Program-made: the position numbers and the translations under genes | Notes under the pieces: generated by a model | The model's input: only the letters and a program-made list of their open reading frames with translations | Told to the model about the DNA's origin: nothing | The model's database searches: none | Part shown: positions 1-64,000 of the stretch, one piece after another | How the letters are laid out: each line of letters begins with the position of its first letter | Numbering within the stretch: the first letter of the stretch is position 1 | Origin: Alphaproteobacteria bacterium | Lineage (GTDB): Bacteria; Pseudomonadota; Alphaproteobacteria; GCA-2731375 | Reading direction: 5' to 3' | DNA length: 64,000 nucleotides | Assembly: GCA_965232515.1 (NCBI GenBank) | Contig: CBDDPY010000002.1 | Location: 32,001-96,000, forward strand

Positions 1-304
1 GGAAACGCCATTTGGGCGCCGGCCTCAACACAACGGTCCGTTCATTCGCGGCAGGCCGCGGAGCAGGACGCGCATACGATTGAGACTGCGCCGCGGCATG
101 GTTCGGCAGCAGCGACAGGGCCACCGGCGGCAGAGCGCCATCGGGCACGGTTATAACCGCCTCGGTCGTCGCGACCAGGAGCAGCAGGGCGAGACCGAAG
201 CCGATGGTCAATCGGCAAATCGATTGGCGTCGTTGCCCCGGATTGGTGTGGGTGCGCTGGTCCGTCGCTGTTACGCGACGGCGCAATCTCAACATCGCGG
301 ACAT
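1..304 (-). CDS. Hypothetical protein with a hydrophobic segment; partial, runs off the window start
   Basis: Read by hand from ATG at 304: MSAMLRLRRR...LTIGFGLALLLLVATTEAV...; no stop before base 1; AGGGG upstream. Not in the ORF track because it is truncated. Confidence 0.5.
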   Translation of the reverse strand, partial: MSAMLRLRRRVTATDQRTHTNPGQRRQSICRLTIGFGLALLLLVATTEAVITVPDGALPPVALSLLPNHAAAQSQSYARPAPRPAANERTVVLRPAPKWRF

Positions 305-558
305 GGCCGATACCCCTGGCCCCCATGGCGATGATCGCCGAGGTGTTCGCCGATACGGCGGCCTCCGGTATTTTTCTAAACTCGTGCGGGTACAGAATAG
401 ATCTTGAAGGTGAATCAGCCGTTTATGAGTGCGGCTAACACTTATGATTGATTTATATGGTGAATATTCCGAGTTATGGTTTCAGCGGGCTGACCTGATT
501 AACGGCCTCGACGCGGCGGGCGCCGGACTTGGGGCGCGGGTGGCGGTCCGCCATCCGG

Positions 559-1803
559 TCATCTGTTTCGCCCCGTAAACCCGAACAGCTGCCCCGCGAT
601 CTTGCGGATGTGGATTTCCTCGGCGCCTTCGGTGATGCGGTAGCGGCGGTGGTGGCGGTAGATGTGCTCGAACGGCAGCGCCCTTGTATAGCCGATGCCG
701 CCATGCACCTGGATCGCCCGGTCGGCCGCCTCGCAGGCGAGCCGGTTCGCGCGGTAGTTCGCCATCGAGACCTGGTCGCTGACCGCCATATGGTCCTGCT
801 GGTCCAGGTGCCAGGCGGTCTTGTAGACGAGGTTGCGGACCATCTCGGTGTCCGTGTGCAGCTCGGTCAGCGGGAACTGGATCGCCTGCTGCGTCGCCAG
901 CGGCTTGCCCCAGGTCACGCGTTCCCGGGCATAAGCGACGCTCTCGGCGATGCAGTAGCAGGCGACGCCGACGCTTGAGGCGGCCTGGCGGATGCGGTTC
1001 TCGTGCACGAAATGCTGCGCCAGGACGAGGCCCTCGCCCTCCTCGTGCAGGATGGCGTCGGCCGGCACGCGCACGTCGGTCAGCCGCACCTCCGCGTGGT
1101 CCGACGGCATGTTGAAGGTCCAGTGCATATAGGGCACCTCGAAGCCCGGCAGATCCGTCGGCACCAGGAACGCCGTGATCCCGCGCGCCTGTCCGGGCTC
1201 GCCTGAGGTGCGCGCGAACACCAGATCGTGCGTCGCGTTGTGCAGGCCGCTGTTGAAGCGTTTCTCGCCGTTGATGACCCAATCGCTGCCGTCCCGCCGC
1301 GCCGTGGTCTCCAGATAGGTCGCGTCGCTGCCGTGGTTCGGCTCGGTCAGGCCGAAGCCGACCCGGCGCTTACCGGTGATCATGTCTTCCAGGAATGCGT
1401 CCTTCTGCGCTGCCGTGCCGAATTCGTAGATCATGTGCACCAGCGGCAGGTTGCCGACCACGGACGACTCGTTCTGCAGATCGTTGTGCAGGCCCAGGCC
1501 TTTCGCCGCCAGATGCTCGCGGATCACGGCCATGGCGAGATTGCCGCCGGCCTCGCCGCCGAGCGCGCGCGGCAGTGCGAATCGGAAATGTCCCGCCGCG
1601 TCCGCCCGCCGCCGCATCTCCGCCAGCACGTCCTCCCATGCCTTCGACGGGATGCCGTCGGCCTGCCAATCGGTGCGGGCGTATTCGCGCCGGTGGTCGA
1701 AGAACTGCCGGTTCTCGTCCTCAAGCGGCTTGATCTCGGCCGCGATGAAGGCGTCGAGCGCGTCGAGCTTCGCCTGAATGTCCTCGGGAATCGTGAAGTC
1801 CAT
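559..1803 (-). CDS. Acyl-CoA dehydrogenase family protein
   Basis: FGLTEPNHGSD, WVINGEKRF, AIQVHGGIG and RITEGAEEI motifs; GGAGG RBS upstream. Confidence 0.95.
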   Translation of the reverse strand: MDFTIPEDIQAKLDALDAFIAAEIKPLEDENRQFFDHRREYARTDWQADGIPSKAWEDVLAEMRRRADAAGHFRFALPRALGGEAGGNLAMAVIREHLAAKGLGLHNDLQNESSVVGNLPLVHMIYEFGTAAQKDAFLEDMITGKRRVGFGLTEPNHGSDATYLETTARRDGSDWVINGEKRFNSGLHNATHDLVFARTSGEPGQARGITAFLVPTDLPGFEVPYMHWTFNMPSDHAEVRLTDVRVPADAILHEEGEGLVLAQHFVHENRIRQAASSVGVACYCIAESVAYARERVTWGKPLATQQAIQFPLTELHTDTEMVRNLVYKTAWHLDQQDHMAVSDQVSMANYRANRLACEAADRAIQVHGGIGYTRALPFEHIYRHHRRYRITEGAEEIHIRKIAGQLFGFTGRNR

Positions 1804-1875
1804 GGTTGATCGCCTCCGCTAGCCGTACCTGCATTTGCTATCCTACGGCACCAGCGGAAATCGTGGAGAGGCGTA

Positions 1876-4212
1876 ATGGGTCAGTTCGGGGTCAGTCAGT
1901 CCGTTGTCCGGCGCGAGGATGCGCCGTTGCTGAAAGGTGAGGGGCGGTTCGTCGACGACCGTGCGCCCGACGGCCTGGCGCACGGCTATGTCCTGCGCTC
2001 GCCCTACGGCCATGCGCGCATCGAGCGGATCGATGTGTCGGAGGCCGCCGCCGCGCCGGGCGTGCTGGCGGTCTACACAGCCGCCGATCTCAAGGCCGAC
2101 GGCATCGGCGACATCCCCTGCCTGGCGAAGCTGACCTGGAAGCCCGGCACGCCGTTCCGGCCACACGTGCAGGCGGCGCTGGCGGCGGACGCCGTGCGCT
2201 ATGCCGGCGACCCCGTCGCCTTCGTGGTCGCCGAAACGCTGGCGCAAGCCCGCGACGCGGCCGAGCTGATCGAGATCGACTACGACGATCTGCCGGCCGT
2301 GACAGACTGCGCCGCGGCGGCGCGGCCGGATGCGCCGGTGATCTGGGCCGACGATCCCGACAACGTCTGTTTCGAGTGGGAGCTGGGCGACCGGGCTGCG
2401 ACAGAGGCCGCCATCGCCAGCGCCGCCCATGTCGTCTCGCTCGAGGTCGTCAATAATCGCGTCGTGCTGAGCGCCATCGAGACTCGCGGCGCCGTCGGCG
2501 AATATGACGCGGCTGCCGCCAAGTTCACGCTGCACACCGGTTCGCAGATGCCGCATTCCATCCGCGATCAGCTCGCTGGCGACATCTTCGGCGTGACGCC
2601 GGAACAGGTGCGGGTCGTCATCGAAGACGTCGGCGGCGGCTTCGGCGGCAAGAACTCGCTCTACCCTGAACAGGTCCTGGTGCTCTATGCGGCGCGCCAG
2701 CTCGGCCGGCCGGTGAAATGGATCGGCGAGCGCAGCGACGCCTTCGTCAGCGACTATCACGGCCGCGACAACGTCAACCGCGGCGAGCTGGCGCTCGACG
2801 CCGACGGCCGGTTCCTCGCCATCCGCTTGACGACAACGGCGAACATCGGCGGCTACATCGCCAATCGCGGCGCCGTCTCGCCGGTGAACGGCTGCGTCAT
2901 GCTGTCGAACACCTACGCCATCCCGGCGCTCTATGCCGACGTCAAGGCGGTCTACACCAACACCGTGCCGACCGATCCCTACCGTGGCGCCGGCCGGCCG
3001 GAGGTGCTCTATCTGATCGAGCGGCTGATCGACGCCGCCGCCAATGATCTGGGCATCGACCGGGTCGAGCTGCGCCGGCGCAACTGCATCCCCAAGGACG
3101 CCTTTCCCTACGCCTCGCCGACGGGCCTCAGCTATGACTCGGCCGACTTCGCCATGGTCATGGACGAAGCGCTTGAACAGTCTGGCTGGTCGGGCATCGA
3201 CGCACGTCGGACCGAGGCGAAGCAACGCGGCCGCCTACGCGGCATCGGCATGGCGAACTACATCGAGCGCTGCGGCGGCGGCGCCGGGCTGGGCGAGGGG
3301 GCGCGCATCCGCTTCGAGGCAGACGGTTCGGTGACGGTCTTCTCGGGCGCAATGGCGAACGGCCAGGCGCACGCCACCGCCTTCAGCCAGATCGTCAACG
3401 AGTGGCTCGGCCTGCCGTTCGAAAAGATCGCGGTCGTCGAGGGCGACACCGACCTGGTCCCCACCGGCACCGGCACCGGCGGGTCCTGGTCGATCCCCAT
3501 GGGCGGCGGCGCCGTCTGCCTCGCCGCCGACAAGATCGTCGACAAGGCCCGGCGCATCGCCGCGCACCTGCTGGAGGCGGCCGAGGCCGATCTCGAATTC
3601 GCCGACGGCGCCTTCACCGTCGCCGGCACCGACATCAGCACCACGTTGGGCGACGTCGCCCGCGCCGCCTTCGATCCGGCGAACCTACCGGACGGCATGG
3701 AACCGGGCCTAGACGAGGACGCCCGCTTCACGCCCGACAACTTCACCTTCCCCTATGGCTGCCATATCTGCGAGGTCGAGGTCGATCCCGAGACCGGCGC
3801 CGTCGAGATCGTCGACTACACCGCCGTGCACGATTTCGGCCGCGCGCTGAATCCATCGCTGCTGGCGGGTCAGGTGCATGGCGGTCTGGCCCAGGGCATC
3901 GGTCAGGCGCTGACCGAGCACACGGTCTACGACGATAGCGGCCAGATGTTGAGCGGCTCGTTCATGGACTACGGCTTGCCGCGCGCCGACGATCTGCCGG
4001 CCTTCAACTTCGTGCGCCGCGAGACGCCGAGCCCGCGCAACCCGCTGGGCGTCAAGGGCTGCGGCGAAGCGGGCGCTGCGGGCTCGCCGCCGGCCGTGAT
4101 CAACGCCATCGTCGACGCGCTTTCGCCCTACGGCGTCCGCCACCTCGACATGCCGGCGACGCCCCAGCGCGTCTGGCAGGCACTGCATCAACGCATATCA
4201 GACCCGACCTAG
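1876..4212 (+). CDS. Xanthine dehydrogenase / CoxL-like molybdopterin-binding large subunit (form II-like)
   Basis: RREDAPLLKGEGRFVDD, VGGGFGGK, PYRGAGRPE, GQVHGG and GVKGCGE motifs. Confidence 0.93.
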   Translation: MGQFGVSQSVVRREDAPLLKGEGRFVDDRAPDGLAHGYVLRSPYGHARIERIDVSEAAAAPGVLAVYTAADLKADGIGDIPCLAKLTWKPGTPFRPHVQAALAADAVRYAGDPVAFVVAETLAQARDAAELIEIDYDDLPAVTDCAAAARPDAPVIWADDPDNVCFEWELGDRAATEAAIASAAHVVSLEVVNNRVVLSAIETRGAVGEYDAAAAKFTLHTGSQMPHSIRDQLAGDIFGVTPEQVRVVIEDVGGGFGGKNSLYPEQVLVLYAARQLGRPVKWIGERSDAFVSDYHGRDNVNRGELALDADGRFLAIRLTTTANIGGYIANRGAVSPVNGCVMLSNTYAIPALYADVKAVYTNTVPTDPYRGAGRPEVLYLIERLIDAAANDLGIDRVELRRRNCIPKDAFPYASPTGLSYDSADFAMVMDEALEQSGWSGIDARRTEAKQRGRLRGIGMANYIERCGGGAGLGEGARIRFEADGSVTVFSGAMANGQAHATAFSQIVNEWLGLPFEKIAVVEGDTDLVPTGTGTGGSWSIPMGGGAVCLAADKIVDKARRIAAHLLEAAEADLEFADGAFTVAGTDISTTLGDVARAAFDPANLPDGMEPGLDEDARFTPDNFTFPYGCHICEVEVDPETGAVEIVDYTAVHDFGRALNPSLLAGQVHGGLAQGIGQALTEHTVYDDSGQMLSGSFMDYGLPRADDLPAFNFVRRETPSPRNPLGVKGCGEAGAAGSPPAVINAIVDALSPYGVRHLDMPATPQRVWQALHQRISDPT

Positions 4213-4323
4213 CGCGCATTGCGTCCTGCCATTGGCGGGCGCAGACTTATGACCGGCTCCTAATGGAGCCGCGCGTACGTGGCGTACGAAACAATCGTCA
4301 AACATAACAGGAGGGAACGTGTC

Positions 4324-5412
4324 ATGTTGCGCAAGCATATTGCGGCAGTCGTTGGCGTTGCGTCGTTCGGTATCCTGTTCGCGTCGGGTCCAGCATCATC
4401 CGCGGATTTCTTTGAGGGCGTCGACGCCGGCTTCCCCGGGCCGAGCGGCGACAAGGCGGTGCTGCCGCCGGATTCCAAGCTGATGCGCGTGTTCGACGGT
4501 GGCTGCATCCTGACCGAGGGCGTCGCGGCCGGCCATGACGGCATGCTGTATTTCAGCGACATCACCTTCACCAGCGCCTGCAAGGACGAGAGCGGCAAAT
4601 TCCTTCAGGCCGGCAACATCTGGAAATACGATCCGGTCAGCGGCGAGGCCACCGTCTACCGCTCGCCGTCGGGCATGTCGAACGGCATCAAGTTCGACGC
4701 CGACGGCAACATGATCGCGGCGCTGGGCGCCGACTATGGCGGCCGCATGCTGGTCAAGACCGACATGGGCACCGGCAAGAGCTACATCCTGTCCGGCCTC
4801 TACGACGGCAAGCCCTATAACGCGCTGAACGACATCAGCATCGACGAGCAAGGCCGGATCTATTTCAGCGATCCGCGCTATCTCGGCCACGAACCGGTGT
4901 TCCAGCCCGGATTCGCGGTCTATCGCCTCGACCCCGATGGCTCGGTACAGCGCATCGTCACCAACGCCGGCAAGACCAACGGCGTGCTGGTCTCGCCCGA
5001 CCAGAAAACGTTTTACGTCGTCAGCAACGACAACGGCTGGCTCGACTTCCAGAAGCTGACCGAGGGCGAGGAGACACATCAGGGCGCGCACGTGCTCTGG
5101 GCCTACGATCTCGCCGACGACGGCACCGTCAGCAACAAGCGCGAGCTGATCAACTTCGCGCCTTATAGCGGGCCCGACGGTCTCGTCGCTGACGTCGACG
5201 GCAATATCTATGTCGCGCTCCGGGCCGAGAACCGTCCCGGCATCGGCGTGCTGACGCCCGACGGCGAGGAGATCGCCTTTATTCCGACCGGCGAGGAGCT
5301 GCCGACCAATGTCGGCTTCGGCCGCGGCGAAGAGTCGGACGTGCTCTACGTCACCTCCGGCAAGAGCCTCTACAAGATCAAGATGGGCAAGAAGGGCTAT
5401 CAACTGCCCTAG
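4324..5412 (+). CDS. Secreted SMP-30/gluconolactonase family protein
   Basis: Signal peptide MLRKHIAAVVGVASFGILFA; TEG, SNG, LND, PDG and PTN propeller motifs; AGGAGG upstream; start could be 4279. Confidence 0.9.
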   Translation: MLRKHIAAVVGVASFGILFASGPASSADFFEGVDAGFPGPSGDKAVLPPDSKLMRVFDGGCILTEGVAAGHDGMLYFSDITFTSACKDESGKFLQAGNIWKYDPVSGEATVYRSPSGMSNGIKFDADGNMIAALGADYGGRMLVKTDMGTGKSYILSGLYDGKPYNALNDISIDEQGRIYFSDPRYLGHEPVFQPGFAVYRLDPDGSVQRIVTNAGKTNGVLVSPDQKTFYVVSNDNGWLDFQKLTEGEETHQGAHVLWAYDLADDGTVSNKRELINFAPYSGPDGLVADVDGNIYVALRAENRPGIGVLTPDGEEIAFIPTGEELPTNVGFGRGEESDVLYVTSGKSLYKIKMGKKGYQLP

Positions 5413-5436
5413 ATCCTGTCCATTTGTTCGCGTACC

Positions 5437-5472
5437 GGCGCCTCGGCCCCACAGGGCCGGGGCGTTGATTTT
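5437..5472 (+). terminator. Putative intrinsic terminator
   Basis: Stem GGCGCCTCGGCCC/GGGCCGGGGCGTT followed by GATTTT, just after the stop at 5412. Confidence 0.55.
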
Positions 5473-5593
5473 GTCCCCAGGTTGACGGCTCCCCGTGGAT
5501 GCCGGAGACTTTGCCCATAAATCGTGTCGAAACGACGCGACGGCCAAGGGAGCGACCTCATCGCAACCCCTGGCTTTAAGACAGGGATGCGGC

Positions 5594-6142
5594 ATGTGGG
5601 GCATTGTTCGCGCCATTGAATGGCTGACGCGCCTGTTCGGCCTGGTCGGCGCCTGGCTGGCGGCGCTGCTGATCGTCGCCATGGTCTACGAGGTGCTCTC
5701 TCGCTATCTGTTGGGCGCGCCGACCTTCTGGGCCTACGAGGTCGGCTACATGCTGATGGGCGCCAGCTTCATGTTCGGCATCGCCTATGCGCTGCAGTTG
5801 CGCCGGCACATCCGGGTCGACTTTCTTTACGACAACCTGTCGCCGAAACAGCAGGCGGCGATCGATCTCGCCGGCTTCGTGCTCCTGCTGCTGCCGGTGG
5901 TCTGTTGGACGACCTGGGGGCTGTGGGGCTATTTCCACGACGCCTACCGGTTGGGCGAGGTGTCGGGCGAGTCCGCCTGGAACCCCGTGGTCTGGCCGTT
6001 CCGCCTGACCTTCGTCGCCGGCTTCGCCATCTTCGCGCTGCAGATCCTCGCCGAGATCATCAAATGCGGCTACGTGCTGACGGGCCGCGAGCTGCCGGAC
6101 TCCACGAGCCGCGGTCCCGCCATCCCGGAGCACGTGGCGTGA
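5594..6142 (+). CDS. dctQ: TRAP transporter small permease (DctQ family)
   Basis: YEVLSRY..APT.WAYE and HIRVDFLY motifs; about 4 TM segments. Confidence 0.92.
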   Translation: MWGIVRAIEWLTRLFGLVGAWLAALLIVAMVYEVLSRYLLGAPTFWAYEVGYMLMGASFMFGIAYALQLRRHIRVDFLYDNLSPKQQAAIDLAGFVLLLLPVVCWTTWGLWGYFHDAYRLGEVSGESAWNPVVWPFRLTFVAGFAIFALQILAEIIKCGYVLTGRELPDSTSRGPAIPEHVA

Positions 6143-7584
6143 GCAGCATCGGTATCGGTCAAGGCGTCAGCGTCGCCCGGCCGATCGCCATCGCCGCCCT
6201 GCTGGTGGCTCTGTTCTCGCTCTTCTATCCGGTCGCCGCGCCGGCGCTCGGCATCGAGCTCAGCCGTACCAGCGTGGCGCTGTGGATGTTTCCGGCGCTG
6301 ATGGCGTTGATCTTCATGGGCTTCCCGGTGGCGTTTGCGTTGATGGGCGTCGCCTTCGTCTTCGGCCTCCTGCGCTTCGGCGACGCGGCGGTCTATCAGT
6401 TCATCACCAAGGTCAACGACGTTGCCTCCGCCTATGTGCTGGCGGCGGTGCCGCTGTTCATCTTCATGGGCGCCATGATGGAGCGCTCCGGTATCGCCGT
6501 TCGGCTGTTCGAGGCGGTGCATCTCTGGACCCGCCGGCTGCCGGGCGGGTTGGCTGTCGGCACCGTCATCATGTGCGTGATCTTCGCGGCCGCCAGCGGC
6601 GTCATCGGCGCCACGGAATCCGTCGTCGGCCTGCTGGCCATTCCGGTGATGCTGAAATACGCCTACGACAAGGGCTTGATCTCGGGCACGATCTGCGCCG
6701 GCGGCTCGCTCGGCACCATCATCCCGCCGTCGGTCGTGGTGGTGATCCTGGGGCCCGTCGCCGACGTCTCGGTCGGTGACCTGTTTGTCGGCATGCTGAT
6801 CCCGGGCCTGATGCTGTCCGGCCTCTACATTCTCTATATCCTGGCGCTCTGCATGGTGAAGCCCGAGATGGGGCCGCGGCTGCCGCCGGACGACGACGAG
6901 CCGGCGCTGCCCGAGAAAATCGCCATCACCGTACGGGCGCTGATCCCGCCGCTCGTGCTGATCTTCGCCGTGCTCGGCTCGATCATGCTGGGCTGGGCGA
7001 CGCCCACCGAGGCTGCGGCCATGGGCGCTTTCGGGTCGGTGATCCTGACGCTCGTTTACCGCACCTTCAGCTTCGGCGTTCTGCACGAGGCACTGGTCAA
7101 GACGTTGCTCATTACCGCCATGATCCTGATGATCCTGCTGGGCGGCACCATGTTCGCGGGTGTGTTCATCGCCTCGGGCGGCCTCGCCGGCACCCAGCAG
7201 ATGCTGGACGCGGCCAACCTCACGGGCTGGCCGACGCTGATCCTGATCCTGTTCCTGACGTTCATTGCCGGATTCGTTTTGGACCTGATCTCGATCATCC
7301 TGATCATCGTGCCGATCGCCATTCCGCTGATGAAGGCGTTCGGTTTCGATCCGGTCTGGTTCTGCATTTTGTTCCTGATCGTCATCCAGACCAGCTACCT
7401 GACGCCGCCGATGGCGCCCGCCATCTTCTACCTGCGCGGTATCAGCCCGCCGGAGATCCGCCTGTCCGACATGTATCGCGGCGTCGTGCCCTTCATCGCG
7501 CTCGAGATCGTCGCCCTCGGCCTCGTGATGGCGTTCCCGGCCCTTGCCCTTTGGTTGCCGTCAAAACTGCTCGGCTTCGACTGA
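6139..7584 (+). CDS. dctM: TRAP transporter large permease (DctM family)
   Basis: GTGA overlap with dctQ; AVPLFIFMG, GTIIPPS, TPTEAAA and YLTPP motifs. Confidence 0.93.
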   Translation: MSSIGIGQGVSVARPIAIAALLVALFSLFYPVAAPALGIELSRTSVALWMFPALMALIFMGFPVAFALMGVAFVFGLLRFGDAAVYQFITKVNDVASAYVLAAVPLFIFMGAMMERSGIAVRLFEAVHLWTRRLPGGLAVGTVIMCVIFAAASGVIGATESVVGLLAIPVMLKYAYDKGLISGTICAGGSLGTIIPPSVVVVILGPVADVSVGDLFVGMLIPGLMLSGLYILYILALCMVKPEMGPRLPPDDDEPALPEKIAITVRALIPPLVLIFAVLGSIMLGWATPTEAAAMGAFGSVILTLVYRTFSFGVLHEALVKTLLITAMILMILLGGTMFAGVFIASGGLAGTQQMLDAANLTGWPTLILILFLTFIAGFVLDLISIILIIVPIAIPLMKAFGFDPVWFCILFLIVIQTSYLTPPMAPAIFYLRGISPPEIRLSDMYRGVVPFIALEIVALGLVMAFPALALWLPSKLLGFD

Positions 7585-7713
7585 CGCGCCGAAAGGGACT
7601 CGGCGAACTCGCCGTTTGCGTGCCATGCTTGTGCCGCGCCGCCGATCGGTGGGCGCGGTAAGCAACGAAAAGCACTTGGGAGCGCCGCTGCCGCCCGCGG
7701 CGGATTGACGCCG

Positions 7714-8967
7714 ATGGCTGAAAACGCCGTTGACCAGGCCGAATCGGCATCGGCCGTGCGGCCGATCTGGCTGATCGTCCTGACGGTCTTCCTGCCGTTC
7801 GCCGGCGGCTATTTCCTGTCCTATCTCTACCGCTCTTTGAACGCCATCATCGCCCCCGACCTGACGGCCGAGATCGGGCTCACCGCCGGCGATCTGGGGC
7901 TGCTGACGGCGGCCTATTTCTTCGCCTTCGCCGCCTTCCAGATCCCGCTCGGGCTGCTGCTGGACCGCTTCGGGCCGCGCCGGGTGCAGGCCTGCCTGCT
8001 GCTGTCGGCGGCGGCCGGCGCGCTGATCTTCGCCGTCGGCAACGACATCGTCGCCTTGACCGTCGGCAGGGCCATGATCGGGCTGGGCGTGGCCGGCGGC
8101 TTGATGGCCTCGTTCAAGGCCATCGTCATGTGGTTCCCGCAACACCGCTGGCCGCTGGTCAACGGGCTGTTCCTGACCTGCGGCGGCCTGGGCGCATTAT
8201 CGGCGACCACGCCGGTCGAGGCCGTCCTGCAGATCACCGACTGGCGCGGTCTGTTCATCGGTCTGGCGGCGATCAATGTCGCGGTCGTGGTGGCGATCTT
8301 TTTCGTCGTGCCGGAACGGCGCACCGGGGCCGAGGCGACGGCCTTACGAGACGCGCTCATCAGCATCGGTAAGATCTATCGCGACGCCTATTTCTGGCGG
8401 CTGGCGCCGTTGAGCTTTTTCACGCTCGCCGCTGGCCTCGCCTTTCAGGGCCTCTGGGCCGGTCCCTGGCTCAAGGACGTGGTCGGCCTCGGCCGCGAGG
8501 GCGTCGCCGCGAACCTGTTCTGGCTCGCGGCCCTGCTCACCGCCGGCTTCGCGTTGAACGGCATTGTCGCCGATCTGCTGACGCGGCGCGGGGTGTCGTT
8601 GGAGCGCGTGATCGGCGGCGGCGCGCTGTTGTTTCTGCTGGCGCAAATCCCTCTGGTGCTGGGCTGGGCGCCGGGTCTGCCGCTGGTCTGGCTCGGCATG
8701 GGGCTGCTGGCGAACATCACCGCCCTGAACTTTCCGCTGCTGACCCAGCATTTCGGACCGGCGCTGAGCGGCCGCTCGAGCACGGCGCTCAACATGCTGA
8801 ATTTCGGCTGCGCTTTCGCCACGCAATACGCCATCGGCGCCATCATCGATCTCTGGCCACCGGTCGCCGAGGGCGCCTATGCGCCGGAGGCCTATCAGGT
8901 CGCCTTCGGCGTCGTGCTGGCCGCGCAGGTCCTGGCTTGGCTCTGGTTTCTGCGGCCCACGCGCTGA
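7714..8967 (+). CDS. MFS transporter
   Basis: Motif A GLLLDRFGPRR; about 12 hydrophobic segments. Confidence 0.92.
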   Translation: MAENAVDQAESASAVRPIWLIVLTVFLPFAGGYFLSYLYRSLNAIIAPDLTAEIGLTAGDLGLLTAAYFFAFAAFQIPLGLLLDRFGPRRVQACLLLSAAAGALIFAVGNDIVALTVGRAMIGLGVAGGLMASFKAIVMWFPQHRWPLVNGLFLTCGGLGALSATTPVEAVLQITDWRGLFIGLAAINVAVVVAIFFVVPERRTGAEATALRDALISIGKIYRDAYFWRLAPLSFFTLAAGLAFQGLWAGPWLKDVVGLGREGVAANLFWLAALLTAGFALNGIVADLLTRRGVSLERVIGGGALLFLLAQIPLVLGWAPGLPLVWLGMGLLANITALNFPLLTQHFGPALSGRSSTALNMLNFGCAFATQYAIGAIIDLWPPVAEGAYAPEAYQVAFGVVLAAQVLAWLWFLRPTR

Positions 8968-9005
8968 GCTATCGTGACGAGAACGCAACCGGGCAGGGGC
9001 AGGGC

Positions 9006-10172
9006 ATGGCCTACGATGTGATCGTTGTCGGCGGCGGCGTGATGGGCGCGGCGACCGCGTTCAATCTCGCCGACATGGGCGTGAAGAAGGTGCTGCTGCT
9101 CGAACGCGACCGCGTCTGCTCCGGCGACACGCTGAAATCTTGCGCCATCGTGCGCACGCACTATTCCAATCCGACGACCTGCCGCATGGCCTGCATCGGC
9201 CGCGAGATCCTGGCCGACTTCGACAACCGCGTCGGCGGCGCCTCCGGCTTCGTCAATTCCGGTTACGTCATCTTCGCCGGCGACGATCTGGCCGACGGGT
9301 TCGTCGACAATATCGCCCTGCAGCAGCAGGCCGGCAGCGGTGTGGAGCGGATCGACGTCGACCAGGCGCTCGAGCTGCATCCGAAGCTTGAGCGCGATCG
9401 CATCGCCGTCGCCGCCTACGAGCAGGCGTCCGGCTATGCCGATCCCGAGCAGACCGTGTTTTCCTATGTCCGCCGCGCCCGCGAGCTCGGCGTCGAGGTG
9501 CGCGAGGGCGTCGTCGTCGCGGGCCTGAGCGAGGCCGGCGACCGCGTCACTGGCGTCGTCACCGACCAGGGCGCCTTCGCGGCCGGCACGGTGGTGGTCG
9601 CCGCCGGCGTCTGGACCAACGGCATCACTGGGTCCGTCGGTGTCCGCTTCGACTACGACATCGTCAACCACAAGGTGGTGACGATGGGCTTCGACTACGA
9701 TTACACGGGCGACCGCTTTCCGGTCGTACGCGATATCTCCGGCTTCGCCTATTACCGGCCGAAGGGCCGCCACGCGCTGGTCGGCGACGCCGCCCGCGGC
9801 ACGGACCTGCCGCGCGCCGACTATACCGACGAGACCTTGGATGCGACCGAGGCGGCGTTTTTCCGCGACAAATTGGCGGCCTCGAACACGGACGCCGGAG
9901 CGGCGCATCTCGTGCATCACTGGGCCGGCCGCTACGACGTCTCGCCGGACTGGAACCCGATGATCGGCGGCCTGCCGGGCAAGGACGGGCTGGTGACGAT
10001 CTGCGGCTCGTCGGGCGGCGGCTTCAAGCTCGCCCCCTGCATCGGCCTGCTGATGGCCGAGCTGATCGTGCACGGCGAGGGCCGTACCCTGCCGGTCGAC
10101 GAATTCGCGCCGAACCGGTTCGCGACCGGCCAACGTTTCCGCAACGCTTATGGCGTCGGCGCGATCGCCTGA
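9006..10172 (+). CDS. FAD-dependent oxidoreductase (DadA / sarcosine oxidase beta-like)
   Basis: YDVIVVGGGVMG Rossmann motif; SPDWNPMIG and GGGFKLAP C-terminal motifs. Confidence 0.9.
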   Translation: MAYDVIVVGGGVMGAATAFNLADMGVKKVLLLERDRVCSGDTLKSCAIVRTHYSNPTTCRMACIGREILADFDNRVGGASGFVNSGYVIFAGDDLADGFVDNIALQQQAGSGVERIDVDQALELHPKLERDRIAVAAYEQASGYADPEQTVFSYVRRARELGVEVREGVVVAGLSEAGDRVTGVVTDQGAFAAGTVVVAAGVWTNGITGSVGVRFDYDIVNHKVVTMGFDYDYTGDRFPVVRDISGFAYYRPKGRHALVGDAARGTDLPRADYTDETLDATEAAFFRDKLAASNTDAGAAHLVHHWAGRYDVSPDWNPMIGGLPGKDGLVTICGSSGGGFKLAPCIGLLMAELIVHGEGRTLPVDEFAPNRFATGQRFRNAYGVGAIA

Positions 10173-10263
10173 ATTCGACGTCGCGGTCGCATCTCGGGTT
10201 TTCTTCCGCGCCCGCCTGCGCTATCGATGAGCCATTCGGTTCTGCGGGAGGCGTCATGACGGT

Positions 10264-10533
10264 TAGCCCACATTTCTCATCGCCATCATGGTCTGCGCGG
10301 CGTCGTGCTGTCGACAGGGCAGGAGCGCTGCGCGGCGCGATGTGGGGCATCGGGCAAGCAGCGCGACGCCCCCTGTCGGCAGCACGGCGCCGCCCGAAGG
10401 GTCGCGCGCAGGCGCCCGCTCGCGGCGTCGCGGCCCTCAACCGTAGTCCCCGCTACGCTTTTCGACCCGCTCCTGGCGGATCGGGCGCCTGTGCGCGACG
10501 CAGACCGTGATGGGGGTGAGAAATGCGGGCTAG
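10264..10533. mobile_element. MITE-like non-autonomous element (267 bp plus duplicated TAG) in the 5' end of the VOC gene
   Basis: 34-bp imperfect terminal inverted repeats at 10264-10297 and 10499-10532 (30/34 match); TAG at both junctions; two internal hairpins; no transposase. Confidence 0.8.
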
Positions 10534-11410
10534 AGGCATCGATCACCTGGTTTTATGCGTGCACGACCTTGAAGAAGCACAGCAGGCCTATCGGTCCTTC
10601 GGCTTCACGACGACGCCGAAAGCCGTGCATCCCTTCGGCACTGCCAACTCGTTGATCCAGCTTCAGAACAACTTTCTGGAGCTGTTGATCGTCGACGATG
10701 CCGGCAAAGTCCCGCCGATGGCGCGGGGGAAATACAGCTTCGCGGCCGCCGCCCAGACGTATCTGACCGCGCGGCAGGGCATGTCGGCGTTGGTCTTCGA
10801 GAGCGGCGACGCCCGGGCCGACCATGACGAGTTCGTCGGCAAGGGACTGGAGACTTACGATCCGGTCGACTTCTCACGTTTGGCGACGCTGCCCAACGGC
10901 AGCGAGGTCGAGGTCTCGTTCTCGCTTGCCTTTCTGACCGAGCGGCAGATGCCGGGCACGACGTTCTTCGTCTGTCAGCAGCATGCGCCCGAGCACTTCT
11001 GGAAGCCGCAATACCAGCGCCACGACAACGGCGCCGTCGACGTGGTCGAGGTGGTGATGTTCGCGCCGAAACCGCATGCGCTCGCGGACTTCTTCGGAAA
11101 GCTGCATGGGACCGAAAACGTGGCCAAGGACGAGGGGCGTCTTACCGTCGATACCGGCCGCGGCGTCATCGCGGTGCTCGATCCGACTCTGTCGGCCGAA
11201 CGACTTGACGTGCCGGCCAGCTTCAACATCGTCGAGACGCCGCATTTCGCCGGCTACCGCATCGCCGTCGCCGATCTGGCCGCCGTCGAGGAGGGGCTGA
11301 CCAAGAACGGCGTGCCGTTCCGGCCGACCGGCGACATGCTGCAGATCGGTCCGGCCGACGCCCTCGGCGTGTTCATCGAGTTCACGCAAGCGGCGGCGCC
11401 GTCCGACTGA
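10523..11410 (+). CDS. VOC / glyoxalase-like family protein
   Basis: GIDHLVLCVHDL, GF...HPFGTANSLIQL..NFLEL and H.NGA motifs; the ATG lies inside the MITE end; ancestral start probably 10256. Confidence 0.88.
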   Translation: MRARGIDHLVLCVHDLEEAQQAYRSFGFTTTPKAVHPFGTANSLIQLQNNFLELLIVDDAGKVPPMARGKYSFAAAAQTYLTARQGMSALVFESGDARADHDEFVGKGLETYDPVDFSRLATLPNGSEVEVSFSLAFLTERQMPGTTFFVCQQHAPEHFWKPQYQRHDNGAVDVVEVVMFAPKPHALADFFGKLHGTENVAKDEGRLTVDTGRGVIAVLDPTLSAERLDVPASFNIVETPHFAGYRIAVADLAAVEEGLTKNGVPFRPTGDMLQIGPADALGVFIEFTQAAAPSD

Positions 11411-11473
11411 CACGGCGGAAGGCGATTTCGGCTAAGCTCGGTAGATCCGATTGGAAACCGAGGAGGCTTGACG

Positions 11474-11911
11474 ATGGCCGAAGCGGCCGTGAAGGCGACA
11501 CATCATCCGATGCAGGTGGTGCATATCGACGAGCGCGAATGGGAAACCATTCGCTGGCCGGGACAGATGGGCAAGATGCTGTTCCATCCCCGTCCGGATC
11601 GCCCAACCGAGCCGAACGCGGGTCTGGTCCGTTTCGACCCCGGCTCGCATCATCCGCTGCACAAGCACGACTTCGCGCAGGTCTGGTACGTGCTGGAGGG
11701 CGAGTTCGAGATCGGCGGCCAGACCTACGGTCCGGGCAGCATGATGTTCCATGCCGACCCGCATTTCGAGGACGAGCTCCGTACCGAGACCGGCGGCAAG
11801 ATGGTGTTCGTGCAGTATCCCGGTCCGTCGACCGGCGGCCGGCCGATCTATGACGGCCGGTTCAACATGACCGAGCGCAAGGCGGTCGCGGACGAACGCA
11901 CCGATATCTAG
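11474..11911 (+). CDS. Cupin domain protein
   Basis: PGSHHPLHKHDFAQVWYVLEGE cupin motif; AGGAGG at 11461. Confidence 0.85.
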   Translation: MAEAAVKATHHPMQVVHIDEREWETIRWPGQMGKMLFHPRPDRPTEPNAGLVRFDPGSHHPLHKHDFAQVWYVLEGEFEIGGQTYGPGSMMFHADPHFEDELRTETGGKMVFVQYPGPSTGGRPIYDGRFNMTERKAVADERTDI

Positions 11912-11914
11912 GGG

Positions 11915-12835
11915 TTAGTCGTCGATCCGGAATTTGTGGGCGGACTCGACGAAGGCGCGGCTGTTCTGCATGAACCGGCCGTGCTTCGTCGCAGCGATCA
12001 TCCGGTCGACGAAGTCGTAAGAGTAGCTGGCGGCGTACAACATCAAGGCCAGCGTCTTGAAGCTGAAGGCCTGGCCGAGCAGGACCGGCGCCGCGACGTA
12101 GACGTCGACCAGCGCGGCCGCGAGAAACACGATCACCGCCAGGTGAAAGTTGACCAGAATGGTGCGCAGGATGCCGATGGCGCTGCCGTGCCGCTGGATC
12201 GACTCTCGTCGGCTCGCCGGCTGTTCCGGCGTCTGCGGCCGGCCCGCCGTCTCGTTGGCCGCCGACGGGTCCGGCGCGAGATCGCGCAGGATCACCTCGC
12301 GTTCGCGCGGGAAGCGCATCAGCACCTGTTGCGCGGTCAGGAAGATCGGCGCCAGATCGAGGAACTTCTTGAACAGCATGGCGAGCGCCGGGACCACGCC
12401 CAGCAGTACGGCCCAGTTCTGGCCGCTGTGGATCATGGCGTGCAGGCCCAGGCTGACGAAGAAGGCGCTCTTTATGCAGACGTCGCAGAAGAAGTCGTAG
12501 AAGGTCCAGATATAGCGCTCGACGCCGTGGTAGCGCGCGACCTCGCCGTCGACGCAGTCGAAGATGTAGAACGCCATCATCAGCAGACACCCGGCGACCG
12601 CCCAGCCGCCGTCGTAAGGCATCAGCGCGAAGCCCAGAACGCCGCAGGCGATCATGCTCAACGAGGCGGCCGTCGGCCCGATGCCGAGCTTCAGAAACAG
12701 CCATGTCACATAGGTCGACAGCCAGTCGCCATACAGCAGTCCGCCGATATCGTTGAACCGCCGATAGGGGCCCTGGGTCTTTTCCCGCAGTGTGGAAATT
12801 TGCTCGACTGCGCGCATGGCGTGTTTATCGGACAA
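11915..12835 (-). CDS. CDP-alcohol phosphatidyltransferase family protein
   Basis: DCVDGEVAR...FYDFFCD signature; multiple TM segments; start uncertain. Confidence 0.85.
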   Translation of the reverse strand: MSDKHAMRAVEQISTLREKTQGPYRRFNDIGGLLYGDWLSTYVTWLFLKLGIGPTAASLSMIACGVLGFALMPYDGGWAVAGCLLMMAFYIFDCVDGEVARYHGVERYIWTFYDFFCDVCIKSAFFVSLGLHAMIHSGQNWAVLLGVVPALAMLFKKFLDLAPIFLTAQQVLMRFPREREVILRDLAPDPSAANETAGRPQTPEQPASRRESIQRHGSAIGILRTILVNFHLAVIVFLAAALVDVYVAAPVLLGQAFSFKTLALMLYAASYSYDFVDRMIAATKHGRFMQNSRAFVESAHKFRIDD

Positions 12836-13012
12836 GCGACATCAACCGTTTAGCTGGCTTGGATCTGCAATGGGGGCCCGTCGGCAGTTTTCGCAGGCAG
12901 ACCTGAATTGACAGTGACCCGGATCACGTCAACGCCACCAAAATATCATTTATGGCGATTCGGTGACAAGCGGTGGCCGCGCGGCGACACCGGTCGTGGC
13001 GCTGACGGCGGT

Positions 13013-14743
13013 CTAAAGCTTCAGGACGGTGCGCTTGCCGTCGATGAACTCCATCCGGTCGGAGAAGCTCAAGGTGTGACAGCCTTCGAGGCCCGGTCGC
13101 CAGCTCGGCTCCAGCCGCTCGACGATACGCTCGCGATAGTCGGTCTCGGACAGCACCTCGACCTCGCACAGATTGATGGCCGAGCCATAGCTGGTCGAGC
13201 AGTCCTGCGCCGGCCGGATCAGCTTGCCGTCGCGCCGGAACAGCCGGCCGGCGGGCCGGGCCGAGCGGACATCCGACTTGACCGGGTTCAGCGGATGCGG
13301 CTGCCAAGGCCCAAGCGGCGTCTCTGCGAAGAACAGGAACAGCTCGTCGTCCAGCGAGCCGCCGCGCTCGCTGACATTCACGAACATGTACCAGCGGCCG
13401 TCCTGTTCGTGCAGCGTCGCGTCGACCATGGGATAGCCGCGCATCGGTTCGCAGTGCAGCTCCCACTCGTAGGGGAAGCGGGTTGCCCGGAACAGTTGCA
13501 GCGACCGTGTGGCGGCCGTTTCGGGCAACATATAGACGTCGCCCTGCCATTCGAACAGGAACGGGTAGGACAGATGGTAGTCCCGTTCCAGCACGGTCTC
13601 GGGCGCGGTCGGCTTGCCGTCGTCGCCGATCGTCATCACGGCGATGCGGCCGCGGCCGGTGACCTCGTCCAGATCTTCGATGAAAACATAGTCGCGGCCG
13701 TCATGGCTGAAAACGAACGGATCGGCGAACGACCGCTTCTTCGGCGGAATGATCGGCGTAAAGCCGTTGAGGTCGGCCTTTGTGCTGTTGGCGAGGAACT
13801 TGGACCTTTCGGTCCGATAGCCGATAAGCCATTGATTGAAACCCGACAGGTTGCGCCACTTGCCGCGCAGCACGCGGCCGGCGGCGCGCACCAGAAAGGA
13901 CGACATCTCCCGGTTGATGGGTTGACGGTATATTTTGCCTGTGTAGTCCGGCGATTTGGGTTCGTAGGACAGCGCGTCGCCGTCGCGATGCAGGCGCCGC
14001 AGGCAGCGGATGACGAACGCCGTGGTTTTCCAGTAGGTCTCCTCGCGATTGTTGCTCAACCAGATGGAATCGATCGTGGCCGCGAAGGACCGGTAGATCA
14101 CCCTGCCGCCGTCCAGCTCATCGGTCAGAACCTGCAGAATGGTGCCGGACAGCGGGTTGCCTTCGTAGATCTCCCAGAACAGGGCCGGCCCGCCGCGGTA
14201 TTCGTTGTTGTCGCCGTGGTGGTAAGACCAGACGCCGTGCCGGGCGGTATCCAGGATATCGCCGCGGATAATGTTGAAGCCGAAGCGGATCATGACGTCG
14301 AGATCGTAGGACCGGATCCGAGCGATGTCGGCCTCGGTGAATCGGTGCACGAACTTACGGCTGATCGGCCGAACCGGCAGGATGTCGGCGTCGCCCAGCA
14401 CGGGGCGCAGGTCGACGACCCGAAAAGCGTCGTGCCGCTTGTTGTTCACCCGCGCGTCCAGCAGGCTGTAGCGCCAGTAGAGTTCCTTGCCCAGGTTCAT
14501 CTCGCCGCTCAGGAACCGCAAGAAACGGCTCTTCCTCGGCGGTTTGTCGGCATCGTTCACGATCGCCAGCACGACCGACGCAATCCCGGAATCTAGGATG
14601 TCGGTCAACACTCGCTGGATCCATGCGAAATCGTCCAGCTGGTTCAGCATCACGCCCACGCGCAATGGTCGTGTCTGGCCGGCGGGAACCGGGGCATAGA
14701 GCTGCAAAGCGCTGGCGCCGCAATTCATCGTGTTATCAGACAT
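13013..14743 (-). CDS. Formyltransferase-like domain fused to a GH43/GINT1-like beta-propeller (glucosamine inositolphosphorylceramide transferase-like family)
   Basis: N-part HHGD..EYRGGP..FWE...LDGG; C-part FADPFVF, YHLSYPF and ARPAG. Confidence 0.75.
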   Translation of the reverse strand: MSDNTMNCGASALQLYAPVPAGQTRPLRVGVMLNQLDDFAWIQRVLTDILDSGIASVVLAIVNDADKPPRKSRFLRFLSGEMNLGKELYWRYSLLDARVNNKRHDAFRVVDLRPVLGDADILPVRPISRKFVHRFTEADIARIRSYDLDVMIRFGFNIIRGDILDTARHGVWSYHHGDNNEYRGGPALFWEIYEGNPLSGTILQVLTDELDGGRVIYRSFAATIDSIWLSNNREETYWKTTAFVIRCLRRLHRDGDALSYEPKSPDYTGKIYRQPINREMSSFLVRAAGRVLRGKWRNLSGFNQWLIGYRTERSKFLANSTKADLNGFTPIIPPKKRSFADPFVFSHDGRDYVFIEDLDEVTGRGRIAVMTIGDDGKPTAPETVLERDYHLSYPFLFEWQGDVYMLPETAATRSLQLFRATRFPYEWELHCEPMRGYPMVDATLHEQDGRWYMFVNVSERGGSLDDELFLFFAETPLGPWQPHPLNPVKSDVRSARPAGRLFRRDGKLIRPAQDCSTSYGSAINLCEVEVLSETDYRERIVERLEPSWRPGLEGCHTLSFSDRMEFIDGKRTVLKL

Positions 14744-15017
14744 GGATCACAAGCGGGGTCGAGTCCTCATACTGTAACACTCAAGGACCGTCCAGGCGTC
14801 TATTGAACGTGCCTATACAGGCTGAAAATCGTAAACTCGCGCAATGGTTTATCCGGCCGTCTTCGTTATCTAGTTTCGTGCCGAGATGCAATTACTTCGT
14901 TTGAATTCTAAGGGATTATCGGCGGCGCAACCTGTGATCTAATTAACCTTCAGCCGTTGAGCCAAGCTTTCATCCGGGCCGGGAATCGGTCCGTCAACAT
15001 CTTATCATCGACGCCTA

Positions 15018-16118
15018 TTGGGAGAGATCGTCTTGCAAATCGGAATTGTGCCGCTTCGCCGTCTCGTCTCGGCCATTTTTGCCGCCGCTGGCTGCGACGC
15101 GGCCGAGAGTGATCGGATCGCGCTTTATCTCAGCAATGCCAATCTGGCCGGTCATGACAGCCATGGCGTGATCCGGGTGCCGCGCTATGTCGAATATCTG
15201 CGCGCCGGTAAGGTTAAGGCCGGCCAGGAACTGACGGTCCTGACCGAGAACGATGTCCTGGCCGTGCTGGACGGCAATTTCGGATTCGGTCAGACCGTCG
15301 GGCCGCTGGCCGTGCGGCATGGGATCGACAAGGCGGCGACGAACGGCGTGGCGCTCATCGCGCTGCGCAATGCCGGCCATCTCGGCCGCATCGGCGAATG
15401 GGCGGAAATGGCCGTCGCCGAGGGCTTGGTGTCGGTGCATTTCGTCAACGTCGCGGGCAGTCTGCTGGTCGCGCCATTCGGCGGCGTCAGCCGCCGCATG
15501 TCGACGGCGCCGTTCGCCGCCGGCGTGCCGATCGCCGGCCGCCCGCCGATGATCCTCGACTTCGCCACCTCGGTCGTCGCCGAGGGCAAGGCGCTCGTCG
15601 CCATGAACGGCGGCAAGCCGCTGCCGGACGGCAGCCTGATCGGCGCCGACGGCAAACCGACGACCGATCCCGTGGCGCTCTACGGCGAGGTCGAGCCCGG
15701 TACCTCGCCGAACCCCCGCAACGGTCCCGGCGCGATCCGCGCCATGGGCGAGCACAAGGGCTCCGGCCTGGCGCTGCTGTGCGAGCTGCTAGCCGGCGCG
15801 CTGACGGGTTCGGGCTGCGCCGGGCCGGCCGAGCGGTCGGTCGCCAACGGCATGCTGTCGCTCTACATGTCGCCCGAGTTCTTCGCTTCGGGCAACGACT
15901 TCGCGGGCGAAGTCGCCACCTACATCGAGTTTTTCAAGAGCGCCCAGCCGGCCGATCCCGACGGCGAGGTGCTGATTCCCGGCGAACCCGAACGGCAGCG
16001 GCGCGAGGTGAGGGAGCGCGACGGCGTGCCGCTGACCGACGATGCCTGGCAGGCGATCCTCGGCGCCGCGCGCGGTGCCGGCCTTACCGAGGCTGATACG
16101 GACGCGCTTCTGGCCTGA
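15018..16118 (+). CDS. Malate/lactate/ureidoglycolate dehydrogenase (Ldh_2 family)
   Basis: GHDSHG, GHLGRIG, LDFATS and HKGSGL motifs; TTG start uncertain. Confidence 0.92.
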   Translation: MGEIVLQIGIVPLRRLVSAIFAAAGCDAAESDRIALYLSNANLAGHDSHGVIRVPRYVEYLRAGKVKAGQELTVLTENDVLAVLDGNFGFGQTVGPLAVRHGIDKAATNGVALIALRNAGHLGRIGEWAEMAVAEGLVSVHFVNVAGSLLVAPFGGVSRRMSTAPFAAGVPIAGRPPMILDFATSVVAEGKALVAMNGGKPLPDGSLIGADGKPTTDPVALYGEVEPGTSPNPRNGPGAIRAMGEHKGSGLALLCELLAGALTGSGCAGPAERSVANGMLSLYMSPEFFASGNDFAGEVATYIEFFKSAQPADPDGEVLIPGEPERQRREVRERDGVPLTDDAWQAILGAARGAGLTEADTDALLA

Positions 16119-17016
16119 CGGTCGCCGCCCGGGCCCGTGCCTCGCGGCGGGCGATATAGGTTGCGCTGCCGACGATGACGGCGCCGCCGATCCAGACCCA
16201 GATGTCGGGCGTCTCGCCGAAGACGTAGAAGCCGAGCAGCGTCGCCCAGACCAGTTGTACGAACTCCACTGGCTGGGTCACGGTCAGGTCGGCCGCGCGG
16301 AACGCCTGCACCATGGCAAGATGCCCGAGCGTCGCCAGCACCGCGGTCAGCAGCAGCCAGCCGTATTCCGCCAAGGTCGGCGGCTGCCAGACGGCCATGG
16401 CCGGCGGCAGCAGCACGACGGTCACCACCACGGCCAGCGAAGCGACGATCGTCGGCGTCGTATCGCGCCGCGTCAGCACCTTGCCGATAACGCGCGAGAC
16501 GGCGAACAGCGGCGCCGCCACCAGCATGGCGATGGCGCCCACGTCGATCACTTCGAAGCCCGGCCGCAGGATGATCAGCGCGCCGGCAAAACCGAAGCAA
16601 ACCGCACCGATCCGGCGCAGACGAACCCGTTCGCCCAACAGCAAGACCGCGCCGACGGTCGCGAACACGGGCACGGTGAAGGCCAGCGCCGTGACCTCGG
16701 CGACCGGCAGCCGGCTCATGGCGATAAACCAGCACAATACGGCCAGGCCGTGCACCAGCCCGCGCAGGCCGTGCAGGGCCAGATGTCCCGGCGCGCGGCT
16801 ACCGAGGCGCATCCGCGTCAGAAATGGCGCGAAAAACACCAGGCCGAACAAATAGCGCAGAAAGGCCGCCTGCATGGGGTCCAGCCCGATGGAGACATGC
16901 CGGATGATGCCGGTAATCGCCACCACGCTCAGCCCGGCCAGCATCATCCACAGCATGCCACGCAGGCTTGCCGAAGCGCCGTTGGCCGCGACGCGCAGGA
17001 GGGTGACCGGAGACAT
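16084..17016 (-). CDS. DMT/EamA family transporter (paralog 1)
   Basis: LGERV, ILRPG and 10-TM pattern; the ATG aligns with the start of the neighbouring paralog. Confidence 0.9.
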   Translation of the reverse strand: MSPVTLLRVAANGASASLRGMLWMMLAGLSVVAITGIIRHVSIGLDPMQAAFLRYLFGLVFFAPFLTRMRLGSRAPGHLALHGLRGLVHGLAVLCWFIAMSRLPVAEVTALAFTVPVFATVGAVLLLGERVRLRRIGAVCFGFAGALIILRPGFEVIDVGAIAMLVAAPLFAVSRVIGKVLTRRDTTPTIVASLAVVVTVVLLPPAMAVWQPPTLAEYGWLLLTAVLATLGHLAMVQAFRAADLTVTQPVEFVQLVWATLLGFYVFGETPDIWVWIGGAVIVGSATYIARREARARAATVRPEARPYQPR

Positions 17017-17142
17017 GTTCGAGTCCGCGATACTGGGACCGCGCTGAGGCGCGGGCAAGTATGCCAACACTATAGCGCCGAGCCTTAACAATTTGGTTGT
17101 GCTGTTCGGCGGACGTTTCTCGCCGATCTACGTGTGCCTCGG

Positions 17143-18075
17143 CTAGTGCGGACCGGACGGCGGCTCCTCCGGCCCGACCGCGTTCCGGCGCGTCAGCGCT
17201 TCGCGGTGGGCGATATAGGTGGCGCTGCCGATGATCACGGCGCCGCCGATCCAGACCCAGATGTCGGGCGTCTCGCTGAAGGCGTAGAAACCCAGCAGCG
17301 TGGCCCAGACGAGTTGCAGGAACTCGACCGGCTGGGTCACCGTCAGGTCGGCCGAGCGGAATGCCTGGACCATGGCGAGGTGGCCGAGCGTCGCCAGCGC
17401 CGCCGTCAGCAGCATCCAGCCGTATTCCTCCCAGGTCGGCGGCCGCCAGACGGCGATGGCCGGCGGCAGCAGCACGATGGTCACGATCACGGACAGGGAG
17501 GCGACGATGGTCGGCGTCGATTCCCGGTGCGTCAGGACCTTGGCGACAATCTTCGATACCGCGAACAGGGGCGCGGCGATCAGCATGGCGATGGCGCCGA
17601 CATCGATCACCTCGAGGCCGGGTCGGAGGATGATCAAGGCGCCGGCAAAGCCCATGCAGACCGCGCCAATGCGGCGCAGCCGAACGCGCTCGCCCAGAAA
17701 CAGGACAGCGCCGACCGTGGCGAAAACCGGCGAGGTGAATCCCAACGCCGTGACCTCGGCCAGTGGAATACGGCTCATGGCGATGAACCAGAGCAGCACG
17801 CCGATGCCGTGCACCAGGCCGCGCAGGCCGTGCAGGGCCAGGTATCCGGGCCGCAGGCTGCCCAGGCGCATGCGCATGACGAACGGCGCGATGAAGATCA
17901 GGCCGAATGCGTAGCGCAGGAAGGCCGCCTGCATCGGGTCCATCTCGGTCGAGACGTGCCGGACGATGCCGGTGAACGAGGCAAAGATCAGCCCGGCCAG
18001 CACCATCCAGAGCATGCCCTGCAGGTTGGCGGAAGCGCCGTTGACGGCGGCGCGCAGGTAAGTGACGGGGGACAT
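17143..18075 (-). CDS. DMT/EamA family transporter (paralog 2)
   Basis: Same motifs; colinear with the 16084-17016 protein. Confidence 0.92.
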   Translation of the reverse strand: MSPVTYLRAAVNGASANLQGMLWMVLAGLIFASFTGIVRHVSTEMDPMQAAFLRYAFGLIFIAPFVMRMRLGSLRPGYLALHGLRGLVHGIGVLLWFIAMSRIPLAEVTALGFTSPVFATVGAVLFLGERVRLRRIGAVCMGFAGALIILRPGLEVIDVGAIAMLIAAPLFAVSKIVAKVLTHRESTPTIVASLSVIVTIVLLPPAIAVWRPPTWEEYGWMLLTAALATLGHLAMVQAFRSADLTVTQPVEFLQLVWATLLGFYAFSETPDIWVWIGGAVIIGSATYIAHREALTRRNAVGPEEPPSGPH

Positions 18076-18277
18076 CGCCGTACTCGCGGGACTGGGAGCC
18101 AGGGACCGGTGCCGACAGCCGGCACAGAGCGCATTGTATCATGCCAGCCTGCCCTGCGGTTGCAGACCAGCCATGCAATTACCTATTGCGTAGGCGCGCC
18201 GAATGCAGGACAAACGTGGCAACGGCGCGATCACAAGCGCCGCGTTTTTTGCGACAGGGATGGAACGCGCCTGGGGT

Positions 18278-19159
18278 ATGGCGGACGGTTTTCAGGTCAT
18301 ACAGCTTCTGATTAATGGGGCGGCGCTCGGCTGCATCTACGGGCTGATCGCGCTCGGATTCGTCTTGATCTACAAGGCGACCGAGATGATCAATTTCGCG
18401 CAAGGCGACCTGCTGATGCTGGGCGCCTTCGTCGCCTTCACGCTTATTGCCGATTTCGGCCTGTCCTACTGGCTGGGTCTGCTGCTGGCGATTCTGGTCA
18501 TGGCCGTCTTTGGCTATATCCTGGATGCGTTGATCCTGCGGCCGATCATCGGTCAACCGGCCTTCGCCGTGGTCATGCTGACCATCGGTCTCGGTTTTAT
18601 CTTCCGGGCCGCGGCGGGCGTCATCTGGGGTCACGATCCGCAGTCCTTCGAGACGCCGTTCACCAACAAGGTGGCGACCTTCGGGCCGCTGATCATCGCC
18701 CAGCAGAATCTGGCGATCATCGTCGGCACGGTTTTGCTCTGCGGGCTGCTCTACCTGTTCTTCCGTTACACCCGGCTCGGCATCGCCATGCAGGCGGCCT
18801 CGCAGAACCAGCTCGCCGCCTACTACATGGGCATCCCGGTGCGCATGGTCTTCTCCATGGTCTGGGCCATCAGCGCCGGCGTCGCCGCTTTTGCCGGCGT
18901 GCTGCTGTCGCCGTTGACGCTGATCGATCCGAACATGGGCTTTATCGGCATCAAGGCGTTTGCCGCCGCCGTGCTCGGCGGTTTCGGCAGCATACCGGGC
19001 GCGCTGATCGGCGGCATCATTATCGGCCTCGTCGAGCAGATGGCCGGCCTCTGGCTGCCGGCCGGCTTCATGGATATCAGCGCCTATCTGGTCCTGCTGA
19101 TCGCGCTGGTGCTGCGGCCCGAGGGCATCTTCGCCCAGATGGCGCGCAAGAAGGTCTGA
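18278..19159 (+). CDS. livH: Branched-chain amino acid-type ABC permease (LivH family)
   Basis: YGLIALGF..IY, INFAQG and VLGGFGSIPGA motifs. Confidence 0.9.
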   Translation: MADGFQVIQLLINGAALGCIYGLIALGFVLIYKATEMINFAQGDLLMLGAFVAFTLIADFGLSYWLGLLLAILVMAVFGYILDALILRPIIGQPAFAVVMLTIGLGFIFRAAAGVIWGHDPQSFETPFTNKVATFGPLIIAQQNLAIIVGTVLLCGLLYLFFRYTRLGIAMQAASQNQLAAYYMGIPVRMVFSMVWAISAGVAAFAGVLLSPLTLIDPNMGFIGIKAFAAAVLGGFGSIPGALIGGIIIGLVEQMAGLWLPAGFMDISAYLVLLIALVLRPEGIFAQMARKKV

Positions 19160-19165
19160 GCGGCC

Positions 19166-20242
19166 ATGCGCTTCGTCTTCAAGACCAAATACCAGCAGGA
19201 CATCAACGTCTGGCGGCACCCGGGCGACCTGTTCTGGTACGGCCTGCTGCTGGTCTTGATGCTGCTGGCGCCGCTGGTGTTGGACGATTTCTACATGGGC
19301 GAACTGGCGGCCGTGCTGATCTGGGCCGTGGCCGGCGTCGGCCTCATGCTGCTGGTCGGCTTCACGGGCCTGGTCAGCCTCGGCCACGCGGCGTTTCTCG
19401 GCATCGGCGCCTACACCAACGCCTGGCTTCTGGCGCAGGGCGTGCCGTTCCTGATCAGCTTCCCGGTCGCGGGATTGGCAGCCGCCGCGGCGGGCGTCGC
19501 CATCGGCGTGCCGACACTGCGCATGACCGGCATCTATCTCGCCATCGCCACGCTGGCGTTTGCCATCATCGTCGAGCACATCTTCTCGAAGTGGAGCTCG
19601 GTCACCGGCGGTTTCGACGGCCTGCCCGTCGATGCGCCGGATCTGTTCGGCTACGAGCTCTGGGAACCGTGGGAGTTCTACTACCTCTGTCTCGCGGTGC
19701 TGGTGCTGGTGCTGTGGATGGCGGCGAACGTGCTGCGCTCGCCGTTCGGCCGGGCCATGGTGGCGATCCGCGATTCCGAGATCTCGGCCCAGTCCATGGG
19801 CATCAACCTCGCCTGGACCAAGACGCTGGCCTTCGCCTTCAGCGCCGGCATCACCGGTCTCGGCGGCGCGCTGTTCGGGCACTACGTCCAGCATCTGGCG
19901 CCCGACTCCTTCAACATCCTGCTGTCGATCCAGCTCCTGTTGATGGTCGTGGTCGGCGGCGTCGGCTCGCTGCACGGCGCCATCTTCGGGGCCATGTTCA
20001 TCGGCGTGCTGCCGCAATCGATCGCCATCATGCGCGACTACCTGCCGGCGGCGATCGGCCAGACGCCGGGGCTCGAGCCCGGTATCTTCGGCCTGATCCT
20101 GGTGCTGATCATCCTGTTCGAGCCGCTCGGCATCTACGGCCGCTGGCTCAAGATCAAGCTCTATTTCAATCTCTTCCCGCTCTACAAGAAGGCGACGTTC
20201 AGGCGGCAGAAGGCCTACCTGAAGACCGAGCGGTTGCGATGA
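19166..20242 (+). CDS. livM: Branched-chain amino acid-type ABC permease (LivM family)
   Basis: SLGHAAF, GIYLAIATLAF and GRAMVAIRDSE motifs. Confidence 0.9.
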   Translation: MRFVFKTKYQQDINVWRHPGDLFWYGLLLVLMLLAPLVLDDFYMGELAAVLIWAVAGVGLMLLVGFTGLVSLGHAAFLGIGAYTNAWLLAQGVPFLISFPVAGLAAAAAGVAIGVPTLRMTGIYLAIATLAFAIIVEHIFSKWSSVTGGFDGLPVDAPDLFGYELWEPWEFYYLCLAVLVLVLWMAANVLRSPFGRAMVAIRDSEISAQSMGINLAWTKTLAFAFSAGITGLGGALFGHYVQHLAPDSFNILLSIQLLLMVVVGGVGSLHGAIFGAMFIGVLPQSIAIMRDYLPAAIGQTPGLEPGIFGLILVLIILFEPLGIYGRWLKIKLYFNLFPLYKKATFRRQKAYLKTERLR

Positions 20243-20997
20243 CCTTCTTCCGCGCCGATGCGCTCTCGATCCAGTTCGGCGGCATCCGCGCCGTCGACAA
20301 TGTCTCGTTCGAGGTCGAGCCGGGCGAGGTCTTCACGATCATCGGGCCCAACGGCGCCGGCAAGACCACGATCTTCAACCTGATCAGCCGCATCTACGAC
20401 GCGACCGACGGCCAGCTCACGTTCTGCGACCAGGACATCACCAAGCTGCCGCCGCACCGCATCGCCGGGCTCGGCATCGCCCGCACGTTCCAGAATATCG
20501 AGCTGTTCGAGCATGCGACCGTGCTGCAGAACCTGCTGATCGGCCGGCATTGCCACCGGCGCTCGAACCTGTTCTCCGAGATCCTGTTCCTGCCGTCGGT
20601 GCGCGATATGGAGATCGAACATCGCCGCCGGGTCGAGGATGTGATCGATTTTCTCGATCTGCAGCATTACCGCGAGACCATGATCGCCAGTCTTCCCTAC
20701 GGCGCCCGCAAGGTCGTCGAGCTCGGCCGGGCGCTTTGCACCGAGCCGAAGCTCCTGCTGCTGGACGAACCGTCCTCGGGCCTCAATGTCGAGGAGACCG
20801 AGGACATGGCCTTCTGGATCGAGGACATCAAGAACGATCTCGGCATCACCGTGCTGATGGTCGAGCACGACATGAGCCTGGTCAGCCGCGTCTCCGACCG
20901 CGTGCTGGCGCTGAACTACGGCCAGGTGCTGGCCGAAGGCACGCCCGCCGAAGTGCAGCGCAACGACGAGGTCATCAAGGCCTATATCGGAGGCTAG
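20239..20997 (+). CDS. livG: ABC ATP-binding protein (LivG family)
   Basis: GPNGAGKTT, ARTFQN, LPYG and LLLDEP motifs; ATGA overlap with the previous gene. Confidence 0.92.
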   Translation: MTFFRADALSIQFGGIRAVDNVSFEVEPGEVFTIIGPNGAGKTTIFNLISRIYDATDGQLTFCDQDITKLPPHRIAGLGIARTFQNIELFEHATVLQNLLIGRHCHRRSNLFSEILFLPSVRDMEIEHRRRVEDVIDFLDLQHYRETMIASLPYGARKVVELGRALCTEPKLLLLDEPSSGLNVEETEDMAFWIEDIKNDLGITVLMVEHDMSLVSRVSDRVLALNYGQVLAEGTPAEVQRNDEVIKAYIGG

Positions 20998-20999
20998 GA

Positions 21000-21773
21000 G
21001 TGAGCGAACCGCTTCTGAAGGTCAGCAATATCGAGACCTACTACGGGCCGATCATGGCGATCCGCGGCGTCAGCCTGGAGGTGCCGCAGGGCAAGATCGT
21101 CACCGTGCTGGGCGCCAACGGCGCCGGCAAGACCACGATCCTGAAAACCATCAGCGGCGTCATGGACCCGCGCAAGGGAACGGTCGTGTTCGACGGCCAG
21201 GAGGTGACGCGCCAGAACCCCGACTGGATCATGCGCCAGGGCATCTGCCATGTGCCCGAGGGCCGCGAGGTGTTTCCGTTCCTGTCGGTGCGCGAGAACC
21301 TGATCATGGGCGCCTACACGCGGAACGACCGAGCTGCTATCGCCCGCGACATCGACATGGCCTTCGACTATTTCCCCGTCCTGAAGGAGCGCGCCGACCA
21401 GCGTGCCGGCCAGCTCTCGGGCGGCGAGCAGCAGATGCTGGTGATCAGCCGGGCGCTGATGGGCGAGCCGAAGCTGCTGCTGCTGGACGAGCCATCGCTC
21501 GGCCTGTCGCCGATCCTGGTGAAGCAGATCTTCGAGATCATCGGCCGTATCAACCGCGAGCAGAACGTGACCATGCTGCTCGTCGAGCAGAATGCGCACA
21601 TGGCGCTCAGCACCGCCGACTACGGCTATGTGCTGGAGGTCGGCCGCATCGTCATGGAGGACGACTGCAAGGCGCTGATGGAAAAAGAGGACATCCAGGA
21701 GTTCTATCTCGGCGTCAAGGACGAGGGCGTGCGCGGCAAGCGCCGCTGGAAGCGGAAGAAGCTCTGGCGTTAA
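21000..21773 (+). CDS. livF: ABC ATP-binding protein (LivF family)
   Basis: GANGAGKTT, VPEGR, LSGGEQQM and DEPSLGL motifs; GTG start. Confidence 0.92.
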   Translation: MSEPLLKVSNIETYYGPIMAIRGVSLEVPQGKIVTVLGANGAGKTTILKTISGVMDPRKGTVVFDGQEVTRQNPDWIMRQGICHVPEGREVFPFLSVRENLIMGAYTRNDRAAIARDIDMAFDYFPVLKERADQRAGQLSGGEQQMLVISRALMGEPKLLLLDEPSLGLSPILVKQIFEIIGRINREQNVTMLLVEQNAHMALSTADYGYVLEVGRIVMEDDCKALMEKEDIQEFYLGVKDEGVRGKRRWKRKKLWR

Positions 21774-21802
21774 GACCGTCGGAGCGGGAGTGGGCCCAAC
21801 CA

Positions 21803-23680
21803 ATGAATGACCAGGTAAATAGTCGCAGCGTCACCACCGACCGTGGCGCCAACCTGACGATCTACGAGGACCCCGCCGTCGGCGACACCGTTCCGAAGTT
21901 GTTCTGGTCCCGGGTGCGCGATTGGTCGGACCGCGTGATCATCCGCGAGAAGGACTTCGGCATCTGGCAGGCCATCACCTGGGCCGAGCTCGGCGAGCGC
22001 GCCCGCCATGTCGGCATGGCGCTGCAGTCGATCGGCTTCGGTCAGGGCGATGTCGTCTGCGTTTTGTCGAACAACAAGCCCGAATGGGTCTATGCCGACA
22101 TGGGCACGCTCGGCGTCGGCGGCGTCTGCGCCGGGATCTATCCGACCGACGCGCCGTCCCAGGTCGCTTATCTTGTGAACGACTCCCGTTGCTCGGTGAT
22201 GTTCGTCGAGGACGAGGAGCAGCTCGACAAGGTGCTGCAGGTGCGCGAGCAGTGTCCGACGCTGCGGCGCATCGTGATCTTCGACATGGAGGGCCTTCGC
22301 GAGCTGAACGATCCCATGTGTTCCAGCATGGAAGCGTTCATGGCCGCCGGCGCCGAACATGACGCGGCCAACCCCGGCGCCTGGGAGGCCGCGCTCGAGC
22401 TTGCCAAGCCCGACGACCTCGCGGTCCTTGTCTATACCTCGGGCACGACGGGGCCGCCCAAGGGCGCCATGCTCAGCCACCGCAACGTGGTTTTCCAATG
22501 CGTCAACGGCACGCGGATCCTGCCGGAAGGCGCCGGCGACGAGCGTCTCGCCTTCCTGCCCATGTGCCATGTCGCCGAGCGGGTGCTGGGCTGCTATTAC
22601 GCGCTTTACAGCGGCGCCGTCTCCAATTTCATCGAGAATCCCGACACCGTTCCCGAGAACGTGCGCGAGGTGCAGCCGACCGTGTTCGGCGCCGTGCCGC
22701 GCGTCTGGGAGAAGTTCTATTCCGGCATCATGGTGGCGCTGTCCGATGCGACGCCGCTCCAGCGCTGGGCCTACGAGAAGGCGATCGCCGTCGGCTACCG
22801 CGTCGCCGACCTGCGGCTCGCCGGCGATTCCGTCCCGGCGCTGCTGCAATGGCAGTTCAAGCTGGCGCATTTCCTGGTCTTGAAGAACATCCGCCGGATG
22901 ATCGGCATCGAACGCTGCCGCTGGCTGGTCACGGGCGCGGCGCCGATCTCGCCCGAGCTGATCCGCTGGTACCTGGCGTTGGGCGTCGACATGCTCGAGG
23001 TCTACGGCCAGACCGAATGCACCGGGCTTGCCACCGCCATGCATCCGGCCGAGATCAAGCCGGGCACGATCGGCAAGTCGGTACCCTATGCCGAGGTCGC
23101 GCTGTCGCCCGAGGGCGAGATCCTGCTGCGCGGCGACCACGTCTTCATGGGCTATCTGAACCAGCCCGAGAAGACCGCCGAGACAATCCGCGACGGCTGG
23201 CTGCATACCGGCGATGTTGGCGAGATCGACAACCGGGGCTTCGTCAAGATCACCGACCGCATGAAGGACATCATCATCACCGCGGGCGGCAAGAACATCA
23301 CGCCGAGCGAGATCGAGAACGAGCTGAAGTTCAGCCCCTACATCGCGGACGCCGTGGTGATCGGCGACGCCCGGAAGTACCTCACCTGCCTGATCATGAT
23401 CGACCACGAGAACGTCGAGAAATACGCGCAGGACAACGACGTGCCCTTTACGAACTTCACCAGCCTCACGCGCGCGCCGGAGATCACCAAGCTGATCGGC
23501 GACGAGGTCGAAAAGGCGAACACCAAGTTCGCCCGCGTCGAGACCATCAAGCAGTTCCGCCTGATCGAGCATCAACTCGACCCCGAGGACGAAGAGCTGA
23601 CGCCGACCATGAAGCTGAAACGCAAGTTCGTGAACGAGAAGTACAGCCCCTTGATCGAATCCATGTATCAGGGCGCCTGA
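21803..23680 (+). CDS. Long-chain fatty acid-CoA ligase-like AMP-dependent synthetase
   Basis: YTSGTTGPPKG, YGQTE, LHTGD and LTPTMKLKR motifs. Confidence 0.93.
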   Translation: MNDQVNSRSVTTDRGANLTIYEDPAVGDTVPKLFWSRVRDWSDRVIIREKDFGIWQAITWAELGERARHVGMALQSIGFGQGDVVCVLSNNKPEWVYADMGTLGVGGVCAGIYPTDAPSQVAYLVNDSRCSVMFVEDEEQLDKVLQVREQCPTLRRIVIFDMEGLRELNDPMCSSMEAFMAAGAEHDAANPGAWEAALELAKPDDLAVLVYTSGTTGPPKGAMLSHRNVVFQCVNGTRILPEGAGDERLAFLPMCHVAERVLGCYYALYSGAVSNFIENPDTVPENVREVQPTVFGAVPRVWEKFYSGIMVALSDATPLQRWAYEKAIAVGYRVADLRLAGDSVPALLQWQFKLAHFLVLKNIRRMIGIERCRWLVTGAAPISPELIRWYLALGVDMLEVYGQTECTGLATAMHPAEIKPGTIGKSVPYAEVALSPEGEILLRGDHVFMGYLNQPEKTAETIRDGWLHTGDVGEIDNRGFVKITDRMKDIIITAGGKNITPSEIENELKFSPYIADAVVIGDARKYLTCLIMIDHENVEKYAQDNDVPFTNFTSLTRAPEITKLIGDEVEKANTKFARVETIKQFRLIEHQLDPEDEELTPTMKLKRKFVNEKYSPLIESMYQGA

Positions 23681-23724
23681 TCGCTGTTACACTTGTGCCA
23701 ACCGTGGAATAGGGGAGTGAACGC

Positions 23725-24903
23725 ATGACCACCCGTAAATTGACGGTCGCGCTGCTGTCAGCGGCGGCCGGACTTTCGGCCTTCGGCCTTGCCGCCGGCG
23801 CACAGGCGGCCGGCGTTACCGACAGCGAGATCATCGTCGGCTCGCATTCGGATCTTTCCGGCGTCGCTTCTGTCTGGGGCGCGCCCTCGACGAACGCCAT
23901 GCGGCTGCGCTTCGAGGAAGTCAATAACGCCGGCGGCATCCATGGCCGCAAGATCAGGTTCGTGGTCGAGGACAATCAGTATCAGGTGCCGCGCGCCGTG
24001 CAGGCGGCCAACAAGCTGCTGAACCGCGACAAGATCTTCGTCATGCTGGGCGCGCTGGGCACGCCGATGAACAATGCCGTGATGAAGCGGCAGCTGGCGA
24101 AGAACGTGCCGAACCTGTTCCCGTTCTCATCCTCGAAGGCGATGTCCGAGCCGTTCCATCGCCTCAAGTTCATGCAGCTTTCGTCCTACTACGACCAGAT
24201 CCGGGCCGGCACCAAGCACTTCGTCGAGGTGCGCGGCAAGCAGAAGGTCTGCGCGATGTATCAGGACACCGACTACGGTCGTGAGACGTTCAACGCGGCC
24301 GTCGATCAGCTCGAGTCCATGGGCATGAAGCTGGCGGAATCCTCGGCGCACAAGCCGACCGACGCCGACTTCACGGCCGCCATCGGCAAGCTGCGCAACG
24401 CCGGCTGCGACGCCATCGCCATGGGCACGATCATCAAGGACACGATCCTGCCGGTCGCCACGGCCAAGAAGATCGGCTACGACGTCGAGTTCTTCGGCAA
24501 TGTCGCGACCTACGATCTGTTCGTGTCGGGCGCCAAGGGCGGCGTCACCGAGGGCTACTACGCCATGACCTCGTTCGAGATCGCCTATCCCGACGACCCG
24601 CGGCCCGAAGTGCAGAACTTCGTCAAGAGCTATCGCGACCGCTTCGGCAAGGACCCGAACGGCGCGGCGCAGCTCGGCTATGCCGGCGCCGACATGCTGG
24701 TCTTCGCGCTCGACAAGGCCGGCAAGGACTTGACCGTCGATTCCCTTGTCACCGCGCTCGAGAGCATCAGCAACTACCGCGACCGTTTCGGCGGCCCGAC
24801 GCTCGGCTTCGGTCCCGACGTCCGGCGCGGCACCAATGCCGCATTCCTGGCGCAGGTGCAGAACGGCCGTTGGGTCAGGCTCAGCGACAGCATGAGCTAC
24901 TGA
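23725..24903 (+). CDS. ABC substrate-binding protein (LivK/PBP1-like)
   Basis: Signal peptide; GVTDSEI and GGIHGRKI motifs; operon context. Confidence 0.92.
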   Translation: MTTRKLTVALLSAAAGLSAFGLAAGAQAAGVTDSEIIVGSHSDLSGVASVWGAPSTNAMRLRFEEVNNAGGIHGRKIRFVVEDNQYQVPRAVQAANKLLNRDKIFVMLGALGTPMNNAVMKRQLAKNVPNLFPFSSSKAMSEPFHRLKFMQLSSYYDQIRAGTKHFVEVRGKQKVCAMYQDTDYGRETFNAAVDQLESMGMKLAESSAHKPTDADFTAAIGKLRNAGCDAIAMGTIIKDTILPVATAKKIGYDVEFFGNVATYDLFVSGAKGGVTEGYYAMTSFEIAYPDDPRPEVQNFVKSYRDRFGKDPNGAAQLGYAGADMLVFALDKAGKDLTVDSLVTALESISNYRDRFGGPTLGFGPDVRRGTNAAFLAQVQNGRWVRLSDSMSY

Positions 24904-24925
24904 TCGCGGTCATCACAAGCCAGTC

Positions 24926-24956
24926 GGCGGCCCGGGCGACCAACGCCCGGGCCGTC
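24926..24956 (+). terminator. GC-rich hairpin after the SBP gene (terminator or mRNA stabiliser)
   Basis: CGGCCCGGGCG-accaa-CGCCCGGGCCG; no U-tract. Confidence 0.4.
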
Positions 24957-24982
24957 TGCCATTGCGGGAGGAGAGTGGAATC

Positions 24983-26167
24983 ATGAGCGGTGTGCTTGAC
25001 GGCGTGCGGGTATTGGATTTCGGGCGCTACATCGCCGGCCCCTATTGCGCCACAATGCTGTCGTTTCTCGGCGCCGAGGTCATCCGCATCGAGCGCGTCG
25101 CCGGCAGCGAGGACCGCTACACAACGCCCGTGGGCGAGGGCGCCGGCGCGCTGTTCCTGCAGGTCAACTGCAACAAGCGCGGCCTGACGTTGAACCCGAT
25201 GAAGCCCGAGGGCCGCGAGATCGTCGCCAAGCTCGTCGCCACGGCCGACGTCATCGTCGCCAACATGCCGCCCCAGGCGCTTGCCGACATGGGCCTCGAC
25301 TATGAAACCGTCAGCGCCATCAAACCCGACATCATCCTCACCACCAACACCTGCTACGGCACCGGCGGGCCCTACAGCGATCGCGTCGGCTTCGACGGCA
25401 TCGGTCAGGCCATGTCGGGCGCCATGTACATGTCCGGCCCGGCCGACGAGCCGGTCAAGAGCAATTCGCCCTGGATCGATTTCGCCAGCGCCATGTCGGC
25501 CGCCTACGCGACGCTCGGCGCCCTGATGGAGCGCGAGCGCACGGGCAAGGGCAAGCAGGTCGAGACGGCGCTCGTCGGCACCGGGCTCACCATCGGCAAT
25601 TCGGTGCTGATCGAGCAGGCGGTGATCGAGCGCGACCGCGTCGCCAGCATGAACCGCAGCCAGACTTCGGGCCCGGCCGATACGTTCAAGACCGGCGATG
25701 GCCGCTGGATCCTGGTGCAGACCGTCGGCGATCCCATGTTCAAGCGCTGGTGCGATCTGATCGGCGAGGACCACTGGCTCAACGATCCGCGCTTCAAGGA
25801 CGACATCTCGCGTGGCGACAACGGCGAGGTCATCAGCGCCCGCATGGCCGAATGGTGCGCCGGGCGCACGCTGGACGAGGCGCTGACGGCGCTCGAGGCC
25901 GCCCGCATTCCCGCCGGTCCGGTCTATTCGCCGCAGGAGGCGCTCGACGACCCGCATATCCAGGCCATGGGCTTCCTGCAGCCGACCGCCTATCCCGGCG
26001 TGTCGGTGCCGCCGCCGGTCGCCGGCGCGCCGTTCCGCCCGACGGCCCACGACAGCGGCGTCCGCCACCGCGCCCCGACGCTGGGCGAGCACACCGACGA
26101 GATCCTGGCGTCTCTCGGCTACGGCACGGACGAGATCGCGGCGTTGCGGGAGAAGCGGGTGGTGTGA
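24983..26167 (+). CDS. CoA-transferase family III (CaiB/BaiF)
   Basis: LDGVRVLD..RYIAGP, LGAEVIRIE, NCNKR and APTLGEHT motifs. Confidence 0.94.
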   Translation: MSGVLDGVRVLDFGRYIAGPYCATMLSFLGAEVIRIERVAGSEDRYTTPVGEGAGALFLQVNCNKRGLTLNPMKPEGREIVAKLVATADVIVANMPPQALADMGLDYETVSAIKPDIILTTNTCYGTGGPYSDRVGFDGIGQAMSGAMYMSGPADEPVKSNSPWIDFASAMSAAYATLGALMERERTGKGKQVETALVGTGLTIGNSVLIEQAVIERDRVASMNRSQTSGPADTFKTGDGRWILVQTVGDPMFKRWCDLIGEDHWLNDPRFKDDISRGDNGEVISARMAEWCAGRTLDEALTALEAARIPAGPVYSPQEALDDPHIQAMGFLQPTAYPGVSVPPPVAGAPFRPTAHDSGVRHRAPTLGEHTDEILASLGYGTDEIAALREKRVV

Positions 26168-26255
26168 ACAACGCCGCCGGCTGTCACGCGTATTTCGGTT
26201 CTGTAGGTTATTATCCGCCGGATGATTCGATCAAAGCAGGCGGGAAGGATCGGAC

Positions 26256-27326
26256 GTGCCCCGCAAGGCTGAGAAACCCGTCAGCGCGGTCAGCCTGACG
26301 GCCGTCGTCGTCGCCGTTACCGAGGAGGTGCCGCGCGTGCTGGTCGCCCGGCGCATGCGGCACGATCTGGCGACGCCGGCCCAGCAGGGCGACGGCGAGG
26401 CGGCGATGCCGGGCGACAGCCCGGATACGCTGCCCTACGGCCCTTTCGATCCGGTCCGGCATCGCACGCTGGAGCTGGGTTTGCGCGGCTGGGTTGCCGA
26501 ACAGACCGGCATCGAACTGCCCTACGTGGAACAGCTCTACACCTTCGGCAACCAGTACCGCGATCCGCGCGAACTGACGGGCGAGCCGCGGCTGGTTTCC
26601 GTCGCCTATCTTGTCCTGACCCACGAGACGCCGGTGTCGGGCAGCGGCGAGGCCCACTGGCACGACATTTACGCGTTCCTGCCCTGGGAGGACTGGCGCG
26701 CCGGCCGGCCCACCGTGGTCGACGCGGTGATCCGGCCCAGCCTCGCCCGCTGGGTCGACGCGGCCCGCAGTCCCGCCGCCAAGGCGCGGCGGCGCGAGCG
26801 GGTCGCCATCAGCTTCGGTTTCGACAGCGCCGGGCCCGCCGACGTCGTGCGCACGCTCGATCGCTACGAGCTGCTCTACGAGGCCGGCTTGGTGCTGGAG
26901 GCGCTGCGCGACCGCCGGCAGATGGCGCACGCCACCGGCGGCAAGCCGCCGCGGCAGAGCCGCAAATCAGTCGAGACGGCGGCCGAGGTGGGGGCGCCCA
27001 TGGCCCTCGACAATCGCCGGATTCTCGCCGCCGCGCTGGGACGTATGCGCGGCAAGCTCGCCTACCGGCCCGTCGTGTTTGAGCTGCTGCCGCCCGACTT
27101 CACGCTGCTACAGCTCCAGCGCGTGGTCGAGGCGTTGACCGGCACGCGGCTGCACAAGCAGAACTTCCGCCGCACGATCCAGAACGCCGAGCTGGTCGAG
27201 CCGGTGGGGCGCTATGAGACCGCCGCCCGCGGTCGTCCGGCGGAATTGTTCCGTTTCCGCCGCGACGTCCTGACCGAACGTCCCGCCGTCGGTGTCGGCC
27301 TGCCCGCCATGCGGGCCGCGGAATAG
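26256..27326 (+). CDS. nadQ: NadQ/NrtR-type NAD-synthesis transcriptional regulator (Nudix-like plus wHTH)
   Basis: LPYGPFDP..HRTLE, YVEQLYTFG, LHKQNFRR and GRPA.LFRF motifs; directly upstream of nadABC. Confidence 0.88.
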   Translation: MPRKAEKPVSAVSLTAVVVAVTEEVPRVLVARRMRHDLATPAQQGDGEAAMPGDSPDTLPYGPFDPVRHRTLELGLRGWVAEQTGIELPYVEQLYTFGNQYRDPRELTGEPRLVSVAYLVLTHETPVSGSGEAHWHDIYAFLPWEDWRAGRPTVVDAVIRPSLARWVDAARSPAAKARRRERVAISFGFDSAGPADVVRTLDRYELLYEAGLVLEALRDRRQMAHATGGKPPRQSRKSVETAAEVGAPMALDNRRILAAALGRMRGKLAYRPVVFELLPPDFTLLQLQRVVEALTGTRLHKQNFRRTIQNAELVEPVGRYETAARGRPAELFRFRRDVLTERPAVGVGLPAMRAAE

Positions 27327-27443
27327 GCGACCGCGCCGCCAGTTTCTTTAAGGTTAATCAAGGGCTTGCGCCGCATTCATGCGGGCCGGACTTGCGTCTG
27401 TGTCGTCGCCGCGCAGACGGAAAATTTTTCCTGTTGACATTGA

Positions 27444-27487
27444 TATGCTCGTAGTGAGCATAATTATATATGCTCATATCGAGCATT
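27444..27487. promoter_or_regulatory. Tandem NadQ operator boxes upstream of nadA
   Basis: ATGCTC-N5-GAGCAT at 27445-27461 and 27470-27486; TTGACA at 27434-27439 just upstream. Confidence 0.85.
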
Positions 27488-27540
27488 AACGATGCCGGCC
27501 CAATCCGGCCGGTGTCGCCAACGGGTAGGGACAGGAAACC

Positions 27541-28545
27541 ATGTCACTCGCAGACGCCCCCGACTACACGCCCGAGATCGCGGCCGCGACCGCGCCGATC
27601 TACGAGCGCGTCAAGACCGTGATTCCCGAGATCGAATGGCCGTTCCACGCGCCCTATGTGGACGCCATTAACCGTCTTAAAGCCCAGCGCAACGCCGTGA
27701 TCCTGGCGCACAATTATCAGACGCCGGAGATCTTTCACTGCGTCGCCGACATCGTCGGCGACTCGCTGGCGCTGGCCCGCCGGGCCGTCGATGCCGAGGC
27801 CGACGTCATTGTGCTGGCGGGCGTGCACTTCATGGCCGAGACCGCGAAGCTGCTGAACCCGGAGAAGACCGTGCTGATCCCGGACGCGCGGGCCGGCTGC
27901 TCGCTCGCCGAGTCGATAACCGGTGCCGACGTGCGGTTGCTCCGCGAACGCTATCCCGGCGTACCGATCGTGACCTACGTGAATACCTCGGCCGAGGTGA
28001 AGGCCGAGTCGGATATCTGCTGCACCTCGGGCAACGCCGTGAAGGTCGTCGAGTCGCTCGGCACCGACCGGGTGATCTTCCTGCCCGATGAATACCTCGC
28101 CAAATACGTCGCGACCCAGACCGATGTCGAGATCATCGCCTGGCAGGGCCATTGCGAGGTGCACGAGCGTTTCACCGGCAAGGAAATTGAGAATTACCGC
28201 AAGGGCGTCGATGGCCTGGTCGTCATCGCGCACCCCGAATGCCCGCCCGACGTGCTGGCGGCCGCCGACTTCGTCGGTTCGACCGCGCAGATGATCAGCC
28301 ATGTGCGCGACAAGCGGCCGCCCAAGGTGCTGATGGTCACTGAATGCTCGATGAGCGACAACGTCGCCGCCGAGGTGCAGGACGTCGAGTTCATCCGGCC
28401 GTGCAATCTGTGCCCGCACATGAAGCGGATCACGCTCGCCAACATCCACGAGTCGCTGTTGACGCTGACGCCGAAGGTCGAGATCGACCCGGCCGTCGCC
28501 GAACGCGCCCGTGGCGCCGTCGAACGCATGCTGGCGATCGGCTAG
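27541..28545 (+). CDS. nadA: Quinolinate synthase A
   Basis: ILAHNYQ, GVHFMAE, AGCSLA, CEVH, AHPEC and CPHMK motifs. Confidence 0.97.
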
Positions 28546-28556
28546 GCGGGTCCGTC

Positions 28557-30176
28557 ATGGCGATGTCCGTTCGGCATGCCGATGTCGTTGTCGTCGGCTC
28601 CGGCGCCGCGGGTCTTGCTTGCGCGCTGGCGCTGGCGCCGCGGCATGTCACGCTGCTGACCAAGACCGAGGGCCTCGAGGGCGGCGCCAGCCGCTATGCC
28701 CAGGGCGGCATCGCGGCGGCGCTCGGTCCCGGCGACACGCCGGAGGCGCATGCCGCCGACACGGTCGCCGCCGGTGCGGGCCTTAGCGATCCCGACACCG
28801 CGCTGCTGCTGGCACGCCAGGGCGTGACGGCCATGCGCGATCTGCTGGACGCCGGCCTGCCGGTCGACCGCGCCGCCGATGGCAACCCGCTGCTCGGTCG
28901 CGAGGGCGCGCACGGCATCCCCCGCATCGTGCATGCCGGCGGCGACGCCACCGGCCGTACGCTGGTCGCGGCGCTGGCCGGACAGGTGCAAGCCGCGCCG
29001 TCGATCCACGTCGCCACCGGTGTGTTCGCCTATGACCTGGTGGTGCAGAACGACCGTGTAACCGGTCTGATGGCATTCCATCCCGACGGCGGCTGGACCT
29101 ATCACCGCTGCGACCGGGTGGTGCTGGCGACGGGGGGCATCGGCACACTCTGGCAACACACGACCAATCCGGCCGAAGCCACGGGCGACGGTCTGGCCAT
29201 GGCGGCCCGCGCCGGCGCCGAGCTGGCGAACCTGGAATTCGTGCAGTTCCACCCGACCGCGCTCGCCGTCGGTGACGATACCGGCGCCGCCAGCCTGCCG
29301 TTGTTGACCGAAGCGTTGCGCGGCGCCGGCGCGCATCTCCTCGACGACGACGGCGGGCGGTTCATGACATCGGAACATCCGTCGGCCGAACTGGCGCCGC
29401 GTGATGTGGTGGCGCGCGCCGTCTGGCGGCGCCTCACGGACGGGCAGGGCGTCTTCCTCGACCTGCGGCCAGTGCTGGCGGTGCGCGGCGAGGGCGCGTT
29501 CCCGCAGGCCGTTTCCGCCTGCCGCGCGGCCGGCTACGAGCCCACGCGGCAGCCGGTGCCGATCCGGCCGGCGGCGCACTACCACATGGGCGGCGTTGCG
29601 GTCGATCGCGAGGGCCGCAGCTCGATTTCCGGCCTCTGGGCTTGCGGCGAGGTCGCCGACACCGGCGTGCACGGCGCCAATCGGCTTGCCAGCAACTCGC
29701 TGCTGGAGGCCCTCGTTTTCGCCCGGCGCGTGGCCGAGGATGTCGCGCGGTATGCTGACGTATCGCCCGCCACGGACGAGATGCCGGCCGCGCCGGCCGT
29801 GCCGACGCCGCCGCGCGGGCAGGTGGCCGCCATCGTTGCCCGCACGCGCGATCTGGTCTCGCGGCATGTCGGCCTGGCGCGCGCCGGCGCCGGCCTGCGG
29901 CAGGCCATCGCCGATCAGGCCGAGATCGCGGCCGCGCTCGCGGCCTGGGAGATCTATGCTTCGCCCGACAACAGCGTCACCGCGGCCGATATCAGGCGCT
30001 GGGGCGAGGCCCGCAACCTGGTGCTGCTGGTCGGTCTGCTGGCGCGGGCCGCGCTTAACCGCACCGAAAGCCGCGGCGCGCATTATCGCGAGGACTTCCC
30101 CGAACCGCTGCCGGCCTGGCAGCATCGCCAATTCCTGAATGCGGCCAGCATCGTCAACGAGAGGCCATTGCCATGA
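28557..30176 (+). CDS. nadB: L-aspartate oxidase
   Basis: GSGAAG, AQGGIAAA, QFHPT, AHYHMGG and HGANRLASNSLLE motifs. Confidence 0.95.
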   Translation: MAMSVRHADVVVVGSGAAGLACALALAPRHVTLLTKTEGLEGGASRYAQGGIAAALGPGDTPEAHAADTVAAGAGLSDPDTALLLARQGVTAMRDLLDAGLPVDRAADGNPLLGREGAHGIPRIVHAGGDATGRTLVAALAGQVQAAPSIHVATGVFAYDLVVQNDRVTGLMAFHPDGGWTYHRCDRVVLATGGIGTLWQHTTNPAEATGDGLAMAARAGAELANLEFVQFHPTALAVGDDTGAASLPLLTEALRGAGAHLLDDDGGRFMTSEHPSAELAPRDVVARAVWRRLTDGQGVFLDLRPVLAVRGEGAFPQAVSACRAAGYEPTRQPVPIRPAAHYHMGGVAVDREGRSSISGLWACGEVADTGVHGANRLASNSLLEALVFARRVAEDVARYADVSPATDEMPAAPAVPTPPRGQVAAIVARTRDLVSRHVGLARAGAGLRQAIADQAEIAAALAAWEIYASPDNSVTAADIRRWGEARNLVLLVGLLARAALNRTESRGAHYREDFPEPLPAWQHRQFLNAASIVNERPLP

Positions 30177-31030
30177 TCGATGTTCACACCCCCTATGCCG
30201 TGCAGGTCGAACCGATCCTGCGACGCGCCCTCGACGAAGACCTGGGCGTCGCCGGCGACCTCACATCCGGCGCGGTGGTGCCGGTCGAGGCGCGGGCGCG
30301 GGGCCTGTTCGTCGCCCGCCGCGATGGCCGTGTCGCCGGCCTCGATATCGCGCTCGGCGTCTTCGCCCTGCTGGACCCGTCGATCACCGTGCAGATCGAA
30401 AACGGCGACGGCAGCGACGTCGCCGCTGGCACGACGCTCGCCATGGTCGAAGGGCCGGCCCGGCCGATCCTGACCGGCGAGCGCACGGCGCTCAATCTCC
30501 TGACCCGGATGAGCGGCATCGCCACCGGCACACGGGCCGTTGTCGCCGCGGTCGCCGATTACGAGACCCGCGTCGCCTGCACCCGCAAGACCACACCGGG
30601 CCTGCGCGTGCTGGAGAAATATGCCGTCCGCGTCGGCGGCGGCACCAATCACCGCTTCGGTCTGAACGATGGCGTGCTGATCAAGGACAACCACATCGTC
30701 GCCGCCGGCGGCATCGAAGCGGCGGTGAATCGCGCCCGCACGCAACTGGGTCACATGGTCAAGCTGGAGGTCGAGGTCGACACGCTTGCCCAGCTCGAGC
30801 AATTGCTCGGCCTCGAGGCCGACGCCGTCCTGCTCGACAACATGGGCCCCGACCTGCTGCGTCAGGCCGTCGATATGGTGGCCGGCCGCCTGGTGACGGA
30901 GGCGTCCGGCAATCTGTCGATCGACACCGTGCGCGACGTCGCCGCCGCCGGCGTCGACCTGGTCTCGCTCGGCGGTCTCACCCACAGCGCTGCTCACCTC
31001 GATATCGGCCTCGACTTCGAGACGACCTAG
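30173..31030 (+). CDS. nadC: Quinolinate phosphoribosyltransferase
   Basis: TRKTTPGLR, NHRFGL, IKDNH, EVEV and LLDN motifs. Confidence 0.97.
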   Translation: MIDVHTPYAVQVEPILRRALDEDLGVAGDLTSGAVVPVEARARGLFVARRDGRVAGLDIALGVFALLDPSITVQIENGDGSDVAAGTTLAMVEGPARPILTGERTALNLLTRMSGIATGTRAVVAAVADYETRVACTRKTTPGLRVLEKYAVRVGGGTNHRFGLNDGVLIKDNHIVAAGGIEAAVNRARTQLGHMVKLEVEVDTLAQLEQLLGLEADAVLLDNMGPDLLRQAVDMVAGRLVTEASGNLSIDTVRDVAAAGVDLVSLGGLTHSAAHLDIGLDFETT

Positions 31031-31093
31031 CCGCCTTGACGTCGTCGCTGTTTCCACCGACATCTTTGTCAGTCGCGGTGGACGGACCGCCGC

Positions 31094-31624
31094 ATGACAG
31101 GGATGGGCGATATGTTTCGAGGTTTTCTAGCCGGTATTGCCGGCGCGCTTTTGATGGCCGCTTGTGCGACGCCAGCGAGTTTCGACGAGTCCTTCGCCCG
31201 CTTTGAGCAGGCGCTGGTCCAGTGCACGGACCGGTTCGGTTATGATCCCGAAACGGTCGGCGACATCGGCCCGTACGAGCTCGCCGAAAACGAACGCGGT
31301 TGGCTGGAATGCGCTTATGCCGGCGTTGAAACCCATCTCGTCCCCTATTCGGCGGTGCCGGACCTCTATACCGACCTCATCACCGAGCACCGGGCGCTGA
31401 CCGACGGCGTCGAGCGTGGCACAGTGACCCGGGCGGCGCGCGAGGAACGTGTCGACACGGTTCTCGCCTCGATCGAACGCCAGGAAAAGGCTTTCGAGCA
31501 GGCCCAGATCAAGCGCCTGGACGAATTGCGCGACCAGCAGGAACGCCAGCGCCAGCTGCGCGAGATCGATCGCATCCAGCGCGAGTTCAGCATCATGCGG
31601 CGCTCGGTCGGGGCCCGGCTCTGA
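31094..31624 (+). CDS. Hypothetical lipoprotein
   Basis: Lipobox-like LLMAAC; charged coiled-coil-like C-terminus. Confidence 0.7.
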   Translation: MTGMGDMFRGFLAGIAGALLMAACATPASFDESFARFEQALVQCTDRFGYDPETVGDIGPYELAENERGWLECAYAGVETHLVPYSAVPDLYTDLITEHRALTDGVERGTVTRAAREERVDTVLASIERQEKAFEQAQIKRLDELRDQQERQRQLREIDRIQREFSIMRRSVGARL

Positions 31625-31676
31625 CGGCTCCCAGTCCGGACGGCATCACTACGACGGGTGACGTCGTTCATGCCGC

Positions 31677-31765
31677 TGCATGCCCGTAGCAAGCACGGGC
31701 ATGACGCCTTGAGGGCCTCGGTGCACGAACAAATTCGTCATTGCCGGGCTTGACCCGGCAATCCA
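31677..31765. repeat. REP-like pair, family A (CGTCAT-stem-ATCCA)
   Basis: Degenerate copy at 31677-31706 and CGTCATTGCCGGGCTTGACCCGGCAATCCA at 31736-31765. Confidence 0.8.
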
Positions 31766-31983
31766 GATGTCGGTTTGCAAGTCAGCAATCGCAGGCGACA
31801 TGCTTGCTGCGGGATGACCCCCGGTGCGCGGCCGTCGGAAACAATTGAAATCGAAAACCTGACCGCCTGAAACGCGGCCGAAACACACGGTCGGTAAATC
31901 GCTCGGTGCGCGTGGCGTCGCGGTCGCACCACGATGATGTCGCCGTTTCTCGGTTCCATGTTTTCACAGGAAACAGGTCTGAC

Positions 31984-32979
31984 ATGATGCTACGAGCTTC
32001 GCTGAAGCGGACTGCCATGACGATCGCGGCCACGTCGGCTTTCGCGCTGGGTATGGGGCAGGCGGCCGTCGCCGCACCCGTGACCGTGGCGACCACGGCG
32101 ATCATTGAGCACCCGGTTATCGACACCATCCGCGACGGAATCCGCGACGAGCTGGTCGCGCGCGGCTACGTTCTCGGCAAGGATCTGTCGATCACCTACG
32201 AGAACGCGCAAGGCAGTGCGGTCACCGCGGCGCAGATCGCGCGCAAGCTGGTTGGCGCCACGCCCGACGTGATCGTCCCGATCACGACGCCGTCGGCCCA
32301 GGCCGTGGTCGCCGCCACCGACCAGATTCCCGTCGTCTTCAGTGCCATCACCGATCCCGTCGGCGCAAAGCTGGTGGCGTCGATGCAGCGGCCGGGCGCC
32401 AACGTTACCGGCACCACCGATCTGTCGCCGATCAGGCAGCATATGGAGCTGATCCGCAAAGTGACGCCCAAGGCCGCGAAGATCGGCGTGATCTACAATC
32501 CCGGCGAGGCCAACTCGGTCAGCCTGGTGCGACTGATCAACAAGCACGGCCCGGCGCTCGGCCTCACCATCGTCGAGGCCACGGCGCCGAAATCGGCCGA
32601 AGTGCTGAGCGCGGCGCGCAGCCTGGTCGGACGGGTCGACGCGATCTATCTGCCGACCGACAACACGGTCATCTCGGTGATCGAAGCCGTCATCAAGGTC
32701 GGCGTCGACAATCGGATTCCGGTCTTTGCCGGCGATGCCGACTCGGTGCCGCGCGGGGCCATCGCCGCGCTCGGCTTCAACTATTACGACGTCGGCCGGC
32801 AGACCGGCGCCATGGTCCATCGCGTGCTGCAGGGCGAAGCGCCCGGCGAGATGCCGGTGCAGTTGCCGGCTAAGCTCGAGCTGCACATCAATCCCGCCAT
32901 GGCCAAAAAAATGGGTGTGACCATCCCCGGCGACATCCACAACGCCGCCGACAAGGTGGTGGAAGCAGCGGACGGCTGA
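31984..32979 (+). CDS. ABC substrate-binding protein (COG2984 / aromatic amino acid uptake-like)
   Basis: IIEHP, NAQG, TPSAQA, NVTGTTD and PTDN motifs; signal peptide. Confidence 0.9.
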   Translation: MMLRASLKRTAMTIAATSAFALGMGQAAVAAPVTVATTAIIEHPVIDTIRDGIRDELVARGYVLGKDLSITYENAQGSAVTAAQIARKLVGATPDVIVPITTPSAQAVVAATDQIPVVFSAITDPVGAKLVASMQRPGANVTGTTDLSPIRQHMELIRKVTPKAAKIGVIYNPGEANSVSLVRLINKHGPALGLTIVEATAPKSAEVLSAARSLVGRVDAIYLPTDNTVISVIEAVIKVGVDNRIPVFAGDADSVPRGAIAALGFNYYDVGRQTGAMVHRVLQGEAPGEMPVQLPAKLELHINPAMAKKMGVTIPGDIHNAADKVVEAADG

Positions 32980-33026
32980 CGACGTCGTTGGGTCTTTAAG
33001 TTTCGCTAGAGGGCAAAGTCAGTAAG

Positions 33027-33066
33027 CCCCCTCCCTAGCCCTCCCGACGAGGGAGAGGGAGGGGGC
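33027..33066. repeat. Degenerate REP-like element, family B
   Basis: CCCCCTCCCTAGCCCTCCC-gacga-GGGAGAGGGAGGGGG between the SBP and permease genes. Confidence 0.6.
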
Positions 33067-33121
33067 GTTCGACGCTCGTTCGATCCAACCGCGTTCGCAC
33101 AACCAGACATCGACACACTCC

Positions 33122-34024
33122 ATGAGCCAACTGGCATTCCTCGGCGCGCTCGAGGTCGGCTTCATCTTCGGCCTCGTCGCGCTCGCCGTGTTCCTCTCGT
33201 TCCGGGTGCTGGACTTTCCCGACCTCACGGTCGACGGCAGCTTCCCGCTGGGCGCGGCCGTCACCGCGACCCTCATCGTCAACGGCGTCGATCCTTACAT
33301 CGCCACATCGGCCGCGCTCGTCGCCGGCGCGGCGGCGGGGCTGGCGACGGCGTTCCTGAACCTGAAGTTCAACATCCTGCATCTGCTGGCCAGCATCCTG
33401 GTGATGATCGCCCTCTACTCAGTCAACCTGCGCATTATGGGCCGGCCGAACGTCGCGATCTTCAGCGAACCGACGGTGCTGAAGTCGTTCGAAGGCCTGG
33501 GCCTCGACGCCGCCATGCTGAAGCCGCTGTTCGCCTTCGCGGTCGTGTCCGTGATCGCCATCCTGCTGGCGCGGTTCCTGACCACCGAATACGGCTTGGG
33601 CGTCCGCGCCACCGGCGTCAACCGCGGCATGGCCCGGGCGCAGGGCATCGATACGTCGGCCGCCACCTATGTCGGCATGGCGCTGTCGAACGCGCTCGCC
33701 GCATTGGCTGGCGCGCTCTTCGCCCAGATGAACGGCTTTGCCGACGTCACCATGGGCACCGGCACCATCATCGTCGGCCTGGCAGCGGTGATCATCGGCG
33801 AAATGGTGTTCCGCGGCCGGCTGATCGTCGTTGCCGTCATCGCCTGCATCGCCGGCGCCGTGGTCTACCGCATGGCCGTGGCGCTCGCGTTGAACGCCGA
33901 CTTCCTCGGCCTGCAGGCCGCCGACCTCAACCTCATCACCGCCATTCTGGTGGCGCTGGCGCTGATCCTGCCCCGGCTGCGGGCGTCGATGGTCGCGCGC
34001 TTGGCCCGGAGGGCGGTGACATGA
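33122..34024 (+). CDS. ABC permease (COG4120-like)
   Basis: FRVLDFPDLTVDGSFPLGAA and GLAAVIIGE motifs. Confidence 0.92.
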   Translation: MSQLAFLGALEVGFIFGLVALAVFLSFRVLDFPDLTVDGSFPLGAAVTATLIVNGVDPYIATSAALVAGAAAGLATAFLNLKFNILHLLASILVMIALYSVNLRIMGRPNVAIFSEPTVLKSFEGLGLDAAMLKPLFAFAVVSVIAILLARFLTTEYGLGVRATGVNRGMARAQGIDTSAATYVGMALSNALAALAGALFAQMNGFADVTMGTGTIIVGLAAVIIGEMVFRGRLIVVAVIACIAGAVVYRMAVALALNADFLGLQAADLNLITAILVALALILPRLRASMVARLARRAVT

Positions 34025-34872
34025 TGCGCCTTGAGGGCCTGCGTGTCAGCTTCCCGACGTCCACCGGCGGCAACGCGCCGGTGTTGCAGGGCATCGACCT
34101 CGACCTGCCCACGGGCCAGTTCGTCACGCTGATCGGCTCCAACGGCGCCGGCAAGTCGACATTGCTCAACTGCATCACTGGCGACATCGCACCGACCGGC
34201 GGCCGCATCCTGATCGACGACATGGACGTCACCGACTGGCCGTCGCGGCGCCGGTCGGGATTCGTCGCGCGGGTGTTCCAGGATCCACTGGCGGGCACCT
34301 GCGCCACCCTGACGGTCGAGGAGAACCTGGCGCTCGCCGCCAGCCGTGGCCGGCCGCGCCGTCTGATCCAGGCGCTCAACCGTCCGCGCCGGATCTGGTT
34401 TCGCGAACGGCTGGCCGAGCTCGGCCTGGGTCTGGAGGACCGGTTGCGCGAGCCCATGGGCCTGCTTTCGGGCGGTCAGCGCCAGGCCGTCAGCCTGATC
34501 ATGGGGACGATGCAATCGAGCCGTATTCTGCTGCTCGACGAGCATACGGCGGCGCTCGATCCGGGCATGCAGGCCCTGGTGCTGAAACTGACCCGAAATC
34601 TGGTCGCCGAGCGCCAGCTGACAACGCTGATGGTGACGCACTCCATGCGTCAGGCCCTCGATATCGGCGACCGCACCGTAATGCTGCACGCGGGCCGAGT
34701 CGTCCTCGACGTCGCCGGCGAGGAGCGCTGTCGTCTCGGTATGGGCGATCTGGTGGCGCGCTTTTCGGCATTGCGCGACGACGACATCGACGACCGGCTC
34801 GCCGTCATCGATTCCGACTCGCGCCCGACGATACGGGCGGCTACAACGAAGGCGTGTGCGCCCAGCCCCTGA
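34021..34872 (+). CDS. ABC ATP-binding protein (COG1101-like)
   Basis: GSNGAGKST, RVFQDP, LSGGQRQ and LLDEHTAALDP motifs. Confidence 0.92.
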   Translation: MMRLEGLRVSFPTSTGGNAPVLQGIDLDLPTGQFVTLIGSNGAGKSTLLNCITGDIAPTGGRILIDDMDVTDWPSRRRSGFVARVFQDPLAGTCATLTVEENLALAASRGRPRRLIQALNRPRRIWFRERLAELGLGLEDRLREPMGLLSGGQRQAVSLIMGTMQSSRILLLDEHTAALDPGMQALVLKLTRNLVAERQLTTLMVTHSMRQALDIGDRTVMLHAGRVVLDVAGEERCRLGMGDLVARFSALRDDDIDDRLAVIDSDSRPTIRAATTKACAPSP

Positions 34873-35963
34873 AAGACTCGCTCGACCGTGACGCGGTGGC
34901 CCGGATCGCCGGCTATTTCCGGCAGGCCGATCCGGCTTTCGACGAGTCCGCGTTCGTGGCGCAATGCTGCGATCCGCTCGGCACGCTCGAGCTGAAGGAC
35001 CGCGTTCTGCACATCGCGCAAACGCTGCGCGCGCATTTGCCCGACGACTACCCGGCGGCGCTGAAACGCATTCTGCGCGCGGCCGAGATCTGGCCGTCGG
35101 GCGAGGGGGCGCTGCACGGCTTCGCCGCCTGGCCGATGACCGACTTCATCGGCCTCTATGGCCTTGCGCATCCCGACGAGTCGCTGGCGGCTATGCGCCG
35201 CGTGACGCATCTGTTTTCGGCCGAGTTCGCGATCCGGCCGTTCCTGATCGAGCACACCGATCTGACCATGCGGCGCCTGCGCGACTGGACCGACGATGAC
35301 AGCGAGCATGTCAGGCGGCTGGTCTCGGAAGGCACCCGGCCACGCCTGCCCTGGGGCATCCGGCTGAAGCAGTTCCAGGCCGATCCGTCGCCTGTCCTGC
35401 CGTTGCTGGAAGCGCTGAAGGACGATCCGTCGGAATACGTCCGGCGCTCGGTCGCCAACCATCTGAACGACATCTCGAAGGACCATCCCGACATCGCCGT
35501 CGAGGTCTGCACCCGCTGGCGCGACGGCGGTGGCGAGGGGCGGCAATGGATCATCCGCCAGGCGCTGCGCGGCCTCGTCAAGCAAGGCGACGCCCGCGTC
35601 TTCCCGCTCTTGGGCTACAGCGACACGGCCGCCGTCGAGCTGCGCGGTTTCACGCTCTCACCCGCGTCCATCCGTCTCGGCGACAGCATCGACATGGCCT
35701 TCGAACTGGTGTCGACATCAGACGCGTCGCAGAAGTTGATCGTCGACTACGCCGTGCATCACCGTAAGGCCAACGGCAGTCAGCAGCCGAAAGTTTTCAA
35801 GCTCACGACACTCGAACTGCCGCCGCGCGGGACCGCTGACCTGACGAAGCGGCACGCCGTGCGCAAGATCACCACGCGCCAATACTATGCCGGCACGCAG
35901 ACGGTCGAGATCCTGGTCAACGGCCGCGCCGTCGGTCGCCACGACTTCGATCTCCAGGTCTGA
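34854..35963 (+). CDS. DNA alkylation repair protein (AlkC-like HEAT-repeat glycosylase with a C-terminal extra domain)
   Basis: SAEFAIRPF, HVRRLVSEGTRPRLPW, YVRRSVANHLNDISKDHP and TTRQYYAG motifs. Confidence 0.88.
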   Translation: MCAQPLKDSLDRDAVARIAGYFRQADPAFDESAFVAQCCDPLGTLELKDRVLHIAQTLRAHLPDDYPAALKRILRAAEIWPSGEGALHGFAAWPMTDFIGLYGLAHPDESLAAMRRVTHLFSAEFAIRPFLIEHTDLTMRRLRDWTDDDSEHVRRLVSEGTRPRLPWGIRLKQFQADPSPVLPLLEALKDDPSEYVRRSVANHLNDISKDHPDIAVEVCTRWRDGGGEGRQWIIRQALRGLVKQGDARVFPLLGYSDTAAVELRGFTLSPASIRLGDSIDMAFELVSTSDASQKLIVDYAVHHRKANGSQQPKVFKLTTLELPPRGTADLTKRHAVRKITTRQYYAGTQTVEILVNGRAVGRHDFDLQV

Positions 35964-36032
35964 ACAGTCGGCCCGCCGTCAGGTAACGGACATGACGCCA
36001 GGATGGTTACCGAGACGAGGCATGGCGACGGC

Positions 36033-37097
36033 ATGATGACGACGTCTCGGCGGCGCTTTCTCGGGTCGCTCGGCCTGGCGACGCTGCTGTCGACCCGACC
36101 CGCTGCGGCGGCGGAGCTGCTGTCCGAGACAGTGCTGCAGCGCATCGCCCTCGGCTCCTGCGCCGACCAGAAGCTGCCCCAGCCTATTTGGACGCCGATC
36201 CGCGCGTTCAAGCCGCAGCTCTTCCTGATGATGGGCGACAACGTCTATGGCGACGTCTCGTCGGGCGCGCTGACCGAGCTGCGCGCGGCCTACGCGCGCC
36301 TGGCCGCGATCGACGGCTTCAAGCGCTTGCGCGCCGAGGTGCCGGTGCTGGCGACGTGGGACGATCACGATTACGGCGCCAACGATGCCGGCGCCGACTT
36401 TCCCCATCGCGCGGGCGTCACGCGATTGTTCCGCGAGTTCTGGGGCGTGCCCGCCGACGGCCCGCAGGCCGGCCGCGATGGAATCTACGATGCGCATGTG
36501 TTCGGCCCGCCCGGCCGGCGGCTACAGGTAATCCTGCTCGACACCCGCTCATTCCGCTCCGGTCTCAAACCCACCGACCGGCGGGGCGCGCCCGGCAGGG
36601 AACGCTACCTGCCCGATCCCGATCCCGCAAAAACCATGTTAGGGCCGGCGCAATGGGCCTGGCTCGACCAACAACTCCGCCAACCGGCCGACCTGCGTCT
36701 GATCGTTTCCAGCATCCAGGTCCTGGCCGACGGCCACGGCTATGAGCGCTGGGGCAACCTTCCCACCGAGCGGCAGCGCCTGATCGATCTGATCGGCGCG
36801 ACACGCGCCAACGGCGTGGTCTTTCTCTCCGGCGACCGGCATATCGGCGCGCTCTACCGGCGGGCCGGTGGCGTGCCCTATCCGTTTCACGAAATCACCT
36901 CCAGCTCGCTCAACCGCTCCGTCGGCGCCTCGAGCGAAACGGGACCGCATCAGGTCGGTCCCGTCTACGCAAAGGACAATTTCGGCGTGATCGAGATCGA
37001 CTGGCAGCACGGCGGCGTGATGCTGGCGCTCCGTGACAACACGGGCGCTCGCGTCCACGCGATGGCGCTATCGCTCGCCGACCTGCAAGTCCGCTGA
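36033..37097 (+). CDS. phoD: Alkaline phosphatase D family protein, Tat-exported
   Basis: SRRRFL twin-arginine signal; GDNVYGD, WDDHD, LDTR and SGDRH motifs. Confidence 0.9.
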   Translation: MMTTSRRRFLGSLGLATLLSTRPAAAAELLSETVLQRIALGSCADQKLPQPIWTPIRAFKPQLFLMMGDNVYGDVSSGALTELRAAYARLAAIDGFKRLRAEVPVLATWDDHDYGANDAGADFPHRAGVTRLFREFWGVPADGPQAGRDGIYDAHVFGPPGRRLQVILLDTRSFRSGLKPTDRRGAPGRERYLPDPDPAKTMLGPAQWAWLDQQLRQPADLRLIVSSIQVLADGHGYERWGNLPTERQRLIDLIGATRANGVVFLSGDRHIGALYRRAGGVPYPFHEITSSSLNRSVGASSETGPHQVGPVYAKDNFGVIEIDWQHGGVMLALRDNTGARVHAMALSLADLQVR

Positions 37098-37520
37098 CGC
37101 CGGCGTCTCGGCCACGCGCTTGGCGGGCCATGTCAGCCAGACATCTTGCCGCCGCACCAGGTACAAGAGCGCCAGCGCCGCCAGCACCGGCACGCCGGCC
37201 CAGAACAGATGGTTCGGCGGCTCGTAGGGATTGATCAGCCGTTCGTAGGTCGACGCCACCGACACCGCGTGCATCGCCAGCAGCGCGCCATAGCTCAGCG
37301 TCTTGAACAGGCCCGCGATAAACGCGAGCACGATCAGCGTCTGAACGATGCCGATGGCATACGATCCCGCCAGCGGCAGGTCGATCAAATAGAACGTGGC
37401 GAACACCCGCTGCGTGATCTCCGGCGCGATCAGCTTCTCCACCGACCAGACCAGAAAGAAGACCCCGATGCTGAACCGCAGCGCCGTCAGGCCGATTTGC
37501 AACCGTCGTTGATCCGACAT
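37068..37520 (-). CDS. DoxX-like membrane protein
   Basis: LRFSIG.FF..W..EK pattern; 4 TM segments. Confidence 0.7.
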   Translation of the reverse strand: MSDQRRLQIGLTALRFSIGVFFLVWSVEKLIAPEITQRVFATFYLIDLPLAGSYAIGIVQTLIVLAFIAGLFKTLSYGALLAMHAVSVASTYERLINPYEPPNHLFWAGVPVLAALALLYLVRRQDVWLTWPAKRVAETPASADLQVGER

Positions 37521-37663
37521 GAACCCACTCCAAGCTTGTCGCCGGCCGCGGCCGGGACCGTTTCACCCGTCTGCCGCGGCAAATGGCCATGGCCTTCATG
37601 GGGTTCAAGCCGGAAAAATCTCATGCATGCATGAGGCGCTTTCATGTCGAAGGAGGGGGTGGG

Positions 37664-38542
37664 CTAAAGCGACGCGGCGGGCTGCAGAAACTCGGTCGCC
37701 ATTTGATCGAGACGCGCCATAAGCCTGTCGACGTCGCGGCCGACCGTCAGCAGCGTCAGCTGGTCGACACCGGCTTCGGCATAGGCTTCCAGCGCCGCCC
37801 GGTCGACGGGATGGTTGTAGGCGCAGACCGTGACGTCGACGTCGCCGAGGCCGCGGCCGCGTTCGCTCAAGATCTCCGACAACCGCTCGATACGCGCCTT
37901 GGCGTCCGTCGGCGTCAGCGCGAAGCCGTGCCAGCCGGCGCCCAGATCGGCGACCCGGCGCAGGGCCGCGTCGCTCTCGCCGCCGAAACAGATCGGCGGA
38001 TGCGGCGACTGGACCGGTTTCGGGTCGTGCCGGCAGGCCGGCAGCTCGTAAAACTCGCCAGAGAAAGCCGACACCTCGTCGCACCAGAGCCGGCGTATCA
38101 CTTCGAGGTATTCCCGGCAACGTGCGCCACGGCGTTCGAACGGTACGCCCAGTGCGTCGAATTCCTCCTTCAGCCAGCCGACGCCGACGCCGAAATCGAT
38201 GCGGCCGCCAGACAGCCAGTCGACGGTCGCCACCGACTTCGCCGTGTAGACCGGGTTGCGCTGCGGCACCAGGCAGATGCCGGTGCCGAGCCGGATGGTC
38301 TCGGTCGCCGCCGCCAGGAACGACAACGCCGCGAACGGCTCCAGCATGCCGTTGTCCGCCCGGCCCGGCAGTTGCCCGTCGGCGCTGTAGGGATAGGCCG
38401 ACGCGTGCTGGTCGAACAAAACCACATGCTCCCCCACCCAGATCGAATGAAAGCCCCGTTCCTCCGCCGCGCGGCCGAGCGCGGCCACGTAAGCCCGGTC
38501 GTGAAACGGATTGATCAACGGCGCGAACAGCCCCACCCGCAT
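37664..38542 (-). CDS. LLM-class (F420-type) oxidoreductase
   Basis: GFHSIWVGEHV, IRLGTGI, GVGVGW.KEEF and PKPVQ motifs; GGGAGG upstream of the ATG at 38542. Confidence 0.92.
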   Translation of the reverse strand: MRVGLFAPLINPFHDRAYVAALGRAAEERGFHSIWVGEHVVLFDQHASAYPYSADGQLPGRADNGMLEPFAALSFLAAATETIRLGTGICLVPQRNPVYTAKSVATVDWLSGGRIDFGVGVGWLKEEFDALGVPFERRGARCREYLEVIRRLWCDEVSAFSGEFYELPACRHDPKPVQSPHPPICFGGESDAALRRVADLGAGWHGFALTPTDAKARIERLSEILSERGRGLGDVDVTVCAYNHPVDRAALEAYAEAGVDQLTLLTVGRDVDRLMARLDQMATEFLQPAASL

Positions 38543-38696
38543 GCCTGTCCCTCCCATGCCTGGTTTGCCGAGTGGCGGGAAGGGTAGCGGTCTTTCGCCG
38601 ACACGTCTGGCTGAATCATACACGGCCGCGACTGCGGCCCGCCGGTCGTCCGGTGCGCCCGCGCAGGCGCGGACCGTCAGGTCCGCTGCCGTGAGC

Positions 38697-38730
38697 GCAA
38701 AATGCCTAGATCGGCTACGCCGATCTAGGC
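38697..38730 (-). terminator. Intrinsic terminator of the ferritin-like gene
   Basis: 12-bp perfect stem GCCTAGATCGGC/GCCGATCTAGGC overlapping the stop codon, followed by ATTTT on the minus strand. Confidence 0.65.
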
Positions 38731-39840
38731 GGCGGTGGGCTTCTGGCCGATGATCTTGCGGTCCTTGTTGATCTCGCGCAGCATCTCGATGCCGTCGGCG
38801 GCGATGGCGTCGCCGACCATGAAGTCGGCCTCGGACGCCAGGCCCTCCATGTCGACCCAGTTGGCGTAGATCTGCCGCGTGCGGTCGGTGATGATGTCGG
38901 CGCCCAGCAGCGTTTTGACTAGCACCCGGAAGATGTTGGTGCCTTCCTTCAAGGTGTTGCGCCGGTCGTCGTCGCCGAAGTTCTCGCGCACGGCGTCCCG
39001 CACCCATTCCCATTCCAGGCCGAACTGCGGATAGATGTGCCGCTTCTGGCGCACGTTCACCAGGTTGAACAGCAGCGTCTCGAAGCACTGGGCGGCCCAG
39101 TCCTCGACGATGTCGTGCTCTTCCGGGCTCAGCTTCGAGATCGTGCGGTCGGCCCAGATCTTGCCGAAGCGGTGGTGGAAGGCCTCGTCCGTCATCACCA
39201 GCTGCACCAGGCGCTTCAGCAGCGGATCGTTGGTGTGCGCGTGAATGCTGGCGAACGCGCCCATGGCCAGGCCCTCGACCAGCATCTGCATACCGACCAG
39301 CTTGCGATAGACCTCGGGCGCCGCGACCAGCTCTTGCAGCAGCCGGCCGAGCTCGTCGCCCACCTTGTAGGGCGTGCCCCAGCGCTTGCCGATGTAACGG
39401 CCGAAGGCGGTCACGTGCCGGGCTTCCTCGCGCGCCTGGTTGGCGGCGTATTCCTGGGCGCCCGGATCGTAGAGGATGTCGCACAGGCTGGCGCTCAGCG
39501 ACAGCGCGCCCTGCTCGCCGTGCAGAATACCCGACAACGTCCAGCGCGTGATCTCGTTCGCGAGCCGGATCTGCTGGCCCTCGTCCAGGCGGTCGGCGAC
39601 GGCGCTGTTCAGCTCGGGGAAGCGTTCGGGCGGCATCAGGTATTCGTTCTCGAGATCGAATTCGATGTCGAAATCGAGATAGGCCGTGTCCATCGGGTCC
39701 CAGAAATGGTCGTGGGTGGCCGAGATGATGCCATCGAAGGCGTCGGTGCGCTGGGCATAGCGTGCGACGTCGATCATGGCCTCGAAATCGTCCGGCGCGA
39801 CGGTGTTGTAGATCGGGTCGTGGGTGATGTGCTTGGCCAT
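38725..39840 (-). CDS. Ferritin-like diiron protein (AurF-like class)
   Basis: HGEQGA, EEARH, VEG and DEAFH give an E...ExxH...E...ExxH ligand set; GAGG RBS. Confidence 0.85.
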   Translation of the reverse strand: MAKHITHDPIYNTVAPDDFEAMIDVARYAQRTDAFDGIISATHDHFWDPMDTAYLDFDIEFDLENEYLMPPERFPELNSAVADRLDEGQQIRLANEITRWTLSGILHGEQGALSLSASLCDILYDPGAQEYAANQAREEARHVTAFGRYIGKRWGTPYKVGDELGRLLQELVAAPEVYRKLVGMQMLVEGLAMGAFASIHAHTNDPLLKRLVQLVMTDEAFHHRFGKIWADRTISKLSPEEHDIVEDWAAQCFETLLFNLVNVRQKRHIYPQFGLEWEWVRDAVRENFGDDDRRNTLKEGTNIFRVLVKTLLGADIITDRTRQIYANWVDMEGLASEADFMVGDAIAADGIEMLREINKDRKIIGQKPTAA

Positions 39841-39875
39841 AGCCGCCTCTTGCCAGCGTGTTCCTCGTGCGTACT

Positions 39876-39896
39876 TTACGTTGACGTAAACGTAAG
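39876..39896. promoter_or_regulatory. Overlapping LiuR-type (MerR family) boxes
   Basis: TTACGT-TG-ACGTAA overlapping TGACGT-AA-ACGTAA; ACGT at 39878, 39884 and 39890. Confidence 0.65.
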
Positions 39897-39939
39897 GGCA
39901 AATGGTAAATCTTCGGTCGTCGCCGATTTCTGTCCGCCA

Positions 39940-39974
39940 ACCCCAACAACAGGGACTGTCCCTGTTGTTGGGGT
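39940..39974. repeat. Perfect 17-bp inverted repeat
   Basis: ACCCCAACAACAGGGAC-T-GTCCCTGTTGTTGGGGT. Confidence 0.9.
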
Positions 39975-40042
39975 AGCTCGCCAACTGCGGGCGTGGCCTG
40001 TAAGCTGCCGGCCGCGTTTGTTTTCCAAGGGAAGGGGCCCAT

Positions 40043-41242
40043 ATGACCGCGTCGGACGACCGGCTGCCGCTGGCGGATATCACGGTTCTGGAGTTCAGCC
40101 ACGCGGTCATGGGGCCGACCTGCGGCATGTTCCTGGCCGATCTCGGGGCCGAAGTGCTGAAGCTCGAGCCGGCGCCGGCCGGCGACCGCACGCGGCATCT
40201 GGCGGGCGCCGGGGCCGGCTTCTTCGGCATGTACAGCCGCAACAAGAAGAGCCTCGCCATCGACCTGAAGGCGCCCGAATGCCGCCCGGCGGTCGAGGCC
40301 CTGATCCGGCAGGCCGACGTGATGATCGAGAATTTCGCGCTCGGCACCATGGACCGGCTCGGCCTCGGCTATGCCGACGCGTCGGCGCTCAACCCGCGCC
40401 TCGTCTATTGCCAGCTCAAGGGCTTCCTCAGCGGGCCCTACGAGGAGCGCCGGGCGCTGGACGAGATCGCCCAGATGATGAGCGGCCTCGCCTACATGAC
40501 CGGCCCGCCGGACCGGCCGCTCAGGGCCGGCACCTCGATCATCGACATCCTCGGCGGCATGAGCGGCGTCATCGGCATCATGGCGGCGTTGCGCGAGCGC
40601 GAGCGCACCGGCCGCGGCCAGAACGTGCGCGCCGGTCTGTTCGAGGCGGCGGCGCTCACCATGGGCCAGCATATCGTCCAGCACGCGATCACCGGCGAGC
40701 CGCTGGAGCCGATGTCGGTGGCGCGGCGGGCCTGGGGCATCTACGACATCTTCAAGACCTCGGACGGCAAATCGATCTTCATGGGCGTCGTCACCGACAC
40801 GCAGTGGCGGCGTTTCTGCGAGGACTTCGGGCGTGACGACTTCGCCGCCGACGACCGCCTGCAGACCAACAACGGCCGCATGGAGTCGCGCGACTGGCTG
40901 GTGCCCGCGGTGCAGGAGATGTGCGGCGCCATGACATCAGACGAGCTCCTGGCCAAGGCCGACGCGGCCGAGCTCGCCTTCGGCCCGGTGAACCGGCCGG
41001 AGGACCTGTTGGACGACCCGCATCTGAATGCCGATGGCCGCATGACCGAAACGCATCTGCCGGGCGGTGCCACGACCAAGGTGCCGCCACTGCCATTCGA
41101 ACTCGACGGCCGCGGCTTCGGCCTGCGCGAAGATCCGCCCGCGACGGGCCAGCACGGGCGGGAGATCCTGCAGCGCGCGGGTCTGGACGACGGGGCGATT
41201 AGCGCCCTGGCGGAGGCGGGGCACATCGTCCTGCCGGATTAG
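40043..41242 (+). CDS. CoA-transferase family III (CaiB/BaiF)
   Basis: VMGPTCG..LADLGAEV.K.E, RNKKS, IENF and GQH motifs. Confidence 0.94.
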   Translation: MTASDDRLPLADITVLEFSHAVMGPTCGMFLADLGAEVLKLEPAPAGDRTRHLAGAGAGFFGMYSRNKKSLAIDLKAPECRPAVEALIRQADVMIENFALGTMDRLGLGYADASALNPRLVYCQLKGFLSGPYEERRALDEIAQMMSGLAYMTGPPDRPLRAGTSIIDILGGMSGVIGIMAALRERERTGRGQNVRAGLFEAAALTMGQHIVQHAITGEPLEPMSVARRAWGIYDIFKTSDGKSIFMGVVTDTQWRRFCEDFGRDDFAADDRLQTNNGRMESRDWLVPAVQEMCGAMTSDELLAKADAAELAFGPVNRPEDLLDDPHLNADGRMTETHLPGGATTKVPPLPFELDGRGFGLREDPPATGQHGREILQRAGLDDGAISALAEAGHIVLPD

Positions 41243-41264
41243 AAGCCGCTTCGGGCACTGTTTG

Positions 41265-41391
41265 CCCTCACCCCAACCCTCTCCCGCAAGCGGGAGAGGG
41301 GGCCGCCACCGCGGCGGTTTGTTGCCCCTCTCCCGCTTGCGGGAGAGGGAGGGACCCGCGCGACGGCAGTCGCGTGGGAGGGTGAGGGCTA
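41265..41391. repeat. REP-like pair, family B, between convergent genes
   Basis: CCCTCACCCCAACCCTCTCCCGCAAGCGGGAGAGGG at 41265-41302 and an inverted long form at 41325-41391. Confidence 0.85.
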
Positions 41392-42327
41392 CGGCGTCGC
41401 CGCTTCTCCAACCCCCGCCTCACTCGGCAGCTTGTCCGGGTTCAGCACCGCGGCGATGCCCTGGATGCGGCCGTCGGCCATATCGAAGGCGAAGCTGGCG
41501 AACAGCACGCCGTCGATATGCACCAGCATGCCGGGCTCGGTGTTGATCCGGGCCCGTGTCCAGGTCGTGCCGGGCGGCGCCTTCTTCATCAGGCCGAGCA
41601 GGAAGCGCGCCACCTTGTCCGCGCCGCGTACCACGTTGAGCGCCGCTTTCGCCTTGCCGCCGCCGTCGCTGGTGATGGCGATGTCGTCGGTGAACAGCGC
41701 CAGCAGGCCATTGAGGTCGGCTTGCTCGCAGGCCGCCATGAATTGATCCCGCAGGCGCACGCGCTCGGCGTCGCTGACCTCGAAGCGCGGCCGGCCGGCA
41801 TGCACCCGGTCGCGGGCGCGCTTGACGATCTGCCGGCTGTTGGTGGCGCTGGTCTCCAGCACACCGGCGATCTCATCGTGGCCGTAATCGAACACGTCGT
41901 GCAGCAGGAACGCCGCGCGTTCGCGCGGGTTCAACGTTTCCAGCACCATCAGCAGCGCCATCGACAAGGCTTCCGCCGTCTCCAGCCGCGCCACGGCCTG
42001 CTCGCTGTCGTCGACCAGCAGCGGCTCCGGCAGCCAGGGCCCGACATAGCTCTCCCGCCGCACCCGGGCCGAGCGCAGATGGTCGATGCAGAGCCGGGTC
42101 AGCGTCGTCGTCAACCAGGCCGGCGCCGCCGCGGGCTCGGCCAGCTCGGCCCGGTGCCAGCGCAGATAGGTCTCCTGCACCATATCCTCGGCCTCGCTCA
42201 GGCTGCCGAGCATGCGGTAGGCGATGCCGACGAGGCGCGGCCGCTGCGCCTCGAACGCGGCCGCCTTGCCGGCGGCGCCCGTCGCCGCGTCAGACCTCGA
42301 AGGCGTATCGCTGACAGCTCTGCCCAT
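41389..42327 (-). CDS. ECF sigma factor, SigJ/ECF41 type with SnoaL-like C-terminus
   Basis: AYRMLGS..EAED, YVGPWLPEP and DGGGK motifs. Confidence 0.93.
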   Translation of the reverse strand: MGRAVSDTPSRSDAATGAAGKAAAFEAQRPRLVGIAYRMLGSLSEAEDMVQETYLRWHRAELAEPAAAPAWLTTTLTRLCIDHLRSARVRRESYVGPWLPEPLLVDDSEQAVARLETAEALSMALLMVLETLNPRERAAFLLHDVFDYGHDEIAGVLETSATNSRQIVKRARDRVHAGRPRFEVSDAERVRLRDQFMAACEQADLNGLLALFTDDIAITSDGGGKAKAALNVVRGADKVARFLLGLMKKAPPGTTWTRARINTEPGMLVHIDGVLFASFAFDMADGRIQGIAAVLNPDKLPSEAGVGEAATP

Positions 42328-42805
42328 GGCCCATGACCCGTTTCACGATCGGAAACACCTGCGCGCCGGCAATGGCGAAGGCGAGATCGACGATCGCCGC
42401 GCCACCGTAGCGCGCCGCCAGCGCCTCGCGCAATTCGTCGGCTCGCGGATCCTTGTCGACAATGGCCCGCGCGAACAGGTAAGCCTCGGTCAGCTCGTCC
42501 GGCAGGCATTCCGGCCGCTCGTCGATCACCGCACGCAGGACGTCGGCCGGCACCTCGTCCTTTCGCGCCTGGTTCAGGACGATCTGCACGCAGGGCCCGC
42601 AATCCTGCGCCAAGGACGCCACCAGGCGGGCGACGTGCAGGACCGGCTTCGGCACCGATTTGCGGTGGGCCGCGAAGGGCAGGAACAGCCCGAACTTGAA
42701 CAAAGCCGCCGGCGACGCGCGGTAGATGTCGCGCAGGTAATCGGCGGATTCGCCGAGCTCCGCCTCCGTCGCCCGGATGCTGCGCTCAACCATGGCCGAA
42801 ATCAT
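42290..42805 (-). CDS. AhpD / carboxymuconolactone decarboxylase-like protein
   Basis: DCGPC CxxC motif in a helical protein; overlaps the start of the ECF41 gene, the usual ECF41 context. Confidence 0.7.
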   Translation of the reverse strand: MISAMVERSIRATEAELGESADYLRDIYRASPAALFKFGLFLPFAAHRKSVPKPVLHVARLVASLAQDCGPCVQIVLNQARKDEVPADVLRAVIDERPECLPDELTEAYLFARAIVDKDPRADELREALAARYGGAAIVDLAFAIAGAQVFPIVKRVMGHGQSCQRYAFEV

Positions 42806-42915
42806 GTCTCTTCTCCCGTCTTCAACGAATTCATCGCCACCGGCCGGCGGCGCGTAGCCGGCCGTTGCGTGTAAGACGAGATGGCGGGATGGGACGTGAC
42901 AGAGTGACCGCAACC

Positions 42916-43001
42916 TGGATTGCCGGGTCAAGCCCGGCAATGACGGTTTTGGTTTTACATCAATGCCTTATCGTCATGCCCGGGCTTGACCCGGGCATCC
43001 A
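42916..43001. repeat. REP-like pair, family A
   Basis: TGGATTGCCGGGTCAAGCCCGGCAATGACG at 42916-42945 and CGTCATGCCCGGGCTTGACCCGGGCATCCA at 42972-43001. Confidence 0.88.
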
Positions 43002-43042
43002 GAAAGTGAGCCGGACGGGCATATTCGCGGACGGGAAAGCCG

Positions 43043-43687
43043 CTAATTCAACAGCGACGGGCCGTCGGCGTTTTCGATGTAGCGGATCAGCGGGATCCAG
43101 TCGCTCTGCATGGCGGCGGCCTGGCGGTTGCGCAGGTCGAAGATGCTCAGGCCCTGCCAGGCGACCTCGTTATAGATGCTGCGATCGGTCAGCCAACCAA
43201 CGTCGCGGGCGCTGGTGTCCTGGATGAAGCTGTCGAGCCGGGCGGCGGCGCGGGAGCCCCGGCGCACCCGGTTGCGGACCAGCGCGAAGGGCTTGCGGTT
43301 GCGCCGGATCGGCTTCAGCTCGCGCAGCTTGGCGAGGAACATCTCGGTCGACGACTGGTCGAAGGCCGACGGCAGCACCGGCACGACAATGACGTCGGCC
43401 CGCCGCACCAGCTCGCGGATCTGCTTCAGCCGGCTCGAGCCGGCCGAGTCGATCACCAGGCGCGCGATGTCCTTGGGCGCGTCCGACATCTGCTTCACCC
43501 AATCCAGGCCGACGATCGGCGCCGCCGAGTCCGGCCGTGCGTCCAGCCAGCCGAGGCAGGAGCGCTGGCGGTCCGTGTCGGCCAACGCCGTGCGCAGGCC
43601 GCCATTGGCGAAGGCCGCGGCCAGGTGTGTCGCGATGGTGGTCTTGCCGCATCCGCCTTTCGGATTGGCGACCAGGACGGAGATCAC
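43043..43687 (-). CDS. Small ParA-family ATPase without N-terminal HTH
   Basis: Deviant Walker A KGGCGKTT, DTDRQRS, VIDS and PVLPS.FD motifs. Confidence 0.92.
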   Translation of the reverse strand: MISVLVANPKGGCGKTTIATHLAAAFANGGLRTALADTDRQRSCLGWLDARPDSAAPIVGLDWVKQMSDAPKDIARLVIDSAGSSRLKQIRELVRRADVIVVPVLPSAFDQSSTEMFLAKLRELKPIRRNRKPFALVRNRVRRGSRAAARLDSFIQDTSARDVGWLTDRSIYNEVAWQGLSIFDLRNRQAAAMQSDWIPLIRYIENADGPSLLN

Positions 43688-43691
43688 GTTG

Positions 43692-45293
43692 TCAGGTCCC
43701 CTGTCGGTGCTGTTGCCAGAACGGCTTCGTGCCCACGAACCGGTGCCAGTCGCCGGCGATCCGCGGCCGCACCGCTTCCAGCGCCTGTGCGTACCAACCC
43801 AGCACCAGCCCGGCGCCTGTGGTCAGCGTGCCGAGACTGTTGCTGCTGCCGGTATCGGTGAGTCCGCGCAGCCGGACCTCGGCGACGGCGACATCGTTCA
43901 GATGGCCGAGATCGTCCTGCAGCTGGCGCAGCGCCTTGATATAGGGTTTGCTGCGCTTCTTGGCGTATAGCGAGGCAAAGAATTCAGCGGCATATCGCAG
44001 TTTCTTCAAGGCGATGCGCAGCTCGTGCAAGGCCTCGTCCGAGAGGTGCTTGAACCGCCGGCCCAGCTTCATCGCGGTCTTGTGGCGCTTCTGCAGCAGC
44101 CGGTCGGCGAGCTCGATCAGCGGCCGTTCCAGCTCGGCCGCCGATTGATGATTGCGCCAGCCATAGCCCTCGAGCCAGGCATTGAACTCCAGCACGAAGG
44201 CGGTATAGCGCGGCGATTGCAGCGCCGCCCGGGCGCGCTCGTAGCCGGACCGCCGCGCGTCCTCGACCGCGTCGCGCAAGGCCTTGAGATCGCTGTCGTC
44301 GGGCCGCGCGTCGATGACGGGTTGCAGCAGTTCGTCGCTGAACACATCCCAGTCGCGCGCCGCGCCCAGGTCGCCGATCAGCGCCTTCGCCTCCGTCTGC
44401 AGCCAGGTGGCGTCGTCCGGCGACAGCACGCCCTTGAACAGCGAGAGCGCCGAGCGCAGCCGGCGCAGCGCGACCCGCATCTGGTGCACGCCTTCCGGAT
44501 CGCTGCCGTCCAGCACGGCGGCGTGGTTGGCGAGCCAGTGCTGGCCGCATGCGTGGAACACCCGGCCCATGGCCGCGTCCAGCGTCACGTCGGGCGCCAG
44601 GTCTAGCCCGTTGGCCCGGTTGCCGAGATGGCGTTGCGTGGCGGCCAGCGCATAGCCGCGGGCGGCCTTGCTGACGGTCTCGATCTGCAGCGGTGTCTTC
44701 GCGTGCAAAGCGGCGGCGAAGGCATAGAGCGCTTGCGGCGCGCCTTCCAGCAGCTCGAACTCCATCTCGGAGATCGGCTCGCGGGTATCGTCGGTTCGGA
44801 TCTCGCCGCGGTCCAGCGCGACCTCGATCACCGCGCGCGGCTTGCCGCGTCCCGACGTGGTGACCGTTTTGATCCGCCGCGTCACATCGGTCGTGAACAC
44901 CGGCGCGAGTTCGCTCGGCAGGATCAGGCCCAGTCGTTCGAGCACGTCGGCGTCGTCGATCTTCGACAGATCCGGCGACAGGGATGGCACCGGCACCGAC
45001 CATTCGCCGCGCGCCATCAATCCGGCCGCGCCGCCGTTATCCGCCTTCAGCGTCTGGACCAGGCCCTTGCCGTTCTGCCGGATGCGCAGCGTGAACCCCT
45101 TGCGCTGCAGCCGCAGGTCGGATGTGTCGAAATAGGTTGAGACGAGATGTTGTTCCGATACCCGTCCCCGGCCACCGAGATGGGCCCGCCAGGCCGTATC
45201 CAGCGTCTCAGGCCGACCCCCGAGTTTCAGTTCGATTTCCAGATTGTAGGCCGCCGTCCCATCCCCCGACGCACCTTGTTCCGATGACCTCAC
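43692..45293 (-). CDS. CYTH plus CHAD domain protein (YgiF-like triphosphatase / polyphosphate-binding)
   Basis: EIELK, YFDT, LRIR, ALDRG and SKAARGY (CYTH); VHQMRVALRRLRS, LHELRIALKKLRY and LQDDLGHLND (CHAD). Confidence 0.92.
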   Translation of the reverse strand: MRSSEQGASGDGTAAYNLEIELKLGGRPETLDTAWRAHLGGRGRVSEQHLVSTYFDTSDLRLQRKGFTLRIRQNGKGLVQTLKADNGGAAGLMARGEWSVPVPSLSPDLSKIDDADVLERLGLILPSELAPVFTTDVTRRIKTVTTSGRGKPRAVIEVALDRGEIRTDDTREPISEMEFELLEGAPQALYAFAAALHAKTPLQIETVSKAARGYALAATQRHLGNRANGLDLAPDVTLDAAMGRVFHACGQHWLANHAAVLDGSDPEGVHQMRVALRRLRSALSLFKGVLSPDDATWLQTEAKALIGDLGAARDWDVFSDELLQPVIDARPDDSDLKALRDAVEDARRSGYERARAALQSPRYTAFVLEFNAWLEGYGWRNHQSAAELERPLIELADRLLQKRHKTAMKLGRRFKHLSDEALHELRIALKKLRYAAEFFASLYAKKRSKPYIKALRQLQDDLGHLNDVAVAEVRLRGLTDTGSSNSLGTLTTGAGLVLGWYAQALEAVRPRIAGDWHRFVGTKPFWQQHRQGT

Positions 45294-45329
45294 AAGCCTG
45301 TCCCGCGACCCTCGTACGATGCCCGATGT

Positions 45330-45399
45330 TTATTCGGATCAGCATATCCGAATAATTGTAATTTTTCTGCAACATTTCTTTCGTAAATCTGTCATTTAA
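45330..45399. promoter_or_regulatory. AT-rich regulatory region: 10-bp inverted repeat plus 11-bp-periodic Pho-box-like units
   Basis: TTATTCGGAT-N6-ATCCGAATAA at 45330-45355; TTGTAAT, CTGCAAC, CTTTCGT and CTGTCAT starting at 45356, 45367, 45378 and 45389. Confidence 0.5.
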
Positions 45400-45493
45400 C
45401 GTGAATACTCTGAAATGTTGCGCGCGCAAAGTAACATCGGTCTGCGGCGAAGTAAACCGACCGAACTTCTGATGTAAAAATGGCGTGTGGAGA

Positions 45494-47182
<1,689 letters not shown>

Positions 47183-47286
47183 CGTTGGCCTGTGCTCAGA
47201 TGGTCCGGTTCCCCGGCGCGTCCTTATCTGCCAGAAACGGCGTCCCACGCCAAGTCACGCATTGCCTTTGGCCGCAAAACGCAATT

Positions 47287-47484
47287 CCCTCTCCCCCCGC
47301 TTGCGGGGGGAGAGGGCAGGGTGAGGGGGGAACCGCGCGCAGCGCGCTTCACTGCACAACCACTGCTGAAATCAAGAAAATGCCGGGGAATACAGTTTAG
47401 TCGACGTCTACATCTGTAGCCCTCACCCTCCCACGCGACTGTTGTCGCGCGGGCCCCTCCCTCTCCCGCAGGCGGGAGAGGGGG
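47287..47484. repeat. Two REP-like elements, family B
   Basis: Short form at 47287-47330; long form at 47417-47484, nearly the exact reverse complement of 41325-41391. Confidence 0.85.
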
Positions 47485-47588
47485 TATTTGGCCGCGATCG
47501 ACCGTCGGCAGCGGATCGCGGCCGATTTCGGCTATGGTCTGCCCGACCCTTGATGCGAGTTCCCAACAACCCGAAAAGGCTTACCGGT

Positions 47589-48050
47589 ATGCAGAATAGC
47601 GAGTCGGGAGATCAGGTCGAGGCCAGGCTGCTCGACGTGATTGCGCGGGCGGACACCGACTTCCTCGCGCAGGACTATGCCTGGGCGCCGCTCGCGGCCG
47701 GCGCCGGCCCGCGCGACGACGCGCTCGCCTGCGTCCGCGACAAGGACGCCTGGCACGAATTCGTGCCGGCCGGACCCGACGACGATCCGGCGCGCCGGTT
47801 CCGCGTGGTCTGTTTCCGCTTCGCCGAGGGGCCCAGCGCGGCCGGCTTCGTCGGCTGGCTGCACACGCATCTGCGCGTTTCGGGTCGCACCGGCGCCATC
47901 GTCATCTGCGGCAAGGACCGGCGCGATTCCGACGCGCTGTTCCAGGTCTGCCAGGGCGTCATGGACTACTGGGCCTGCCCGCTACCGGCGGCCGACCGCT
48001 TCCTCGACGTCATCCGGTCGCTGATCGAGAAGGGGCAGGCGGCGCGGTGA
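47589..48050 (+). CDS. Hypothetical protein (DUF6196-like)
   Basis: DALACVRD, GFVGWL and DYWACP pattern; family assignment from memory. Confidence 0.6.
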   Translation: MQNSESGDQVEARLLDVIARADTDFLAQDYAWAPLAAGAGPRDDALACVRDKDAWHEFVPAGPDDDPARRFRVVCFRFAEGPSAAGFVGWLHTHLRVSGRTGAIVICGKDRRDSDALFQVCQGVMDYWACPLPAADRFLDVIRSLIEKGQAAR

Positions 48051-48086
48051 CAGCGGGTGCCGGTCAGGGGAAAGTCACTCCCACCT

Positions 48087-48172
48087 CGTCATTGCCGGAC
48101 TTGATCCGGCAATCCAACCGGCATCCGCGCAACGCGTCGTCCTGGATCACCGGGTCAAGCCCGGTGATGACG
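48087..48172. repeat. REP-like pair, family A, between convergent genes
   Basis: Inverted copies at 48087-48116 and 48143-48172. Confidence 0.88.
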
Positions 48173-48235
48173 AAAGGCGAGGCTAGCTGACGTTGTTCGC
48201 ATCGCCTCCGAAGCCGCGCCGGATCTCGATATCGC

Positions 48236-48658
48236 TCACATCATGCCGAGCTTTTTGGCCAGTTCCACGTCCCAATAGGTTGCCTCGATCTTGTGGCCGT
48301 CGGGGTCGCGGACGAAGCAGCCATAGTAGGGCTCGCCATATTCCGGCCGGGGGCCCGGCGCGCCGTCGTCGCTGGCGCCCGCCGCCAGCGCGGCTTCGTG
48401 GAAGGCAGCGACGGCCTCCTTGTTGGACGCGATGAAGGCGACATGCGTGCCGTTGCCGACCGAGGCGGTGTCGCCGTCAAATGGCGTCTGCACCCAGAAC
48501 TCGGGGAACATCTTGCCGTAGGCCACGGCGCCCGGATGCTCGTGCATGCGCTTGCAGCCGAGCGTCGGTAGCACCTTGTCGTAAAACGCCGTCGCCTTGT
48601 CGAAGTCGTTCGTGCCGACGGAAACGTGCGAAATGATGTTCGGGATCTCGTCATTCAT
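48236..48658 (-). CDS. VOC family protein
   Basis: SHVSVG, GNGTHVAF, GAPGPRP and FVRDPDGHKIEA motifs. Confidence 0.93.
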   Translation of the reverse strand: MNDEIPNIISHVSVGTNDFDKATAFYDKVLPTLGCKRMHEHPGAVAYGKMFPEFWVQTPFDGDTASVGNGTHVAFIASNKEAVAAFHEAALAAGASDDGAPGPRPEYGEPYYGCFVRDPDGHKIEATYWDVELAKKLGMM

Positions 48659-48833
48659 CGCGGCCGCCCTCCTGTTCCGGTCCGGTCTATCCTGGATGTC
48701 GGCGCGCCGCCCGTTTGACGCAAGCGCCGACGACGGGATACTCGCGCCACCCTGCTGACAAGGTTGTGTCAGCAGACCTGCGGCCTCAGAAGGGAGTCCC
48801 CGTGCGGGCCATCGTCCGCTACCATGCGCCGCC

Positions 48834-49724
48834 ATGAACGACATCGACTGGCACCACCACTTCGCCGAAGTCAACGGCATCGCCATGCACTATGTGCGGC
48901 ATGGGCAGGGCATGCCGATCGTGCTGCTGCACGGCTGGCCGGAATTCTGGTTCACCTGGCACAAGGTGATCCCGACGCTCGCGCGCTCGTTCCAAGTCAT
49001 CGCGCCCGACCTGCGCGGGTTCGGCCAGAGCGACAAGCCGCCAGGCGCGGCGCTGGAGGCCTATACGCTCGACCACCATGTCGACGACCTGGCCGCGCTC
49101 GCGGATGCGCTCGACCTCGATCGGTTCGGCATCGTCAGCCACGACGTCGGCGCCATGGTTGCTCAGGGCTATGCACGTCGGGCGCCGGAGCGCCTTGCCG
49201 GCCTGTTCTTCTTCAACCTGCCCTATGCCGGCGTCGGCGGCCGCTGGTCCGAGCCTGAGCACCTGAACGAGGTCTGGTACCAGGGCTTCAACCAACAGTC
49301 CTGGGCCGCCGATCTGATCGGCGCCAGCCGCGAAAACATCCGCATCTATTTCGGCAACATGCTGGCGCACTGGGCGCACGATCCGCACGCCTTCGATGAC
49401 GATCTCGAGATCTGGGTCGACAATTTCGCCGCGCCCGGCAACCTGCAGGGCGGCTTCAACTGGTACAGTGCCATCTTCCCGCAGCGCCTTGCCATCATGC
49501 GCGGCGATCTGCCGCCGCAGCCGCCGATCGCGGTGCCCACCAAGGTTCGCTGGGGCCGGTACGATCCGGTGATGCGCATCGACTTCGCCGACAGGCTGCC
49601 GGACTACTTCACCGACCTCGACTTCGCGCCGGCGCCGGAGGCCGGCCATTTCGTCCAGTACGAGCGCCCGGCCTACGCCGCCGCCGAGATCACCACATTC
49701 TTCGAGGCCTTAAGGGCGGACTGA
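48834..49724 (+). CDS. Alpha/beta hydrolase (epoxide hydrolase / haloacetate dehalogenase type)
   Basis: HGWPE, APDLRGFG, SHDVG (Asp nucleophile) and AGHF motifs. Confidence 0.92.
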   Translation: MNDIDWHHHFAEVNGIAMHYVRHGQGMPIVLLHGWPEFWFTWHKVIPTLARSFQVIAPDLRGFGQSDKPPGAALEAYTLDHHVDDLAALADALDLDRFGIVSHDVGAMVAQGYARRAPERLAGLFFFNLPYAGVGGRWSEPEHLNEVWYQGFNQQSWAADLIGASRENIRIYFGNMLAHWAHDPHAFDDDLEIWVDNFAAPGNLQGGFNWYSAIFPQRLAIMRGDLPPQPPIAVPTKVRWGRYDPVMRIDFADRLPDYFTDLDFAPAPEAGHFVQYERPAYAAAEITTFFEALRAD

Positions 49725-50600
49725 CCGGCGCCGGCGGGCCCAGCCCAGGCTGACAAGGCCGGCGCTCAGCAGCGTCAGCGTGCCGGGCTCCGGCACGTCA
49801 ATTCCGAGATCGGTCTGCCCGAACCGGTTGTCGACGATGCCGGCGTCGGCCGAGTTGACCGTGATGCCGTCGGCGTTCGGCCCCAGGATCGTGAACACGT
49901 CGCCGGTCGTCGTCAGGCTCATCGTATCGCCGAACAGGATGCGCGGATCGTCAAGCTGGTAGCCCTGAATGGTGTTGAGCCGCATGAACATGGTCACCGG
50001 CACGTTCACCGGCACGTTCAGGATACCGGTTGAGATGGATTGCGTGGCGCCGTTCGCCGTGAAACCGCTCAGCATGCCGTCGCGGAAAGGCGATCCGGAA
50101 GTCGGGTCGTTGTTTTCGCTGTAGCTGCCGGAGGAGAAGTTCGACGGCAGCCCGGCCCTGACCTGAAGGGTCGAGAAGAGCGGTCCGGGATCGATGGACC
50201 CGCTCAGGTCCAGGTTCATGACGACGTCGATCGGACTGTTGCCTGCGGAGCCGAAAACGACGTCGAAGGTGAACGATGCGAAGACTTCCTGGCGCTGCGG
50301 CGCGAACTGACCGTTGTTGAAGGCGCGGGCGGCGATGCCGATCGAGCCGGCGTTCACGTTCGCGCGCACCTCGCCGAAATTCCTGTCCAGGAAGTGGACG
50401 CTCTGAAACGCGAAGTCGTAGTCGATGGGCGTGCCTTGCGGTCCGACATTGCCGCCCGGCGCATGCACCGTGGAATTGAACGTGTCCCGGAAATGGTCGA
50501 GTTCGTAAATCGGCGCCGCCCTGGCAAACGACGACGAGAGCGCGATCGCCGCGAAGGCGGCCGCGCCGACATATGTAAGCTTGCGAATTTCCTGACCCAT
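49710..50600 (-). CDS. PEP-CTERM sorting domain protein
   Basis: Signal peptide; C-terminal VPEPGTLTLLSAGLVSLGWARRRR. Confidence 0.9.
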   Translation of the reverse strand: MGQEIRKLTYVGAAAFAAIALSSSFARAAPIYELDHFRDTFNSTVHAPGGNVGPQGTPIDYDFAFQSVHFLDRNFGEVRANVNAGSIGIAARAFNNGQFAPQRQEVFASFTFDVVFGSAGNSPIDVVMNLDLSGSIDPGPLFSTLQVRAGLPSNFSSGSYSENNDPTSGSPFRDGMLSGFTANGATQSISTGILNVPVNVPVTMFMRLNTIQGYQLDDPRILFGDTMSLTTTGDVFTILGPNADGITVNSADAGIVDNRFGQTDLGIDVPEPGTLTLLSAGLVSLGWARRRRSVRP

Positions 50601-50919
50601 GACTGACTCCCTGCGACGGCAGCGGCGTTGCCGCCTGCTCGTCTTTGTGAACTTACGTCCATTTTAAGGAGATCGATCGCCGGTCAAATATTAAATGAAA
50701 ATGGATTTGAGTTTTACTATCGAGATATTGATTAATATTACTCAATTTTTAAGTATTCATAATCCAGGCGGTCTCGGCGTTGTTTGTCGGCGGCGGAACG
50801 GCGCGCCGCCGCGTTTCCCTCGAGCGCCATCAATTGCTAGGATTTTGCCGTTAGGAACGACGCAGGGGTTTCAGACCACGTCATCGCCCTCCGCCGGGGG
50901 CAAACGGAGGCACGGTAGT

Positions 50920-52830
50920 TTGAGCGTTTGTCGTTTGCGTTCGGCGGCACGGCGGTTTGCCGCCATGGCTTTCTTCTGCGCTGGTCTGATGTCGGCCGGA
51001 TCCGAGGCGGCGGTTGCGGCTGCCCCCGTGGCGTTCGCCTCCGATACGGCCGTCGTATCGCTCGGGCCGCATATCGAACTCTTGCAAGACAAATCGGGCC
51101 GCCTGAGCCTGGCGGAGGTCAGGGAAGGACCCGCCGCCGAACGCTTCCGGCCGATGGCGGCCGAACGTCTGCGTCTCGGCGCCGGCTTCGCCAGCCATTG
51201 GCTGCGGTTTACGATCGAGGGTGCGGCTGCCGGTGCCGGCCGTTGGCTGATCGAGGCGGGGCCCTCGAAGCTCGACCATGTCGACGCCTATTTCATCGCT
51301 TCGGACGGGTCGGTCGTCCGGCAGCAAAGCGGCGACATGCGCGCCTTCGCCGGACGGCCGGTAGCGCACCGCCTGATCGTGTTCCGTCCGCCGCCGTCGC
51401 CGGACGGCCGCCTGGATGTCTTTATCCGCATCGCCAACGCGGCGCCGGGCGGCCTGCAGCCACGGCTCTGGCGCGCCGATGCCTTCTTCGCCGCCGACGC
51501 CGCCCGGCGCACCGCGCACGGGCTCTATTTCGGCCTGTTGATCGCGGCGGGCCTCTATGCCGCCTTCGTCTACCTCTCGCTGCGCGACCCGACCTACCGC
51601 TGGTACGCGCTTTATGTGCTGTCGATCGGCCTGCTGATCTTCGTCCTGCACGGTTACGGTGCGCAGTTTCTGTGGCCGACACTGACGGACATGGGCAACC
51701 TCCCGATCCGGCTGCTGCTGAACGCGGCGCTGCTGCTGCCGACGCCGTTCCTGCGCAGTTACTTGCGCGTCTGGGAGTTCGCGCCGCGCCTCGATCGCGT
51801 GATGCGATGGCACATTGCCGTCGGACTCGTCTTGTTCGTGGCGATTCCCTGGCTATCGCACGGACACGGTTCCCTGCTTGTCATTGGCCATGGTCTCTTG
51901 ATGCAGGTGACGTCGGCGCTCGTCATCGTGACCGCGTTCCGGCATCGGCGCCGGCAGGCAGCGTTCATGGCCGTCGCCACCGCGTTGTGGCTGCCCGGCA
52001 TGACGCTGTTGGGCCTGCGCGCGTTCGGCATTGTCGCGGATCGGCCCGCCATCGATTTCGGGCCGGAGCTGTTCACCGGCCTCGAGACCATTTTATTCGC
52101 CTTCGCGCTCGCCGACCGGGTGCGCGGCATCGACGCGGCGCGGCGTCGGGCGGAACGGAGCGCCGCCGAGGCGCGCGGCCGTTTTTCGCAGCGCCTGATC
52201 GAATCCGTGGAGCAGGAACGCCGTCGTATCGCCGGCGCGCTGCACGACTCGCTGGGCCAGAAGCTGGCCCTGCTCCGCATGCGCCTCGCGCCGCCACCGC
52301 GCGCGGTCGCGCTGGCCGACGGTATGGCCGCTGCGCCAAGGCACGGCGACGAGCTGGCTCAACTGGCCGACGCTGCGGCGACCGAGGTGCGCGATATCGC
52401 TCGGGATCTGCACCCCTATCAGATCGAGATGCTGGGTCTGTCGGGCGCCATCGAGGTCATGGCCCGCGAGGCCCTGGATCTCGCTGGCATCGCGGCCGAC
52501 ATCGAGGTCGCGCCGGCCGATGACCTGCTGCCGCGCGATGCGCGCACGCACCTTTATCGCATCGCGCAGGAAGCCGTGACCAACGTCGTCCGTTATGCCG
52601 GCGCCGGTCAGTGCCGTGTCGCGCTCGGTTGCGATAGCGCGGGCCTGCGCCTCGAAATCAGTGACGATGGCTGCGGCTTCGACAGGGTTGCCGGCGGGTC
52701 CGGCGGCTTCGGCCTGACCGGCATGGCCGAGCGGACGCGGCTCCTGGACGGCCGGCTCGACATCGCCTCGCGGCCGGGTGAGGGCACCCGCATCGTCGTG
52801 ACGCTGCCGTTCGATGGAGGCGATGCATGA
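50920..52830 (+). CDS. Sensor histidine kinase, 7TMR-DISM input plus HisKA_3/HATPase
   Basis: DISMED2-like HWLRF and LDHVDAY; 7TM block; ERRRIAGALHDSLGQ and DDGCGF; TTG start after GGAGG (alternative ATG at 50965). Confidence 0.88.
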   Translation: MSVCRLRSAARRFAAMAFFCAGLMSAGSEAAVAAAPVAFASDTAVVSLGPHIELLQDKSGRLSLAEVREGPAAERFRPMAAERLRLGAGFASHWLRFTIEGAAAGAGRWLIEAGPSKLDHVDAYFIASDGSVVRQQSGDMRAFAGRPVAHRLIVFRPPPSPDGRLDVFIRIANAAPGGLQPRLWRADAFFAADAARRTAHGLYFGLLIAAGLYAAFVYLSLRDPTYRWYALYVLSIGLLIFVLHGYGAQFLWPTLTDMGNLPIRLLLNAALLLPTPFLRSYLRVWEFAPRLDRVMRWHIAVGLVLFVAIPWLSHGHGSLLVIGHGLLMQVTSALVIVTAFRHRRRQAAFMAVATALWLPGMTLLGLRAFGIVADRPAIDFGPELFTGLETILFAFALADRVRGIDAARRRAERSAAEARGRFSQRLIESVEQERRRIAGALHDSLGQKLALLRMRLAPPPRAVALADGMAAAPRHGDELAQLADAAATEVRDIARDLHPYQIEMLGLSGAIEVMAREALDLAGIAADIEVAPADDLLPRDARTHLYRIAQEAVTNVVRYAGAGQCRVALGCDSAGLRLEISDDGCGFDRVAGGSGGFGLTGMAERTRLLDGRLDIASRPGEGTRIVVTLPFDGGDA

Positions 52831-53465
52831 CCCGGATTGTCGTCGCTGATGATCACCCGCTGCTGCGGCGCGGCCTGCTCAGCGCGCTGGAAGCCCTCGA
52901 CGGCGTCACCGTGGTCGCCGAGGCCGGCGACGGGGAGGCGGCGATGCGGGCGATTGCTCAGGAACGCCCCGATATCGCCGTCCTCGACATCGCCATGCCG
53001 AACGGCAACGGCCTCGATGTCGCGGCCTGGGTCAAGGCCAACGCGCCGTCGGTGGCGCTGGTGCTGATCACCAACTATCCCGACGCCGCCTTCGTCGAAC
53101 GCGCCATCGAGCTTGGCGTTTGCGGCTATCTCTTGAAAACCAGCGCCATCGAGGAACTGCCGCATTGCCTGGCTGCGGCCGAGAACAATGGCCGTTACCT
53201 GAGTCCCGCCTTCGTCACCGCGGCGCCGGCTGCGCCGCCAGTGCTCGACGACGCCGATACGGCGTTGCTGGCGCGGCTGACCAAGACCCAGCGCGAGGTG
53301 TTGAAGCATCTCGCCGCCTACAAGACCAGCAAGGAGATCGCCCGCGCCATGGGCGTCAGCTTCCGTACGGTTCAGAATCACCGCGCCCGGATCGCCCGGT
53401 CGCTCGGCTTCGAGGGCAAGCACCGCGTGCTCGAATTCGCCGTCCGCAACGCCGACCGCCTTTAG
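52827..53465 (+). CDS. NarL/LuxR-family response regulator
   Basis: ADDH, LDIAMP and GYLLK motifs; HTH SKEIA...RTVQNHR; ATGA overlap with the kinase. Confidence 0.94.
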   Translation: MTRIVVADDHPLLRRGLLSALEALDGVTVVAEAGDGEAAMRAIAQERPDIAVLDIAMPNGNGLDVAAWVKANAPSVALVLITNYPDAAFVERAIELGVCGYLLKTSAIEELPHCLAAAENNGRYLSPAFVTAAPAAPPVLDDADTALLARLTKTQREVLKHLAAYKTSKEIARAMGVSFRTVQNHRARIARSLGFEGKHRVLEFAVRNADRL

Positions 53466-53563
53466 CCGCCGGCGATGCTTCGGCTGGACATTGCCGTCAC
53501 GGCTTGCGCATATGGAGTGGGTCTTTGCAGCCGAAGATGCCGGGAAGGGGTCTGTCCGCGTTC

Positions 53564-54013
53564 ATGTCGAAATCGACGCAACTGGTCACCGCCTGCTATA
53601 TCGCCGCCTTTGTCGGCTCGCGCTATCCGAAGCGGGTGAACAGCGAGCGCATCGCCGAGGTCGTGCAGGTGCATCCGACGCGCGTGCGCCGCATCGTCTC
53701 CAAGCTGGTCAAGGCGGGCGTCCTGGTCTCGCAGCGCGGCGGCCACGGCGGCGTCGCGCTCGCCCGCGACGCGACCGAGATCACGCTCGGGCAGATCTAC
53801 GAGGCGGTGCAGGAGGGCACGGTCCTGTCGCTCGGCATGCACGATCCCTTCGCCGAGTGGAAGGATCACTGCTTCGTGCACGCGACCTTCGAGCGTCTGC
53901 ACGACGAGCTGGAGGAGAAGGTCCGCGCCGATCTCGCCGGCACCCGGCTGAGCGACGTCTTCAAGCCCTGGGACGGCGGCAAACGCCACGCGCCGGCGCA
54001 GGCCGCGGAGTAG
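53564..54013 (+). CDS. Rrf2-family transcriptional regulator (no Fe-S Cys triad)
   Basis: S.RGG.GG..LAR...EITL..IY.AV motif; only two Cys. Confidence 0.9.
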   Translation: MSKSTQLVTACYIAAFVGSRYPKRVNSERIAEVVQVHPTRVRRIVSKLVKAGVLVSQRGGHGGVALARDATEITLGQIYEAVQEGTVLSLGMHDPFAEWKDHCFVHATFERLHDELEEKVRADLAGTRLSDVFKPWDGGKRHAPAQAAE

Positions 54014-54040
54014 GAACGGCTTGTCTGCGCGCAACAGTTA

Positions 54041-54065
54041 TGTGATTGTTACGGCTACAAACACA
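54041..54065. promoter_or_regulatory. Candidate Rrf2 operator
   Basis: TGTGATTGT-N7-ACAAACACA (8/9 inverted repeat) in an AT-rich patch upstream of 54122. Confidence 0.5.
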
Positions 54066-54121
54066 GAAATAAGCGGCTCTGGTCGCCTCGCGATCCGGAG
54101 CTGGGGGCTTCGGGGGTCGCC

Positions 54122-54880
54122 ATGTCTAGTACAACCGCAACCGAACTGAACGCACCGCGCGGCCGTTCGATCGAGGATCGCATCCGCATCGCCATCTGGT
54201 CGGTATTCGCCGCCCTGCTGGTCTTCTACGCCGTCATGGCCTTCGAGTATTTCTTCGCGCTGATCGGCGGGCGGCAGGAATGGTGGAACCTGTTCCAGGC
54301 CTGGGTCGTGTCGGACGCCTATTCCTTCGGCGACGGCTCGGTCTACAAGGAACAGCACGCGTCCTACAGCTTCAACGCCTATTTCCTGTTCGTGCATACG
54401 ACGCTGGGCGCGGTGGCGCTCGCCATCGGCCCGTTCATGTTCCTGCGCTATATCCGCCGGCATTACCTCAACCTGCACCGCACGCTGGGCAAGGTCTATC
54501 TGTTCTCGGTCTGGCTCTCCATGACCTCCGGCCTGCTGCATCTCGGCACCGTCTCGCTCTGGGACGTGTTCAGCGGCGCCGCCTTCGGCGTCGGGCTCTG
54601 GGGCCTCGATCTGCTGGTGATCCTGACGTCGGTGCTGGCCTACACCGCGATCCGGCGCAAGGACGTGCGCACGCACCAGGCCTGGATGGCCTTCAACTAT
54701 GCGCTGATCGTGGCGACGCCGATGCTGCGCGTGTTCTGGCTGGTGTTCGGCCTGGCGACGCCGGACCTCACGCAATGGACCATCAACGCCGGCGTCACCA
54801 CGTATCTGCTGCCGTTCTGCCTGTTCTTCGGCATGGCCTGGTATTCGTTCGAATACATGCGCGACAGGCGGACCGGATGA
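54122..54880 (+). CDS. DUF2306-like membrane protein
   Basis: FVH, LHRTLGKVY and AIRRKDVRTHQAWM motifs; multiple TM segments. Confidence 0.8.
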   Translation: MSSTTATELNAPRGRSIEDRIRIAIWSVFAALLVFYAVMAFEYFFALIGGRQEWWNLFQAWVVSDAYSFGDGSVYKEQHASYSFNAYFLFVHTTLGAVALAIGPFMFLRYIRRHYLNLHRTLGKVYLFSVWLSMTSGLLHLGTVSLWDVFSGAAFGVGLWGLDLLVILTSVLAYTAIRRKDVRTHQAWMAFNYALIVATPMLRVFWLVFGLATPDLTQWTINAGVTTYLLPFCLFFGMAWYSFEYMRDRRTG

Positions 54881-55575
54881 GCGTCGTGTCCGCCCCGTCA
54901 TCGACCGTGGCCGCGCCGGCCGGACTGCAGCTCGCGCTGCGCGGCATCGCCGCCGCGGCGTTGGTCGTCGCCCTGTTCGTCGCCAACCACTTTCTGCTGC
55001 GCTTCCTGATCCCGAGCGATCTCTTCGTCGCCGTCACGCCGGCCGAGGTCGCCGCGAACGACGCGGCTGCATTCGCGGCGCACTGGCCCTGGTTCTTGGC
55101 TCTCGTCGCGGCAACGGCCGCGGCCTGCGGGCTCGCGGCGCCGGCGCTGCGCGCGGTCTGGGGCGTCAAGGTTCTGGCGGGCCTGCCGCGCGCTGTCGCG
55201 GCGTTTCTCGCCGCCTGCGCGCTCACGGCCGTCGCCAGCTTCATCGTCAGCCTGTGCCTCGGCGCCGGCACTACGGGCGGTAGCGATCAGATCTTCTTCT
55301 GGGGCGGGCTCGCCTTCGTCTGGCTCGGCTTCGTCGCCATGGCCGCCATCGCCGTCCGCTACCGCGACGGCGCCCAGCTCTTCGACTGGCTGTTGCACAA
55401 CACCGGCCTGGTGCTGCTGCCGCTCACGGTCTATCCGCAGGTGCCGTTCTGGATGGCCTTCGAGTTTTCGTTGTCGGAAGCGCTGATGACCGGGTTCACG
55501 CTCGCCGCCACCGGCAACATTTTCGTCAGCTATTTCCTGGCCCTGCGGCTGCGCGCCGCCGGCCGGCGCGGCTAG
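54877..55575 (+). CDS. Hypothetical membrane protein
   Basis: ATGA overlap with the previous gene; about 6 hydrophobic segments; genome-like codon use. Confidence 0.75.
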   Translation: MSVVSAPSSTVAAPAGLQLALRGIAAAALVVALFVANHFLLRFLIPSDLFVAVTPAEVAANDAAAFAAHWPWFLALVAATAAACGLAAPALRAVWGVKVLAGLPRAVAAFLAACALTAVASFIVSLCLGAGTTGGSDQIFFWGGLAFVWLGFVAMAAIAVRYRDGAQLFDWLLHNTGLVLLPLTVYPQVPFWMAFEFSLSEALMTGFTLAATGNIFVSYFLALRLRAAGRRG

Positions 55576-55587
55576 GGGCGGCGGCCC

Positions 55588-55674
55588 GTGCGCGTGCCGC
55601 TCGGCCTCGACTGGTGGATCTGGCTGGCGATCGCCATCACCTGCGTCGGCCTGGTCTACGCGTTTCTCAGGTAA
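55588..55674 (+). CDS. Putative 28-aa single-TM small protein
   Basis: GTG..TAA: MRVPLGLDWWIWLAIAITCVGLVYAFLR; nearly all codons end in G/C; starts 12 nt after the previous stop. Confidence 0.5.
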   Translation: MRVPLGLDWWIWLAIAITCVGLVYAFLR

Positions 55675-56131
55675 GCGGCTTTTCCATGCGGAAGTTGCGC
55701 AGGCGCTGATCGCCGCGGCTGACGGTCTGCGCCTCGATTACCCGATAGCCGTGGCGTTCGAACACCGGCCGCGCCGTGAGGCTGGCCTCGGTACGGAGCC
55801 GCGTCAGACCGGCGGCACGCGCTTGCACCTCGGCCCGTTCGAGCAACGCCCTGGCGATGCCTTGGCCCTGGTGGTGTTTATGGACGAACAGCATGCGCAC
55901 CATGCCGTCGGCCTCCAGCTCGCAGAACCCGGCGACGGCGCCATCGCGCTCGGCCACGGTCCATTTGCTTTTTGCGAGCCGCGCGGCCCACGGCGCGGCC
56001 GGGATCTCGTCCGGCGCCCAGGCCGCCACCTGTTCGGCCGTGTAGTCGCGCAAATTCACGTTCCGTATGGTGTCGCGGTAGAGCGCGATCAGCGCCTCGG
56101 CGTCTTCGGGCCGGCCGTCGCGCAGCTTCAT
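55667..56131 (-). CDS. GNAT acetyltransferase (YafP-like)
   Basis: DYTAEQVAAWA, HQGQGIA and ASLTARPVFE motifs. Confidence 0.92.
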   Translation of the reverse strand: MKLRDGRPEDAEALIALYRDTIRNVNLRDYTAEQVAAWAPDEIPAAPWAARLAKSKWTVAERDGAVAGFCELEADGMVRMLFVHKHHQGQGIARALLERAEVQARAAGLTRLRTEASLTARPVFERHGYRVIEAQTVSRGDQRLRNFRMEKPLT

Positions 56132-56249
56132 GCGTCCACCGGCCAGTGTCGGGTGCCCTTGCCGGGCGTCACGAAGCTTCGTCGGTCGACCCGCATGTCG
56201 ACGTGCCTCCACGCGATTTTGCGTGGGGGTTATAGCAGCGATTTGAAAT

Positions 56250-56825
56250 TCAGGCGCGGGGCGAAAGCAGCAGATCGGCCGCGCTGTTGGCGGTCTCCGA
56301 GACCGGCGGTCGGGACGGTCGCCGCATGACCGGCTCCCGGCGGCGTTCGGGCTCGGCTTCGACCTCGGCATCTTCCGACAGGCTCCAGAGGAGCTGTCCC
56401 ACCGCCGCCCCGGCCAGCGACCAGATCACGGCGTGCAGCACGACGGCCTCCAACGACATGCCGCCGCGCCCGAGACTGTCGGCCGCCATGACGAACAGAC
56501 CGACCGGCCAGCCCCAGCCGACGACGCCGTCGATCAGGACCACCCGCGCATAGCCATGTTGCGCCATCTCCCGCGCCACCGTTTGCCGGAACAGGCTCGT
56601 CGCTTCCGGGCGTCCGCCATACATCCACCAGGCCAGGTGGACCGCGGCGAAGGCCGCGATCAGCGCGACGACCTGCGCCGACAGCGTCGAGGCCGTCTGG
56701 AACGGCAGCAGCCATAGCAAGACGATCGCCAGCAGCACGACGGCGTATGTCGCGGTAATACGCTGTCGGGACCCTGAGCTCGCGGTTTGGGAATCATCCT
56801 GTCGCTTGCGCTGCCGTCGCCACAT
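56250..56825 (-). CDS. Hypothetical membrane protein
   Basis: GGAGG RBS; about 4 hydrophobic segments. Confidence 0.65.
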   Translation of the reverse strand: MWRRQRKRQDDSQTASSGSRQRITATYAVVLLAIVLLWLLPFQTASTLSAQVVALIAAFAAVHLAWWMYGGRPEATSLFRQTVAREMAQHGYARVVLIDGVVGWGWPVGLFVMAADSLGRGGMSLEAVVLHAVIWSLAGAAVGQLLWSLSEDAEVEAEPERRREPVMRRPSRPPVSETANSAADLLLSPRA

Positions 56826-56952
56826 CGGTTGCCCGCCTCCGAGTGCTGCTTGGGCGTCGACATATACCCCTGCCGCGGCGGCATGCGCGTGTCAATAGAA
56901 TGAGCGATCTGTGGACGCTAAATCGCCGTGCGAAACGCGATTCGACAAGGGA

Positions 56953-58560
56953 TCAAGCCGCGCGCACCAGCTCGGCGGCCTTCTCCCCGATCATGATACA
57001 GGCGGCGTTGGTGTTGCCCGACGGCATGGTCGGCATGATCGAGGCGTCGGCGATGCGCAGGCCCTCCAGCCCATGCACCTTCAACCGGTCGTCGACCACG
57101 CAATCCTGGCCCGGCCCCATCCGGCAGGTGCCGATGGGATGGAAGGCGGTCTCGCAATAGCCGCGGATCCAGTCCAGGATCTCGTCGTCGCTCTCCACGT
57201 CGACGCCGGGGCTGTGCTCGGGCCCGCGGATATCGTCCATGGCCTTGGCGTTGCCGATCCGGCGGCAGATCCGCATGCCGGCGACCATCACCTGTTGGTC
57301 GATAGGATCGGTCAGGAAGTTGAACCGGATCGCCGGCTGCGCCGTCGGGTCGGCGTCGCGGATATGGATCGAGCCCAGGCTCTCCGGCCGCAGTTGATAG
57401 CTGGCAAGCGTGAAACTCGGGAACTCGTGCAGCTTGCGCCGCTTCATGTCCTTGATGGCGTACGGCACGATGTGCAGTTGGATGTCCGGCGTGTCCAGTT
57501 CGTCCCGACTCTTCAGGAACGCCAGCATCGGCGCCGATGGTAGGCTCAGGAAACCGGTGCCGGACGTGAGGTACCGGATCGCCTGGCCGACCGCGCCGAA
57601 GCCGCGGGCGCAGTGGTTGTAGGACAGGCGCTGCGTCAGTTTCCACTGCACGCGCGCGATGATGTGGTCGCGCAGATGCTCGCCGACGCCCGGCATCTCG
57701 TGCACCACATCGATGCCGTGCTGCTTCAGCAGTTCCGGCTGGCCGACGCCCGACAATTCGAGGATCTGTGGCGTGGCGACGGCGCCGGCGCAGAGGATGA
57801 CTTCCTTGCCGCAATGCGCTTCCGCCGTCTGGCCGTGGCGCGCGTAGGCGACGCCGGTGCAGCGCTTGCCGTCGAACAGCAGCCGCTCGGTATGCGCTTC
57901 CGTGATGACCTCCAGGTTGCTGCGCCCCATGGCCGGGCGCAGATAGCAATAGGCCGTGCTCATGCGCCGGCCGTTGCGGATCGTCGCCTGGGTGCGGACG
58001 ACGCCCTCCTGGTCGGCGCCGTTATAGTCCGCATTGCGCTTGAAGCCACATTCGTCCGCTGCCGCGAACAGCGCGTCGTAGAGCGGGTTCTGGTCGCTCA
58101 CCTCGGTGACATGCAGCGGCCCGTCGCCGCCCCGGATCTCGCCGTCCGCCTTCTCGTAGTTCTCGAAGCGTTTGAAGATCGGCGCCACGTCGGCCCAACC
58201 CCAGCCGCGGTTGCCGAACTGCGCCCAGCTGTCGTAGTCCAGCGGCTGGCCGCGCACATAGACCATGCCGTTGATGGCGGACGAGCCGCCCAGCAGCTTG
58301 CCGCGCGGCACCGAGATCTCGCGTCCGCCCGTGAAGTCCTCGGGATCGGACCGATAGCGCCAGTTGGCACTCGCGTCGTCGATCAGCAGGCCGAAGCTCA
58401 TCGGCATGCGGGAATAGGGGTGGGACGCCTTGCCGGCCTCGATCAGCAGCACGCGAATGCCCGGATTTTCCGTCAGGCGGTGCGCCAGCACCGAGCCGGC
58501 CGAGCCCGCGCCGACAATGATGTAGTCATACCGAATTTCCGCCCCGTTGCCCGTCGCCAT
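56953..58560 (-). CDS. GMC oxidoreductase (choline dehydrogenase-like)
   Basis: YDYIIVGAGSAG, GGSSAINGM, HPIGTCRMG and SGNTNA motifs. Confidence 0.95.
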   Translation of the reverse strand: MATGNGAEIRYDYIIVGAGSAGSVLAHRLTENPGIRVLLIEAGKASHPYSRMPMSFGLLIDDASANWRYRSDPEDFTGGREISVPRGKLLGGSSAINGMVYVRGQPLDYDSWAQFGNRGWGWADVAPIFKRFENYEKADGEIRGGDGPLHVTEVSDQNPLYDALFAAADECGFKRNADYNGADQEGVVRTQATIRNGRRMSTAYCYLRPAMGRSNLEVITEAHTERLLFDGKRCTGVAYARHGQTAEAHCGKEVILCAGAVATPQILELSGVGQPELLKQHGIDVVHEMPGVGEHLRDHIIARVQWKLTQRLSYNHCARGFGAVGQAIRYLTSGTGFLSLPSAPMLAFLKSRDELDTPDIQLHIVPYAIKDMKRRKLHEFPSFTLASYQLRPESLGSIHIRDADPTAQPAIRFNFLTDPIDQQVMVAGMRICRRIGNAKAMDDIRGPEHSPGVDVESDDEILDWIRGYCETAFHPIGTCRMGPGQDCVVDDRLKVHGLEGLRIADASIMPTMPSGNTNAACIMIGEKAAELVRAA

Positions 58561-58720
58561 GTCGTTTCCCAAGTTCCCGCTGTTATGGTTGTCGTCACGT
58601 CATTATAGCGAATTCATCGCACGGCCAAGGACGCGGCGGACATGGACAGCCCGCCACGGAGCCGGGATAATTTCGGCGCGAAACAAAACTCAAGACATCA
58701 GCGCCACCCGGAGACGCCCC

Positions 58721-59926
58721 ATGAAGATCGAACGCATCGAGACCCGCCACTGCGACGCCGGCTGGCGCAACTACCACTTTGTCAAGCTGACCACGTCGGA
58801 CGGCATCGTCGGCTGGAGCGAGTTCGACGAGGGCTTCGGCTCGCCCGGCGTCTCCCAGGTGATCGAAAACGTCGGCGCCAAGCTGATCGGCAAGTCGGCG
58901 CACGATCACGAGCAGCTCTACGCCTTGATGTTCGCCATGACCCGCCCGGCGGCGGGCGGCGTCGTCGGCCAGGGCCTCGGCGCCATCGAGAACGCGCTTC
59001 TCGACGCGAAAGCGAAATCCTTGGGCGTGCCCTGCTACCAGCTCCTCGGCGGCAAGGTGCGCGACGACGTGCGCGTCTACTGGTCGCACTGCGGCACCTG
59101 GCGCATCAACCACCCGAATTACTATCCGCCGGCCATCACCGACCTCGACGGCGTCAAGGCCATGGGCGCCGAGGTGCGCGAGAAGGGCTTCGGCGCGCTG
59201 AAGACCAATATCTTTCTGCATGACGCGGGCGACGCCGAGGGCTGGCGGCCCGGCTTCGGCTCGCCGTTCTATCCCGAGCTCAACGTCGACCGCCGCGTGC
59301 TGCGAAATCTGCGCGCGCACCTCGAGGCCTTCCGCGACGGCGCCGGCCCCGACATGGACATCCTCTTGGACCTCAACTTCAACGCCAAGACCGAGGGCTA
59401 CCTCAAGATCCTGCGCGCCATCGCCGACCTCGACATGTTCTGGATCGAGATCGACAGCTATAACCCCCAGGCGCTCGCCCATATCCGGCAGCACAGCCCG
59501 CACCCCATCAGCTCCTGCGAGACGTTGCTGGGCCTGCGCGAGTTCCTGCCTTACTTCAACGCCCAGGCCATGGACGTCGCCATCATCGACGCGGTCTGGA
59601 ACGGCGTCTGGCAGTCCATGAAGATCGCCGCCGCGGCCGAGGCTTTCGAGGTCAACGTCGCGCCGCACAACTTCTACGGCCACTTGTGCACGTTCATGAA
59701 CCTGCACTTCGCCGCCGCCGTGCCGCACCTGCGCATCATGGAGACCGACATCGATCGGCTCGCCTGGGACGACGAGCTCTTCACCCACGCGCCGGTTTAC
59801 GAGAACGGCCACCTCGCCGTCCCCGACCGCCCGGGCTGGGGCACCGAGCCCATCGAAGCCGCCCTCGAAGCCCACCCGCCCGCCGGCGCCACCGGCATCG
59901 GCAATTTGGCTGGGGAAAGGAAGTAG
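58721..59926 (+). CDS. Mandelate racemase / muconate lactonizing enzyme family (acid-sugar dehydratase-like)
   Basis: LLGGKVRD, LDLN, WIE, APHN and PGWG motifs. Confidence 0.92.
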   Translation: MKIERIETRHCDAGWRNYHFVKLTTSDGIVGWSEFDEGFGSPGVSQVIENVGAKLIGKSAHDHEQLYALMFAMTRPAAGGVVGQGLGAIENALLDAKAKSLGVPCYQLLGGKVRDDVRVYWSHCGTWRINHPNYYPPAITDLDGVKAMGAEVREKGFGALKTNIFLHDAGDAEGWRPGFGSPFYPELNVDRRVLRNLRAHLEAFRDGAGPDMDILLDLNFNAKTEGYLKILRAIADLDMFWIEIDSYNPQALAHIRQHSPHPISSCETLLGLREFLPYFNAQAMDVAIIDAVWNGVWQSMKIAAAAEAFEVNVAPHNFYGHLCTFMNLHFAAAVPHLRIMETDIDRLAWDDELFTHAPVYENGHLAVPDRPGWGTEPIEAALEAHPPAGATGIGNLAGERK

Positions 59927-59987
59927 CGGCAGTAAACCGATCGCTTAGCGGACGCGAAACGGTCGTCTCACGCCCGCATCAAGCTGA

Positions 59988-60686
59988 TCAGGCCGACCGG
60001 CGGCGTTGCCGGTAGAGCCCGGCGCCCATCAGGCCGAACAGGCCGACCATGAGCAGAGGCAGCGTTTCCGGTTCCGGGACCGGGACGCGGCGCAACGCAT
60101 TCAGCGTGCCGCTGACCGTCACCAGATCGGGCCCGAAGAACAGGAAGAACCCGCTGCTGTCGAAGTCCGAAAACGCGATGTCCGTCGGCAGCACCAGGGC
60201 GTCGTTGAAGACGGCGTTGGTCGAGTCGTCGAGCCGGAACGAGGCGCCGAACAGCGCGAGTCCGTTGACGTCGGCGCCGACCAGCCCGTCGCTGGCGAAC
60301 GTCGAGATGCCGTAGCGGTCGTTCGGCGCGTTCGGCGCATCGTCGATCTGCACCTCGCGGCGGCCCGTCGCCGAATCCAGCGACGCCGAGTAGACCTGTG
60401 TTGCGCCGGCGTCGACGACCGAGACGTTGAACGACAGCACCGCGTCGTAGAAGGCGAAGTCCGAATTGCTGCCGGCCCGCGCGGTCGTTGTCGACTCGAT
60501 CGTATAGCTGCCGGTGAACGTGTCGGTGACCGAAAATGGCGGCGACAACCCGGCCGTGACGTTGTCGATCGTGCCGCTGAATTCATAGGTGATGGGGGCA
60601 GCTTGACTCGTGCCGACACTGGCGGCCAACCCAAACAAGACGGCGCTCGCGGCGCCAACGAACAGACGAAAACGCGAACCACGCAT
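59988..60686 (-). CDS. PEP-CTERM sorting domain protein
   Basis: Signal peptide ending in SQA-API; C-terminal VPEPETLPLLMVGLFGL...RQRRR; GGAGG RBS. Confidence 0.9.
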   Translation of the reverse strand: MRGSRFRLFVGAASAVLFGLAASVGTSQAAPITYEFSGTIDNVTAGLSPPFSVTDTFTGSYTIESTTTARAGSNSDFAFYDAVLSFNVSVVDAGATQVYSASLDSATGRREVQIDDAPNAPNDRYGISTFASDGLVGADVNGLALFGASFRLDDSTNAVFNDALVLPTDIAFSDFDSSGFFLFFGPDLVTVSGTLNALRRVPVPEPETLPLLMVGLFGLMGAGLYRQRRRSA

Positions 60687-60882
60687 ACTGACACCTCCCC
60701 TGAGCCCGAACCGATATTGTCAAATGTTAACATTAACGTTGTGACATATTTGTGTCACGCTTTTTGAAGACTCCCCGAACGCATTGATTTTCCAGGCTGA
60801 ATTTCCGAAAGACGGGTTAAGGCCATGGGAAGGTGGTGCCCGTATCCTTTGCGCGAGCCGGAAAGTCCAGGACCGATTTCTT

Positions 60883-61617
60883 ATGGCCATCATCCAACGT
60901 CGGATGGCGTCGTCGGGCGAGGACGGCGCGATGGGTGCGGGCGCGGCCCGATGGCGCCCCGCGCATCTGCTGCTCGGCGCGCTGGCGGTCGAGGCGGTCT
61001 TGATCGGCCTGCACCTGCTGGCGCTGGCCAGCCGCGATCCGGTGATGGCGCGTTTCTTCGATCTCGGCAAAGAGAACAACGTGCCGACCTGGTTCGCCTC
61101 CATGCAGCTGTTCCTGGTCGCCGTCGTGGCCTTCGTCGCCGCGTTCCCGCGCGGCCGTTTGCCGGCGGTGCTGCGCTGGCCGCTGCCGTCGTTCGGCGCC
61201 GTGTTCGTGTTTCTCTCGATCGACGAGTTCGTCGGCCTGCACGAGAGCATCACCGCCATGACGGACGGCTTGTCCTGGGCGCCGACCTTCAACGCGCATG
61301 GCGCCTGGATCCTGCCCTATTGTCTGATCGCGGCGCTGCTGTTGCTGGCGGCGCGGCATTCGGCGCTCTGGCTCTGGCGTGCCGGCCGGCCGGTCTTTCT
61401 CGCCGCCGCGGTCGGTGCGGCGCTGTACATTGCCGGCGCGGTCGGCTTCGAACTCGTCAGCTATTACCTCGAACGCGCGTCCAGGCCCTGGCGGATCGTG
61501 CAGACCGTCGAGGAAAGCCTGGAGATGGTCGGCGTCTCCCTCATCCTCTACGCCATCCTCTGCCTGCGACAGATCCTGGACGGCGGCGACATGCCGCGGG
61601 GCAGGGCGCCCGCCTGA
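60883..61617 (+). CDS. Hypothetical polytopic membrane protein
   Basis: About 6-7 TM segments; ENNVPTWF, SIDE....HE and EESLEM motifs; start uncertain (60883, 60904 or 60931). Confidence 0.75.
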   Translation: MAIIQRRMASSGEDGAMGAGAARWRPAHLLLGALAVEAVLIGLHLLALASRDPVMARFFDLGKENNVPTWFASMQLFLVAVVAFVAAFPRGRLPAVLRWPLPSFGAVFVFLSIDEFVGLHESITAMTDGLSWAPTFNAHGAWILPYCLIAALLLLAARHSALWLWRAGRPVFLAAAVGAALYIAGAVGFELVSYYLERASRPWRIVQTVEESLEMVGVSLILYAILCLRQILDGGDMPRGRAPA

Positions 61618-61625
61618 CGAAACGG

Positions 61626-62561
61626 CTATCCCATTTCCGCACGGTGGTCGGCCAGCAGCGTCATCTGCCGCTCGTGATCGCCGACGAGACGCAGCACGAT
61701 GTGCCGCGCGCCTGCCGCGACATAGCGCCGGATGAACGCCAGCACGTTGTCGAGCGGCCCGCCCATGCAGGACTGGCGCTTCCGCAACACCCGCGCCGGC
61801 GCGCCGTAATAGTCCTCGAGATAGGCGTCGATCGCCGCCTCTGCCGCCCGCGCGTCGTCCATTACCGCGACGGTCAGGTAAACCGCCGTGGTCAGCGAAT
61901 CCGCGTCCCGGCCGGCGTCCGTCGCCGTCGCCTGCAAGAACTTCTGCTGCGCGGCGAAGGTCTCCGGGTCCGGCCCGGTCGGAAACCAGCCGTCAAAGTG
62001 CTTCGCCGCCCGCGCGACCCCGGCCTCGACGCCCGCACCCAGCCAGACCGGCGGTCCGCCCGGCGAATAGGGCAGGGGCGCCAGCACGCCCTGTTCCACC
62101 TGCCAACGCCCATCCCAGTCGACCGGCTCGCCGGCCCACAACGCCCGGCACAGCCGAAACCCTTCCATCAACCGCCCGACGCGCCCCTCGAACGGCACGC
62201 CGGCCGCCGCGAACTCGGCCCGAATGCCGGGCGTATCCGCCGCAATCCCGGCGCCCACGATCAACCGCCCCTCGCTCACCTGATCCAACGTCGCCAACTG
62301 CTGCGCCAACACCACCGGATTCCGCAACGCCGGCAACAACACCGCCGTCCCGACCTGAACGTCGGGCACGGCGCCCGCCACCGCCGCCAGCAACGTCAAC
62401 GGATCATGCCGTGGCCGCGCCAACAGCGAATCCCCCGCCCAAACTGAATCAAACCCCAGCCCCGCCGCCCGCTCGGCGGCGTCCAACAACACCCGCCCCG
62501 ACGGCTGCCCGCGCATCACGTTCTCTCGCGTTGGCAACAGATATCCGAGCTTCAATGCCAT
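61626..62561 (-). CDS. LLM-class flavin-dependent oxidoreductase
   Basis: GFDSVWAGDS, GTAVLLP and ATLDQVSEGR motifs; GGAGG RBS. Confidence 0.92.
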   Translation of the reverse strand: MALKLGYLLPTRENVMRGQPSGRVLLDAAERAAGLGFDSVWAGDSLLARPRHDPLTLLAAVAGAVPDVQVGTAVLLPALRNPVVLAQQLATLDQVSEGRLIVGAGIAADTPGIRAEFAAAGVPFEGRVGRLMEGFRLCRALWAGEPVDWDGRWQVEQGVLAPLPYSPGGPPVWLGAGVEAGVARAAKHFDGWFPTGPDPETFAAQQKFLQATATDAGRDADSLTTAVYLTVAVMDDARAAEAAIDAYLEDYYGAPARVLRKRQSCMGGPLDNVLAFIRRYVAAGARHIVLRLVGDHERQMTLLADHRAEMG

Positions 62562-62731
62562 CACCGATCCTCCCGCGTCCAGGATCTCACGTTAGGCCAG
62601 TCGCCGACCCCGGCCAAGCGCACCCGTACCGTTGGCTGGGCTTGCCGCGACGCCTCGTAAGGCCGGCAGGCGCCACGACATTGCCGTAGAAAAGGAAGCA
62701 CGTTAACTTTCTCGAAAGTTGAGGAGGGGTC

Positions 62732-63010
62732 ATGCGCAAAGCGATCCTGATTGTCGTTCTCTCACTTCAGACGTCGCATGCGCTGGCGCAGTTCCGTTAC
62801 TGCGACCGACCGAGTAAGCCACACATTCCGAGCGGCTACTACGCCGAGCAGTATCAAATGGAGAGCGCGATTGACGCGGTGAAGTCGTATGCCAGGCGGG
62901 TCGACGATTATGTCGATTGCCTCGCAACCGAAGCCAGCGACATACGCGCGGAGGAAAGGCGCGTCATCGATGACCTGAACCGGGAGATTGGTTCCTACAA
63001 CAGCCGATGA
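62732..63010 (+). CDS. Small secreted hypothetical protein
   Basis: GAGGAGG RBS; signal peptide ending in ALA; two Cys. Confidence 0.75.
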   Translation: MRKAILIVVLSLQTSHALAQFRYCDRPSKPHIPSGYYAEQYQMESAIDAVKSYARRVDDYVDCLATEASDIRAEERRVIDDLNREIGSYNSR

Positions 63011-63247
63011 TGTGTCGCGCCGTAGCCGGGTCTTTTGCGTTTCTTCAATGCACGTCGCGATCCGGGGGCGGATACCGGCGAACGCAGCCCCAAAAACCAA
63101 TGTCTGGTGTCCGCATAACATCCCGGTGCCATCGTCTCTCGAACCGCCAAGCGCGAACGCCGTCAACGCGAGTTCCGGTGACAGTAACCCTTATTGCTGA
63201 CTGGTTTCGTTCGTCGGACATCCGGCGAGTGCGGCACCTCTCGCCGC

Positions 63248-64000
63248 TCACGTCGCCGTCGGCGGCGGGTCGAGGGTGAGGAGTTCGATGGGGTGGGAGA
63301 TGCCGCGGACGGTTTCGCTGCCGACCGGGCGGAAGCGGTAGCCTGAGGTCGCGAGCCGGTCGGCCACCTCGCGCGAGACGATCACCGGCAGGCCGTGCTC
63401 CTTCGCCTTCTGCTCCAGCCGCGCGGCGATGTTGATGGCGTCGCCGTTATATTCGATTGAGCGCCGGAGGTCGCCCTGTTCGCTGACCACGACCTCGCCC
63501 CCATGCACGCCGCAGCGGAACTCGGGCGTCTCGCCGAACTGCTTGCGGTAGGCGGGCGCCCGGGCCTCGATCTTGCGCAGCGCGTCGATGATCGCGGCGA
63601 TGACATTGCCATCGGCGATCGCCGCCTCCCACGGCCAGGAGGCGATCAATCCGTCGCCCATGTACTTGAAGATATCGCCGCGGCGGTCGGTGATCGGCTT
63701 CGAGATGTCGAACAGGAACCGGCTGATGAAGGCGCGCGCCGCCAGCGGCCCGAGCCGTTCTGTGATCCGCGTCGAGCCCTTGAGGTCGATGAACACAAAG
63801 ACGCGCTGTTCGATGATCGGGCGCTGGTACTTGCCGATCAGCAGATCGAGCAGCTTGCGCGCGCCGAGGAAGCTGATCACCCGGATCACCAGCACCGCGG
63901 CGACCGCGATCAGAAACACGGTCGGCAGCGTGATCGGGATCCGGCCCAGGATCAGGTCACGGTCGGACGCCGGCGCGACGAAGGTCACGACGATCGCGAT
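63248..64000 (-). CDS. Class III adenylate/guanylate cyclase domain protein; 5'-partial
   Basis: FIDLKGST, KYMGDG and GDAINIAARLE motifs; frame open to the window end. Confidence 0.92.
   Translation of the reverse strand: MAIVVTFVAPASDRDLILGRIPITLPTVFLIAVAAVLVIRVISFLGARKLLDLLIGKYQRPIIEQRVFVFIDLKGSTRITERLGPLAARAFISRFLFDISKPITDRRGDIFKYMGDGLIASWPWEAAIADGNVIAAIIDALRKIEARAPAYRKQFGETPEFRCGVHGGEVVVSEQGDLRRSIEYNGDAINIAARLEQKAKEHGLPVIVSREVADRLATSGYRFRPVGSETVRGISHPIELLTLDPPPTAT

Follow-up and report, generated by a model that had tools for sequence, protein, structure and literature searches.

Several described systems each resemble part of the locus analysed here. The nearest is MITEAba12 of Acinetobacter and Moraxellaceae, where a MITE end donates a start codon: in three genomes, outward inverted-repeat nucleotides supply the MQQS of a neighbouring coding sequence (Adams & Brown 2019, PMC6382973). 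According to the available text of that paper, MITEAba12 is 113 bp long and has a weak fold of about −24 to −27 kcal/mol; its presumed mode of action is an outward promoter. Correia/NEMIS elements of Neisseria are hairpin MITEs that make a TA duplication, are co-transcribed and affect expression post-transcriptionally; the text of the review available to us contains neither 'start codon' nor 'ribosome binding' (PMC10969869). As outlined in the same text, Rickettsia RPEs are small palindromes lying in frame within unrelated housekeeping genes that survive the insertion. Operon termination–reinitiation offers a further likeness, with an upstream stop a few nucleotides from a downstream SD and start; in the portion of Huber et al. 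2023 (PMC10666635) that we draw on, translational coupling is almost completely lost at a distance of about 20 nt.

We analysed a 64,000-nucleotide stretch of an Alphaproteobacteria bacterium genome (the window; GenBank GCA_965232515.1, contig CBDDPY010000002.1, 32,001–96,000, forward strand), in which a MITE sits in the first codons of a VOC (Glyoxalase_3) gene.

A MITE between codons 3 and 4 of a VOC gene

The native VOC start, the ATG at 10256, is still present and reads ATG ACG GTT AGC; its SD region is conserved in the empty-site orthologue of a genome from the same genus (G001). There the flanks of the insertion abut, giving ATG ACG GCG AGA GGC ATC GAT CAC (MTARGIDHL). The original prediction of a MITE between codons 3 and 4 agrees both with this empty site and with the multi-copy nature of the element. 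Its inserted length of 267 bp was also correct, being a multiple of three made up of the 265-bp element and a 2-bp duplication. Removal of one TAG copy had been proposed to restore the VOC N-terminus; the size holds, and the duplicated target is TA.

The element is short and transposase-free, its sole ORFs being GC-rich open frames common to all copies, and we class it as a MITE. A repeat search pairs 10264–10302 with 10494–10532 (39 nt, 85% complementary), and internal sub-hairpins are found at 10297–10319/10371–10393 and 10401–10421/10479–10499. Two of the three forward frames are open through the element (65% GC DNA). The SD, native ATG, first TGA (10508–10510), new ATG and ORFs all lie where they had been predicted (Table 1).

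Table 1 Features of the insertion at the VOC locus, in window coordinates
Feature	Coordinates	Strand	Description	Basis
Native SD GGGAGG of the VOC gene	10245..10250	+	Now serves the upstream ORF; 16S-tail duplex −10.3 kcal/mol	
Upstream ORF	10256..10510	+	84 aa: native ATG, 3 native + 81 element codons; TGA at 10508–10510	
Left TA target-site duplication copy	10264..10265	.		Flanks of 14 copies and G001 empty sites
MITE proper	10266..10530	.	265 bp, without transposase ORF, IS1380-type termini	14 genomic copies
Left terminal inverted repeat	10266..10302	.	RNA form predicted to pair with new SD and AUG	
Right terminal inverted repeat	10494..10530	.	Bears outward-facing SD and ATG	
SD-like tract GGGGGTGA	10512..10519	+	Followed by 3 nt (GAA) and the new ATG; G run ends 6 nt upstream	
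Second in-frame TGA	10517..10519	+	3 nt before the new ATG	Sequence and frame table
VOC (Glyoxalase_3) gene, present form	10523..11410	+	MRARGIDHLV..., 295 aa plus stop	
Right TA target-site duplication copy	10531..10532	.	T closes codon 3 (GCT), A opens codon 4 (AGA)	

Copies, target site and origin

The element is multi-copy rather than single-copy, in line with the original prediction: besides the empty-site orthologue in G001, we found 14 full-length copies in the genome at 92–100% identity, plus solo ends. Further copies occur in G001 and in related genera. TA borders both ends of 10 of the 14 copies, the remaining four being degraded at one or both ends. Because the base beside the TA changes in step at the two ends, as within an inverted repeat (G...C for most copies and A...T for two), we assign this third base to the repeat and take TA as the target, correcting the TAG duplication first proposed. 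After the right-hand TA, copies carry either G or A, and at least six of the 14 do not show a 4-bp NTAN direct repeat, whereas TA fits. A 4-bp CTAG duplication is ruled out for the MITE family by comparing flanks among copies.

The exact 17-nt terminus GTGAGAAATGCGGGCTA recurs 67–250 nt from IS1380-family transposase genes at six loci in other phyla, where the neighbouring ORFs match PF13701/NF033539 (227–238 bits, cut-off 180). This shared terminus marks the MITE as a derivative of the IS1380 lineage. The identical terminus occurs in many phyla, flanking transposases and many unrelated short elements; of 121 ends bearing the 17-mer, 54 have an inverted partner no more than 430 bp away. For single 17-mers, about 69 matches are expected by chance. 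Matching ends thus accompany IS1380-family transposases in other genomes; the best PF13701 score in this genome (assembly 96% complete) was 22.4 bits, below the cut-off of 34.7, and a search there for an autonomous partner returned only solo ends and truncated copies.

IS1380 elements have CC ends and make a 4–5 bp duplication. No such duplication is seen here, TA fitting instead, and the MITE differs from the family (NF033539, PF13701) in this 2-bp duplication and in having no transposase. We also considered an IS630/Tc1-mariner origin, with which the TA duplication at a YTAR/CTAG-like target fits, and rejected it: there is no PF13358 (DDE_3) match in this genome, and the termini flank IS1380 transposases.

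A displaced start and a putative donated start

As predicted, an 84-codon ORF runs from the old start into the element and ends 12 nt before the new VOC ATG, and the second in-frame TGA blocks read-through from the old start. Within this gap, GGGGGTGA forms a −14.5 kcal/mol duplex with the genome's own 16S tail GGATCACCTCCTTTCT, stronger than that of the native SD. The new start reads ATG CGG GCT AGA GGC ATC GAT CAC. VOC orthologues begin M-x-x-RGIDHLV, and the right inverted repeat does regenerate an in-frame start with a strong SD and a protein of native length, whose Glyoxalase_3 domain begins at residue 6 (PF13468, 111.4 bits versus a gathering threshold of 25.1; residues 6–189 cover profile positions 1–170 of 176). 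The next in-frame start is a GTG at codon 13, use of which would drop the first strand and His8; judged from the sequence, the ATG at 10523 is the only possible start of the present VOC gene.

A 321-nt stretch at the VOC locus has a predicted folding energy of −213 kcal/mol (z −9.3), its element ends being paired, and longer transcripts of the start-fused genes described below fold at −238 to −255 kcal/mol. The proposed complementarity of the left repeat to the new ribosome-binding site and ATG is reflected in a predicted pairing probability of 0.90 over SD to AUG at VOC (0.90–1.00 across four transcripts). In the minimum free energy structure, the new AUG pairs with element positions 8–10.

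Our best explanation, to which we give about even weight, is an insertion that donates a start and rescues itself at four genes. An IS1380-derived 265-bp MITE entered at a TA between VOC codons 3 and 4, placing its right-end SD and ATG in frame; VOC would now be made as MRARGIDHLV, not MTVRGIDHLV. The element would be co-transcribed with the gene, its paired ends forming a predicted, very stable hairpin in which the new SD and AUG lie hidden. Ribosomes starting at the untouched native SD and ATG (10256) would translate the 84-codon ORF and melt the hairpin on the way, stop at the TGA 12 nt before the new ATG, and either reinitiate or leave the exposed SD to fresh 30S binding. We infer that the new start is used and that its use depends on the upstream ORF.

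The new ATG might work just as well with access independent of the upstream ORF, gained co-transcriptionally, on an RNase III-cut RNA or on a transcript from an internal promoter, a possibility that we rate as somewhat unlikely. It draws on the same evidence for the new start, and the internal sub-hairpins could delay end-to-end pairing. As far as the available texts go, RNase III is known to cut Correia elements at their inverted repeats (PMC10969869), and outward MITE promoters are likewise on record (PMC10969869, PMC6382973). Two other copies in the genome, 48–57 nt upstream of intact native starts and lacking an upstream ORF, are tolerated. Set against this, the end-to-end stem is very stable, with the high pairing probabilities given above, and a scan inside the element, crude for the host's bacterial group, found no sigma-70-like promoter on the + strand and one weak site on the − strand.

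Recurrence at four gene starts

Four of the 14 copies (4 of 24 ATG-bearing ends) are fused to gene starts, the ATG of the end opening a long, high-GC3 ORF. The genes are VOC, the genome's only mnmG, an OYE/FadH-like reductase and a LivF-like ATPase. This frequency at gene starts, 4 of 14 copies within codons 2–10, comes with all four insertions in phase, whereas such positions make up, by a crude estimate, 2.5% of tolerated sites (binomial 3e-4). G001 holds an empty site for every one of the four, each fitting a 2-bp duplication; beyond VOC, the native N-termini there are MDRYDV, MAGEASAYPNLF and (GTG)SDPDPIL. The element replaces native codons 1–3 or 1–9. Family profiles of the four fused proteins begin at residue 4–7, and the GGGHAG motif of MnmG begins at residue 11.

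All four fused genes retain the native start and an 83–90-codon ORF through the element. The gaps from its stop to the new ATG are 12, 12, 12 and 5 nt and contain the SD; the 16S-tail duplexes of the new SDs are −14.5, −14.5, −13.6 and −8.9 kcal/mol. Since coupling persists below about 20 nt in the portion of PMC10666635 cited above, these gaps lie within range. The shared architecture at the mnmG, OYE/FadH-like and LivF-like genes suggests that the element behaves as a self-rescuing insertion at gene starts.

Across this genome and four related ones, fusions make up 4 of 16 ATG ends with a host-phase ORF stop no more than 25 nt from the ATG and 0 of 28 other ATG ends (Fisher 0.013), a comparison in which genome is confounded with geometry; within this genome alone the figures are 4/13 and 0/11 (p = 0.067). 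Access to the new ATG without upstream translation does not explain why fusions are confined to ends with an ORF stop beside the ATG. Fusion is by the same element end in 4/4 cases (chance 0.125), and we draw nothing from orientation. The pass-through ORF was set aside as a sign of selection, being too cheap in GC-rich DNA; it amounts to about three independent draws, not five, because three 269-bp fusion copies have their open frame by shared descent.

Elsewhere fusions are rare: none among nine ATG ends in G001 or among 20 from related genera, and a single one among 121 ends from other species. An Acidobacteriota genome carries an independent fusion of an NtrC-like regulator through a different, 288-bp MITE, flanked by TTAG to the left and CTAG to the right; here a 96-codon ORF from the native GTG stops 8 nt after the new ATG. 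The ATG position of the end is AGG in 19 of the 28 ends from G001; among 40 ends from related genera, 20 carry ATA, AGG or GTC there. This variation in the wider family argues that the start comes incidentally with the terminus and is not something for which the element has been selected.

A broader reading is that the MITE subfamily is a portable translational-coupling cassette, insertion in the early codons making any gene a two-cistron unit; we offer this tentatively, as the doubtful extension of a start donation. Stop geometry is identical in both element orientations. The net insertion of 267 bp being a multiple of three, the host-phase frame is open in both orientations and stops 3–12 nt before the outward SD and ATG, and an approximately 85-codon Arg-rich element peptide would be needed to melt a hairpin of about −200 kcal/mol. 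Were the cassette reading true, self-rescue would explain the colonization of gene starts, even that of single-copy mnmG, and expression would hinge on translation of the upstream ORF and on the state of the hairpin or RNase III.

Recruitment of the element as a selected regulatory module (an RNA switch or sRNA target) seems to us highly improbable. Its RNA is very stable and structured, sub-terminal arm parts co-vary among copies, and copies are located almost exclusively at gene boundaries. The remaining copies, however, lie at stop codons and 3' ends, the four fused genes are functionally unrelated, and Rfam gives no match in 9900–10900 at E up to 1. Moreover, in different phyla this terminus is found beside transposases and unrelated short elements, and the sister-species empty sites show that the genes work without the element.

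The fused genes probably still function

Codon evolution favours function: dN/dS against G001 is 0.10–0.18 for the four fused genes (0.165 for VOC). The four copies diverge from the consensus by 2.6–7.8%, and under neutral drift over their ages the joint probability that all four ORFs stay open is 0.004, an estimate that counts substitutions only and takes divergence from consensus as time since insertion.

An RNA-library contig from a relative about 5% diverged spans 9982–10315, so the VOC insertion is shared with that relative. The four RNA runs are Logan contigs of depth 2–8 from relatives 90–95% alike, with DNA carry-over possible; among those listed, none crosses the right junction (10532) into the VOC gene. 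Metagenome scans for this junction with an exact 21-mer and a degenerate 26-mer returned no match. Four other public VOC proteins (91–93% identical), known from the protein alone, begin MRARGIDH and are full length. In a tree of the VOC cluster the MRAR rows do not resolve as one clade; they may have a single origin, MRAR may also arise from MTAR by one base change, and the rows are at most suggestive.

These data bear on a further alternative, in which the genes are inactivated or nearly so, the in-frame ATG is coincidental and the fusions are young pseudogenes that have yet to decay. The predicted burial of the new SD and AUG would suit it, and the four MRAR VOC lineages sit on longer branches than most MTAR ones. 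The VOC, OYE and LivF genes have paralogues at 29–43% identity. New-start forms of OYE, LivF and MnmG are unique to this genome within 90% protein clusters, which suggests that those three insertions may be recent. We nevertheless consider inactivation improbable: the insertions are four in number and in phase, the genome's single-copy mnmG is among their targets, and all four ORFs are intact, while the VOC insertion is shared with a diverged relative and full-length MRARGIDH proteins exist in public data. Taken from sequence comparison, the fused genes are probably still functional.

Comparison with known systems and significance

If restart at the element end is true, transposon insertions in coding starts need not be knock-outs. 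A MITE would then swap the ribosome-binding site and first codons in one step, leaving a structured, translated leader; translational control could be rewired naturally in this way, and the locus would serve as a test case for termination–reinitiation through a very stable hairpin. In annotation, the four proteins are already called from the inverted-repeat ATG, with element and upstream ORF unmarked. Because many phyla share the terminus, the effect could be widespread, albeit rare per copy, at 1 of 121 ends sampled elsewhere.

Relative to operon coupling, the upstream ORF is transposon-coded filler, not a gene, and coupling is a prediction. Where RPEs, as far as the cited text describes them, are translated within the host protein, here two in-frame stops are followed by a putative restart at the element end. 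Correia elements come from another IS lineage and, in the available review text, act by promoters, IHF sites and RNase III cleavage (PMC10969869).

For MITEAba12, the available text describes neither the displacement of a native start nor a pass-through upstream ORF nor a buried SD, and the present element is larger (265 bp), has a folding energy of about −210 kcal/mol or below and is fused in 4 of 14 copies in one genome. Our search of the literature outside subscription journals turned up no description of a bacterial MITE that takes over from a native start codon while leaving a coupled ORF upstream. Donation of a start codon by the end of a MITE has been published for MITEAba12; what is new is its recurrence, together with the built-in geometry of the upstream ORF.

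Copies, target site and transposon family

By sequence comparison, the insert at the VOC locus is a mobile element at a formerly empty site. The 7.39-Mb genome of the window (G000) holds 14 full-length copies of the 269-bp stretch (both TAs counted), 92–100% identical to the window copy, together with solo ends and fragments. In G001, the sole other genome of the genus compared, the flanks of the window copy abut, reading ATG ACG GCG AGA GGC ATC GAT CAC (MTARGIDH). Two of the checks proposed with the original prediction, copy number and an empty site, yield a multi-copy element and an ortholog without it.

Flanks of all 14 copies identify the duplicated target as TA within a Y-TA-R site, in place of the TAG first proposed. 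The base next inward is already inverted repeat, mostly G...C but A...T in two copies, and the next base outward is variable; at least 6 of the 14 do not fit a 4-bp duplication. Because only TA is duplicated and the inward base is part of the repeat, the element proper spans 265 bp (10266–10530) and the site gained a net 267 bp, as predicted.

Sub-terminal stretches of 10–12 nt in the arms (10280–10292 and 10504–10516, with their counterparts in the 13 other copies) differ between copies and co-vary within a copy (TCAAACCCTGCATGG with CCGTGCAGGGTTTGA; TCACCACCCTCATGG with CCGTGAGGGTGGTGA), reflecting either several source subfamilies or selection on arm pairing. A 57-bp internal segment (10317–10373, element positions 54–110) recurs alone, at 82–95% identity, in related genomes without the rest of the element (at least 13 matches in G014, further ones in G013, G004 and G010), and resembles an independent short repeat or a module common to several element families.

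The TA duplication suggested an IS630 origin, which we rejected: G000 has no DDE_3 transposase. Searching species-representative genomes for the terminal 17-mer GTGAGAAATGCGGGCTA gave at least 113 loci, with ~69 single matches expected by chance. Among the matches listed, 54 of 121 ends lie no more than 430 bp from an inverted partner, forming short elements of varied size and internal sequence in Acidobacteriota, Planctomycetota, Gamma- and Alphaproteobacteria and other groups; at no fewer than six partnerless loci among these matches, an IS1380-family transposase gene lies 67–250 nt inside the terminus (227–238 bits to PF13701 and NF033539, cut-off 180). A transposase with matching ends therefore exists in other genomes, as the original prediction had suggested looking for. 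A profile search of G000 returned no PF13701 match above cut-off, so its copies are orphans.

The element end as a proposed new start codon

Features at the VOC locus, and the four genes of G000 with an ORF opening in an element end
Feature	Location	Details
Native SD GGGAGG	10245–10250	Basis: sequence
Native VOC start ATG	10256	Reads ATG ACG GTT AGC; basis: sequence
Inverted repeats	10264–10302 and 10494–10532	39 nt, 85% complementary
In-frame TGA codons (two)	10508–10510 and 10517–10519	Basis: sequence
SD-like tract GGGGGTGA	10512–10519	Basis: sequence
New ATG	10523	Reads ATG CGG GCT AGA GGC ATC GAT CAC; 295-aa ORF
VOC gene	Insertion between codons 3/4	Fusion
MnmG	Codons 2/3	TIGR00136, 749 bits; residue 5 = profile position 1
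OYE/FadH-like flavoenzyme, 643 aa	Codons 9/10	Residue 4 = profile position 1
LivF/UrtE-like ABC ATPase	Codons 4/5	Residue 7 = profile position 1

The SD, both ATGs, the repeats and the first TGA all lie where the original prediction placed them, and its 84-codon ORF from the old VOC start does end, at that TGA, 12 nt before the new ATG. The 295-aa product is a Glyoxalase_3/VOC protein with its Pfam domain from residue 6; orthologs begin M-x-x-RGIDHLV or M-x-RGIDHLV.

Taking all 28 ends of the 14 copies and reading outward from their ATG, we found long, high-GC3 ORFs at four, with family profiles beginning at residue 4–7. G001 has empty sites at all four genes, whose native N-termini there compare with those in G000 as follows: MDRYDV against MRARYDV (MnmG, single-copy in G000), MAGEASAYPNLF against MWANLF (OYE/FadH-like) and (GTG)SDPDPIL against MQADPIL (LivF-like). 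No alternative start is possible for the VOC protein or MnmG: the new ATG follows a stop by 3 nt, and use of the next in-frame start codon would cost the former its first strand, His8 included, and the latter its GGGHAG motif, leaving the new ATG as the only possible start. Under a crude null (Y-TA-R sites against rough gene models), in-phase sites in the first ten codons are 2.5% of 'tolerated' sites, giving a binomial probability of 3e-4 for fusions at 4 of 14 copies.

At two other ends the ATG lies in frame 48–57 nt upstream of intact native starts (AroQ, LysE); the remainder mostly adjoin stop codons or gene 3' ends. For one copy (L011, G000:C2:4869003-4869270), 9 nt separate the left end from the downstream ATG of a DppB/OppB-like permease (MSIFLAKRLL...), so that the native SD region is displaced; an in-frame ATG ATG in the inverted repeat of this copy could add 14 residues. 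Another (L013, G000:C2:2551273-2551542) lies within a gene 3' end, where a minus-strand ORF ends ~50 nt into the element, making its last ~17 codons element-coded.

The ATG is not conserved in the terminus, being AGG in 19 of 28 scored G001 ends and ATA, AGG or GTC at 20 of 40 ends in related genera. Start-replacing insertions number 0 of 9 ATG ends in G001, 0 of 20 in related genera and, in other species, 1 of 121 ends among the matches listed. G000 is accordingly enriched (4/24 versus 1/150, the latter pool including matches listed; Fisher 0.0013), which could reflect subfamily stop geometry, a recent burst or weak selection. A related 270-bp copy in G004 (L106, G004:C4:1717013-1719280) has a GTC-type end in place of ATG and sits between divergent genes whose native ATGs are 2 nt and 13 nt from its ends; one neighbour, an MCGRYSL protein, is presumably SRAP/YedK-like.

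Probable continued use of the four genes

Indirect evidence suggests that the four fusion genes remain in use. Their dN/dS against G001 is 0.10–0.18. The four copies diverge 2.6–7.8% from the family consensus, and all four ORFs would stay open under neutral drift of that size with probability 0.004 (substitutions only, on the assumption that the divergence postdates insertion). A contig of 334 nt from the RNA library of a relative ~5% diverged aligns gaplessly to 9982–10315, crossing the native start and entering the left repeat; that relative therefore shares the VOC insertion. Within the 14-member 90% protein cluster of the VOC protein, five proteins start MRARGIDH at 295 aa (that of G000 and four others, 91–93% identical to it), seven MTAR and two MAAR. 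The four others are known from protein sequence alone, and MRAR is reachable from MTAR by one base change; in the cluster tree the MRAR rows are not grouped, yet they may have a single origin. The G001 ortholog (L032, G001:C486, P0003) is only 223 aa. Its tail is AT-rich and of low complexity (KIKKISKIFRFSQF...) and lies close to the end of a contig; the shortening probably comes from chimerism or mis-assembly at this contig end and not from a real truncation.

A predicted hairpin crossed by an upstream ORF

All four genes retain the native start codon and SD upstream, and each native start opens an 83–90-codon ORF across the whole element, stopping before the new ATG (TGA at 12 nt in three cases, TAG at 5 nt in one). 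The predicted fold of the VOC stretch is −213 kcal/mol (z = −9.3), and those of the four longer transcripts are −238 to −255 kcal/mol. Element ends pair with each other in all four, with mean predicted pairing probability 0.90–1.00 over the 21 nt spanning new SD and AUG; the models thus bear out the proposed complementarity of the left repeat to this region. Against the genome's own 16S tail (GGATCACCTCCTTTCT), computed duplexes are −14.5, −14.5, −13.6 and −8.9 kcal/mol for the new purine tracts and −10.3, −3.5, −7.7 and −11.5 for the native SDs; the new SD is stronger in three genes, LivF being the exception.

We infer that the upstream ORF matters for access to the new start; hairpin, pass-through ORF and adjacent stop together predict obligatory coupling. 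In the part of PMC10666635 drawn on here, termination-reinitiation coupling is nearly gone at ~20 nt, and the gaps of 5–12 nt fall inside the range where it survives. With 269-bp copies taken in both orientations, 15 of 16 cases have a host-phase ORF that ends 12 or 3 nt short of the ATG; its counterpart in the related 270-bp family (four other genomes) mostly ends ~180 nt early or runs on without a stop. Fusions occur at 4/16 ATG ends where such an ORF stops no more than 25 nt away versus 0/28 others (p = 0.013), a pooled comparison in which genome and geometry are confounded; within G000 the figures are 4/13 versus 0/11 (p = 0.067). An independent Acidobacteriota fusion, L133 (NtrC-like regulator, Response_reg domain from residue 6), has a 96-codon ORF from a native GTG through a different 288-bp element, its stop falling 8 nt beyond the A of the new ATG. 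Against such a role, open frames are cheap at 65% GC, and the three 269-bp fusion copies have theirs in common by descent.

In the LivF-like gene (L014, G000:C2:1614597-1614864) and L133, the native GTG overlapped the upstream gene's stop (GTGTCTGA and GTGA), so translation would need two successive coupling steps. If translated, the upstream ORFs would yield four near-identical Arg-rich peptides of 83–90 residues (...SPHFSPPSWSARRRA...RGVAALNRSPRYAFRPAPGG...) of no known family.

Comparison with known systems

The observation of a start-donating MITE is confirmed, and its functional interpretation partly supported, at the level of sequence. The element offers a definite natural case in which translation restart across a transposon hairpin can be tested. 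A 2024 review of prokaryotic MITEs (PMC10969869, in part) covers promoters, IHF sites, RNase cleavage, gene inactivation, sRNAs and in-frame fusions (RPE); a term search of it returned neither 'start codon' nor 'ribosome binding'. No published account of the hairpin/pass-through-ORF/adjacent-stop architecture was found in the non-subscription literature searched. In the sections consulted, nucleotides read out from the MITEAba12 inverted repeat are reported to encode, in three genomes, the four opening residues (MQQS) of adjacent CDSs (PMC6382973), a MITE end donating a start as here, and boxC of pneumococcal BOX encodes start codons without good SDs (PMC3049150). That a MITE end can donate a start therefore has precedent. 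New are its four recurrences in one genome, the only mnmG among them, the displacement of native starts as judged from empty sites, and the combination of a predicted hairpin with a pass-through ORF and an adjacent stop.

What the first reader, a model, noticed from the sequence alone, without database searches (positions are those of the whole stretch)
43043..45399. CYTH-CHAD plus orphan ParA: candidate polyphosphate-granule positioning system
Seen: the CYTH-CHAD stop (43692) is 4 nt from the GTG of a 214-aa ParA that lacks an HTH. The ParA has a basic patch (RRNRK...RNRVRRGSR). No parB, replication gene or parS is visible nearby. Known: CHAD domains bind polyphosphate and localise to polyP granules, CYTH/YgiF hydrolyses triphosphate, and small orphan ParA/MinD ATPases (McdA, ParC, PpfA, PomZ) position protein cargo through a partner encoded next to them. 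Inference: CYTH-CHAD acts as a granule-bound adaptor and ParA distributes granules over the nucleoid. I know of no characterised ParA-based positioning system for polyP. This is the best candidate for a new system in this window.
Basis: partly seen in the sequence, partly recalled or inferred. Interest (0 to 1): 0.75.

Follow-up and report, generated by a model that had tools for sequence, protein, structure and literature searches.

The report
Polyphosphate-binding protein paired with ParA ATPase
A gene for a polyphosphate-binding protein and a gene for a small ParA-type "positioning" ATPase form a tightly coupled, conserved pair whose products are predicted to bind each other, making them an untested candidate for the unknown machinery that places polyphosphate storage granules in bacterial cells.

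Summary
A 533-aa CYTH-CHAD gene (43692-45293, -) ends 4 nt before a 214-aa ParF-like ParA gene (43043-43687, -), with no parB or parS nearby. The pairing is not chance. All 22 CHAD-linked ParAs in a 92-row tree fall in one alphaproteobacterial clade. In a 401-genome class sample, 26 of 26 carriers of this ParA also carry CHAD, against 124 of 375 non-carriers, and 16 of the 26 have CHAD directly upstream of ParA. A complex prediction passed its controls (ipSAE 0.66, best control 0.05). It places a helical insert of the CYTH domain (residues 109-128) against ParA helix 1 and the C-terminal helices. The contact motif "GLILP" occurs in 22 of 31 linked CYTH-CHADs and in 0 of 26 unlinked ones. ParA contact residues L31, R76 and position 198 are kept in linked ParAs and often lost in unlinked ones.

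Best reading (about 0.5): a ParA/MinD-type system that acts on polyphosphate granules, with CYTH-CHAD as the granule-bound partner. Positioning itself is inferred. This scan has noted CHAD-ParA pairs before, in at least 21 other genomes. In print I found only the parA-CHAD gene order in Acidithiobacillus, with no function proposed.

The parts
43692..45293 (-). CYTH-CHAD gene (533 aa, GTG start): the proposed polyphosphate-granule-bound partner
   Evidence: ORF. Pfam CHAD 1.6e-66 and CYTH 6.6e-22. AlphaFold2 model has mean pLDDT 90.7. Best PDB match is full-length E. coli YgiF 5a60, E 3.5e-21; the CHAD-polyP complex 6qva matches with TM 0.85 of the target.
44652..45242 (-). CYTH (triphosphate tunnel) domain, residues 18-214, with the EIELKL motif at residues 19-24
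   Evidence: Pfam. E19, R70, R72, K83, E176 and E178 are at least 90% conserved in 32 linked homologues. The model shows a beta-barrel.
44910..44969 (-). Helical insert of the CYTH domain (residues 109-128, including G122-L-I-L-P126): the predicted ParA-binding segment
   Evidence: complex prediction interface. Short helices lie between strands E94-101 and E130-148. The motif G[LVMTI][ILV][ILV][PA] occurs in 22 of 31 linked versus 0 of 26 unlinked CYTH-CHADs.
43866..44561 (-). CHAD domain (Pfam match, residues 245-476; the helical fold continues to about residue 521)
   Evidence: Pfam. Invariant H270, R273, R277, H423, R426, K430 and R433. Helices.
43688..43691 (-). 4-nt spacer between the CYTH-CHAD stop and the ParA GTG (tight coupling)
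   Evidence: In the homologous pairs examined, the gaps computed run from -7 to +75 nt (the L019 value there was a script artefact; its gap is 19 nt), and six further-checked pairs overlap by 4 nt.
43043..43687 (-). Small ParF-like ParA/MinD-family ATPase gene (214 aa, GTG start, no HTH)
   Evidence: ORF. Pfam MipZ/CbiA/AAA_31. NCBIfam ParA_partition 119 bits, below its cut-off of 180. Nearest PDB sequence is ParF 4dzz, E 1.9e-13. Model pLDDT 92.3. Best fold matches are TP228 ParA/ParF 5u1g and 4e07, TM about 0.8.
43640..43666 (-). Deviant Walker A (residues 8-16, NPKGGCGKT) with signature lysine K10 and K15
   Evidence: K10, G11, G12, G14 and K15 are invariant in 32 sequences.
43592..43615 (-). 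ParA residues 25-32 (end of helix 1 and following loop): predicted contact with the CYTH insert; L31 is a key residue
   Evidence: L/F/I/V/M at position 31 in 31 of 35 linked versus 4 of 13 unlinked clade members.
43073..43117 (-). ParA residues 191-205 (two C-terminal helices, DWxPLIRYIE): predicted contact with the CYTH insert
   Evidence: Position 198 is hydrophobic or Ala in 27 of 35 linked versus 1 of 13 unlinked.
45294..45493 (-). Upstream intergenic region between glnS and CYTH-CHAD (presumed promoter region). It contains the palindrome TTCGGA-N8-TCCGAA at 45333-45352.
   Evidence: The palindrome is kept in the same-genus genome G001. No sigma-70-like promoter was found by the simple scan.
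42976..42998 (.). GC-rich hairpin (ATGCCCGGG-cttga-CCCGGGCAT) 45 nt downstream of the ParA stop: likely end of the unit or a REP-like element
   Evidence: Read. Not called a terminator by the scan, as there is no T run. Pieces of unrelated RNA-library contigs end here (table 8).

Best explanation
The two genes encode a two-protein ParA/MinD-type system that acts on polyphosphate (polyP) granules. The CHAD domain of the first protein binds polyP and so sits on the granule surface. This rests on established knowledge of CHAD and is inferred here from the conserved His and basic residues. The CYTH domain of the same protein presents a short helical insert (residues 109-128, hub L123 in a 'GLILP' motif). 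This insert docks into a hydrophobic groove of the ParA, formed by the end of helix 1 (A25, F26, L31), R76 and the C-terminal helices (residues 191-205); this contact is predicted. The ParA has an intact deviant Walker A, A' and B, so it should form ATP-dependent dimers. By analogy with McdA and ParF, it would bind a matrix, most likely the nucleoid, and so space, anchor or partition the granules at division (inferred). Shown here: the gene pair, its conservation, the co-occurrence, and the predicted interface with linkage-dependent residues. Inferred: polyP binding, matrix binding, the ATPase cycle, and the positioning outcome.
For: (1) Synteny. CYTH-CHAD lies directly upstream on the same strand in 16 of 20 evaluable loci of the closest ParA relatives (L026 is cut). 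It does so in 5 of 7 relatives' genomes and in 16 of 26 carriers in a 401-genome class sample. Gaps run from -7 to +75 nt, with several 4-nt overlaps.

(2) One clade. All 22 linked ParAs fall in a single 29-row clade (SH-aLRT 87). None of the 59 gamma-, beta-proteobacterial and Nitrospirota relatives has CHAD in the held flanks, nor do any of 32 further non-alpha loci.

(3) Phyletic pattern. 26 of 26 ParA-clade genomes carry CHAD, against 124 of 375 without the ParA. In the relatives sample the figures are 8 of 8 against 7 of 53, and one genus holds both genes in the same single genome out of 21.

(4) Complex prediction. ipSAE was 0.66, 0.65 and 0.66, with 0.05 as the best of 3 controls. Partner pLDDT was at least 79 and the runs shared at least 94% of contacts. 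In the tool's calibration this mark was reached by 116 of 157 solved complexes and 2 of 215 mismatched pairs. My own alignments were used, so those counts hold only roughly. I know of no solved ParA-CYTH complex.

(5) A check that used rows the model never saw. The contact motif occurs in 22 of 31 linked CYTH-CHADs and 0 of 26 unlinked ones. For ParA, position 31 is hydrophobic in 31 of 35 linked versus 4 of 13 unlinked; R76 is present in 35 of 35 versus 7 of 13, and in 13 of 91 sister-clade rows; position 198 is hydrophobic in 27 of 35 versus 1 of 13.

(6) Family features. The ParA is intact in Walker A, A' and B and folds like ParF. The partner folds like YgiF and CHAD-polyP structures.

(7) Literature. 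CHAD binds polyP but not ssDNA or RNA, and CHAD proteins sit on granules; their overexpression moves granules (PMC6537752, passages). The genome has ppk1, ppx and ppk2.
Against: CHAD occurs without this ParA in 124 of 375 class-sample genomes (this count includes the unpublished G242), so the system is dispensable for polyP granules in general. Nine of 26 carriers have ParA and CHAD unlinked, and one more is unresolved. Their CHADs mostly group with ordinary types in the tree. No polyP enzyme gene lies near the pair here; ppk1/ppx are at 1.77 Mb and ppk2 at 3.44 Mb of contig C2.

The predicted contact is not the dimer-interface site near P109 and V149 where the ParG helix activates ParF (PMC5393062, passages; positions carried over through the 6-187 to 6-187 alignment). 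No conserved basic N-terminal peptide is seen in the partner. ATPase stimulation therefore has no predicted basis.

The motif is missing in 9 of 31 linked partners, and one linked partner (L109) lacks CYTH altogether. Only 4-6 phylogenetically independent contrasts exist, so the sign tests are not significant (p 0.25 to 1). DNA or nucleoid binding by this ParA is untested. Deleting CHAD genes in R. eutropha, or ygiF, gave no apparent phenotype (PMC6537752, passage). The complex score is the model's own confidence and does not measure binding.
Confidence: 0.5

Rival explanations
1. The pair acts on polyP but does not position granules on the nucleoid. The ParA dimer would itself bind the polyanion polyP, or would bridge two CYTH-CHAD molecules, and ATP turnover would control granule number, size, fusion or the access of the CYTH triphosphatase. 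It would be an assembly or remodelling factor, not a partition motor.
For: The same association and interface evidence applies. The predicted contact lies away from the known activator site of ParF, which fits tethering or scaffolding. ParA-type DNA binding relies on basic residues contacting phosphates (PMC5393062, passages), so polyP is a plausible alternative ligand; that step is inference. YgiF triphosphatase activity is stimulated by its CHAD domain (PMC6537752, passage).
Against: No known ParA/MinD member uses polyP as its matrix (my own knowledge; not searched specifically). The fold and motifs are those of ordinary matrix-binding ParF-like proteins. Nothing here separates this reading from the positioning reading.
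Confidence: 0.25
2. The pair has a function unrelated to granules. The CYTH domain would be the business end, for example hydrolysis or cyclisation of a triphosphate or nucleotide signal, and the ParA-like ATPase would regulate or localise that enzyme. Alternatively, the ParA moves some other cargo and only borrows CYTH-CHAD.
For: The predicted contact is on CYTH, not on CHAD. CYTH catalytic-type residues are conserved. There are no polyP enzyme genes beside the pair in this genome.
Against: CHAD, not CYTH, is the constant element. One linked partner is CHAD-only (L109), and all 26 carriers have a Pfam CHAD match. The invariant His and basic residues of CHAD are kept. The model matches a CHAD-polyP structure.
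Confidence: 0.12
3. The ParA is a leftover plasmid or chromosome partition gene, or an anti-phage ParA-effector module, that merely sits next to a CHAD gene.
For: The nearest solved relative is the plasmid protein ParF. NCBIfam's plasmid ParA_partition model gives 119 bits. The distribution among relatives is patchy (4 of 32 in the family). A 2026 preprint describes ParA-effector immune systems (10.64898/2026.10.19.760177, passages).
Against: The 119 bits fall below that model's 180-bit cut-off. There is no ParB or parS nearby. Flanking genes are housekeeping or regulatory: glnS, an ECF sigma factor. Adjacency is conserved across many families, with congruent subclades in the ParA and partner trees. 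PADLOC gives only one match, at E 0.0099, for the ParA and none for the partner. The immunity preprint has 0 mentions of CHAD or CYTH.
Confidence: 0.05

Closest known systems
McdA/McdB carboxysome positioning system (ParA/MinD family)
   Same: An orphan ParA-type ATPase is encoded next to a cargo-bound partner protein. The cargo is a non-DNA cytoplasmic body seen over the nucleoid. The McdA fold is related (6non/6nop, TM about 0.73).
   Different: The partner is a folded CYTH-CHAD enzyme/binding protein, not a McdB. There are no carboxysome genes. The ParA is closer to ParF (TM about 0.8) and keeps the signature lysine K10. The cargo would be an inorganic polymer granule. In S. elongatus, polyP organisation did not depend on McdAB (PMC13556221, passages).
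TP228 ParF/ParG (type Ib plasmid partition)
   Same: It is the nearest solved relative by sequence (E 1.9e-13) and by fold (5u1g, 4e07). Both are about 210 aa, lack an HTH and carry a deviant Walker A.
   Different: There is no ParG/ParB-type centromere-binding partner and no centromere. The score is below the NCBIfam ParA_partition cut-off. The predicted partner contact (residues 25-32, 73-76, 191-205) differs from the ParG helix site at the dimer interface.
E. coli YgiF (CYTH/TTM-CHAD tripolyphosphatase)
   Same: Same two-domain architecture, and the best structural match (5a60, E 3.5e-21). The EIELKL tunnel motif is present.
   Different: About 20% identity. The window protein belongs to a lineage that is linked to a ParA and carries the 'GLILP' insert motif, which is absent from 26 of 26 unlinked CYTH-CHADs examined. 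E. coli YgiF itself was not in that set. That ygiF has no ParA neighbour is my recollection.
AlgP of Pseudomonas aeruginosa (histone H1-like granule-spacing protein)
   Same: It is the only protein I found described as shaping polyP granule spacing (PMC9239181, title and passages).
   Different: AlgP is a DNA-binding, disordered, Lys-rich protein and not an ATPase. There is no homology to either protein here.
folD-ppk-parA-CHAD cluster of Acidithiobacillus (PMC10892726)
   Same: A parA gene next to a CHAD gene is reported as highly conserved within a genus (passages).
   Different: It is described only as gene context; ParA is glossed there as a plasmid partition protein and no role is proposed. 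ppk is adjacent there but not here. Whether that ParA belongs to the clade studied here was not tested.

Membership tests
ParA/MinD (deviant Walker A) ATPases | Deviant Walker A KGGxxK[ST] with an N-terminal signature lysine | tested here: met
   N8-PKGGCGKT-16. K10, G11, G12, G14 and K15 are invariant in 32 clade members.
ParA/MinD (deviant Walker A) ATPases | Walker A' and Walker B aspartates, and the family fold | tested here: met
   D39 and D80 are invariant. Model pLDDT is 92.3. The top 50 PDB matches are ParF, ParA, MipZ, MinD, Soj, McdA and FlhG, together with related NifH-like proteins such as BchL and nitrogenase Fe protein.
ParA/MinD (deviant Walker A) ATPases | ATP-dependent dimerisation, matrix (DNA or membrane) binding, and partner-stimulated ATPase | not testable with these tools
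   These need biochemistry. The complex was folded 1:1 without nucleotide.
NCBIfam NF041546 ParA family partition ATPase (equivalog) | Score at or above the curated cut-off (180 bits) | tested here: not met
   119 bits.
Type I plasmid/chromosome partition system (ParABS) | An adjacent centromere-binding partner (ParB or ParG) and a centromere site | tested here: not met
   No ParB_N match in the window. parS-like matches are at chance level. The only operon partner is CYTH-CHAD.
McdAB carboxysome system | A McdB partner and linkage to carboxysome genes | tested here: not met
   The neighbours are glnS, DUF6196, a CMD-like protein and an ECF sigma factor. The partner is CYTH-CHAD.
CYTH / triphosphate tunnel metalloenzymes | Pfam CYTH above cut-off, an N-terminal ExExK motif and a beta-barrel tunnel fold | tested here: met
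   78.6 bits against a 23.2 cut-off. E19-I-E21-L-K23. The model has barrel strands and matches TTM structures 7ns9 and 5a60. Activity was not tested.
CHAD polyphosphate-binding domains | Pfam CHAD above cut-off, conserved His and basic residues, and a two four-helix-bundle fold | tested here: met
   225 bits against a 25.6 cut-off. Invariant H270, R273, R277, H423, R426, K430 and R433. TM 0.85 (of the target) to 6qv5 and 6qva.
CHAD polyphosphate-binding domains | Binds polyP and localises to granules | not testable with these tools
   Known for other CHAD proteins (PMC6537752, passages) and inferred here.
Known anti-phage defence systems (PADLOC 2.0) | A significant match to a defence-system model | tested here: not met
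   ParA: one match at E 0.0099. CYTH-CHAD: none.

The most novel reading that the evidence does not exclude
This is a dedicated ATP-driven machine that spaces and partitions polyphosphate granules. It would be the first ParA/MinD system whose cargo is an inorganic polymer body. It would recruit its ATPase in a new way: through a helical insert of a CYTH enzyme domain that docks on the face of ParA formed by helix 1 and the C-terminal helices, instead of through a basic peptide at the dimer interface. If so, the conserved 'GLILP' insert and ParA L31, R76 and position 198 form a specificity code that separates granule-dedicated CYTH-CHAD paralogues from ordinary ones in the same genome.
Probability: 0.45. 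Interest if true: 0.85.

Novelty: new variant of a known kind. Interest (0 to 1): 0.72.

Why it matters
How bacteria place and inherit polyphosphate granules is an open question. [quoted passage not shown] A 2025 review discusses ParA/MinD systems only for other cargos (PMC11894788, passages).

This gene pair gives a concrete, genetically small and testable candidate. It comes with specific residues to mutate (partner L123; ParA L31 and R76). At least one named cultured carrier exists for experiments: Pelagibius marinus NBU2595, locus L009. If the reading holds, it would also extend the ParA/MinD cargo list to an inorganic storage body. It would give CYTH-CHAD proteins a cellular role, which is notable because deleting them gave no apparent phenotype in the organisms tested so far (PMC6537752, passage).

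Tried and rejected
- **Pho box.** The recalled consensus CTGTCAT-N4-CTGTCAT gives a 2-mismatch match at 45378-45395, upstream of the operon. It lies on the opposite strand. The window-wide count (2) is at chance level (shuffled mean 2.72). The segment is missing from the same-genus genome. I dropped it as evidence for phosphate regulation.

- **Promoter and terminator scan.** No sigma-70-like promoter was found. The three terminator-like sites are all on the + strand and at chance level.

- **A ParA-recruiting peptide at the termini of CYTH-CHAD.** The N-terminal extensions are short and not conserved. The C-terminal GW...W..F...PFW motif is also present in unlinked CHADs.

- **CHAD linkage in the sister ParA clades.** It was seen in 0 of 59 loci and 0 of 32 loci. 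The gene directly upstream in the first set is UbiD, UbiA, ScpB, PRK, DapF or another unrelated gene. In 5 of those genomes searched with Pfam CHAD, 4 had CHAD elsewhere (one 4.3 kb from the ParA) and 1 had none. The custom HMM was built from alphaproteobacterial sequences and could miss very distant CHADs. The 18 weaker matches (E 1e-30 to 1e-25) were not examined.

- **An alternative conserved partner beside unlinked clade ParAs.** Pfam on 25 of the 53 neighbouring ORFs listed found no recurring family; hits included HTH, NUDIX, HU, asparagine synthase and Hsp90.

- **Phylogenetically corrected test of residue-linkage association.** Only 4-6 independent contrasts exist, so it is not significant.

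- **RNA evidence.** Contigs 97-98% identical to the window occur in two RNA-seq libraries of one study. One 626-nt contig spans the junction of the two genes (43225-43850). Contigs cannot show a single transcript, and DNA carry-over is not excluded. Two further runs matched only a 31-nt repeat. I do not use this as evidence.

- **Earlier scan notes.** They agree, but they are not independent evidence.
Full report
**Observation.** The window holds two ORFs on the minus strand. One runs 43692-45293 (GTG start, 533 aa) and the other 43043-43687 (GTG start, 214 aa). They are separated by 4 nt. Pfam assigns CYTH (residues 18-214, 78.6 bits) and CHAD (residues 245-476, 225 bits) to the first. It assigns MipZ, CbiA and AAA_31 P-loop families to the second. 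NCBIfam's plasmid 'ParA_partition' equivalog scores 119 bits, below its 180-bit cut-off. The ParA has the deviant Walker A NPKGGCGKT and no HTH.

The genes on either side are glnS (45494-47248, -), a CMD-like ORF (a weak match, below the Pfam cut-off) and an ECF sigma factor. No ParB_N match lies in the window. parS-like matches are at chance level. One qualification: half of the 'basic patch' lies on the N139-R140 motif, which is invariant in the clade.

**Is the adjacency more than chance?** A scan of one genome per species with the ParA returned 80 loci.
- Of the 21 closest loci (46-64% identity, all alphaproteobacterial by record title), 16 have a CYTH-CHAD gene directly upstream on the same strand, 4 do not, and 1 is cut by a contig end.
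- None of the other 59 loci (34-41% identity; gamma- and betaproteobacteria, Nitrospirota) has one. This holds by tblastn, by Pfam on the upstream gene (UbiD, UbiA, ScpB, PRK, DapF and others) and by a custom CYTH-CHAD HMM over all held flanks.
- Among 60 relatives of the window's genome, 7 carry the ParA and 5 of those have the pair.

In a tree of 92 ParA rows, all 22 linked rows fall in one 29-row clade (SH-aLRT 87). Six unlinked rows are nested inside it, which fits secondary separation.

Spacing between the two genes is -7 to +75 nt in the pairs measured. The L019 value printed there was a script artefact; its true gap is 19 nt. Six pairs overlap by 4 nt.

**Phyletic pattern.** I sampled 401 genomes of the class, all at least 90% complete. 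The ParA clade (E up to 1e-30) is in 26 of them and Pfam CHAD is in 150. All 26 ParA carriers have CHAD, against 124 of 375 non-carriers. Those two CHAD counts include one genome, G242, that is flagged as unpublished.

Of the 26 carriers, 16 have CHAD immediately upstream of ParA. This was confirmed for 13 new loci. Nine have the two genes apart, and one is unresolved at contig ends.

In the relatives sample, all 8 carriers have CHAD against 7 of 53 others. In one genus, both genes occur in the same single genome out of 21. Related genomes are not independent, so these contrasts overstate significance. The converse also matters: most CHAD genomes lack this ParA, so it is an accessory module and not a general requirement for granules.

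A phylum-level sample searched with the clade profile found 47 of 401 genomes with a match. The 32 strongest non-alpha loci had no CYTH-CHAD within 3.5 kb. Five of those genomes were then searched with Pfam CHAD. Four had it elsewhere, one of them 4.3 kb from the ParA, and one had none.

**The partner lineage.** The genome has a second CYTH-CHAD at C2:4.41 Mb. It is 39% identical to the window copy, and the 10 kb fetched around it hold no ParA.

In a 61-row CYTH-CHAD tree the linked copies cluster: 6 label changes against a shuffled mean of 20.6, and 0 of 500 shuffles were as low. They do not form one clean clade, and the backbone is weakly supported. The second paralogues, and most CHADs of genomes with an unlinked ParA, group with ordinary types. 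Subclades match between the ParA tree and the partner tree, for example window + L088 with L006/L007/L010, and L008/L009/L020/L021. This fits inheritance as a unit.

**Structures.**
- The ParA model (pLDDT 92.3) matches TP228 ParA/ParF best (5u1g and 4e07, TM about 0.8). Next come a Synechocystis ParA (3cwq) and MipZ, with McdA at TM about 0.73.
- The partner model (pLDDT 90.7) matches full-length E. coli YgiF (5a60, E 3.5e-21) and CHAD domains, including a CHAD-polyP complex (6qva).
- CYTH tunnel-type residues and the CHAD His and basic residues are conserved in 32 linked homologues.

**Predicted contact.** I sent a 1:1 complex job with my own alignments (A2 for the partner, A1 for the ParA; 32 rows each). 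It scored ipSAE 0.66, 0.65 and 0.66. The three controls scored 0.00, 0.00 and 0.05. Partner pLDDT was at least 79 and the runs shared at least 94% of their contacts. In the tool's calibration this mark was reached by 116 of 157 solved complexes and 2 of 215 mismatched pairs. Those counts hold only roughly with user alignments. The score is the model's own confidence and does not demonstrate binding.

The interface joins partner residues 109-128 to three parts of ParA: residues 25-32 (end of helix 1 and the loop), residues 73-76, and residues 191-205 (the two C-terminal helices). The partner segment is a short helical excursion between barrel strands of the CYTH domain, with L123 as the hub.

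**Testing the interface against sequences the model was not given.**
- The motif G[LVMTI][ILV][ILV][PA] at partner positions 122-126 is present in 22 of 31 linked CYTH-CHADs that have a CYTH domain. It is present in 0 of 26 unlinked ones.
- On the ParA side, position 31 is hydrophobic in 31 of 35 linked proteins and in 4 of 13 unlinked clade members.
- R76 is present in 35 of 35 linked against 7 of 13 unlinked, and in 13 of 91 sister-clade rows.
- Position 198 is hydrophobic or Ala in 27 of 35 linked against 1 of 13 unlinked.
- Unlinked ParAs nested among linked ones (L011, L022, L089, L092) have replaced L31, and three of them have also replaced R76.

Set against this, only 4-6 phylogenetically independent contrasts exist. 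The trend almost never reverses, but the sign tests are not significant. Nine linked partners lack the motif (L091, L094, L105, L108, L110, L113, L115, L117 and one more), and L109 has no CYTH domain at all. The contact may therefore be specific to the main linked lineage, which includes the window.

**Mechanism.** The best-supported chain is as follows. CHAD binds polyP and places the protein on granules; this is established for other CHADs (PMC6537752, passages) and inferred here. The CYTH insert tethers the ParA; this is predicted. The ParA, with intact ATPase motifs, cycles on a matrix and distributes or anchors the granules; this is inferred by analogy with ParF and McdA.

Two points weaken the analogy.
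- The predicted contact is not the dimer-interface pocket near ParF P109 and V149, where the ParG helix binds and stimulates ATP hydrolysis (PMC5393062, passages). I mapped those positions through the collinear alignment.
- No conserved basic peptide is visible in the partner.

So either ATPase stimulation comes from elsewhere, or the system works as a tether or remodeller, which is the first rival. The genome can make polyP: ppk1 and ppx are adjacent at 1.77 Mb, ppk2 is at 3.44 Mb, and there is a second Ppx/GppA. None of these lies near the pair.

**What is known.** Five searches returned no paper that proposes or tests a ParA-type system for polyP granules.
- The AlgP paper (PMC9239181, passages) and a 2025 review (PMC11894788, passages) mention ParA/MinD only for other cargos.
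- A 2026 mBio paper shows that polyP organisation in S. elongatus is independent of McdAB and calls the mechanism 'yet-to-be-discovered' (PMC13556221, passages).
- A 2023 survey of ParA/MinD cargos has no occurrence of 'polyphosphate' or 'CHAD' (PMC10241942, term search).
- An October 2026 preprint on ParA in immunity has no occurrence of 'CHAD' or 'CYTH'.
- One paper reports that 'folD, ppk, parA and CHAD' form a highly conserved group in Acidithiobacillus. It glosses ParA as a plasmid partition protein and proposes no role (PMC10892726, passages).

I did not see the supplements of any of these papers. Most subscription-journal literature is outside the library.

**Earlier notes of this scan.** Twenty-two notes in at least 21 other genomes describe CHAD-ParA pairs and reach the same reading. 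One of them says that the pairing holds for only about a quarter of that ATPase's carriers and that one genus is already in print. Both points match what I found: 22 of 88 family rows are linked, and the Acidithiobacillus cluster is the one in print. No note concerns this genome or a close sequence. These notes are leads and do not count as independent support.

**Verdict.** The functional coupling of the two genes is well supported, and a specific, mutable interface is predicted. The granule-positioning function is plausible but untested; I put it at about 0.5. By kind, this would be a new variant of the ParA/MinD cargo-positioning theme, with a new cargo and a new type of partner. It speaks to an explicitly open question.

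Noticed in passing
G000:C2:4411474-4412166 (outside the window; loci L087 and L095): A second CYTH-CHAD paralogue, 39% identical to the window copy. It has no ParA within the 10 kb fetched and lacks the 'GLILP' insert motif. It groups with unlinked CHAD types. Several other carrier genomes also have 2-3 CHAD genes.
   Followed up: partly
window 45333-45352: The palindrome TTCGGA-N8-TCCGAA lies within a 10-bp-arm inverted repeat (45330-45355), about 40-60 nt upstream of the CYTH-CHAD start. It is conserved in the same-genus genome G001 but appears upstream of no other CHAD-ParA locus fetched (one further pattern match, in L099, is in an unlinked CHAD locus). It may be an operator.
   Followed up: partly
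window 45378-45395: A Pho-box-like direct repeat with 2 mismatches to a recalled consensus, on the strand opposite to the operon. It is absent from the same-genus genome, so it is probably chance.
   Followed up: yes
window 42915-42945 and 42976-42998: Two GC-rich hairpins lie between the ParA stop and the next gene. Short pieces of many unrelated RNA-library contigs match just these about 30 nt and have loose ends on both sides, as expected of a dispersed REP-like repeat.
   Followed up: no
window 41389-42327 (-) and 42290-42940 (-): An ECF-type sigma factor with a SnoaL-like C-terminal domain overlaps a weakly CMD-like (carboxymuconolactone decarboxylase family) ORF. From memory, this resembles ECF41-type pairs.
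   Followed up: no
loci L027-L085 and L146-L177: The sister clades of this ParA (gamma- and betaproteobacteria, Nitrospirota; 34-41% identical) are orphan ParAs. Their upstream genes recur but vary: UbiD in about 10 loci, UbiA in about 7, ScpB in about 8, phosphoribulokinase in 4, DapF in 6. Their cargo is unknown.
   Followed up: partly
L018:4355-5996; L109 (G213:C1:756495-757763): Variant partners. In L018 the linked CYTH-CHAD is split by a frameshift, either a pseudogene or a MAG assembly error, and its two closest relatives (L013, L017) have lost the gene. In G213 the linked partner is CHAD-only, with no CYTH domain.
   Followed up: partly
L011:6646-7071 (-): A NUDIX hydrolase gene lies convergent with an unlinked clade ParA. 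Earlier scan notes mention Nudix genes in CHAD-ParA operons of other genomes.
   Followed up: no
G726:C1:2422875-2428469: In one non-alphaproteobacterial genome, a sister-clade ParA and a CHAD gene lie 4.3 kb apart on the same strand. They are near each other but not adjacent.
   Followed up: no
window 47442-48050 (+): A DUF6196 protein (Pfam 100 bits) is encoded divergently upstream of glnS. Its function is unknown.
   Followed up: no
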